A stretch of DNA of 24,000 nucleotides from Planctomycetota bacterium. Lineage in GTDB: Bacteria > Planctomycetota > Phycisphaerae > UBA1845 > UTPLA1. The notes under the pieces are model-generated. The model had not been told where the DNA came from. It was given only the letters and a program-made list of their open reading frames with translations, and ran no database searches. Position numbers and translations under genes: made by a program. Where the stretch lies: contig JACRIM010000058.1 of assembly GCA_016235815.1 (NCBI GenBank), forward strand, positions 136,041-160,040. Reading direction: 5' to 3'. This document shows positions 1 to 24,000 of this stretch, one piece after another; positions within the stretch are counted from its first letter, which is position 1; each line of letters begins with the position of its first letter.

Positions 1-147
1 AGCGCCCGCACGCTCCACCATTTCCATCGCTGCGGCCGCCAACGCAGCCTGCCGAATGCGAACGCCGAGCGACCCCCAATCGTGCCGCGCAAGTGGTTCG
101 CTTACGCGATCGCCATTCGTAAAAGTTGGAGGCCGGTGCGCATTCAT
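1..147 (-). CDS. 5' end of an ORF running off the left edge (49 codons: MNAHRPPTFTNGDRVSEPLARHDWGSLGVRIRQAALAAAAMEMVERAGA...); product not assignable
   Basis: Hand translation of the reverse strand from the ATG (complement of 145-147). The frame stays open to position 1, and this ATG is the first start after an in-frame stop near 270. The MERAGA string is reminiscent of YjeF/Nnr N-termini, but 49 aa is too little to make that call. Confidence 0.3.
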   Translation of the reverse strand, partial: MNAHRPPTFTNGDRVSEPLARHDWGSLGVRIRQAALAAAAMEMVERAGA

Positions 148-410
148 CCCTAGTCCAGCGGCATGAGGCGGGGTTGCATCGCAATTCCATCGCGCAACGA
201 AGGGTCGGATAACCGGGAGTGACGTCGAGAATGCGTTACCTGCGGCGTCTGTAACTCTTTTGCCTATACGCGGTTAAATGTCGAATCGAACGGTGGACCC
301 CGCCTTGAAAATCGCAAAAACGAGGTCCGTTCAAACGTGCGCCCAGGCGCAGAAGATGCACGGTGTGTGGCATGAATATGCCGACGTTTGGAGTTCCCCA
401 GGCGTGTTAG

Positions 411-1583
411 TCAGTCAATCGCTGCGGTCGTCTCAAGTGCCGAAGCGACCGTCTTTCCGTCCCCATCCCCAACCAGCGCCAACATGCGATCGAGCGAAAT
501 CCTCGCGAGTGTTCGCGTCTCCGGGTCAACACGAATCTGATTCACAATTCGCCCTGCGGCAAGCTCGTCGAGGCACCAGAGCAGGTGTTTCAAATCGATG
601 CGAAACATCGTCGTGCACAAACACTGAATCCCCGACAGAAGCCGTACGGTCTTGACTCCCTCAAATCGCTGGGCGAGTCGATGCACCAAATGAACCTCGG
701 TACCCACGGCCCATTTCGAACCCGGCTCCGCGGCCTCGATCGTGCGGAGAATGAACTCCGTGCTTCCGGCCAGGTCGGCCTTCTGTACGACCGGCCAGTC
801 GCATTCCGGATGCACGATGACTTTGTACGTCGGGTCCGCAGCGCGAAGGTCGTCGATCTGCTCAGGCGTAAAGAGTTGATGGACGCTGCAATGCCCCTTC
901 CACAGGATGATCGCGGCATCGCGTACTTGCTCATCGGTGAGACCGCCTCGCTCCAGATTCGGGTCGTAGAGAACCATCGAATCAAGGGGCCAACCCATGT
1001 CGTAGGCCGTATTACGGCCGAGGTGTTGATCGGGCAGGAAGATGACCTTCCGCCGACCCTGGTAACCCCGCGGTGCTTCGTCCTGTAAGGCCCATTCGAG
1101 CACCTTGCGGGCATTGGAGCTGGTGCAACAGGCCCCCCCATGTCCACCGCAAAACGCCTTGATCGCCGCCGCGGAATTGACATAGGTGATTGGAACGAAG
1201 GTCGCGTTACTCGCGTTCGTCAGATGGTCCCAAGCCACTTCCAGCTGGTCGATGGCCGCCATGTCCGCCATGCTGCAACCAGCGGACAGGTCCGGCAAAA
1301 TGACCTTCACCGAGTCATTGGTAAGGATATCCGCCGATTCAGCCATGAAGTGAACGCCGCAAAAGACGACGAATTCCGCATCCTTTTGTGCGGCGGCCAG
1401 TTGCGAAAGTTTGAAACTATCGCCAGTAAAGTCGGCGAACTCGATTACTTCGTCTTGCTGATAATGGTGGCCGAGGATGACTAACTGTTTGCCAAAGCGG
1501 GACTTATGGTCACGGAGGGCCGCGCGCATTTCATCCGGTGTGAGCTTGGCATAGCGGGGCGCGAGGGGTGGTTGATACAGCAT
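411..1583 (-). CDS. nadA: quinolinate synthase NadA
   Basis: 390-aa ORF with ATG at 1583 and TGA at 411-413. Hallmark NadA strings occur in the right order: VILGHHYQ..EVIEFADFTGDS, GVHFMAESADIL, SAGCSMA, VIVHPEC. The length fits the long NadA type. Confidence 0.9.
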   Translation of the reverse strand: MLYQPPLAPRYAKLTPDEMRAALRDHKSRFGKQLVILGHHYQQDEVIEFADFTGDSFKLSQLAAAQKDAEFVVFCGVHFMAESADILTNDSVKVILPDLSAGCSMADMAAIDQLEVAWDHLTNASNATFVPITYVNSAAAIKAFCGGHGGACCTSSNARKVLEWALQDEAPRGYQGRRKVIFLPDQHLGRNTAYDMGWPLDSMVLYDPNLERGGLTDEQVRDAAIILWKGHCSVHQLFTPEQIDDLRAADPTYKVIVHPECDWPVVQKADLAGSTEFILRTIEAAEPGSKWAVGTEVHLVHRLAQRFEGVKTVRLLSGIQCLCTTMFRIDLKHLLWCLDELAAGRIVNQIRVDPETRTLARISLDRMLALVGDGDGKTVASALETTAAID

Positions 1584-1768
1584 GAATGTTACCGATCGTC
1601 TCTATACGGCATTCTAGCGGTCGATGGTTCGGCCCACCGTGTTGGAAAAATTCCTGTGAAACTCAATACGACGCATCGCGCCTAACGGTTCTAACTGCTT
1701 GAGGGGCAATGCCTTAGAAATACAACATTCACGATTACGGTCGCGCCAGATTTCAATGAACATTTTCG

Positions 1769-1798
1769 TTGCCGGGGCATAAATACCCTATGTATAAT
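1769..1798 (+). promoter_or_regulatory. candidate sigma70-type promoter for the 1824 ORF
   Basis: TTGCCG (1769-1774), an 18-nt spacer, then TATAAT (1793-1798), ending 25 nt before the ATG at 1824. This is a pattern match only. Confidence 0.3.
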
Positions 1799-1823
1799 AG
1801 CCCATCAGCCGCAAACCCCATGG

Positions 1824-2426
1824 ATGGCTGACATGCTGGAAAACACTCGTAAGGATAATCCCTTGGAACTCGGCCTGACCAAGCAACGCAGCTCCGACCT
1901 GAATTTCTTCCTGTATCGCCGCGCGCTACACCCGGAGCTGTTCCACATTTATCTCGATAAGCATATTTCCTACGGCAACTTCCATGCCGACATCTGGGTC
2001 CTCGGCCTCAGCCACCTGGTGACGCTCCATTCCAACGGCACCATGGTAACGGAACTGGCCGCCGTTCCCAGCGATCTGCTGACCGACCGTAATCTGGTCA
2101 CGCAATTCCGCTTCCGCGGCGAGCGCGACTTCCAGATCCGCTTCAGCGACACCATGCGGTACATCTTCAGCAGCCAGGTCGAGGAGATGTCCGAACACAT
2201 CTTCCGCACGACCTACCGCGACCTGTCCCGCTACGCCCAGCAGAAGGGCCTGTACGTCCCCTATCCCCAGTGGACCTCCAACGGGATGGAGCCGTTCAGC
2301 TTCCTCGACTACGAGATGCGGCAGCATGAACTTCACGTTCATGCCTACCACACCTTCCCCGGTGAATGGCGCATCCTGCGGACGCAGTCCATCTTCGAAA
2401 CCGGCCCCACCAATCGGCGATCCTAA
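1824..2426 (+). CDS. conserved-looking hypothetical cytoplasmic protein (200 aa)
   Basis: Long ORF with protein-like composition and no signal peptide or TM segment. An alternative ATG lies at 1833. The LGLSHLV ... HVHAYHTFPGEW pattern weakly reminds me of DUF2617-type proteins; this is unverified recollection. Confidence 0.6.
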   Translation: MADMLENTRKDNPLELGLTKQRSSDLNFFLYRRALHPELFHIYLDKHISYGNFHADIWVLGLSHLVTLHSNGTMVTELAAVPSDLLTDRNLVTQFRFRGERDFQIRFSDTMRYIFSSQVEEMSEHIFRTTYRDLSRYAQQKGLYVPYPQWTSNGMEPFSFLDYEMRQHELHVHAYHTFPGEWRILRTQSIFETGPTNRRS

Positions 2427-2647
2427 GCTGACGTGGGATCGATGAATTCATAATTAATCGCAATCCCGCTGGACGGCGCGATGGAAGGTCTAAGTGCCTG
2501 TCAGGAAGTACTTTGTCAGGCGCTTCCACTTTCATTCCGCAGGCTGGGTAATGGCTGAACTACACAGGCGGGTGCTTTGTGTCGGTTGTCCAATTCGTTC
2601 CCGGCTAGAATTAGATGGGCGACTTGGAAACGGACAGGAGGCATTAC

Positions 2648-4477
2648 ATGTCACGACCTCGCATTGTCCTCTTGACGACGCTGCCATTTGTGTTCGCAAC
2701 GCTCGCGTCGGCGGAAGGCACGAAGTTTCCCGGCAACGAGAATGCCAGTACTGCTTCGATACTGACTGCGCTCGGGGTACCGCCGTCGATGATTCGCGGC
2801 ATGCCCCAATCGAATGGCACGACTCCCCTCAAGTCGCGCGACGTACCCAGATTTGGCGATCATGCGACACCCCGAGGAATCGCATTCCCCGAGTCGGAGT
2901 TGGTCCAGGGCGGGGCAGTCGCCAATGACGAATTTGGGTGGTCGGTCCATGCACGAGGAAACACATCCATTGTCAGCGCCCACCGTCACGCGGTGAACGG
3001 CCCACAATCCGGCGCGGCCTATGTCTATATTCGCGACAATAACCAATGGACCCAACAAGCCATGCTTTCCCCAACGGACGGGACGACACAAGACTGGTTT
3101 GGCTATTCTGTGGCGGTCGATGGTAACACCGCAATCGTTGGCGCTGTTTTCGCGGACATCGCCGGCAACTTGATGCACGGCGCGGTCTATATTTTCGTTC
3201 GAACCGGCCAGACTTGGACGCAGCAGGCCAAAATAATCCCCCCTGCAAACCGTCAGGGATCCCTCTATGGATGGTCTGTAGCGATCGAAGGAGATACGGC
3301 CGTGGTCGGCGCGCCCTTTTATCATGCGACCTACCAATACCAAGGGCGAGTGTTTGTTTACCAGCGTTTAAACAACGTCTGGTCGCTTGCTGCTGACCTA
3401 ACGGCTCCCGATGGTGAACAAACCGATTACCTGGGCACCTGTGTTGCGATTGACAATGGAACCCTCGTGGCCACGGCACCATTTGCAGTGAATCAAAGTG
3501 GCTCTGCGACCGGTGCTGCGTATGTCTACACGAAGCCTGCAGCCACATGGACTGAACAGGCAAGATTATCGCCAACTGAAAACGATGCGGGGGCCCAGAT
3601 GGGCCTCGCGGCCGCGCTCGATAGCGATACCGCCGTATTCGGCGCACCATACACAACCACGGCCACGGGTAGTTGCTATGTATTCCATCGGAGCAGCGGC
3701 ATATGGACTCAGAGTGCCCGATTGACCGCATCGGATGGCATTGAGGATGATCGATTCGGTCAAGGCGTTGACATGTCAGGGCCGTTGCTCGTTGTCGGCG
3801 CCAATGGCACCGGCACTTGGCAGGGCTCTGCTTATCTCTTTTCGAATTGCTCAGGGCCGTGGACCGAATTCGCACGCATCGATGCCTCCGAGAGCGAGCC
3901 CAGTGATTATTATGCAGAAGCAGTTACGACCAATGGGCACCAGGTGATCGCCAGCGCACACCGAAAGGCCGGCAGCGCTGGCGCAGGCCAGGGCCGTGTC
4001 TATTCATATGAAGTTCAAATGCTTCCGCACTCGGAGATGCTGGTCGGTCCTTCAATGACCGAACTATGCTCTGCAACCATCGTCTCACTGAATGTGCAGC
4101 CATCAGAAATCGGGATGGAGTATGCCGTGCAAGTCGATGGTACCGATGCCGGAGTTTCAGTTCCGGGAAACGGAGCGGACATTGTCGTCTCGGGACAAGT
4201 GACGTCGCCCATTGCCAAGAACGCGTCGTTGTCCGTTCGTGCCACCAATCCAATTTCCTCGTGCAGTGTTACGTTGCAATATGTTCAGACCGTATGGATT
4301 TGGCCGAATGGCGATGCAGGCCAGCCTGTCAGCGGAGCCGACATCCAGTCCTTCCTGGATTCGCTGTTGAACAACGCCACCCCCGGGGAAGTGTATTGTC
4401 ATTTCGACTTTACTGGCGACGGCGTAGTATCGAATGCGGACATCGATGCATTTGTCGCCTCCGCGCTGAATCAGTAA
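2648..4477 (+). CDS. secreted seven-blade FG-GAP (integrin-alpha-like) beta-propeller protein with C-terminal dockerin-like calcium-loop pair
   Basis: The ATG at 2648 is preceded by GGAGG (2637-2641) with a 6-nt spacer; the track start at 2615 is rejected. Signal peptide is MSRPRIVLLTTLPFVFATLASAEG. There are seven repeats of the type FG[WY]SV.[VI].G.TA[IV]VGAP ... G[AR][AV]Y[VI][FY] ... W[TS][QE]. The C-terminus is NGDAGQPVSGADIQSFLDSLL ... DFTGDGVVSNADIDAFVASAL. Confidence 0.8.
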   Translation: MSRPRIVLLTTLPFVFATLASAEGTKFPGNENASTASILTALGVPPSMIRGMPQSNGTTPLKSRDVPRFGDHATPRGIAFPESELVQGGAVANDEFGWSVHARGNTSIVSAHRHAVNGPQSGAAYVYIRDNNQWTQQAMLSPTDGTTQDWFGYSVAVDGNTAIVGAVFADIAGNLMHGAVYIFVRTGQTWTQQAKIIPPANRQGSLYGWSVAIEGDTAVVGAPFYHATYQYQGRVFVYQRLNNVWSLAADLTAPDGEQTDYLGTCVAIDNGTLVATAPFAVNQSGSATGAAYVYTKPAATWTEQARLSPTENDAGAQMGLAAALDSDTAVFGAPYTTTATGSCYVFHRSSGIWTQSARLTASDGIEDDRFGQGVDMSGPLLVVGANGTGTWQGSAYLFSNCSGPWTEFARIDASESEPSDYYAEAVTTNGHQVIASAHRKAGSAGAGQGRVYSYEVQMLPHSEMLVGPSMTELCSATIVSLNVQPSEIGMEYAVQVDGTDAGVSVPGNGADIVVSGQVTSPIAKNASLSVRATNPISSCSVTLQYVQTVWIWPNGDAGQPVSGADIQSFLDSLLNNATPGEVYCHFDFTGDGVVSNADIDAFVASALNQ

Positions 4478-4549
4478 TCAGCTCTATCACCCCGTCGGAT
4501 TATTCAAAAGAATGTCTCGATGGAAGAACCACCGACTAAGGAGGCGTTT

Positions 4550-5017
4550 CTACTGCGGTGCCGACGTCGGGAACTTTGGCAAATGAACTTCCATCGGGTC
4601 CTGCGGCAATGCGAAGACCATGCGATAAACGTTGGTTCCGCCGCCCGCCGCTACGAAATATGTGCGACCGCGAATGAGCGGCTTCGGTCGTTCACCCTTG
4701 TCTGGAAAAATCTGTTCAAACCCGCGAGGGGGCTCCCCATACACGATGGCAAAACCCCGGGCCTCAGCACCGCCACCTTCCGTCGCCGCAAGTTGCCACA
4801 CCAATTCATCCTGATCGTTGGCTATCGCGAACTCCGTGACGCGCGGCGACTTAAACGGACGAGGCCACCCCTGATGATCGATGACAAATCGCATCGGAGC
4901 CGTTGAGTAATCGATCAGGACAGCCTGAGGCTTCTGGCACCCGGCAAGGAGGCCTGGCGCGACGACAACGATTAGGCAGATGGCCGAAGGAGCCGGCCGA
5001 CATGAGATGAATCGCAT
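4550..5017 (-). CDS. hypothetical lipoprotein (155 aa)
   Basis: The internal ATG at 5017 gives MRFISCRPAPSAICLIVVVAPGLLAGC with lipobox LLAGC. The track start at 5119 would overlap bioY by 89 nt, whereas the 5017 start lies 13 nt after the bioY stop. Confidence 0.6.
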   Translation of the reverse strand: MRFISCRPAPSAICLIVVVAPGLLAGCQKPQAVLIDYSTAPMRFVIDHQGWPRPFKSPRVTEFAIANDQDELVWQLAATEGGGAEARGFAIVYGEPPRGFEQIFPDKGERPKPLIRGRTYFVAAGGGTNVYRMVFALPQDPMEVHLPKFPTSAPQ

Positions 5018-5030
5018 TGAGGGATTCGCG

Positions 5031-5603
5031 TCAGACCGTGCGATGGTTGTTCCCCACCAGCTTCCACGCGGCAGGAAGCGCCGTCGCCGCAAGCAGAATC
5101 TTGAGTGCGTCACCGACAAGAAACTTCACAATGCCGTCGGCCACCGCAAGCTGAGCGCCGACAAACGCGGACAACCACATGGCTCCAACAAAGAGAATAA
5201 TGGCGTTACCGATGGCCAATGCGGAGACAGCAGTTACAAATCGTCGATCCCATCCACGTTCAGCAAGCCATCCCACGACATACGCTGCCGGTACGAATGA
5301 AAGAAGGTAACCGGCGGTCGGCCCCATGAAGTAGGCCGGCCCCGCACCCGGATTGGCAAACACCGGCAGCCCGGAAAGGCCCTGAAGCAAATACGCCCCA
5401 ACCGCCAGCGCACCACGCCGACTGCCAAGCGCTGCACCCAGTAATATCACGGCCCAGGGTTGCATCGTGAACGGGATCGGCCCGCCGATACGAATCTTGG
5501 CGGAGGCAATAAGCAACAGGCTTCCGCCAAGCACGAGCAATGCGTCACGGATACGCGCCGATTGCCCGACTCGCGGTTGATACACAGCATCGCAAAAGGT
5601 CAT
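5031..5603 (-). CDS. bioY: biotin transporter BioY (ECF S-component type)
   Basis: 190-aa polytopic membrane protein with BioY-typical strings: IPFTMQPWAVILLGAALG, GPTAGYLLSF, KFLVGDALKILLAA. GAGGAA lies 7 nt upstream of the ATG at 5603. Confidence 0.85.
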   Translation of the reverse strand: MTFCDAVYQPRVGQSARIRDALLVLGGSLLLIASAKIRIGGPIPFTMQPWAVILLGAALGSRRGALAVGAYLLQGLSGLPVFANPGAGPAYFMGPTAGYLLSFVPAAYVVGWLAERGWDRRFVTAVSALAIGNAIILFVGAMWLSAFVGAQLAVADGIVKFLVGDALKILLAATALPAAWKLVGNNHRTV

Positions 5604-5630
5604 CGTGGGTTCCTCGGTCCGTTCACAGAC

Positions 5631-6536
5631 TTATTTCTTCGCCAGCATCGACACCGCGGCATCATAGGCGGCTTTGTCGGGCTGTGCGAAACCGGTTACG
5701 CCAAGCTGCTCGCAAAGCTTCTTGTCGTCCTTCGCCTTATTGAGCAGGAAGTTTTTCAGTTTTTCCGTTATCGCCGGGTCCGCCGACGGACCGGCGACGA
5801 ACACCATCTCCGGCAGCGCGGCCGTCTCGCCGATGATCTTGAACTGATCCTTTGACGGCCCGGTGAGCGGGTTACCGCCCGTGGCCGGCATCTTGCTCCA
5901 CATGATCTCATCAATGACGCCGGCGTTGACGGTCAAATCCAGCGTGATCGCGGATGCTGCATTGTTCGCATAGAGGCGGCCCTCCATCGCCAACGGCGGC
6001 GGGAGCAACTCCGGAAGAATCTTTTTCATCGGCACGCCGTTCGACTCGAGCGTCTTGCGGGCCACCACATCCGTCAGAGCATCGCCATAAGTGCCGAATG
6101 CGAATCGCTTGTCCGAGCAATCGCTGATCGCCTTGAAACGGCTGTCCGTCGCGCGGGCAATGATGTGCGCCTGACGCGATGTCTTGCCCAGCGTGTTCAT
6201 CGCGCTGGCGATCAATGTCACCTTGGACGCATCAGGCAATGCGGCATACTCCGCCGCTGTCAGCATCGCATACGCCATGTTGCCCATTTCCAACTGACGT
6301 CCGATGGCGTTGCCATTGGGCTGGGCATTAAACCGCACCGGCCTGCCGAGGGCGGATTCCAGCGCGGGGTGAAGTGCGCGATACTCAGCCGGCAGGCCGA
6401 ACAAATCCGGCTTGGTCGTCCCAATGGCGACCATCGACTGCTTCATCGAACCGCCGGAACCCGCCTCACAGCCAACCGCGAAGACAATGAACAACCCGCA
6501 ACACGCATGACAGAAAGTGTGAACGCGTCGGTACAT
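5631..6536 (-). CDS. PhnD-family periplasmic substrate-binding lipoprotein (ligand unknown)
   Basis: The ATG at 6536 gives MYRRVHTFCHACCGLFIVFAVGC (lipobox AVGC); the track start at 6560 is a TTG. The overall pattern matches phosphonate/phosphite-type binding proteins: LG.PV.F ... A.L.AAEYA ... ISD...KRFAFG ... LE..GV ... AGVIDE ... GF...D..YD. Confidence 0.6.
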   Translation of the reverse strand: MYRRVHTFCHACCGLFIVFAVGCEAGSGGSMKQSMVAIGTTKPDLFGLPAEYRALHPALESALGRPVRFNAQPNGNAIGRQLEMGNMAYAMLTAAEYAALPDASKVTLIASAMNTLGKTSRQAHIIARATDSRFKAISDCSDKRFAFGTYGDALTDVVARKTLESNGVPMKKILPELLPPPLAMEGRLYANNAASAITLDLTVNAGVIDEIMWSKMPATGGNPLTGPSKDQFKIIGETAALPEMVFVAGPSADPAITEKLKNFLLNKAKDDKKLCEQLGVTGFAQPDKAAYDAAVSMLAKK

Positions 6537-6650
6537 GTCGGATGCAACCTCCAATACCAATTATGTCGGCCGGTGCATACCCCGCCAACGACCGCAGTAT
6601 ATGCGCTGCAAAACGGCACTCAAGCCCATAAAGCCTGACCCCTCAAGGGC

Positions 6651-7985
6651 CTAGCGAAATCGAGAATGCCCGCGGACGAGCTTGGCCAGTTCCGCCGTCG
6701 AGCCTGAATCGAGATCGTACCCAATGCGCACAGCGGGCTTGTTAATCGTCAATAGTTTGGCGAGATCGATGGGAGTGCCGATCAAGACGAGATCACACGG
6801 CGTGGCATTGATGCTCGCCTGCAAATCGGCCATCTGACCCGCGCCATATCCCATGGCCGGGAGTATGTCGGTCAGGTGCCGGTACTTTTCATACACCTTG
6901 CGAATGGAGCCGACCGCATAGGGCCGAGGGTCCACGATCGTCGCCGCGCCAAACTGCCTCGCCGCAACGTGCCCCGCACCGATCCGCATCTCCCCATGCG
7001 TAAGCGTCGGGCCGTCTTCGACAACCAGCACACTCCGCCCCTTGATCGCGCCCGAGTTCGCGCACGAAATCTCAGACTTCGCCCGGATTACGGTGGCCCG
7101 CGGATTCAGCCGCCGCGCGTTTTCCTCCACAACGGCAATCCCCGCGGCGTCGGCCGTATCCACCTTGTTAATCAAGATCACGTCGGCTATACGGAAATTG
7201 GTCTCACCCGGGTAGTAGCCGCATTCGTGGCCCGGCCGATGCGGGTCGGCCACGGTGATCATCAAATCCGGCTTGAAGAATGGCGTGTCGTTATTGCCGC
7301 CATCCCAGAGGATAACGTCCGCCTCACGCTCGGCCGCCCGTAGAATCTCCTGATAGTCAACACCGGCAAACAGCAAATTCCCATTGGCAATGTGCAGCTC
7401 GTATTCCTCCCGCTCCTCAATCGTGCATTCATGTCGATCCATATCCGCCAGTTCGCCGAATCGCTGGCACACCTGCCGCGTTAAGTCTCCATAAGGCATC
7501 GGGTGTCGCACAACGGCAATCCGCTTGCCCATGGCCCGGAGTGTTTCCGCGATCCGTCGCGTCGTTTGACTCTTGCCGCACCCCGTGCGAACCGCACACA
7601 CCGCGATCACCGGCTTGGACGATGGCAGCATGGTGTCGCGCGTGCCCGCCAACTGAAACGCCGCCCCCGCCGCATTGACCCGCGCGGCCATGTGCATGAC
7701 ATAGGCGTGCGGCACGTCGGAATAGCTGAACACGACCAGATCAACTCGGTGATCGCGAATCAACGATTCAAGCTGTTCCTCGGGGAAAATCGAAATGCCT
7801 TCCGGGTACCCCGGCCCCGCGAGCGCGGCTGGATATACTCGTCCCTCAATGTTGGGGATCTGCGTGGCCGTAAAGGCAACCACGCGATACGGAGGTCGGC
7901 CCCGAAAACAACAATTGAAATTATGAAAGTCGCGCCCAGCGGCGCCCATGATGAGAACGCGAATGGAAGAATTGCCGTCGGACAT
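6651..7985 (-). CDS. cyclic 2,3-diphosphoglycerate synthetase-like P-loop protein
   Basis: 444 aa. The N-terminal VLIMGAAGRDFHNFN..FRG...YRVVAFTATQIPNIEGR.YP, the P-loop-like AVRTGCGKSQTT, RHPMPYGDL and CTIEEREEYE match my memory of the cDPG-synthetase family found in methanogens and scattered bacteria. GAGGG lies 7 nt upstream of the ATG at 7985. Confidence 0.6.
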   Translation of the reverse strand: MSDGNSSIRVLIMGAAGRDFHNFNCCFRGRPPYRVVAFTATQIPNIEGRVYPAALAGPGYPEGISIFPEEQLESLIRDHRVDLVVFSYSDVPHAYVMHMAARVNAAGAAFQLAGTRDTMLPSSKPVIAVCAVRTGCGKSQTTRRIAETLRAMGKRIAVVRHPMPYGDLTRQVCQRFGELADMDRHECTIEEREEYELHIANGNLLFAGVDYQEILRAAEREADVILWDGGNNDTPFFKPDLMITVADPHRPGHECGYYPGETNFRIADVILINKVDTADAAGIAVVEENARRLNPRATVIRAKSEISCANSGAIKGRSVLVVEDGPTLTHGEMRIGAGHVAARQFGAATIVDPRPYAVGSIRKVYEKYRHLTDILPAMGYGAGQMADLQASINATPCDLVLIGTPIDLAKLLTINKPAVRIGYDLDSGSTAELAKLVRGHSRFR

Positions 7986-8083
7986 AAAATGCCCTCAGGA
8001 TCGCAGGCGATCCACCGGATCATAGCAGGCCGGCGTGCGAACGGCATGGCACGTTTGAAACCGCGTGGACATTGGTCCGTTTG

Positions 8084-8602
8084 CTATTTGGGCCGGGAAC
8101 CGACGGGAATAACCACCCCATCATCCAGCCGTAGAAACGTCACGCTGTCCGCAGCGACATCAAGCAACGCGACCGACTTAACGGCCGCGCGATACAGCGC
8201 ACCGGGATTGATGACGCGACACCCGTTGAACAGCGAATCGGAATAGAGATGCGTGTGCCCGTGGAGTACGTAGTGAAAATGCCCGCTCTCGATCGCGTCG
8301 GCGAACCCACGCTCATGTCCGTGAAATACGGCAATCCGCCGACCGTCGATTTCGAGTTCCGCACGCCCCTCCGGCCACGCCAGCCCGACCGACTGGACAT
8401 AGCGTCGCAAGGAGGGCGAAGGCGAATCACAGTTTCCCCATACGAACGTCACGTCATGACCGACGAATTCCGCCAGCACATCCTCGCCGCAGATGTCGCC
8501 GCAATGGATAAATCGCTCGGCCCCATGTTGTGCGAGCAAGGCCATTGCACGCGCCGTGGCGGATGCATCGCCGTGACTATCCGAAAGCAGACCCAGCACC
8601 AA
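8084..8602 (-). CDS. YfcE/MJ0936-type metallophosphoesterase
   Basis: Calcineurin-like motif series is present: LSDSHGD, HCGDI, WGNCD, FHGH, LHGHTH, with length about 170 aa. The start is non-ATG (TTG at 8602 or GTG at 8599), so the exact start is uncertain. Confidence 0.8.
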   Translation of the reverse strand: MVLGLLSDSHGDASATARAMALLAQHGAERFIHCGDICGEDVLAEFVGHDVTFVWGNCDSPSPSLRRYVQSVGLAWPEGRAELEIDGRRIAVFHGHERGFADAIESGHFHYVLHGHTHLYSDSLFNGCRVINPGALYRAAVKSVALLDVAADSVTFLRLDDGVVIPVGSRPK

Positions 8603-8636
8603 CGCGAAGACTCCCAGGGCCGCGGTCAGCCCAAAC

Positions 8637-10160
8637 TCAGAACGAAATATTGGCCCACGGGCTGGTCGACGTCGCGGCCGCGCCTATGGGGCCGATGTCG
8701 TTCGACACGTTGAGATTGTAGTTCGGACTATTGCCGAATGCGGTGTTGCGAATGATGACGTTTCGCAACGGCACGGAGGCCAAAATGCCTGTGTCATTGC
8801 CGCTCACGTGATTCCCATCAACGCGCGCCCCGCCACCCAAGCAACGTATCCCCGCGCCCGGCCCCCCGCCGGCAATGGTGCCATTATCAACGCATGTATT
8901 GTCGGCGACCGTACAGCGATCCCGGGCAGTGATCCCGTCAAACCGATTCTGCGACGAAGCGTTTCTTCGAACGACGCAATTGGAGACAACCGTAATGCCG
9001 CTCTGGCCGTTGTTGGTCGCACTGCAGTCTTCCACCGTGGACCCGTCCGCGGATGCGTCAACGAAGATGCCGTGCGAGGCATTGTTCTTCGCCGAGCAGC
9101 CGCGAATGGCGGATGGCGCGTCGACATATATGCCGGCATCCAGATTCCAATTCGCCGATGTGTTCGATACCAGCAGTCGATTGAAAAAGGTCGAAACTCC
9201 GCGAAATAAGTTTCCGTTGGCAGTGCAGTTTGTAATCGTTCCGCCGTTGCAATAGATGCCGATAAATCCGTTCACCGAAGCCTCGCAATTCGTCGCGGTA
9301 AAATCATCATACGCTTCAAAGCCCGAATTACCGTTGCCAACGCTGACACAATTTGCCACAGCGCACGCATTCACCATCGAAAAACCCGTGCCGTTGTTGC
9401 CGTCGGCCACGCATCCCGTTGCCAGACATCGATCCGCCGTCACGAAGCCGGGGGCCGATCCCTTCGGTTGCTGATTGCTCCGCGCCGCACAATCGGCAAG
9501 CACGCTTCCTTCACCAACGTTAAAACCCGTGTTCCAGTTGTACTCGGCCGAACATCGACTCACGACACTGGTCGCCCCAACCGAGAATCCGCCGCCTCCG
9601 CAATAAAGCGCCACGCAATCCCGCATCGTCGTCACATTTCCGGCAAGGACGCCGAGCGAGAAACAGTTCTCAAACACACAGTCGCTGATGTCATTGTTGA
9701 ACGCGAGGTACAACCCAACGCCGCAACGATAGGCCTGGATGTGGCTGATACGAACGTTGGTCGCGTTCGTCAGGTCGATCCCCGCGTAACCCCATTCTTC
9801 GAGATTACCATTCGTAATCGCGATGTTGCGCCAGAACTGACCCTTGCCGGGCGATGTGGCGTAAATGGCCGCATTCGGATTGCCGTTGGCGCCAATGATC
9901 GCAAAGCCCGCCAGATCAACCGTCACATTGCTGGAGCTGATGATGATCCCGTGGGAAGATCCGTCGCCGGTCAGATTCCCCGTGAGCACATACGAGCCTG
10001 GCTGCGTGATCGTGTACGGCAGCGTACCGATGAACTGCTGGTTGATCTGAGTACGTCCGGTCGTCTGAATCGGCCCGGGCGGCGGACCGAGCGGGTCGGC
10101 TCCGGCCATCGTGGTAACGGTTGCAAGCACAAGTGCGCAAGTAGCGGCAAATCGAAACAT
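8637..10160 (-). CDS. secreted right-handed parallel beta-helix repeat protein, paralog E (507 aa)
   Basis: The ATG at 10160 is preceded by GGAGAGG 7 nt upstream; the track start at 10211 is a GTG extension. Signal peptide is MFRFAATCALVLATVTTMAGA. It has the N-terminal module GPIQTTGRTQINQQFIGTLPYTITQPGSYVLTGN ... SNVTVDLAGFAIIG. At least 14 coils of 20-27 aa with a recurring [VIL]xxC follow, and it ends ...IIRNTAFGNSPNY...SPWANISF. Confidence 0.8.
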   Translation of the reverse strand: MFRFAATCALVLATVTTMAGADPLGPPPGPIQTTGRTQINQQFIGTLPYTITQPGSYVLTGNLTGDGSSHGIIISSSNVTVDLAGFAIIGANGNPNAAIYATSPGKGQFWRNIAITNGNLEEWGYAGIDLTNATNVRISHIQAYRCGVGLYLAFNNDISDCVFENCFSLGVLAGNVTTMRDCVALYCGGGGFSVGATSVVSRCSAEYNWNTGFNVGEGSVLADCAARSNQQPKGSAPGFVTADRCLATGCVADGNNGTGFSMVNACAVANCVSVGNGNSGFEAYDDFTATNCEASVNGFIGIYCNGGTITNCTANGNLFRGVSTFFNRLLVSNTSANWNLDAGIYVDAPSAIRGCSAKNNASHGIFVDASADGSTVEDCSATNNGQSGITVVSNCVVRRNASSQNRFDGITARDRCTVADNTCVDNGTIAGGGPGAGIRCLGGGARVDGNHVSGNDTGILASVPLRNVIIRNTAFGNSPNYNLNVSNDIGPIGAAATSTSPWANISF

Positions 10161-10228
10161 GAAAGTACCTCTCCAAATTGAAAGTGTCGCAAGGGAGACG
10201 CGACAATTCACGCGTAAACGGTTCTAAC

Positions 10229-10945
10229 TCAGGGTGCGGTCAACAGGCAATTCACAAACGGAGTCACGTCGTCAAGATCAAGGAACCCGTCGGGCGGCGG
10301 CTCCAGATCGCCCGAGCAGACTGCGTTCCACGTCGCGCCACCCAACAGCGCATCGACAAAAGGCTGCACATCGCGGCCATTCAGTGACCCATCCATGTTC
10401 ATGTCACACGACACCGGCGTCGACGCAGCATCAAGCGAGACATATTTCGTCGGCGTCGTGTCCGACAAGTTGATCCACCCGATATTCTCTCCCCACACAT
10501 AACCGGTCAGCCTCGCTCGTGGCTCGCCCGGCGGTGTCGCACAAAGAATGCGCGCGGGCTGTGCAGGAGTCGCCATCGCGCCGCCGCCGAAGTTGATCCA
10601 CCCGATGTTCTCTCCCCACGCATACCCGGACAGCGAGCCGTCGGAGCCCACATTCACGCCGAAGTCCGTCCCATCGGCGTTCGCATACCGCCCATCAATT
10701 CCGCCCGGCGTACCGTCACCCACGTTGATCCATCCGACGTTCTCTCCCCAAATGAACCCGGAAAGCACCTTGGACCCCACATGCACTCCCTGCCCCGGCG
10801 TCGCCTCGCCGCGCCAGTTGGTCCAACCGACATTCTCACCCCAGGCGTGCTTGTTCGGCACGGTGGTGTCGATGTTCGACTGGGCGACCAATACGCTCGC
10901 AATTGACAAGAGAACCAAGGCTAACGTCAATGTTATCTGTTTCAT
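10229..10945 (-). CDS. secreted WGEN[IV]GW[IT]N-repeat protein with C-terminal dockerin-like calcium-loop pair (238 aa)
   Basis: The ATG at 10945 gives signal peptide MKQITLTLALVLLSIASVLVAQS; the track start at 11071 would overlap the upstream gene. There are four copies of [HGG][AFY][AIV]WGEN[VI]GW[TI]N[WVFL]. The C-terminus is DMNMDGSLNGRDVQPFVDALL ... DGFLDLDDVTPFVNCLL. Confidence 0.75.
   Translation of the reverse strand: MKQITLTLALVLLSIASVLVAQSNIDTTVPNKHAWGENVGWTNWRGEATPGQGVHVGSKVLSGFIWGENVGWINVGDGTPGGIDGRYANADGTDFGVNVGSDGSLSGYAWGENIGWINFGGGAMATPAQPARILCATPPGEPRARLTGYVWGENIGWINLSDTTPTKYVSLDAASTPVSCDMNMDGSLNGRDVQPFVDALLGGATWNAVCSGDLEPPPDGFLDLDDVTPFVNCLLTAP
10469..10849 (-). repeat. four in-frame copies of a 13-aa WGENIGWIN-type motif (Trp at residues 35, 66, 110, 151)
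   Basis: The repeat is also visible at DNA level. For example, gatccacccgatattctctccccacacataaccggtcag (about 10472-10510) and gatccacccgatgttctctccccacgcatacccggacag (about 10593-10632) differ at only a few positions. Confidence 0.8.
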
Positions 10946-10979
10946 TATTCGTACCCTTCGTAAAGAGCTTACTGACGCT

Positions 10980-12110
10980 TTAATACGAGAAGTTCGCCCA
11001 CGGGTCGGTCGTCCCCAGCCCTGCGCCGCCGCTGCTGCCGTTGATGGCTCCACTGTTGGGCGCTGCGACAATCACGCCAACCTTGTTGTTGGCCACAATG
11101 CTGTAGTTCACGGTGTTTCCTGTCGCGGAGTTGCGGATGATCAGATTGTTGGCCCCATCCACGTCGATCCCACGATCCTGGGTGGTGACGTTGTTGTCTT
11201 CGATGCGATTGAAAGAGTTGTTGACGTGAATGCCGGCGCCGTCGCCGTTCAGGCCGTTGGCAATGCAGTTGTTACCGCGAACCGTACATTGGTTACTGAC
11301 TTCGATGCCATCGCCTCGATTGCCTGAGGCATTGCATTCGATTACCAAGGCGCTCGCGCTGGCGTTAATCCCGTCGTTTTCCGTCGCCGATCCACTTCCG
11401 TTGCCGCCCACGTAGCAGTGCGTAATGGTCGACCCTCCGGCGAAAATGCCGTGGCCACCGCCGGAGCCTGAACCGTTGCTATAGGCGACGCATTCGCTGA
11501 CGGTGCTGGACGAAAAGACGAGGAAACCATGGCCGACCGTCGCTCCTTCGCCATTGTAGACACTGACGCAGTGCGAAAGAGTGCAGAAATAACCCGTAAA
11601 GATGCCGGTGGTGGCGTTGAACGATGCGATGCAATCCGACACGGTGCAGTGATTTCCAAACCTCAAACCGTTTGCACCATTGTTCACGGCACACAGGTTT
11701 GAATACTGGCTGTTTGTGGCGTCGCCGGCGTCCACTCCGCTTCCGCCCCAGTCTCGAATCGTCCCGTTGGTGATTCGAAGATTGTTGATATTGTCCGGCA
11801 CGCTGATCCCACTTCCGGAGCCGGCCTCGCCGATCAGCGTGAAGCCGTTCAAATCCAGCGTGACGTTGCTGGCGGTGATGACGATTCCATCCGGCCCGCC
11901 GGGAAACGACGCGGCGTTGATCTCACCCATGAGGACGTAGGAGCCTGATTGCGAAATGGTGTAGGGCAGCGCGGCGATTTTCTGCGGGTGAATTGCCACG
12001 CGATTAGTCGGTTGGATCGGGCCGGTTGGAGGATTGAGATCGCCGCCGAACGCGGCAAGCGGGCCGAGAGTGATGGTGCATAGCGCACAAGTGACAAGTT
12101 TTCTGCCCAT
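10980..12110 (-). CDS. secreted right-handed parallel beta-helix repeat protein, paralog C (376 aa)
   Basis: The first ATG is at 12110 (MGRKLVTCALCTITLGPLAAFG); the track start at 12125 is a TTG overlapping the upstream stop. It has GDLNPPTGPIQPTNR...LPYTISQSGSYVLMG...SNVTLDLNGFTLIG, then beta-helix coils, and ends ...LIIRNSATGNTVNY...TDPWANFSY. Confidence 0.8.
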   Translation of the reverse strand: MGRKLVTCALCTITLGPLAAFGGDLNPPTGPIQPTNRVAIHPQKIAALPYTISQSGSYVLMGEINAASFPGGPDGIVITASNVTLDLNGFTLIGEAGSGSGISVPDNINNLRITNGTIRDWGGSGVDAGDATNSQYSNLCAVNNGANGLRFGNHCTVSDCIASFNATTGIFTGYFCTLSHCVSVYNGEGATVGHGFLVFSSSTVSECVAYSNGSGSGGGHGIFAGGSTITHCYVGGNGSGSATENDGINASASALVIECNASGNRGDGIEVSNQCTVRGNNCIANGLNGDGAGIHVNNSFNRIEDNNVTTQDRGIDVDGANNLIIRNSATGNTVNYSIVANNKVGVIVAAPNSGAINGSSGGAGLGTTDPWANFSY

Positions 12111-12121
12111 TGTAATTGCTC

Positions 12122-13348
12122 TCAATACGAAAAGTTCGCGTTAGGATCCGTTGAACCAAGCGTGGAAGGCGAAGGGCCGTTGCCGGAGATGACCGCGGCA
12201 TTGGTGCCCGCGACGACGATCGGGCCGACCGAGTTGCCGATGGCGATCTCCCAGTTGCTTGTGTTCCCCGAGCAGGTGTTCTTGATGATGATGTTGCCGG
12301 TAAAGTCCACGTCGATGCCTCGGTCGGCGCCCGTACAGTTGTTGCCCTCGATTCGGTTGTCGCTACCGGTTGCGTGGATGCCTGCTCCATTGCCGGCCCC
12401 CAAGCCGTTGCCCGCGGCGGTGTTGCCGCGGAGAATGCAAAATGAAGTACAAAGAATGCCGTCGAGCGTATTGGCTTGGGCGGCGCAATCGGCGACCGTG
12501 GAGCTGTTTCTGGCGTAAATCCCGACAGCGGTGTTCTCGATCGCCGAACAGTTCAAGACCATGCTGCCCTCGCCGGTGTTGATGCCGCTTCCGTTCCATG
12601 ACACGGAGCAGTTCGTGATCGTGCAGCCCCTGCCGGCGTGGATGCCTTCGATGTTGTTATCGAACGCCGAGCAGTTGGTGACCGTATTCCCGGTGTTGTG
12701 GACGATGATGCCTGTCTCGCCGTTTCGGTAGGCGCAGCAGTTGGTAATCGTGCAGCCGAATTCAGCGCTGATGCCATCGACTGCGTTGTCATAGGCCACG
12801 CAGTTCGTGACCGTGCTTCCATTGCCGACGCTGATACCGGACAAGTCGAGGCTGCCGCTGACGTGCAGGTCGGCCACCCGGCAATTGGCCGCGAGAAGGG
12901 ATCCAAGATCGACACCTTCGTCGCCCCAATTACGGACCGAGCCGTTGACGACCGCGATACTATGCAGGTTGGCCACCGTCGCGCTCACGCCATCCAGTGA
13001 GCCGACGACGCCCAAAAGATCGAACCCGTTGAGGTCGAGTGTGACGCCGCTGGCAACGATCTCGATCCCGTGCTTGCCCACTACACCGCTGATGTTCCCC
13101 GTGAGGTAGTAGGATCCGGGTTGGGTAATCTTAAAGAGCGAGTTCGCGTCGCCCGGCGTGTTGATCGCGTTGACGGCGGTCCGCGGTTCTATCTCGGTCA
13201 GCGTCTTGTGCGTCGGCGCGACGGGCCCGGCCGGCGGATTCAAGTCACCGGCATTTGCTACCCAGGCGCCGGCCATGATGCTCACCAGGCAGAGGGGAAT
13301 CACGACCCTACTAGACTGTATTGCACTCCAATTCATGACACTCCTCAT
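12122..13348 (-). CDS. secreted right-handed parallel beta-helix repeat protein, paralog B (about 408 aa)
   Basis: The ATG at 13348 lies 4 nt after the upstream stop. An alternative ATG at 13336 sits 4 nt after an AGGAG. The track ATG at 13396 would overlap paralog A by 44 nt. Signal peptide is ...VVIPLCLVSIMAGAWVANA, followed by GDLNPPAGPVAPTHKTLTEIEPRT...PGSYYLTGN...VTLDLNGFDLLG. Coils are very regular at 20-22 aa (TVTNC, TITNC, TVTNC, TITNC, MVLNC, TVADC). It ends ...IIIKNTCSGNTSNW...TDPNANFSY. Confidence 0.8.
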   Translation of the reverse strand: MRSVMNWSAIQSSRVVIPLCLVSIMAGAWVANAGDLNPPAGPVAPTHKTLTEIEPRTAVNAINTPGDANSLFKITQPGSYYLTGNISGVVGKHGIEIVASGVTLDLNGFDLLGVVGSLDGVSATVANLHSIAVVNGSVRNWGDEGVDLGSLLAANCRVADLHVSGSLDLSGISVGNGSTVTNCVAYDNAVDGISAEFGCTITNCCAYRNGETGIIVHNTGNTVTNCSAFDNNIEGIHAGRGCTITNCSVSWNGSGINTGEGSMVLNCSAIENTAVGIYARNSSTVADCAAQANTLDGILCTSFCILRGNTAAGNGLGAGNGAGIHATGSDNRIEGNNCTGADRGIDVDFTGNIIIKNTCSGNTSNWEIAIGNSVGPIVVAGTNAAVISGNGPSPSTLGSTDPNANFSY

Positions 13349-13352
13349 CACG

Positions 13353-14429
13353 TCAGAAGCTAAAATTCGCCCACGGATTCGTGGCCGAAAAATCATCCCC
13401 GGGCGTCAACACTTCCGCCTTGCTGTTGCCCGCGGCCACATCGTAATCCGTCGTATTGCCGCCCGCTGAATTTCGAATGATCAGGTTTCCGCCCGCGTCC
13501 ACGTCGATGCCGCGCAAGTTGTCCGTCACATGATTCGAATCGATTCGATTGTCATCGGAGGTGGCGTGAATTCCTGCCCCACTCGTTTGGCCGTCGCACA
13601 GATTATTCATCACGCGCGCGTCAACGCTCACCAGAATCCCGTCACCAAGATTCGCGGAGGATGTGCACTGTTGAATTGTGCACGCCGCGCCGCCGACAAT
13701 TCCATTGCCGGAATTCGAGCGAGATGTGCATGACGTGACCGTGCTCCCCTGACCGACAGAGATTCCATCCGTTGTATTGAAGATCACCATGCAATTCGTC
13801 AACGTATTTCCGGTGTTGGCGCTGATGCCGAAGGTCATGTTGTTGGCGGCAAAACAATTGGCCATTACGCCGCCGACGCCGAGCGTGAACCCCGCGCCCG
13901 TGTTGGCCGTGGAAACACAATCCGTTATCACGGCGCCGGCGCCGGCTGCAACGCCGTTTGTCCCGCAGGTGGACACGCGCAGCAGACTGAGCACCTTTGT
14001 CGTGGCCGAAATCGTATCGACGCCCGCACCGCCCCAGCCGCGAATCGCCCCGTTACGAATGCTGATATTCACCGCGTTCACCGCGGTGATGCGAATGCCC
14101 TGCAGCGATCCGGTTACCCCTTGCAACTCGAACCCCATCAAATCCACGGACACATTCGATGCGGCTATTTCGATGCCCGCCTTCGAAGCCGCCCCGGAGA
14201 CGTTTCCCGTCAGGTAGAAAGACCCGGGGGCAGAAATCCGATACAGGGAATCGCCGTCGCCCGGCGTGTTGACAAGATTGATCGCCGTTCGCGGCTCAAC
14301 GTCGGTAAGCGGTTTCAACGTCGGAGCAACCGGTCCGACCGGGGGATTCAAATCTCCCGCGCTGATCGGTTGAGTTCCCACGACACCCATCGTTAGAAGC
14401 ACCGCCATAACCCTCTGAAATCTCTTCAC
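13353..14429 (-). CDS. secreted right-handed parallel beta-helix repeat protein, paralog A (358 aa)
   Basis: The GTG start at 14429 is preceded by GGAGG with a 5-nt spacer and gives a proper signal peptide, MKRFQRVMAVLLTMGVVGTQPISA. It has GDLNPPVGPVAPTLKPLTDVEPRT...PGSFYLTGN...VSVDLMGFELQG, then 21-aa coils (ITDC, MANC, LTNC, VTSC, IQQC), and ends ...LIIRNSAGGNTTDY...TNPWANFSF. Confidence 0.8.
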   Translation of the reverse strand: MKRFQRVMAVLLTMGVVGTQPISAGDLNPPVGPVAPTLKPLTDVEPRTAINLVNTPGDGDSLYRISAPGSFYLTGNVSGAASKAGIEIAASNVSVDLMGFELQGVTGSLQGIRITAVNAVNISIRNGAIRGWGGAGVDTISATTKVLSLLRVSTCGTNGVAAGAGAVITDCVSTANTGAGFTLGVGGVMANCFAANNMTFGISANTGNTLTNCMVIFNTTDGISVGQGSTVTSCTSRSNSGNGIVGGAACTIQQCTSSANLGDGILVSVDARVMNNLCDGQTSGAGIHATSDDNRIDSNHVTDNLRGIDVDAGGNLIIRNSAGGNTTDYDVAAGNSKAEVLTPGDDFSATNPWANFSF

Positions 14430-14494
14430 GATCCCCTCCAGACTCAGTGATCTTCCCCGCCCTGAAATGAAAAACGGATTATCCCGCAGAGTGG

Positions 14495-14524
14495 GTTATA
14501 CCCGATTCACACACGCGATTTCAA
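14495..14524 (-). promoter_or_regulatory. candidate sigma70-type promoter for the beta-helix cluster
   Basis: The reverse strand reads TTGAAA (14524-14519), an 18-nt spacer, then TATAAC (14500-14495). This sits about 65 nt upstream of the GTG at 14429. It is a pattern match only. Confidence 0.35.
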
Positions 14525-14842
14525 TCCGATTGGCCCAATTCTACTGTCTTTTCAGGTAATTTGCCCGCCTAAAGGCCCGCTCCGGAATTTCCCGATATCA
14601 ACATTGGGAAACGCCAGCAAGCGGCCATCTCCCAATCTTGGAGTGCGCGCTTCGCCGCTTCACGCGTCAACCCGAAGAACCGCTTGCGACCTCGCGACGT
14701 ATGCGAGTAGGATTACAAGGGTTCGGCGGCAATGGCCATGTTTGGGGGACGCCGACTCGGTAACGATTGAAGCGACCGGTTTCGTCAGGAAGCCGACTCG
14801 CACACAACCACCGAACAAGACTCACACGGAGGTGAGGACGAC

Positions 14843-16318
14843 ATGTCAGGATTGATTTCCTCGAGCCGAGTCGGATTCGAACAGGATTCGCTTTTAGCTG
14901 CACGACGATCTGCCACTGTGTTTCACCAGCATTGGACCAGCCCCTACGCCGCACGACGCGTCCATCTCATCGGCGTCGGCGGTTCAGGCATGAGCGGCCT
15001 CGCCGGCGTCCTGCTTCGCTGCGGTGCGATTGTCAGCGGATCCGATCTGTCGCCATTTAAGACACAGGCCCGCCTGCAGGAGTTGGGCGCCACCATCACC
15101 ATGGGCCACGCCCCGATCAATATCCCCTCCGACTGCGATCTCGTCGTCTATTCCGCGGCCGTGAAGGATGACAACCCCGAACTCGCCGAGGTCAAACGCC
15201 GCGGCATCCGGCGAATGAAATATGCCGAAATGCTCGGCCAGGTCATGCGCCTCCGAACCGGCATCGCCATCGCCGGCACCCACGGCAAAAGCACCACCAC
15301 CGCCCTGACCGCCTACATCTTGAAAGAAGCAAAAGCCGACCCGACCTTTGTCGTTGGTGCGTTGGTCAAGCAACTCGAAAGCAGCTCCGCCGTCGGCGAC
15401 GGCCCGCACTTCGTGGTCGAGGCCTGCGAATACGACCGCTCGTTCCTGAACCTGCTGCCCAAATTCGCCGCGATCCTCAATATCGAAGAGGATCACCTCG
15501 ACTGCTTCGAAAGCCTCGATGCCATCACCGAAGCGTTTCGCGCCTTCGTCGCCCTCGTGCCGGAAGATGGCGTCGTCATTGCCAACGGCGACGACCCTCA
15601 AGTCGCCAAGGCCCTTCGCGGCGCACGCGGCACTGTGCAGACCTTTGGTATCGCCGAGAATGCCTTTTGGCGAGCGACGAACATCCGCCATCATCAGGGC
15701 TGTTATTCGTTCAACATCCTTCGAAACGGCGAAGAGTTCCTGTATGCCTCCATGAACGCACTCCCCGGCCGTCACCAGGTCTACAATGCCCTCGCCGCCA
15801 CCGCCCTGACCGCCCACGCCGGCATTGACCGGGAGTCCATCTCCGCTGCCCTGCAAACCTTTTCAGGAGCCGACCGCCGACTCTCCCAACGTGGCGAAGT
15901 CCGGGGAATCCTGCTCCTGGACGACTACGGCCATCACCCCACCGAGGTCCGCGTGACCATTCGGGCCGTCCGCGAGCGCTATCCCGACCGCCGATTGTGG
16001 GTTGTGTTCCAGCCCCACCAGCACTCGCGGACGCGATTCCTGATGGCCGATTTTGCCCGCAGCTTCGGCGAATGCGATCACCTGCTGGTACCCGATATCT
16101 ATTTCGTGCGTGACAGCGCCGCCGACCGCGCCGCCGTCAGCAGCCAACAACTCGTCGAACGGGTCCGGTCACACGGCGTCGATGCCCAGTACCTTCCCAA
16201 TCATGATGAAATCGTCGAACATATCGTGCAGCACGCTCACCCCGGCGACATCATCCTCACCATGGGGGCCGGGGACGTCTGGAAAATCGCCGATGCCCTT
16301 GTTCGACGACTGGCCTGA
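14843..16318 (+). CDS. murC: UDP-N-acetylmuramate--L-alanine ligase MurC
   Basis: Diagnostic strings: HLIGVGGSGMSGLAGVLLRCGAIVSGSDL, GTHGKSTTT, LDDYGHHPTEV, VFQPHQHSRT. GGAGGTGAGG lies just upstream of the ATG at 14843. Confidence 0.93.
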   Translation: MSGLISSSRVGFEQDSLLAARRSATVFHQHWTSPYAARRVHLIGVGGSGMSGLAGVLLRCGAIVSGSDLSPFKTQARLQELGATITMGHAPINIPSDCDLVVYSAAVKDDNPELAEVKRRGIRRMKYAEMLGQVMRLRTGIAIAGTHGKSTTTALTAYILKEAKADPTFVVGALVKQLESSSAVGDGPHFVVEACEYDRSFLNLLPKFAAILNIEEDHLDCFESLDAITEAFRAFVALVPEDGVVIANGDDPQVAKALRGARGTVQTFGIAENAFWRATNIRHHQGCYSFNILRNGEEFLYASMNALPGRHQVYNALAATALTAHAGIDRESISAALQTFSGADRRLSQRGEVRGILLLDDYGHHPTEVRVTIRAVRERYPDRRLWVVFQPHQHSRTRFLMADFARSFGECDHLLVPDIYFVRDSAADRAAVSSQQLVERVRSHGVDAQYLPNHDEIVEHIVQHAHPGDIILTMGAGDVWKIADALVRRLA

Positions 16319-17174
16319 AATCGTCCGCACCAACGTGCCGCTTGCGCCGCTTACGTGGTTCAAGCTCGGCGGCACCGCAGAGTATTTGATCGAACCCCGC
16401 ACCGAGGATGAACTCGTCGGCGTCGTTCGCCGCTGCCGCGAGACAAACACGCCGCTCCGTTTTCTTGGCCTCGGCGCGAATGTCATCGTGAACGACAACG
16501 GCGTGAAAGGCGCGGTCGTTCGTCTCACCGCCGACCACTTCACCCAAATGATCGTTGACGGCGACCGTGTCACCGCCGGCGCTGGCGCCGACCTGACCAA
16601 GCTCGTCCTCGCCACCGTCAAGAAAGGGCTTGCCGGACTTGAGAACATCGCCGGCATTCCCGGAACCGTCGGCGGCGGCATCGCCATGAATTGCGGAGGC
16701 CGCTACGGCGAAATCGGAACCGCCGTCCGCAGCGTCCGTGTCATCGGCCGCGACGGCGAAATCTACGAACGCGACCACGACGACATGGACTTCGGCTACC
16801 GGCGCTCCGCCCTTGGCGACGATTGCGTCCTGAGCGTGTCCTTCCAACTTCACAAAGACGACCCAGCGACGCTCGACCACCGATTCCGCGAGATCTGGAT
16901 GTACAAGCAAAACACCCAGCCGCCCCTCGGTTGCCAAAGCGTCGGGTGCATCTTCCGAAACCCCGACGGCCGCTCCGCCGGCCAGCTCATCGACCAGGCC
17001 GGCCTGAAGGGCAGGCGAATCGGCACGGCCTACGTGTCCGACCGCCATGCGAATTTCGTCCTTGCCGACATTGGCGGCCGGGCAGGCGACGTACTCGAAT
17101 TAATTGACTCCATCATTGACACCGTAAACGAACGGTTTGGAATTAGACTCGAACCCGAAGTGAAAATCTGGTAA
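16293..17174 (+). CDS. murB: UDP-N-acetylenolpyruvoylglucosamine reductase MurB
   Basis: The true start is taken as the ATG at 16293 (MPLFDDWPEIVRTNVPLAPLTWFKLGG), which overlaps the murC 3' end by 26 nt. The track start at 16053 is a frame-shadow extension inside murC. Motifs: LGLGANVIV, GIPGTVGGGIAMNCGGRYGE, FGYRRS, GCIFRNP, GLKG..IG.A.VS..HANF. Confidence 0.9.
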   Translation: MPLFDDWPEIVRTNVPLAPLTWFKLGGTAEYLIEPRTEDELVGVVRRCRETNTPLRFLGLGANVIVNDNGVKGAVVRLTADHFTQMIVDGDRVTAGAGADLTKLVLATVKKGLAGLENIAGIPGTVGGGIAMNCGGRYGEIGTAVRSVRVIGRDGEIYERDHDDMDFGYRRSALGDDCVLSVSFQLHKDDPATLDHRFREIWMYKQNTQPPLGCQSVGCIFRNPDGRSAGQLIDQAGLKGRRIGTAYVSDRHANFVLADIGGRAGDVLELIDSIIDTVNERFGIRLEPEVKIW

Positions 17175-17236
17175 AACACCCGCGTCGCCCCCGTCGGCGG
17201 CGTGTACGCATCATCCTGTTTGCACGGAGGCAAACC

Positions 17237-18208
17237 GTGGCTGCGACAAAAACGCGATTCGACCTTACGCGACTCACGCGTATTCCCACTCAACAGAAGC
17301 TCGCCATCACCGTCCTCTCCGGCGGTCCCAGCGGCGAGCGCGACGTCAGTCTCGACAGCGGCAAGTGCGTTGCCAGCGCCCTGGAGTCGCTCGGCCACAA
17401 GGTCTACGTCGAGGACATCAATCCCGAAAACCTCGCGGGCCTCGCCCGGCACGTCGATTGCGTGTTCGTAGCCCTTCACGGCACTTTCGGCGAAGACGGC
17501 CAAGTGCAGGAAATCCTCGAACGCCGCAACCTCGCCTACACCGGCAGCGGCCCCGATGCCTGCCGCCTCGCCATGAACAAGGTCGCCGCCAAAAAGCGGT
17601 TTGAGGAACTTGGCATTCCTACTCCGCGATGGGACGTCGCCACGACCAAAACCTATCGCGAGGCCGTCGCCGCGTGGTCGATGCCGGTCGTCGTGAAGCC
17701 AATCAGCGAAGGCAGCAGCATCCACTGCTACATCGTTCGCGACGTCGCCCAGTTTCGCCCCGCGGTGGAGAAAGTGATCGACGCATACGGCGAAGCCCTG
17801 ATCGAGGAATACATCCCCGGCCGCGAACTCACCGTCGGCATTCTCGGCGACGCACCCCTTCCCCCCCTCGAAATCCGCACCAAACGCGACTACTACGACT
17901 ACGCCGCAAAATATGTCGATGAAGATACGCAGTACGACTTCGACATCACCCTGCCCGAAGACCTGCTCGAGCGAATCATGGAAATGAGCCTCGCCGCACA
18001 CAAGGGTCTCGGTTGCCGGGATTTCTCGCGCCTCGACTGGAGGGTGGACGACTCGTGCCTGAAACCCTATCTCCTCGAAGCAAACGTCATCCCCGGCCTG
18101 ACCTCGCACTCCCTCGTCCCCAAGGCCGCACAACGGGCCGGCCTCCCCATGGCCGAAATGTGCCAGGCAATCATCGACATGGCCATCAAGCGGAAATTCT
18201 CGCGTTAA
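17237..18208 (+). CDS. ddl: D-alanine--D-alanine ligase
   Basis: The GTG start is preceded by GGAGG (17226-17230) with a 6-nt spacer. Motifs: VLSGGPSGERDVSL, ALHGTFGEDGQVQEILE, MNKVAAKKRFEELGIPTP, VVKPISEGSS, EANVIPGLTSHSLVP. Confidence 0.92.
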   Translation: MAATKTRFDLTRLTRIPTQQKLAITVLSGGPSGERDVSLDSGKCVASALESLGHKVYVEDINPENLAGLARHVDCVFVALHGTFGEDGQVQEILERRNLAYTGSGPDACRLAMNKVAAKKRFEELGIPTPRWDVATTKTYREAVAAWSMPVVVKPISEGSSIHCYIVRDVAQFRPAVEKVIDAYGEALIEEYIPGRELTVGILGDAPLPPLEIRTKRDYYDYAAKYVDEDTQYDFDITLPEDLLERIMEMSLAAHKGLGCRDFSRLDWRVDDSCLKPYLLEANVIPGLTSHSLVPKAAQRAGLPMAEMCQAIIDMAIKRKFSR

Positions 18209-18307
18209 AGGATTACAGAGCCGCGCCCGTTAGGCGGGTTCGGAATCATCGAATCGCAATGGGTATTCAACAGTCATTGCAGTAACGGAAGGCTGACCTA
18301 ATTCATC

Positions 18308-19279
18308 GTGGCTCGCAAACAACCATCCGCGATCTTCCGCTTCAAAGACGCCGTGTCGATCTGGCTCGGCGATCGCGTTGCCTCCATCAGCGACTCGACT
18401 CGCCGCGTCCTCTGGCAGGGCGTAGGCGTCACGCTCGTCGCCACCCTGCTTTTCTTCTTCGGCAGCCGCGCCATGCAACGCATGCAGGATTTCGTCCACG
18501 GCCAGGATCAATACGATCGACCGCTGGTGCTCGAATGGGAGAACCTGCCCGACTGGCTCATGCTCCCGGACAACGGCCACATTCTCGACGATCTGGTCGC
18601 CCGCGTGGACCTGCAGCCAACCGATCGAATGCTCGATCCCGAATTGTCTCATCGCATCGGCAGCGCCCTGACGGCTTCAGACGTCGGCTGGGTCAAGGCG
18701 GTGGATCGAATCCAGATTCGTGCCGAAGGCGTGATTGGCATCCGCTGCCAGTTTCGAAAGCCCAACGCATGGGTCAAGCAAGGCTCCCATTGTTATCTCG
18801 TTGATGACGAGTGCTATCGCCTGCCCGGCCGATACGCCGCCGACGACTGCAAAGGCACATCACTGATGACCATCATCGGCGTGCGTGGCAAGGCCCCCGG
18901 CGTCGGCCAGCGTTGGCCCGCATCCGAACTGGCCGACGGCATTCGCACCGTCGCATTGCTTTCGGCAAAACCGTTCGGCCGGGAAATCTCCGCCGTCAAT
19001 GTCTCGAATCACGATGGCCGCGTGGACAAAAACCGACCGCACATCGAACTAATTACCGACGCCAAGGGTTCGCGAATCTGGTGGGGCCGCCCGCCGGAGC
19101 GCGAACAGGGAATCGAAATCTCCGCGACACAAAAAGTGACGCTGCTCGAAACCCTCTACAAACAGTGGGGCCGCCTCTCGGTGAACCGCCCCTATATCGA
19201 CATCCGCACCTGGCCCGACCGCGTGGCCATGCCCATGATGATCCCCACCTCCAGCCAGACTCGCGTCATCCGCGGCTGA
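18308..19279 (+). CDS. FtsQ/DivIB-like bitopic membrane protein (tentative)
   Basis: It sits immediately after ddl. It has a single TM segment (VGVTLVATLLFFFGS) followed by an extracytoplasmic domain. The pattern VKAVDRIQIRAEGVIGIRCQFRKPNAWV...YLVDDECYRLP ... IWWGRPPE...ATQKVTLLETLY resembles the POTRA plus FtsQ layout. The start is GTG with a weak SD. Confidence 0.5.
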   Translation: MARKQPSAIFRFKDAVSIWLGDRVASISDSTRRVLWQGVGVTLVATLLFFFGSRAMQRMQDFVHGQDQYDRPLVLEWENLPDWLMLPDNGHILDDLVARVDLQPTDRMLDPELSHRIGSALTASDVGWVKAVDRIQIRAEGVIGIRCQFRKPNAWVKQGSHCYLVDDECYRLPGRYAADDCKGTSLMTIIGVRGKAPGVGQRWPASELADGIRTVALLSAKPFGREISAVNVSNHDGRVDKNRPHIELITDAKGSRIWWGRPPEREQGIEISATQKVTLLETLYKQWGRLSVNRPYIDIRTWPDRVAMPMMIPTSSQTRVIRG

Positions 19280-19289
19280 TTCCGCTTTT

Positions 19290-19312
19290 CCCTCCCCTAG
19301 CAAAGGGGAGGG
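19290..19312 (+). terminator. GC-rich hairpin 11 nt after the ftsQ-like stop
   Basis: CCCTCCCCT (19290-19298), loop agcaa, AGGGGAGGG (19304-19312): a perfect 9-bp stem. A T-run lies 5' of the stem (gctttt), but there is no U-tail 3' on either strand. It sits between convergent genes. Confidence 0.5.
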
Positions 19313-19378
19313 TCACGGTGAGGTCATCGAAAGTGAACTGCCGCCGCTTGACGAAGAAGACTCAAGATCAACAAGTGA

Positions 19379-20359
19379 TCACGCCCGCATCAGCGCCCCC
19401 GCCGGATTCACACAATTCGTAACCTCGCCATCCTCCACAAACGCACGCACGATTCGCACCGTCTCTTCCGCGACGGCCGCCTGCGCCTGTTCCGTGGACG
19501 CCCCCACATGATGCGTGCCATAGACGTGCGGCGTCGTCAGAATCGGATCCTTGAATTCTCCTTGCGGCGCCTCGGGCTCCACTTCATACACATCCAGCGC
19601 CGCCCCCGCGACTCGACCTGCCTTCACGGCATCGGCCAACGCAGTTTCATCCACAACGCCGCCCCGGCTGCAATTGATGACAAACGCCCCCGACTTCATC
19701 CGGGCAAATTCATTCACGCCGATCATATGCCTCGTGTCTTTGCCGCCGGGTACATGCACCGTGATAAAGTCGGACTCCGCCAGCAGTTGTTCGAGTGAAA
19801 CCTTGTGCAGTCCGTATTTCTCATGCAGGTCATACCGTTCGGCCACATCGGTATAGACGATGTTCATCTCAAACGCCGCGGCCCGTTTCGCCACTTCGCA
19901 ACCAATCCGGCCCAGGCCGATGATGCCGAGCGTGCGACCTTTAAGCCCGCGGGCCTTGCTGTATTCCTTCTTGTTCCATACACGCCGGCGCAGATCGTCC
20001 GTCTCATCCACGATCCGCCGATCCAGTGCGATCATGAACCCAATCGTCAGTTCCGCAACCGCCACACTGTTCATCCCCGGGCAGTTGCAGACCTTGATGC
20101 CCAACTCCGTCGCGGCCGGCACGTCGATCGTGTCGGTCCCGGCCCCGGCGCGAAGAACCATCTCCAGATGATTCCCCGCCGCCATGACCTCCCGCGGCAC
20201 CTTGGTCGACCGCACAATCAGAATGTTGCACGCCGTCTCCACGACAGCGTCGATCAAATGCTGCCCCTGCGTTCCCGGCGCATAAGTGACCTCGCAGCCG
20301 AACTGCTGCATTTGATCGATACCGGCCTGTTCAAATTTGTCCGCAACGAAGATTTTCAT
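19379..20359 (-). CDS. D-isomer-specific 2-hydroxyacid dehydrogenase (SerA-like, no ACT domain; 326 aa)
   Basis: The start is taken as the ATG at 20359 (MKIFVADKFE), with GAGGTG 5 nt upstream; the track start at 20494 adds an implausible Arg-rich extension. Motifs: GIIGLGRIGCEVAKRA (NAD fold), NCSRGGVVDE, GTHHVGASTEQAQ. Confidence 0.85.
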   Translation of the reverse strand: MKIFVADKFEQAGIDQMQQFGCEVTYAPGTQGQHLIDAVVETACNILIVRSTKVPREVMAAGNHLEMVLRAGAGTDTIDVPAATELGIKVCNCPGMNSVAVAELTIGFMIALDRRIVDETDDLRRRVWNKKEYSKARGLKGRTLGIIGLGRIGCEVAKRAAAFEMNIVYTDVAERYDLHEKYGLHKVSLEQLLAESDFITVHVPGGKDTRHMIGVNEFARMKSGAFVINCSRGGVVDETALADAVKAGRVAGAALDVYEVEPEAPQGEFKDPILTTPHVYGTHHVGASTEQAQAAVAEETVRIVRAFVEDGEVTNCVNPAGALMRA

Positions 20360-20588
20360 GGCACACCTCGGGTGAGTGAAAAAACACATCCTCCGAGGGT
20401 CATCGGGCAAGTTTCGTGCCAAAACGGACTTTTCGGTCTTTTGGAGACCGGGCAGCATCCGACGGCGACTTTTCGCCCCTCTGCCCGCTTTCACGCCATT
20501 GATTCAGGGGGGCACCACCCGAAAAATCCCCCGCACCCGTGGATGCGCCCGCACCCCCCAAGCGCGCGCTCGTTGATGCGGAAGCTCT

Positions 20589-21752
20589 CTATTCAGCACG
20601 CCGGGAGTAAACCTGGTTCACTCGCTTTAACACCGCGCCTTTGGCCTTCTCGCTCGACTCTGCATTGGCGGCGACAAAATCAGTCAACGCCTTGGACGCT
20701 CGCTTCGGCCCCAGTGCGATCGCTGCATCGCGCCACAGAGTCCAGTTCGCTTTGCTGAGCTCCATCTGTCCGATTCGAAGGATGTTTGTGTCGATGGTCG
20801 TAACGACACTTGGCTTTACTCGACGCGATGGTGCACGCAGAATCTTGCGATATAACTGAAGTGCCTTGCGTATGTCTTCGTCAGACAGCCCTTGAGCGCC
20901 TAAATCAGGGACCGTGGTGCCATCGCCGTCAGCAAGTGCGATCAACTCCTCCGCCTCCTTGACCATCTGCGCGTAACCCGCAGCTTCATTTGGCTTCAAC
21001 TCCAGCAACTTCCCAAGAGACTCCAAATGCTTATGCAATTGGCGAATGCATTCGATCGCCTCTGAATCTCCTGGTTCCGAGACAGCGGCAATTGCTCCGC
21101 TTAAAAAAACAACGGAAAACGGCGTACACAAAGGACCGGATTTGATTCCATCTGTTTGGGTTTGCGCCGCCCGAAAATATTCGATGATGCCATCGCGCAG
21201 GAACTGACGAACATCCTCGGCCAGCAGATTCCCATCAGTGCATCCCTTAATGCCCGTCAGGGTCGCATGTTGCAAATTCAAGTTCAGCGTCGGATCGACA
21301 TCCACATAAAACATGTCAATCAAAGTTCGGGCGTCAGCGAGTGAGACCTGTTCGTCCGACCGCGAAATACGCCGAATCTCCGCCAACTTGGATCGAAGCT
21401 CCGGCCAAGGCAGTTTCTGTGTATCGATCTTGTCCGGTCCCTTCAATTCCGTTCGCCGAGCCTCGAGCTCGCGCAACGTCGCCTCAAGCTGTTCGGTCGG
21501 TTGCCCGCAGTCTTTGGCCCGCCGCAATTCTGCAACGACTGGTAAAATCTGTCGTTGGATTGCTTCCATTGCATCGCGTCGCTCCAACTCCGGCCCTTCC
21601 TTGGGTCGCTCTTGAAACGACGTGTCGATTTCGGGGATCTTGCGAATCGACGATGGAGGCTCAGCCGCGGCCCATGATCCTATCGAGAGAGCCAACGCAA
21701 TGGTCAATAATGCAGTCGTTTCCCCAATTGACAGATTTCTCGGCAATGACAT
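20589..21752 (-). CDS. hypothetical secreted protein (387 aa), no recognisable domain
   Basis: The ATG at 21752 is preceded by GGAGG 7 nt upstream; the track start at 21782 is a TTG. Signal peptide is MSLPRNLSIGETTALLTIALALSIGSWAAA. A charged, helix-prone N-terminal third follows (ELRRAKD...LEATLRELEARRTELK). Confidence 0.6.
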   Translation of the reverse strand: MSLPRNLSIGETTALLTIALALSIGSWAAAEPPSSIRKIPEIDTSFQERPKEGPELERRDAMEAIQRQILPVVAELRRAKDCGQPTEQLEATLRELEARRTELKGPDKIDTQKLPWPELRSKLAEIRRISRSDEQVSLADARTLIDMFYVDVDPTLNLNLQHATLTGIKGCTDGNLLAEDVRQFLRDGIIEYFRAAQTQTDGIKSGPLCTPFSVVFLSGAIAAVSEPGDSEAIECIRQLHKHLESLGKLLELKPNEAAGYAQMVKEAEELIALADGDGTTVPDLGAQGLSDEDIRKALQLYRKILRAPSRRVKPSVVTTIDTNILRIGQMELSKANWTLWRDAAIALGPKRASKALTDFVAANAESSEKAKGAVLKRVNQVYSRRAE

Positions 21753-21870
21753 GATCGCGCCTCCAACGAAATCGTATCGCAATTCATGAAATCATGCCGG
21801 CATCGCGTCAGCAGGGCAAGTGATTTATTGTGTAAAAATGCGCGTTGAAATGTATGGCTGGCTTGCCGCG

Positions 21871-21913
21871 CGCGCTCACGGCCCGGGGCGTTGTACCCCG
21901 GGCCGCGCGTTTT
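21871..21913. terminator. strong GC hairpin with a T-run on the + strand
   Basis: CGCGC (21871-21875), bulge tcac, GGCCCGGGG (21880-21888), loop cgttgta, CCCCGGGCC (21896-21904), GCGCG (21905-21909), TTTT (21910-21913). It lies 47-89 nt downstream of the small minus-strand ORF, but the U-tail is on the + strand. Confidence 0.55.
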
Positions 21914-21959
21914 GCCTGTGCTTTGGGATTTCGCTTGATGGAGTGGGTGGAGTGGGGCT

Positions 21960-22070
21960 TCAGCCGCCGATCAGGCCGCCGAAAAGGTTCGAGAGAATCT
22001 GCTGGACGAAGTCCCACAGACCAGAATAAAAGCCCAAAATACCCGACACAATCCCGAATGGATCGAACAT
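21960..22070 (-). CDS. small hydrophobic peptide, 36 aa (MFDPFGIVSGILGFYSGLWDFVQQILSNLFGGLIGG)
   Basis: The ATG at 22070 is preceded by AAGGAG with an 8-nt spacer (ggccacAAGGAGaaccgtgtATG), and the stop is TGA at 21960-21962. The 136-aa track ORF (21960-22370) has an implausible Gly/Arg/Cys-rich upstream part. The peptide has no basic residues and ends in a Gly-rich tail. Confidence 0.45.
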   Translation of the reverse strand: MFDPFGIVSGILGFYSGLWDFVQQILSNLFGGLIGG

Positions 22071-22139
22071 ACACGGTTCTCCTTGTGGCCCGATTCCTTT
22101 GTCCTGCCCGACACAGCGTCGGACCTCAAACGAGGATGA

Positions 22140-22156
22140 AGCATCACTCGTGCCAG
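22140..22156 (-). promoter_or_regulatory. candidate sigma54 (RpoN) -24/-12 promoter
   Basis: The reverse strand reads CTGGCACGAGTGATGCT. Against the consensus YTGGCACGrNNNTTGCW, 13 of 14 specified positions match, with correct GG-N10-GC spacing. The predicted start near 22129 gives a roughly 59-nt leader to the ATG at 22070. Confidence 0.5.
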
Positions 22157-22178
22157 GCATCGATCCACGTACGTAAAC

Positions 22179-22202
22179 GCGGTTTTTCGCTGCAAAAACC
22201 GC
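22179..22202. promoter_or_regulatory. 24-bp perfect palindrome GCGGTTTTT-cgctgc-AAAAACCGC
   Basis: 9-bp arms with a 6-nt centre. Its nearest edge is 22 nt upstream (minus-strand sense) of the sigma54-like element. It could be a protein-binding site (activator UAS) or an RNA hairpin. Confidence 0.4.
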
Positions 22203-22414
22203 ATTTCTCCCACACGGGACGGTGCGATTTCCCCACTCCCGCGCGCCGTTTGGGAACTCGTCCCCACACTTTTCGACCCAGCTCGCCTCGACGTCCACCC
22301 ACGCTAAGTCAACCCCCACTAAGTGGTTATGAAACCCGGCCCCTGCCCCACCACGCACTAAACAACCCACCCGAACTTGGACCGACCCGCCTCGTCGACT
22401 AAGCTTCCCCCCTT

Positions 22415-24000
22415 ATGAACATGATCGAACGCTTCGACACTGACACAACCGAAACGCAGGAATGGGTGGAGTCCATGGAGGCCGTCATGGCCCGCGAGGG
22501 GCCGGACCGCGCCCGCTATCTCATGGCAGCCCTGCATGACTATTGCCGCCGCAGACAGGTCGCCCTGCCGACGAATTTCAATACACCCTACGTCAACACG
22601 ATCCCGGTCCCCCAGCAGCCGCACTACCCCGGCGACCGCGACATCGAACGCCGCCTGAAAAGCATCAATCGCTGGAATGCGATGGCACTCGTCGTCCGCG
22701 CCAATCGCCGCTACTCCGGCATCGGCGGTCACATCTCGACCTACGCCAGCGCCGCCACCCTGCTCGAAGTCGGCTGGAACCACTTTTTCCGCGCCAACAC
22801 CACCGAGCGCACCGGCGATCAAATTTACTTCCAGGGCCACTCCTCCCCCGGCATCTATGCCCGCGCCTACCTTGCAGGCCGTCTCACCACGCAACAGATG
22901 CACAACTTCCGCCGCGAACTCGCCGTCGGCGGCGGCCTGTCCAGCTACCCGCACCCGTGGGGCATGCCGAACTTCTGGGAGTTCCCCACCGTTTCCATGG
23001 GCCTCGGCCCGTTGTCGGCGATTTACCAGGCTCGCTACAACCGTTACTTGCAAGACCGCGGCCTCGCCCAGACCGACCACTGCCATGTCTGGGCCTTCCT
23101 CGGCGACGGCGAAATGGATGAGCCGGAAAGCATGGGCGCGATCACCCTCGCGGCCCGCGAAGAACTGGACAACCTCATCTTCGTCGTGAATTGCAACCTC
23201 CAGCGCCTCGACGGCCCGGTCCGCGGCAACGGCAGCATCGTTCAGGAGTTGGAAGCCGCCTTTCGCGGCGCAGGCTGGAACGTCCTCAAGGTCCTCTGGG
23301 GCGACGACTGGGATCCCCTCTTCGACGCCGACACCGACGGCCTGCTGCCAGAACGAATGAGCAATGTCGTCGACGGCCAATGGCAGAAATACACCGTCGA
23401 AACCGGCCAGTACATCCGCGATCACTTTTTCGGAACCGATCCGCGCCTGTTGCAACTCGTCGAACACCTTAGCGACGAGCGCCTCTGCAAACTGCGACTC
23501 GGCGGCCACGATCCGGTAAAGGTCTACACCGCTTACAAAGCCGCCGTTGAGAATCAGGGGAAGCCGACCGTCATCCTCGCCCGCACGATCAAGGGCTACG
23601 GCCTCGGCGAAGCCGGCGAGGGTAAGAACATTACCCACCAGCAAAAGAAACTCAACGAAGAAGAACTCCGCCACTTCCGCGATCGTTTCGAAATCCCCAT
23701 CACCGATCGCGAACTGCGCGACGCCCCGTTCTACCGCCCACCCGAGGGCAGCCCCGAAATGAAGTATTTGCTCGAGCGCCGCATGTCGCTCGGCGGTTTC
23801 ATCCCGCGCCGCGTCGTTCGCGCCAAGCCGATTGAGGCCCCGCCCGACAAAACCTACGAAGAATTCAACAAGGGCAGCGGCGGCCGCGAAGTGTCCACGA
23901 CGATGGCCTACGTGCGCATCCTTTCTCGCCTTCTCGAAGACAAGAAAATCGGCAAGCTCGTCGTCCCCATCGTCCCCGACGAATCACGCACCTTCGGCAT
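22415..24000 (+). CDS. aceE: pyruvate dehydrogenase E1 component (homodimeric AceE type), 3'-truncated by the window edge
   Basis: This ORF is absent from the track because it has no stop inside the window. Hand translation from the ATG at 22415 gives MNMIERFDTDTTETQEWVESM...NTIPVPQQPHYPGDRDIERRLKSINRWNAMALVVRAN...GGHISTYASAATLLEVGWNHFFR...GHSSPGIYARAYLAGRL...FLGDGEMDEPES...NCNLQRLDGPVRGN. This is colinear with E. coli AceE. Confidence 0.93.
   Translation, partial: MNMIERFDTDTTETQEWVESMEAVMAREGPDRARYLMAALHDYCRRRQVALPTNFNTPYVNTIPVPQQPHYPGDRDIERRLKSINRWNAMALVVRANRRYSGIGGHISTYASAATLLEVGWNHFFRANTTERTGDQIYFQGHSSPGIYARAYLAGRLTTQQMHNFRRELAVGGGLSSYPHPWGMPNFWEFPTVSMGLGPLSAIYQARYNRYLQDRGLAQTDHCHVWAFLGDGEMDEPESMGAITLAAREELDNLIFVVNCNLQRLDGPVRGNGSIVQELEAAFRGAGWNVLKVLWGDDWDPLFDADTDGLLPERMSNVVDGQWQKYTVETGQYIRDHFFGTDPRLLQLVEHLSDERLCKLRLGGHDPVKVYTAYKAAVENQGKPTVILARTIKGYGLGEAGEGKNITHQQKKLNEEELRHFRDRFEIPITDRELRDAPFYRPPEGSPEMKYLLERRMSLGGFIPRRVVRAKPIEAPPDKTYEEFNKGSGGREVSTTMAYVRILSRLLEDKKIGKLVVPIVPDESRTFG

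What the first reader, a model, noticed from the sequence alone, without database searches (positions are those of the whole stretch)
8637..14429. Tandem array of four diverged secreted beta-helix paralogs with an embedded repeat/dockerin-like protein
Five consecutive minus-strand genes all begin with signal peptides and are separated by only 4, 11, 34 and 68 nt. This suggests one transcription unit, driven from the divergent spacer shared with murC. Four of the five share one architecture. It starts with a signal peptide and a conserved N-terminal module of about 80 aa (GDLNPP.GP[VI].PT ... PGS[YF]Y[LV]L.G ... GI.I.AS.V[TS][LV]DL.GF.L.G). A variable-length body of parallel beta-helix coils follows (proteins of 358, 408, 376 and 507 aa). 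Next comes a conserved distal block (GAGI[HR] ... NRI[ED].N ... RGIDVD...N[LI]II[RK]N[ST]..GN), and all four finish with the same C-terminal end. Conserved ends around a divergent middle is the layout of interchangeable receptor- or substrate-binding proteins. However, no phage, secretion-system, glycan-utilisation or regulator gene sits beside them. I cannot place them in a characterised family beyond the pectate-lyase-like fold. The fifth gene, a repeat protein with a dockerin-like tail, sits inside the array and may be a partner. This is the best candidate in the window for an undescribed surface or secreted system.
Basis: partly seen in the sequence, partly recalled or inferred. Interest (0 to 1): 0.72.

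Follow-up and report, generated by a model that had tools for sequence, protein, structure and literature searches.

The report
Beta-helix paralog array with conserved partner
Four fast-diverging secreted beta-helix genes and one small conserved repeat protein form a real gene cassette that recurs widely in Phycisphaerae (Planctomycetota); it has not been characterised, is probably an extracellular toolkit aimed at sugar polymers, and has no proven function.

Summary
Five tightly spaced minus-strand genes (8637-14429) encode four paralogous secreted right-handed beta-helix proteins (36-45% identical). Their ends are conserved and their middles are variable. The fifth gene encodes a 238-aa protein, D, with four WGENxGW hairpin repeats and a dockerin-like tail.

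The main new result is that this is a recurrent cassette, not a local oddity.
- In 64 of 80 genomic loci found through D, one to eight beta-helix genes sit directly upstream on the same strand. D is almost always the last gene.
- The cultured strain RAS2 has the minimal pair of one beta-helix gene plus D.
- A close relative of the window organism has two upstream copies instead of three.
- The link is asymmetric: only about a third of beta-helix arrays end in D.

The beta-helix family has no solved or characterised relative by sequence. Its fold resembles polysaccharide-active enzymes such as AlgE4 epimerase, phage tailspikes and lyases, but it lacks their motifs. It is absent from viral contigs.

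D's repeat module matches no Pfam model. It recurs in many extracellular proteins, in every case examined beside calcium-binding motifs.

The best reading is a set of extracellular glycan-targeting beta-helices that share an accessory or anchor protein. This mechanism is inferred, not shown. I rate it moderately interesting: a new variant of a known kind.

The parts
13353..14429 (-). Beta-helix paralog A (358 aa): signal peptide, GDLNPPVGPVAPT motif, type-I N-module (EPR...NTPGD), C-terminal NPWANFSF
   Evidence: ORF. The same 358-aa call appears in an independent assembly. The A1 profile covers it full-length. Its ortholog in relative L081 is 65% identical. A GGAGG ribosome-binding site before the GTG start is conserved with the relative.
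12122..13348 (-). Beta-helix paralog B (408 aa; the start could also give 404 or 393 aa): the canonical family member and the one modelled
   Evidence: Pfam Beta_helix E 1.9e-13. AlphaFold2 pLDDT 87, with the core at 95-99. Foldseek's best match is AlgE4, E 6e-9, TM about 0.5. Its ortholog in L081 is 58% identical but 361 aa long.
10980..12110 (-). Beta-helix paralog C (376 aa): short N-module without the EPR/NTPGD insert; no ortholog in the closest relative
   Evidence: Pfam Beta_helix E 1.9e-10. Its best match in L081 is only 37-38% identical, which means a copy-number difference of 3 versus 2 upstream of D.
10229..10945 (-). D (238 aa): signal peptide, AQSNID, four WGENxGW(I)N beta-hairpin repeats, four invariant Cys, and a dockerin-like double Ca-loop tail
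   Evidence: No Pfam domain. The top 120 homologs are 47-91% identical to it, nearly all over 89-100% of its length. Invariant W/E/N/G/W positions and C135/C180/C210/C233. PDB dockerin E 3e-3. dockerin_GC is below its cut-off. It is linked to beta-helix genes in 64 of 80 loci.
8637..10160 (-). Beta-helix paralog E (507 aa): longer helix, short N-module, and most of the distal polar cluster lost (RGIDVD becomes TGILAS); lies downstream of D
   Evidence: Pfam Beta_helix E 5e-23. Alignment. 507-aa orthologs occur in several related genomes (P0013, P0019, P0030, P0039). It holds the same position after D in L081-L083 and is 69% identical there.
14430..14842 (.). Divergent spacer between A and murC. 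It presumably carries the array promoter. It contains a 39-nt block (14676-14714) conserved with the relative inside an otherwise diverged spacer.
   Evidence: Alignment with L081. The block occurs once in the window. No sigma-70-like site was found there and no Rfam family matched.

Best explanation
The locus is one instance of a conserved cassette of Phycisphaerae and related PVC bacteria (the Planctomycetota-Verrucomicrobiota-Chlamydiota group). The cassette is a tandem array of one to eight or more Sec-exported right-handed beta-helix paralogs, often closed by a single small exported protein, D. D consists of a module of four GW hairpins followed by a dockerin-like calcium-binding tail.

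Proposed mechanism (all steps inferred):
- The beta-helices are extracellular proteins that recognise glycans and probably cleave or modify them.
- Their variable coil number and variable outward-facing residues give each paralog a different target.
- A moderately conserved polar cluster on the last coils (H325, R332, E334, D342, R343, D346 in B numbering) is the common binding or catalytic site.
- The family-specific N-terminal Pro-rich peptide (G-x-L-x-P-P-x-G-P) and the C-terminal A-N-F-x-Y tail are strongly conserved but not folded in the monomer model. They would act as common handles.
- D is the shared accessory. Either it tethers or organises the beta-helices at the cell surface through its dockerin-like tail, or it binds the same substrate through its Trp-rich repeats.

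Shown: the fold, the export signals (by heuristic), the paralogy, the recurrent linkage, faster divergence than the flanking genes, and copy-number change.
Inferred: glycan targeting, any catalysis, and any physical contact between D and the beta-helices.
For: - Fold and export: Pfam Beta_helix; a high-confidence beta-helix model; N-terminal hydrophobic signal regions; four invariant Cys in D, consistent with an extracytoplasmic location.
- The nearest solved folds nearly all act on polysaccharides: AlgE4 and AlgE6 epimerases, tailspikes, GH87, alginate epimerase/lyase, RbmB and a K1 capsule lyase.
- Linkage: 64 of 80 D loci have beta-helix genes directly upstream on the same strand, with D last. 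The minimal pair occurs in cultured RAS2. One locus has six copies plus D. A distant 707-aa beta-helix form is followed by a diverged D-like protein with TSP3 calcium-binding repeats.
- Dynamics: the array genes are 58-74% identical to the relative against 80-95% for most flanking housekeeping genes (the metallophosphoesterase, at 64%, is the exception). C has no ortholog. There are no long DNA repeats, so the duplicates are old.
- Handles: G34, L36, P38, P39 and G41 are 93-100% conserved, and A404 and N405 are 94-100% conserved, across 236 members. pLDDT is about 60-66 for the N-terminal peptide and falls from about 58 to below 50 over the last 30 residues. Both motifs are absent from 4091 non-family ORFs in the same loci.
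- D's tail resembles dockerins. In larger extracellular proteins the GW module was always seen beside calcium-binding repeats.
Against: - No sequence-level link to any characterised enzyme family or solved structure.
- The candidate polar cluster is not invariant. R332 is 88% and E334 86% conserved, while H325, D342, R343 and D346 fall below 80% in the broad set. Paralog E lacks most of it.
- No transporter, sulfatase, regulator or cohesin gene is nearby.
- About two thirds of informative beta-helix arrays have no D at their end, so D cannot be an obligate partner encoded alongside.
- No beta-helix-D fusion protein turned up among the 16 long D-like representatives inspected.
- The D model is poor (pLDDT 58) and has no fold match.
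Confidence: 0.42

Rival explanations
1. This is an ordinary paralog expansion of free secreted polysaccharide lyases, hydrolases or epimerases. D is an independent secreted carbohydrate-binding or cell-surface protein that merely shares the operon and has no physical link to the beta-helices.
For: The fold hits are dominated by polysaccharide-active enzymes. Arrays without D are common (21 of 33 informative loci). The GW module occurs in many unrelated extracellular architectures. Another secreted protein in the window, the FG-GAP protein at 2615-4477, also has a dockerin-like tail, so that tail is a generic module in this organism.
Against: No catalytic motif of a known family is present. DPH is absent from A, B, C and E and from 225 of 236 members, and there are no pectate-lyase or GH28 Pfam hits at E<=1. 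This view does not explain why 64 of 80 D genes sit immediately after a beta-helix gene. It also does not explain the strictly conserved but unstructured termini.
Confidence: 0.25
2. The beta-helices are non-enzymatic, variable surface adhesins or coat proteins, analogous to chlamydial Pmp families or the adhesin PfbA. They diversify under selection from phages, grazers or different substrata, and D acts as their anchor.
For: They diverge faster than most of the flanking genes and differ in copy number between close relatives. The middle is variable and the ends conserved. The adhesin PfbA is among the fold matches. No invariant catalytic cluster exists. Paralog E keeps the architecture without the polar cluster.
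Against: The beta-helix proteins carry no membrane or cell-wall anchor and no autotransporter barrel of their own. The whole length is signal peptide plus helix plus a short tail. Many arrays lack D. There are no phase-variation repeats or recombination tracts.
Confidence: 0.2
3. The beta-helices are subunits of an extracellular fibre. The conserved N- and C-terminal peptides mediate head-to-tail or trimeric assembly, as conserved ends do in flagellins and pilins, and D is a tip, base or assembly factor.
For: The termini are conserved but disordered in the monomer model. The C-terminus has an alternating hydrophobic pattern (A-x-F-x-Y) suited to adding a strand to a partner's beta-sheet (sequence). 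There is one D per array.
Against: No assembly machinery (usher, sortase or pilus ATPase) is linked. No oligomer modelling was possible. Subunit lengths vary widely, from 340 to 750 aa.
Confidence: 0.06
4. The genes are receptor-binding proteins derived from a prophage or tailocin (tailspike-like).
For: Tailspikes are among the fold hits. Conserved N-terminus plus variable body is the tailspike layout. One solitary homolog lies beside Mu-like portal and terminase genes.
Against: There are no PHROG hits and no relatives in 2.9 million viral contigs. All members carry Sec signal peptides. The flanks are housekeeping genes in conserved synteny. No structural phage genes appear in the 80+80 surveyed loci.
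Confidence: 0.03

Closest known systems
CASH / PbH1 right-handed parallel beta-helix proteins acting on polysaccharides (AlgE4/AlgE6 and AlgG C5-epimerases, phage tailspike depolymerases, GH87, PL-type lyases such as RbmB and the K1 capsule lyase)
   Same: Same fold: Pfam Beta_helix, and Foldseek E down to 6e-9 with TM 0.47-0.56. They are secreted. They have a three-sheet coil with a roughly 21-residue period, an Asn ladder and an internal Cys ladder.
   Different: Identity is only about 15%. No profile-level match exists to any solved chain. The epimerase DPH(D/E) motif is absent (the motif itself is from my own knowledge). The family has its own N-terminal Pro-rich peptide and C-terminal AN(F/Y)x(Y/F) tail, which I do not know from those families. 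The candidate polar site sits on the last two or three coils rather than mid-helix.
Dockerin-cohesin assemblies (cellulosomes) and the hypothetical 'planctosome' proposed for freshwater Phycisphaerae (PMC6461901)
   Same: D ends in a dockerin-like double calcium-loop/helix segment. Genuine GC-type dockerin proteins occur next to homologous arrays (L013). P-domain, TSP3 and LTD proteins, which are parts of the planctosome model, co-occur with the GW module or the arrays.
   Different: In cellulosomes the enzymes carry the dockerins. Here the beta-helices have none and only the small partner does. No cohesin was found in the window. D's tail is below every curated threshold. The planctosome is itself only a hypothesis, and one concerning peptidases.
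ChW (clostridial hydrophobic W) and other GW-type cell-surface anchoring repeats of Firmicutes and endolysins (PMC5817068)
   Same: Short repeats built around a conserved N-x-G-W motif in secreted proteins. 11 of 20 D homologs give weak ChW hits.
   Different: The hits are far below threshold: best E 0.014, 7-15 bits against a cut-off of 22, and only profile positions 3-18 of 35. The phylum and envelope type are different. The ChW ligand is itself unknown. This is a resemblance, not membership.
Chlamydial polymorphic membrane protein (Pmp) families (own knowledge)
   Same: Also in the PVC superphylum, these are multi-paralog, partly tandem families of predicted beta-helix surface proteins that diverge quickly.
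   Different: Pmps are autotransporters with a C-terminal beta-barrel and GGA(I/L/V)/FxxN repeats. The proteins here are 358-507 aa with no barrel and no Pmp or autotransporter Pfam hit.

Membership tests
Right-handed parallel beta-helix (Pfam PF13229 Beta_helix / PbH1 repeat, TIGR03804) | Significant match to the repeat profile and a three-sheet right-handed solenoid fold | tested here: met
   B, C and E pass PF13229 (51, 41 and 82 bits against a cut-off of 25.9). TIGR03804 is passed by B and E. A is below threshold but is 45% identical to B. The AlphaFold2 model of B has pLDDT 95-99 across about 13 coils.
NosD (nitrous oxide reductase maturation; TIGR04247 / PF05048) | Full-length match above the curated cut-off, and a nos gene context | tested here: not met
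   TIGR04247 scores 9.1 bits against a cut-off of 300. PF05048 matches only over generic repeats. No nos genes lie in the flanks.
Characterised pectate/pectin lyase, GH28 and DUF1565-type beta-helix families as represented in Pfam | Match to the family profile that includes the catalytic region | tested here: not met
   A whole Pfam-A scan at E<=1 returned only Beta_helix, NosD and noise. CAZy/dbCAN HMMs were not available, so CAZy families without Pfam models remain untested.
Mannuronan C5-epimerase / AlgG-type epimerase-lyases | Catalytic DPH(D/E)-containing motif on the mid-helix groove (motif from own knowledge) | tested here: not met
   The fold is the best PDB match (2pyg, E 6e-9, TM about 0.5). 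However, no DPH tripeptide occurs in A, B, C or E, and it occurs in only 11 of 236 family members.
Phage tailspike / tail fibre | Phage or prophage context, a virion-attachment N-domain and no signal peptide | tested here: not met
   No PHROG hit. No relative in viral contigs. Housekeeping synteny. Signal peptides are present.
Dockerin (Pfam PF00404 type I; NCBIfam NF041540 GC-type) | Duplicated Ca-binding loop plus helix segment scoring above the curated cut-off | tested here: inconclusive
   Window D scores 18.3 bits on NF041540 against a cut-off of 29 and has no PF00404 hit. The 20-sequence profile hits PDB dockerins at E 3e-3. 5 of 20 homologs hit PF00404 with best E 1.4e-3. The first segment, DMNMDGSLNGRD, is canonical; the second is degenerate (sequence).
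Dockerin-cohesin complex (cellulosome-like) | A cognate cohesin-bearing scaffold | not testable with these tools
   No cohesin domain occurs in the window flanks. A genome-wide search of the source MAG was not possible.
ChW repeat (PF07538) | Repeat match above the gathering score over the whole 35-residue unit | tested here: not met
   Best 14.8 bits against a cut-off of 22, covering profile positions 3-18 only.
Autotransporter / chlamydial Pmp | C-terminal translocator beta-barrel | tested here: not met
   The proteins end about 40 residues after the last helix coil. There are no autotransporter or Pmp Pfam hits.
Known anti-phage defence systems (PADLOC) | Match to any defence protein model | tested here: not met
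   No hits for any of the five proteins.

The most novel reading that the evidence does not exclude
The beta-helix/D cassette is a previously unrecognised modular cell-surface display system of PVC bacteria. D would be a dedicated adaptor whose GW-hairpin module captures the family-specific N- or C-terminal peptides of interchangeable beta-helix 'heads'. Its dockerin-like tail would plug them into a surface scaffold. This would be a cellular counterpart of the adaptor-plus-multiple-tailspike arrangement of some phages, and it would let lineages swap, amplify or lose glycan specificities by gene turnover.
Probability: 0.18. Interest if true: 0.8.

Novelty: new variant of a known kind. Interest (0 to 1): 0.55.

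Why it matters
Phycisphaerae are abundant but poorly understood in soils, freshwater, groundwater and marine particles. This cassette is one of their most amplified sets of secreted proteins. More than 1000 homologs were found even in a capped search. Arrays reach eight genes, and some genomes hold several arrays.

The cassette also pairs with an undescribed extracellular domain. The GW x4 module falls into 348 clusters (sequences grouped at 50% identity) at E<=1e-30 and 2504 at E<=1e-10, and no Pfam model matched D or any of the D-like proteins scanned.

If the beta-helices are glycan-specific depolymerases or binders with a shared anchor, the cassette would define a new way for these bacteria to organise extracellular polymer attack or adhesion. 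It would also be a source of new carbohydrate-active specificities. The pair in the cultured strain RAS2 (one beta-helix gene plus RAS2_12370) makes this directly testable.

Tried and rejected
- Phage or tailocin origin: rejected. No PHROG hits, no viral-contig relatives, and housekeeping synteny.
- Defence system: no PADLOC hits.
- Recent gene conversion or a recombination-cassette mechanism: no long DNA repeats between paralogs, only short in-frame motif repeats.
- Terminator between D and E that would split the operon: the hairpin at 10185-10205 is not conserved in the relative and is not unusually stable (z -1.3).
- Structured RNA in the window: no Rfam match.
- Fold assignment for D: the model is too poor (pLDDT 58) and Foldseek found nothing with E<0.8.
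- ChW membership for D: the hits are too weak.
- A beta-helix-D fusion that would argue for physical association: not seen among the 16 long D-like proteins I inspected.
- A particular beta-helix subtype always adjacent to D: no such pattern.
- The C- and N-terminal motifs as a general sorting tag carried by neighbouring genes: 0 of 4091 non-family ORFs carry them.
- A conserved regulator: Ser/Thr kinases neighbour the array in only a minority of loci and not in this window.
- Literature searches for the family, the GC-type dockerin, or Phycisphaerae beta-helix arrays found nothing specific.
- Ice-binding (T-x-T ladders on one sheet of B) was considered. I did not pursue it because the ladder is not conserved in A, C or E.

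Full report
**Observation**

| Gene | Coordinates | Length | Note |
|---|---|---|---|
| A | 13353-14429 | 358 aa | |
| B | 12122-13348 | 408 aa | alternative starts give 404 or 393 aa |
| C | 10980-12110 | 376 aa | |
| D | 10229-10945 | 238 aa | repeat protein |
| E | 8637-10160 | 507 aa | |

- With these starts the gaps are 4, 11, 34 and 68 nt.
- An independent assembly of the same organism/404/376/238/507 aa.
- All five proteins begin with a charged N-terminus and a hydrophobic stretch.
- B, C and E are 45, 39 and 36% identical to A.
- Mean pairwise identity is 42% in the N-terminal module, 24% in the indel-rich middle, and 45% in the distal block. The last eight residues are almost identical.
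- Pfam Beta_helix is significant for B, C and E. A reaches only a sub-threshold NosD hit.
- No long DNA repeats link the paralogs, so these are old duplicates and not recent conversions.
- The flanking genes are housekeeping: NadA, DUF2617, an FG-GAP protein, BioY, a phosphonate-binding protein, a cobW-like protein and a metallophosphoesterase on one side, and murC and murB on the other.

**The beta-helix family**

A profile of the four paralogs retrieved more than 1057 proteins in a capped search. The named ones come almost entirely from Planctomycetota/Phycisphaerae MAGs. The only names given are generic ('right-handed parallel beta-helix repeat-containing protein', 'parallel beta-helix repeat protein' or 'hypothetical protein').

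- The family includes forms of about 620-750 aa that begin AQGPLTPPGAPAPTMKTLxQVEPRTPI and end PWANFSF.
- Profiles built from 4 and from 88 sequences find no relative among PDB sequences.
- PHROGs, PADLOC and 2.9 million viral contigs give nothing.

The AlphaFold2 model of B, built from 88 sequences, has pLDDT 87, and residues ~55-370 reach 95-99. It is a right-handed three-sheet solenoid with a period of about 21 residues.

Foldseek against the PDB puts the AlgE4 and AlgE6 mannuronan C5-epimerase A-modules first (E 6e-9, TM 0.47-0.52, 15% identity). After them come tailspikes, GH87, an alginate epimerase/lyase, AlgG, RbmB, a K1 capsule lyase and the adhesin PfbA. This is generic CASH-type similarity. 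The epimerase DPH motif is absent.

I aligned 236 full-length members.
- The strongest conservation is in the mature N-terminus: G34, L36, P38, P39 and G41 at 93-100%.
- The first coils are also highly conserved: EPR, NTPGD, I.QPGSYYLTGN and VTLDL.GF.
- So is the extreme C-terminus: A404 at 94% and N405 at 100%, with an aromatic last residue.
- The distal polar residues are only moderately conserved: R332 88% and E334 86%, with H325, D342, R343 and D346 below 80%. Paralog E has lost most of them.

The N-terminal peptide has pLDDT about 60-66, and confidence falls from about 58 to below 50 over the last 30 residues. These segments are conserved yet not folded in the monomer model, which is what one expects of interaction motifs.

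The C-terminal motif AN[FYIL]x[YFH] ends 277 of 361 family ORFs, many of which are cut short by contig ends. It ends 0 of 4091 other ORFs in the same loci, and the same holds for the N-terminal motif.

**The fifth gene, D**

- D has no Pfam domain.
- It is far better conserved than the beta-helices. The top 120 homologs are 47-91% identical to it, nearly all over 89-100% of its length. They include RAS2_12370 of the cultured Phycisphaerae bacterium RAS2.
- An alignment of 20 members shows a signal peptide, AQSNID, four WGENxGW(I)N units, four invariant cysteines, and a tail with two calcium-loop/helix segments.
- The tail hits PDB dockerins weakly (E 3e-3), NCBIfam dockerin_GC below its cut-off, and Pfam Dockerin_1 in 5 of 20 homologs.
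- The repeats give only noise-level ChW hits. ChW is a GW-type surface-anchoring repeat whose ligand is unknown (PMC5817068).
- The D model is poor (pLDDT 58) and has no fold match.

An exhaustive profile search found 348 clusters (sequences grouped at 50% identity) at E<=1e-30 and 2504 at E<=1e-10. The GW x4 module also occurs as two to four tandem copies in proteins of 450-1600 aa. There it is spaced by TSP3 calcium-binding repeats or combined with Calx-beta, a proprotein-convertase P-domain or peptidase C13. No Pfam model matched the module in any of the proteins scanned. It is therefore an undescribed extracellular domain that appeared beside calcium-binding motifs in every architecture I examined.

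**Linkage**

I seeded a scan of one genome per species with the D alignment. It gave 574 confirmed sites, and 80 loci were fetched.

- HMM annotation of six-frame ORFs shows that 64 of the 80 loci have one or more full-length beta-helix genes directly upstream of D on the same strand. Arrays hold 1 to 8 genes, and several run off the locus edge.
- D is the last gene in all but one or two cases.
- Several MAGs contribute two or three such loci.
- Cultured RAS2 has the minimal pair of a 441-aa beta-helix gene plus a 235-aa D.
- One 2-Mb contig has six beta-helix genes followed by D.
- A 707-aa long-form beta-helix gene is followed by a diverged D-like protein with YGANIGW repeats and TSP3 repeats.

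The converse is weaker. In 80 metagenome loci seeded with the beta-helix profile, 58 hold two or more tandem copies. Of the 33 loci with enough downstream sequence to judge, 11 end in D, one has D elsewhere, and 21 (including arrays of 5-8) are followed by unrelated genes. So D nearly always accompanies beta-helix genes, but beta-helix arrays often lack a D encoded alongside.

**Dynamics**

The closest relative (a 306,922-bp contig) is syntenic from murB to BioY. It has two beta-helix genes before D instead of three, and it has the same 507-aa gene after D.

| Gene | Identity to the relative |
|---|---|
| murC | 95% |
| murB | 81% |
| cobW-like | 83% |
| phosphonate-binding | 81% |
| BioY | 82% |
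| metallophosphoesterase | 64% |
| D | 74% |
| E | 69% |
| A | 65% |
| B | 58% (length changes from 408 to 361 aa) |
| C | no ortholog |

The cassette evolves faster than its neighbours, apart from the metallophosphoesterase, and it gains or loses copies.

**Context**

- Ser/Thr kinase genes lie within the fetched locus in 24 of 80 loci, and in some of these directly beside the array. There is none in this window.
- Genuine GC-type dockerin proteins follow D in some loci.
- The window's own FG-GAP protein (2615-4477) also ends in a dockerin-like tail. Such tails therefore look like a general module of this organism's secreted proteins.
- A cohesin/dockerin-based 'planctosome' has been hypothesised for freshwater Phycisphaerae (PMC6461901).
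- Operon structure was not tested. Promoter and terminator scans are at chance level. The hairpin after D is neither conserved nor unusually stable. A 39-nt block in the murC-A spacer is conserved with the relative.

**Interpretation**

The best-supported reading is a conserved extracellular cassette. It consists of Sec-exported, glycan-targeting beta-helix paralogs whose variable bodies give different specificities, whose family-specific terminal peptides are common handles, and whose frequent partner D is a shared accessory or anchor.

Shown:
- the fold
- the export signals (by heuristic)
- the paralogy
- the recurrent linkage
- the faster divergence
- the copy-number change

Inferred:
- glycan targeting, which rests on fold neighbours only
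- any catalysis
- any contact between D and the beta-helices

The rivals are listed with their tests: free enzymes with an unrelated neighbour, non-enzymatic variable adhesins, and fibre subunits. A phage origin is effectively excluded.

**Novelty and score**

The fold is known, and expansions of beta-helix paralogs are not surprising in themselves. What I could not find described is the following:
- the family-specific termini
- the tandem-array habit across Phycisphaerae
- the recurrent pairing with a conserved protein built from an unmodelled GW x4 domain and a dockerin-like tail

I classify the finding as a new variant of a known kind, with interest 0.55. A cultured strain carries the minimal pair, so the hypotheses are directly testable.

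Noticed in passing
window 2615-4477 (+): This 620-aa secreted FG-GAP_2 repeat protein (Pfam E 4e-77) also ends in a dockerin-like double Ca-loop tail (...SGADIQSFLDSLL...DFTGDGVVSNADIDAFVASALNQ). Dockerin-like tails therefore seem to be a general anchoring module in this organism. An FG-GAP_2 protein also neighbours a solitary beta-helix homolog in L088.
   Followed up: partly
window 14676-14714 (murC-A spacer): A 39-nt block (AATCCTACTCGCATACGTCGCGAGGTCGCAAGCGGTTCT on the minus strand) is conserved with the relative L081 inside an otherwise diverged 413-nt divergent spacer. It could be a promoter or operator for the array or for murC. It has no Rfam match.
   Followed up: partly
L006, L007, L010, L044, L046, L058, L063, L067, L072, L076 and others: Large Ser/Thr protein kinase genes (about 700-1300 aa; the one sequence read in full, L007's, has an N-terminal kinase domain and a long repeat-like C-terminal region) lie within the fetched locus in 24 of 80 loci, in some directly beside the beta-helix/D array. 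They are often divergent and sometimes have a small ORF in between. There is none in the window.
   Followed up: partly
P0241, P0242, P0246, P0250, P0333, P0341 (homologs of window 10229-10945): D's GW x4 module occurs as 2-4 tandem modules separated by TSP3_bac calcium-binding repeats. It also occurs fused to Calx-beta, a proprotein-convertase P-domain or peptidase C13, in proteins of 412-1595 aa. No Pfam model matched the module in these proteins. The TSP3-type forms usually end in a conserved C-terminal segment (FRI...TL.F.SSP.R.Y.I....L..W...).
   Followed up: partly
L091, L094, L096, L102, L104, L109 and other metagenome loci: In many arrays the distance from one beta-helix gene's stop to the start of the next ORF is a constant 33-34 nt. 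This suggests a conserved intergenic unit that is duplicated along with the gene.
   Followed up: no
L088 (contig k141_277558, 749 kb): A solitary 402-aa family member without D lies beside Mu-like portal and terminase genes on the opposite strand and an FG-GAP_2 protein. This is the only phage-like neighbourhood I saw.
   Followed up: no
L013 10796-19521; also L002, L015, L047, L068: Downstream of D there are proteins of one cluster (about 500-1650 aa; four tandem 700-aa copies in L013). The L013 copy scanned has no Pfam domain apart from a genuine GC-type dockerin C-terminus (NF041540, E 6e-16) and a weak choice-of-anchor Q hit; the L002 member is rich in TSP_3 repeats. This may be a second uncharacterised tandem family of secreted proteins.
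   Followed up: no
window 12122-13396 and 13353-14429: Public annotations disagree on start codons. NCBI calls A as 342 aa, which loses the signal peptide, and B as 393 aa. Homologs and a conserved GGAGG site support 358 aa for A. B could be 393, 404 or 408 aa.
   Followed up: partly

Follow-up and report, generated by a model that had tools for sequence, protein, structure and literature searches.

A conserved micro-protein gene with a predicted sigma-54 promoter and candidate activator site in one order of Phycisphaerae

We analysed a 24,000-nucleotide stretch of contig JACRIM010000058.1 from a Planctomycetota bacterium (hereafter the window) and found a compact module built around a conserved gene for a 36-residue micro-protein (Table 1). 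The reading that we favour, at a probability of roughly 0.55, is that of a sigma-54-switched, monocistronic gene whose product is leaderless, acidic, folded as one amphipathic helix and probably associated with the membrane or envelope. Transcription would require sigma-54 RNA polymerase together with an enhancer-binding protein on TGGGGACGAGTTCCCA, about 110 nt upstream, and the intervening A/T-tract element would probably aid DNA looping; given this double requirement, the gene would stay silent until a specific signal activates the enhancer-binding protein. The conserved 5′UTR hairpin and the strong Shine–Dalgarno (SD) sequence are then expected to govern translation, and the GC hairpin to end or stabilise the transcript. 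The most likely site of action of the product is the cytoplasmic membrane or the cell envelope, where it may form an in-plane or oligomerising helix or serve as the small partner of an envelope enzyme.

An initial annotation, made from the letters of the window, had described a self-contained small-protein module that gene callers easily miss. Its parts, including the sigma-54 promoter, the SD and the hairpin, were all present and its peptide sequence was exact; the one correction concerns the strand, which is minus.

Table 1. Coordinates of the module's features in the window.
Feature	Position	Strand	Details
Candidate upstream activator site (UAS), 16-bp palindrome TGGGGACGAGTTCCCA	22251..22266	-	2 mismatches to consensus TGGGCA-N4-TGCCCA
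Further half-site TGGGGAA, downstream of the UAS	22229..22235	-	Within TTCCCAAnCGGCGCGCGGGnGTGGGGAA
A/T-tract palindrome AAATGCGGTTTTT / AAAAACCGCGTTT, between UAS and promoter	22175..22206	-	13-nt arms, 92% complementary
Predicted sigma-54 (-24/-12) promoter CTGGCACGAGTGATGCTT	22139..22156	-	GG at 22154-22153, GC at 22142-22141
5′UTR stem-loop GTCCGAC-gctgt-GTCGGGC	22106..22124	-	RNAalifold consensus
CGGGC(C/T)C motif, then SD AAGGAG	22079..22094	-	Conserved; SD at 22084-22079, 8-nt spacer
36-aa micro-protein CDS, including stop	21960..22070	-	ATG at 22070, TGA at 21962-21960; homologues, open frames, pN/pS, AlphaFold2
3′UTR with C/U-rich tract CCCCACUCCACCCACUCC	21914..21959	-	Pyrimidine-run excess
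GC-rich hairpin, about 50 nt past the stop	21870..21913		-32.5 kcal/mol

Results

A conserved 36-codon gene

Translation of the minus-strand frame reproduced exactly the 36-aa peptide quoted earlier, with two Asp and neither Lys nor Arg, and the strong SD claimed for it is in place. The 633-bp intergenic gap given for the locus agrees with a TTG start at 21782 for the neighbouring gene, and the exact peptide is present as a called protein in public collections. Two longer ORFs at the locus, one of 136 aa in frame on the minus strand (GTG at 22370) and an overlapping one of 185 aa on the plus strand, were set aside, conservation of each stopping at the window genome (G000) and one further genome of its genus (G001).

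Intact homologues were found in 34 of 48 genomes of the window's family. Those of 34–39 aa, which we call type A, occupied 21 loci in 13 genera of this family, and a longer paralogue, type B, occupied 30 loci. Homologues extended to part of family f5 and were found as well in f7 (4 of 101 genomes) and f2 (1 of 7), and a profile search of about 297 genomes from 19 other families of the class returned none. The window peptide had no Pfam or NCBIfam match, 29 members scanned against Pfam gave chance-level matches only (best E 0.02), and the best match in a PDB profile search had an E value of 3.8, with no structural relative. A phmmer search of 1.84 billion representatives at E values up to 0.001 returned two close relatives and, apart from these, only phage tape-measure proteins. 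The latter matches lay in hydrophobic, Gly-rich segments (PF10145 PhageMin_Tail, PF05017 TMP repeat), covered 25–29 residues at 28–39% identity and occurred several times per protein, the segments being helical stretches of low complexity that recur within proteins some 1000 aa long; the likeness is one of composition and periodicity and not evidence of common descent. Our literature search returned no description of the family, nor of sigma-54-dependent peptides in Planctomycetes. Across the genomes and databases searched, the family is undescribed and confined to a single order of Phycisphaerae (Planctomycetota).

Every homologue found keeps the frame without stops. Differences by codon position were distributed 72:45:143, third positions changing most, and the pooled pN/pS was 0.31, so that the frame came through the comparison with synonymous drift that the initial annotation had set beforehand. 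From genus to genus the protein has been kept while its DNA has changed, with pN/pS values of 0.1–0.5, so that selection must act on the peptide itself. By these comparisons, the 36-codon frame is a real, conserved gene. Type A is present as one copy per genome at a conserved, syntenic locus, is inherited vertically and evolves slowly under purifying selection. As a separate observation, type B copies tend to sit behind tpx or trxA genes, and their recurring neighbours included no conspicuous protease (neighbours identified by eye from the sequence).

Promoter and candidate activator site

The sequence CTGGCACGAGTGATGC at 22156-22141 has the canonical spacing between a -24 GG and a -12 GC (TGGCAC-N5-TTGC), and transcription is predicted to start near 22129. 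The sigma54-like promoter proposed earlier gained considerably from comparison, in that TGGCAC-N5-xTGC, ending 63–88 nt before the ATG, was kept in 21/21 type A loci and in 0/30 type B loci. Scored with a matrix from the 21 orthologous promoters, this one included, CTGGCACGAGTGATGCTT ranked fifth in the genome; a relaxed promoter pattern was found 39 times genome-wide against about 21 expected, an enrichment (about 1.8-fold) too weak for the count to be evidence on its own. The window genome encodes rpoN (one Sigma54_DBD match) and seven full Sigma54_activat proteins (enhancer-binding proteins), all with GAF, PAS or receiver domains. On its conservation we regard the predicted promoter as real, and we infer that the gene depends on sigma-54 in vivo.

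Further upstream, TGGGGACGAGTTCCCA begins 114 nt before the GG of the -24 element. Palindromes of this type with at most two mismatches were present in 17 of the 21 orthologous upstream regions, compared with 2.8% of shuffles, and started at either -78 to -83 or -111 to -116 relative to the promoter, two positions 33 nt, or three helical turns, apart. A strict pattern combining UAS and promoter had nine matches in 49 genomes and none in reversed-pattern controls. Six of these nine fall at the type A gene, which is the sole strict match in the window genome, in G017 and in the complete genomes G036 and G007. Comparison across genera thus reveals a conserved candidate activator site upstream of the promoter. 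The TTCCCAAnCGGCGCGCGGGnGTGGGGAA block does not vary among the three genomes of the window's genus (G000, G001 and G002), and the half-site that it holds may have a role as well.

The palindrome that the initial annotation had singled out as dedicated regulatory DNA is the A/T-tract one. It is indeed present, but it proved to be genus-specific, being kept in G000 and G001 and degenerate, partly conserved, in G002, and the element shared across genera is the UAS palindrome instead. Other genera carry A/T-rich elements of the TTTTCA..TGAAAA type at the corresponding place, and the A/T-tract palindrome probably acts as a spacer of the DNA-bending or IHF-like kind and not as an activator site.

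As the activator, the best candidate would be a GAF-AAA+-HTH protein encoded at 151790-153295 of contig C9 in the window genome. This GAF-type protein occurs in 48 of 49 family genomes at 69–98% identity, genomes without the peptide among them, a distribution too broad for phyletic profiling to identify the activator. Of all intergenic matches to the palindrome in the window genome, the best, TGGGCAGAATTGCCCG, lies about 70 nt ahead of the start of this protein's gene. The site is conserved in the genus; in other genera, the sequence conserved ahead of the gene resembles the palindrome only loosely.

Untranslated regions

The 5′UTR stem-loop has seven pairs, four of them with two-sided changes that keep the pair (RNAalifold, 14 orthologues), and in most genera CGGGCTC or CGGGCC sits 1–8 nt before the SD. 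Minimum-free-energy folding of the whole transcript was not significantly more stable than that of shuffles (z = -1.5). Beyond the stop codon, the GC hairpin previously noted was recovered with perfect 10-nt arms (21879-21888 / 21896-21905), extendable to about 21870-21909, and is kept in all three genomes of the genus. In the window genome it has no U-run on the mRNA strand, a T-run being present on the plus strand only. A terminator-like hairpin follows the stop by 3–100 nt in 21/21 orthologues, several of which have a U-run.

Between the stop and the hairpin, type A 3′UTRs are rich in pyrimidines. Their mean longest pyrimidine run was 8.9, compared with 6.4 ± 0.37 in shuffles, and they held 3.67 anti-SD 4-mers, compared with 2.64 ± 0.42; neither excess was detected in type B 3′UTRs. 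Elsewhere in the window genome, another sigma-54 promoter has a perfect palindrome of the same type as the UAS 130 nt upstream of it; this promoter precedes a predicted terminated transcript that spans about 110 nt, lacks an ORF and contains a CCCUACUCCUCCCUUUCUUUCCC tract.

These features raise the possibility of a dual-function RNA, in which the C/U-rich 3′UTR pairs with G-rich SDs, its own or those of other mRNAs, and the peptide is a second, perhaps minor product. The excess of anti-SD-like tracts in type A but not type B, the ORF-less sigma-54 transcript with its similar upstream palindrome and the conserved 5′UTR structure all speak for it. The sRNAs Qrr, GlmY, CrcZ and NrsZ are likewise short, monocistronic sigma-54 transcripts that end at a terminator and have an activator site of their own. 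The module resembles them, and dual-function RNAs too, in these respects and in its C/U-rich 3′UTR; it differs in that its coding frame is under clear purifying selection. We nevertheless consider a primary RNA function unlikely, given that pN/pS reveals selection at the level of the peptide, that the C/U tract differs between genera in both sequence and position, and that no Rfam family was matched.

Genomic neighbourhood

In 16 of 21 genomes, drawn from many genera, a gene for a PMT_2-type membrane glycosyltransferase lies directly upstream and ends 150–260 nt before the peptide start. Within 1–3 kb downstream, uppP is found in 13 genomes and a CDP-alcohol phosphatidyltransferase gene in nine. 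The window's genus has lost this envelope-gene synteny and has aceE neighbours instead; the only homologue of the glycosyltransferase in the window genome is 32% identical and lies on contig C2.

Such an arrangement would suit a peptide that serves the glycosyltransferase, or the undecaprenyl-phosphate cycle, as an accessory subunit or regulator, comparable to PmrR, MgrB or AcrZ. These proteins, like MgtS, KdpF and CydX, are 26–50 aa long, often stress-induced and bind a larger membrane protein, and they share with the window peptide the form of a tiny single-helix protein missed by gene callers. Their charges follow the positive-inside rule and their spans are classically hydrophobic, whereas the window family is acidic, Gly/Phe-rich and amphipathic throughout. 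Moreover, the peptide gene appears to have a promoter and an activator site to itself, and co-transcription with the glycosyltransferase gene is improbable; the window's genus keeps the module intact even though that gene has left the locus. The shared gene order could be plain vertical inheritance and may reflect nothing beyond a stable block inherited as such, and we judge an accessory role of this kind to be quite unlikely.

Predicted protein properties

AlphaFold2 predicted a single amphipathic helix spanning residues 4 to 35 (pLDDT 90.9). With an 18-residue hydrophobic moment of 0.38–0.56 in the family, the prediction bears out the earlier description of the peptide as hydrophobic and amphipathic. 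Leu, Gly, Phe and Ile make up 60% of residues, the net charge ranges from -2 to -4, and Lys, His and Cys are absent. The best 19-residue Kyte–Doolittle mean, 1.0–1.8, is borderline for a transmembrane helix, and the positive-inside rule is not obeyed because the window peptide has no basic residues. C-termini differ in other genera (for example, FGTTSPFA and FGPIQL). A double-glycine leader or RiPP precursor does not match what we found: the window peptide ends at its GG, so no core peptide follows, and neither peptidase-transporter nor modifying-enzyme genes occur among the recurring neighbours (about 7 kb, 21 loci).

Among the known systems that invite comparison at this point are the phenol-soluble modulins and delta-toxin of staphylococci, leaderless amphipathic single helices of 20–44 aa that are placed under one tight regulator, AgrA, and need the Pmt exporter. 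The beta-type modulins come closest, at about 44 aa, with a net negative charge and an ending in ...LFGF. An exported leaderless peptide, acting outside the cell as a surfactant, modulin or bacteriocin, would thus accord with the lack of a signal peptide, the single amphipathic helix and the predicted tight switching. The modulins, however, belong to another phylum and show no homology to the family, no Pmt-like exporter is linked to the module, and AgrA is not a sigma-54 activator. The initial annotation's likeness to leaderless bacteriocins also weakened on inspection, since transporter, immunity and processing genes are absent from the recurring neighbours within about 7 kb at the 21 loci and the family is acidic, unlike the cationic leaderless (class IId-like) bacteriocins. 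Single-copy, vertically inherited and slowly evolving genes are in addition unlike antagonism loci, and action outside the cell seems to us decidedly improbable.

Even less can be said for the suggested analogy with type I toxins, in which an antisense RNA ending at the shared hairpin would hold the toxin in check. In its favour are the small size and hydrophobicity of the peptide, the plus-strand T-run of the hairpin and a sigma-70-like match on that strand (21728-21755) directed towards the hairpin. Yet the plus strand from 21760 to 21870 lacks conservation even between genomes of the genus, no Rfam family was matched, several orthologues have ordinary one-directional terminators, and the sigma-54 promoter would already provide a tight off-state. 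Type I toxins typically combine a hydrophobic transmembrane helix bearing charged, usually basic, flanks with an often multicopy or patchy distribution; this acidic peptide lacks both basic residues and a polar C-terminal tail, and its gene is a single chromosomal, syntenic, vertically inherited copy under purifying selection, which makes a toxin very improbable. As for a chance open frame within a regulatory spacer, its shortness would allow this and spurious frames abound in GC-rich genomes, the overlapping 185-aa and 136-aa ORFs included, but the comparative data already refute this reading and leave it a negligible probability: start codon, SD, promoter, frame and protein motifs are kept in dozens of genomes, pN/pS is well below one, and the profile gave no false match in the genomes outside the order.

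Discussion

Of the three analogies drawn in the initial annotation, that with stress-induced membrane peptides fits best, and it is the one nearest to the sigma-54-switched, probably membrane- or envelope-associated micro-protein that we favour. The Psp regulon (PspF, sigma-54, PspG), whose effectors are made only under envelope stress, offers a parallel in its sigma-54 promoter, UAS, bending element and small membrane-associated effectors. There is no sequence relation between the two. PspG has about 80 aa, two membrane spans and basic residues, and PspF has no sensor domain, whereas the candidate activator here carries a GAF domain. In the window genome, which is 95% complete, PspA/IM30 (PF04012) had no match, and no sensor-less activator is found among the seven.

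A bolder proposal, which we put forward tentatively and consider unlikely as a whole, is that the conserved GAF-sensor sigma-54 activator has the module as its chief output and, in several genomes, as its sole strict one. The module's transcript would be bifunctional, specifying an unusual amphipathic helix, free of basic residues, that acts on the membrane of a PspA-less planctomycete as well as an anti-SD 3′UTR RNA, and would work alongside ORF-less sigma-54 sRNAs with the same upstream site.

Annotation covers small proteins poorly, and in Planctomycetota hardly any knowledge exists of either these proteins or sigma-54 regulons. The module is complete, compact and conserved, comprising activator site, bending element, promoter, 5′UTR hairpin, micro-protein and terminator, and the chemistry of its peptide, acidic, Gly/Phe-rich and free of basic residues, is odd. 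A profile could add both paralogous subfamilies defined here to annotation pipelines, and the module itself could serve as a clean reporter for the signal that the activator senses. It is directly testable because cultured relatives carry it, among them Phycisphaerae bacterium RAS2, in which type A lies at about 2,036,001-2,036,102 of the chromosome.

A conserved micro-protein gene in the aceE-adjacent gap

The module lies in a 4.58-Mb genome of 60% GC, between aceE (ATG 22415, plus strand) and the gene for a 387/397-aa secreted protein (minus strand, start 21752 or 21782). One family member, G036, is Phycisphaerae bacterium RAS2, which puts the lineage in the Phycisphaerae (Planctomycetota), in agreement with the nearest aceE relatives. 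The peptide quoted in the initial annotation was identical to the translated minus-strand frame, and the promoter and hairpin claimed there were both confirmed.

Features of the micro-protein module, in order of transcription
Feature	Window position	Strand
16-bp palindrome TGGGGACGAGTTCCCA	22266-22251	minus
A/T-tract palindrome of the initial annotation	22206-22175	minus
Sigma-54-type promoter CTGGCACGAGTGATGCTT	22156-22139	minus
Stem-loop GTCCGAC..GTCGGGC	22124-22106	minus
AAGGAG (SD)	22084-22079	minus
Start codon ATG	22070	minus
TGA stop	21962-21960	minus
C-rich 3′UTR	21959-21914	minus
GC hairpin	about 21909-21870	last element in minus-strand order

A translated search of relatives recovered this frame uninterrupted in the two other species of the genus (89% and 83% identity) and, in other genera, short SD-preceded frames that share an initial M-x-FD, a central LW/F-x-F and, close to the end, (I/L)FGG. 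A first profile built from those frames matched 30 of 49 family genomes; a wider profile matched 34 of 48 family genomes and also reached families f5 (13 of 72 genomes), f7 (4 of 101) and f2 (1 of 7). The profile is specific: with E allowed up to 1e-4, some 297 genomes from 19 other families of the class yielded no match. Conservation of the ORF in relatives, a point the initial annotation had marked for checking, was borne out: no profile match contained a stop codon, differences per codon position within genera stood at 72:45:143, and the pooled within-genus pN/pS was 0.31 (range 0.10-0.52). Comparative evidence thus shows the frame to be a real micro-protein gene, with a sigma-54 promoter and a candidate activator site of its own. 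The exact 36-aa sequence is present, without a name, in public protein collections, and a paralogue in strain RAS2 carries the annotation hypothetical protein RAS2_02830. Neither an upstream extension of the frame to 136 aa in the source genome nor an overlapping 185-aa plus-strand frame was conserved.

The members fall into two subfamilies that co-occur in many genomes. Type A, which includes the window's gene, comprises proteins of 34-39 aa, encoded at 21 loci across 13 of the family's genera; type B (40-49 aa, consensus M(F/L)D(F/L)GG.F..F..SLFGF.N.LL..VFG.L..FF) is spread more widely, through families f1, f5 and f2. Several type B loci follow genes that by eye resemble tpx or trxA. This subfamily, devoid of the sigma-54 promoter, often sits directly 3′ of a tpx-like (thiol peroxidase) gene and near a thioredoxin-like one (e.g. 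at L011, L036, L046 and L242), which suggests a tie to oxidative stress.

A sigma-54-type promoter with an upstream palindrome

The pattern GGCAC-N5-xTGC was present at all 21 type A loci, ending 63-88 nt 5′ of the ATG (consensus YTGGCACR-N4-WTGC), and at none of the 30 type B or atypical loci. With upstream regions aligned on the promoter, a TGGGCA-N4-TGCCCA-type palindrome with at most two mismatches occurred in 17 of 21 type A regions vs 2.8% of shuffles. Its start falls at -78 to -83 in 13 loci and at -111 to -116 in 5, the window among them; these classes differ by 33 nt, or three helical turns, and the putative site therefore stays on the same helix face. Across 49 genomes, the strict combination of palindrome and promoter gave nine matches and reversed controls none. 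Six were the micro-protein gene, and the other three, in genomes without the peptide, lay 5′ of other small or secreted proteins. Under a looser pattern, the micro-protein locus was the sole match in the source genome, in G017 and in the complete genomes of RAS2 and G007.

Two family genomes without the peptide carry the combination upstream of other genes (G004:C2:161056-161400 and G032:C9:113300-113767), in one case a gene for a protein of 57 aa that begins much like a signal peptide, in the other a gene for a larger secreted protein; the output of the candidate activator appears to have been swapped in evolution.

The palindrome singled out by the initial annotation is present, at 22175-22206, but is kept only in the source genome and G001 and partly in G002, the third genome of the genus. 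Since other genera carry A/T-rich TTTTCA..TGAAAA-like elements at this position, it is best read as a putative bending or spacer element.

A candidate activator

Besides a single RpoN, the source genome encodes seven enhancer-binding proteins, all of them on contigs other than the window's; one is of GAF type, one of GAF-PAS type, and the remaining five have receiver domains. The top intergenic palindrome match in the whole genome, TGGGCAGAATTGCCCG at C9:151720, lies about 70 nt 5′ of the start of a GAF-AAA+-HTH_8 protein gene (C9:151790-153295). All three members of the genus keep this site, and a second related palindrome lies 47 nt further upstream. The protein occurs in 48 of 49 family genomes at 69-98% identity, with a nearly invariant HTH region, and fell below every NCBIfam equivalog cut-off (best scores: NifA, 426 bits vs 529; NorR, 360 vs 476). 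We put the odds that it activates the micro-protein promoter at about even. In 13-14 of 26 genomes its gene is divergent to what by eye appear to be an ECF-type sigma factor and an anti-sigma-like gene. Within this divergent spacer (L184-L209), a conserved element, TGGGGCAATTTACCC, adjoins a TTGACA..N17..TAttGT sigma-70-like promoter and may be an autoregulatory operator.

Transcript, neighbourhood and possible function

AlphaFold2 without an alignment predicted a single helix (residues 4 to 35, mean pLDDT 90.9). The net charge of every member lies between -2 and -4, and Lys, His and Cys are absent throughout; Arg accounts for 0.3% of residues in type A, and L, G, F and I together for 60% of residues. 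Small or polar residues recur every 3-4 positions (D3, G6, S9/G10, G13, S16/G17, D20, Q23/Q24, S27/N28, G31/G32), forming a single narrow polar stripe along an otherwise greasy helix of marginal hydropathy for a membrane-spanning segment. No relative was found in Pfam, NCBIfam or the PDB. A phmmer search of 1.84 billion representatives returned two close relatives and otherwise solely segments, hydrophobic and Gly-rich, that are repeated within phage tape-measure proteins, a likeness that we read as common composition, not common descent. A sensor-activator likely works the gene as an off/on switch, whose output would be an amphipathic helix directed to the membrane or envelope. The likeness to the phage-shock (Psp) system is functional only. 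No PspA was found in the source genome.

The 5′UTR stem-loop of the transcript (GYCYGRC/GYCGGGC) has seven consensus pairs, four with compensatory changes, followed by a conserved CGGGCYC motif directly 5′ of the SD. In every one of the 21 type A genes the stop is followed, at a distance of 3-100 nt, by a hairpin (-12 to -36 kcal/mol), in several cases with U-runs; that of the window (-32.5 kcal/mol) has no U-run on the mRNA strand. Type A 3′UTRs contain C/U-rich tracts (mean longest pyrimidine run 8.9 vs 6.4 ± 0.37 in shuffles), which type B 3′UTRs lacked in the same comparison. A less likely reading is that the transcript acts as a bifunctional RNA.

Alternatively, the micro-protein could partner glycosyltransferase or lipid-carrier enzymes. 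In 16 of 21 genomes the gene immediately 5′ of the micro-protein gene, in the same orientation, encodes a PMT_2-type (GT-C) membrane glycosyltransferase; uppP (13 genomes) and a CDP-alcohol phosphatidyltransferase gene (9 genomes) lie 1-3 kb downstream. In three genomes aceE lies beyond the glycosyltransferase gene, which is gone from the locus in the window's genus; hence aceE adjoins the module there. The 387/397-aa secreted protein (20589-21782, minus strand, 3′ of the module) is outside the conserved module: its homologues adjoin the peptide only in the source genome and G001, and its best hits in Pfam and NCBIfam (E 0.15 and 0.11) were not significant, falling far short of the cut-off.

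A further reading is a peptide that is exported and resembles a surfactant or bacteriocin; the neighbours that recur within about 7 kb of the 21 type A loci include no gene for a transporter, immunity, protease or modification function, and the defining features of a bacteriocin are missing. Those of a type I toxin are likewise absent. These two analogies drawn in the initial annotation are poorly supported.

Other sigma-54-type promoters in the genome

At C45:98543-98802 (L160:4543-4802), a strong sigma-54 promoter on the minus strand, TTGGCACGCCATTTGCTCC, has a perfect palindrome, TGGGTAATGTTACCCA, 130 nt 5′ of it. Beyond the promoter there is neither an SD nor an ORF; a tract rich in C and U, CCCTACTCCTCCCTTTCTTTCCC, and then a canonical terminator follow. 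The arrangement resembles a gene for a small RNA of some 110 nt that depends on sigma-54 and bears an anti-SD seed; Rfam gave no match. On the plus strand of C40, promoters CTGGCACGGTGATTGCTCC (9245-9620, two palindrome-like sites upstream) and CTGGCACAACTCGTGCTTA (6500-6740) each precede a stretch of some 170-200 nt in which no ORF is credible and which ends in a strong intrinsic terminator, making their transcripts candidate sigma-54 sRNAs.

Sigma-54-like promoters also precede a 59-aa hydrophobic protein gene (MALMTTMTLTFGVLL...; C9:~102650-102920, minus strand) with a CCCGG..CCGGG 5′UTR hairpin and an AAGGAG SD, and a 50-aa Cys-rich acidic protein gene (...CRNDGCPCCCYEDDED; C45:49400-49690, plus strand) with a palindrome-like site 56 nt upstream. 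Finally, good matches at C9:129904 (plus) and C41:301099 (minus) lie 5′ of genes whose predicted N-termini resemble an Hsp20-type small heat-shock protein and GroEL, a hint that the heat-shock genes of this lineage may be under sigma-54 control.
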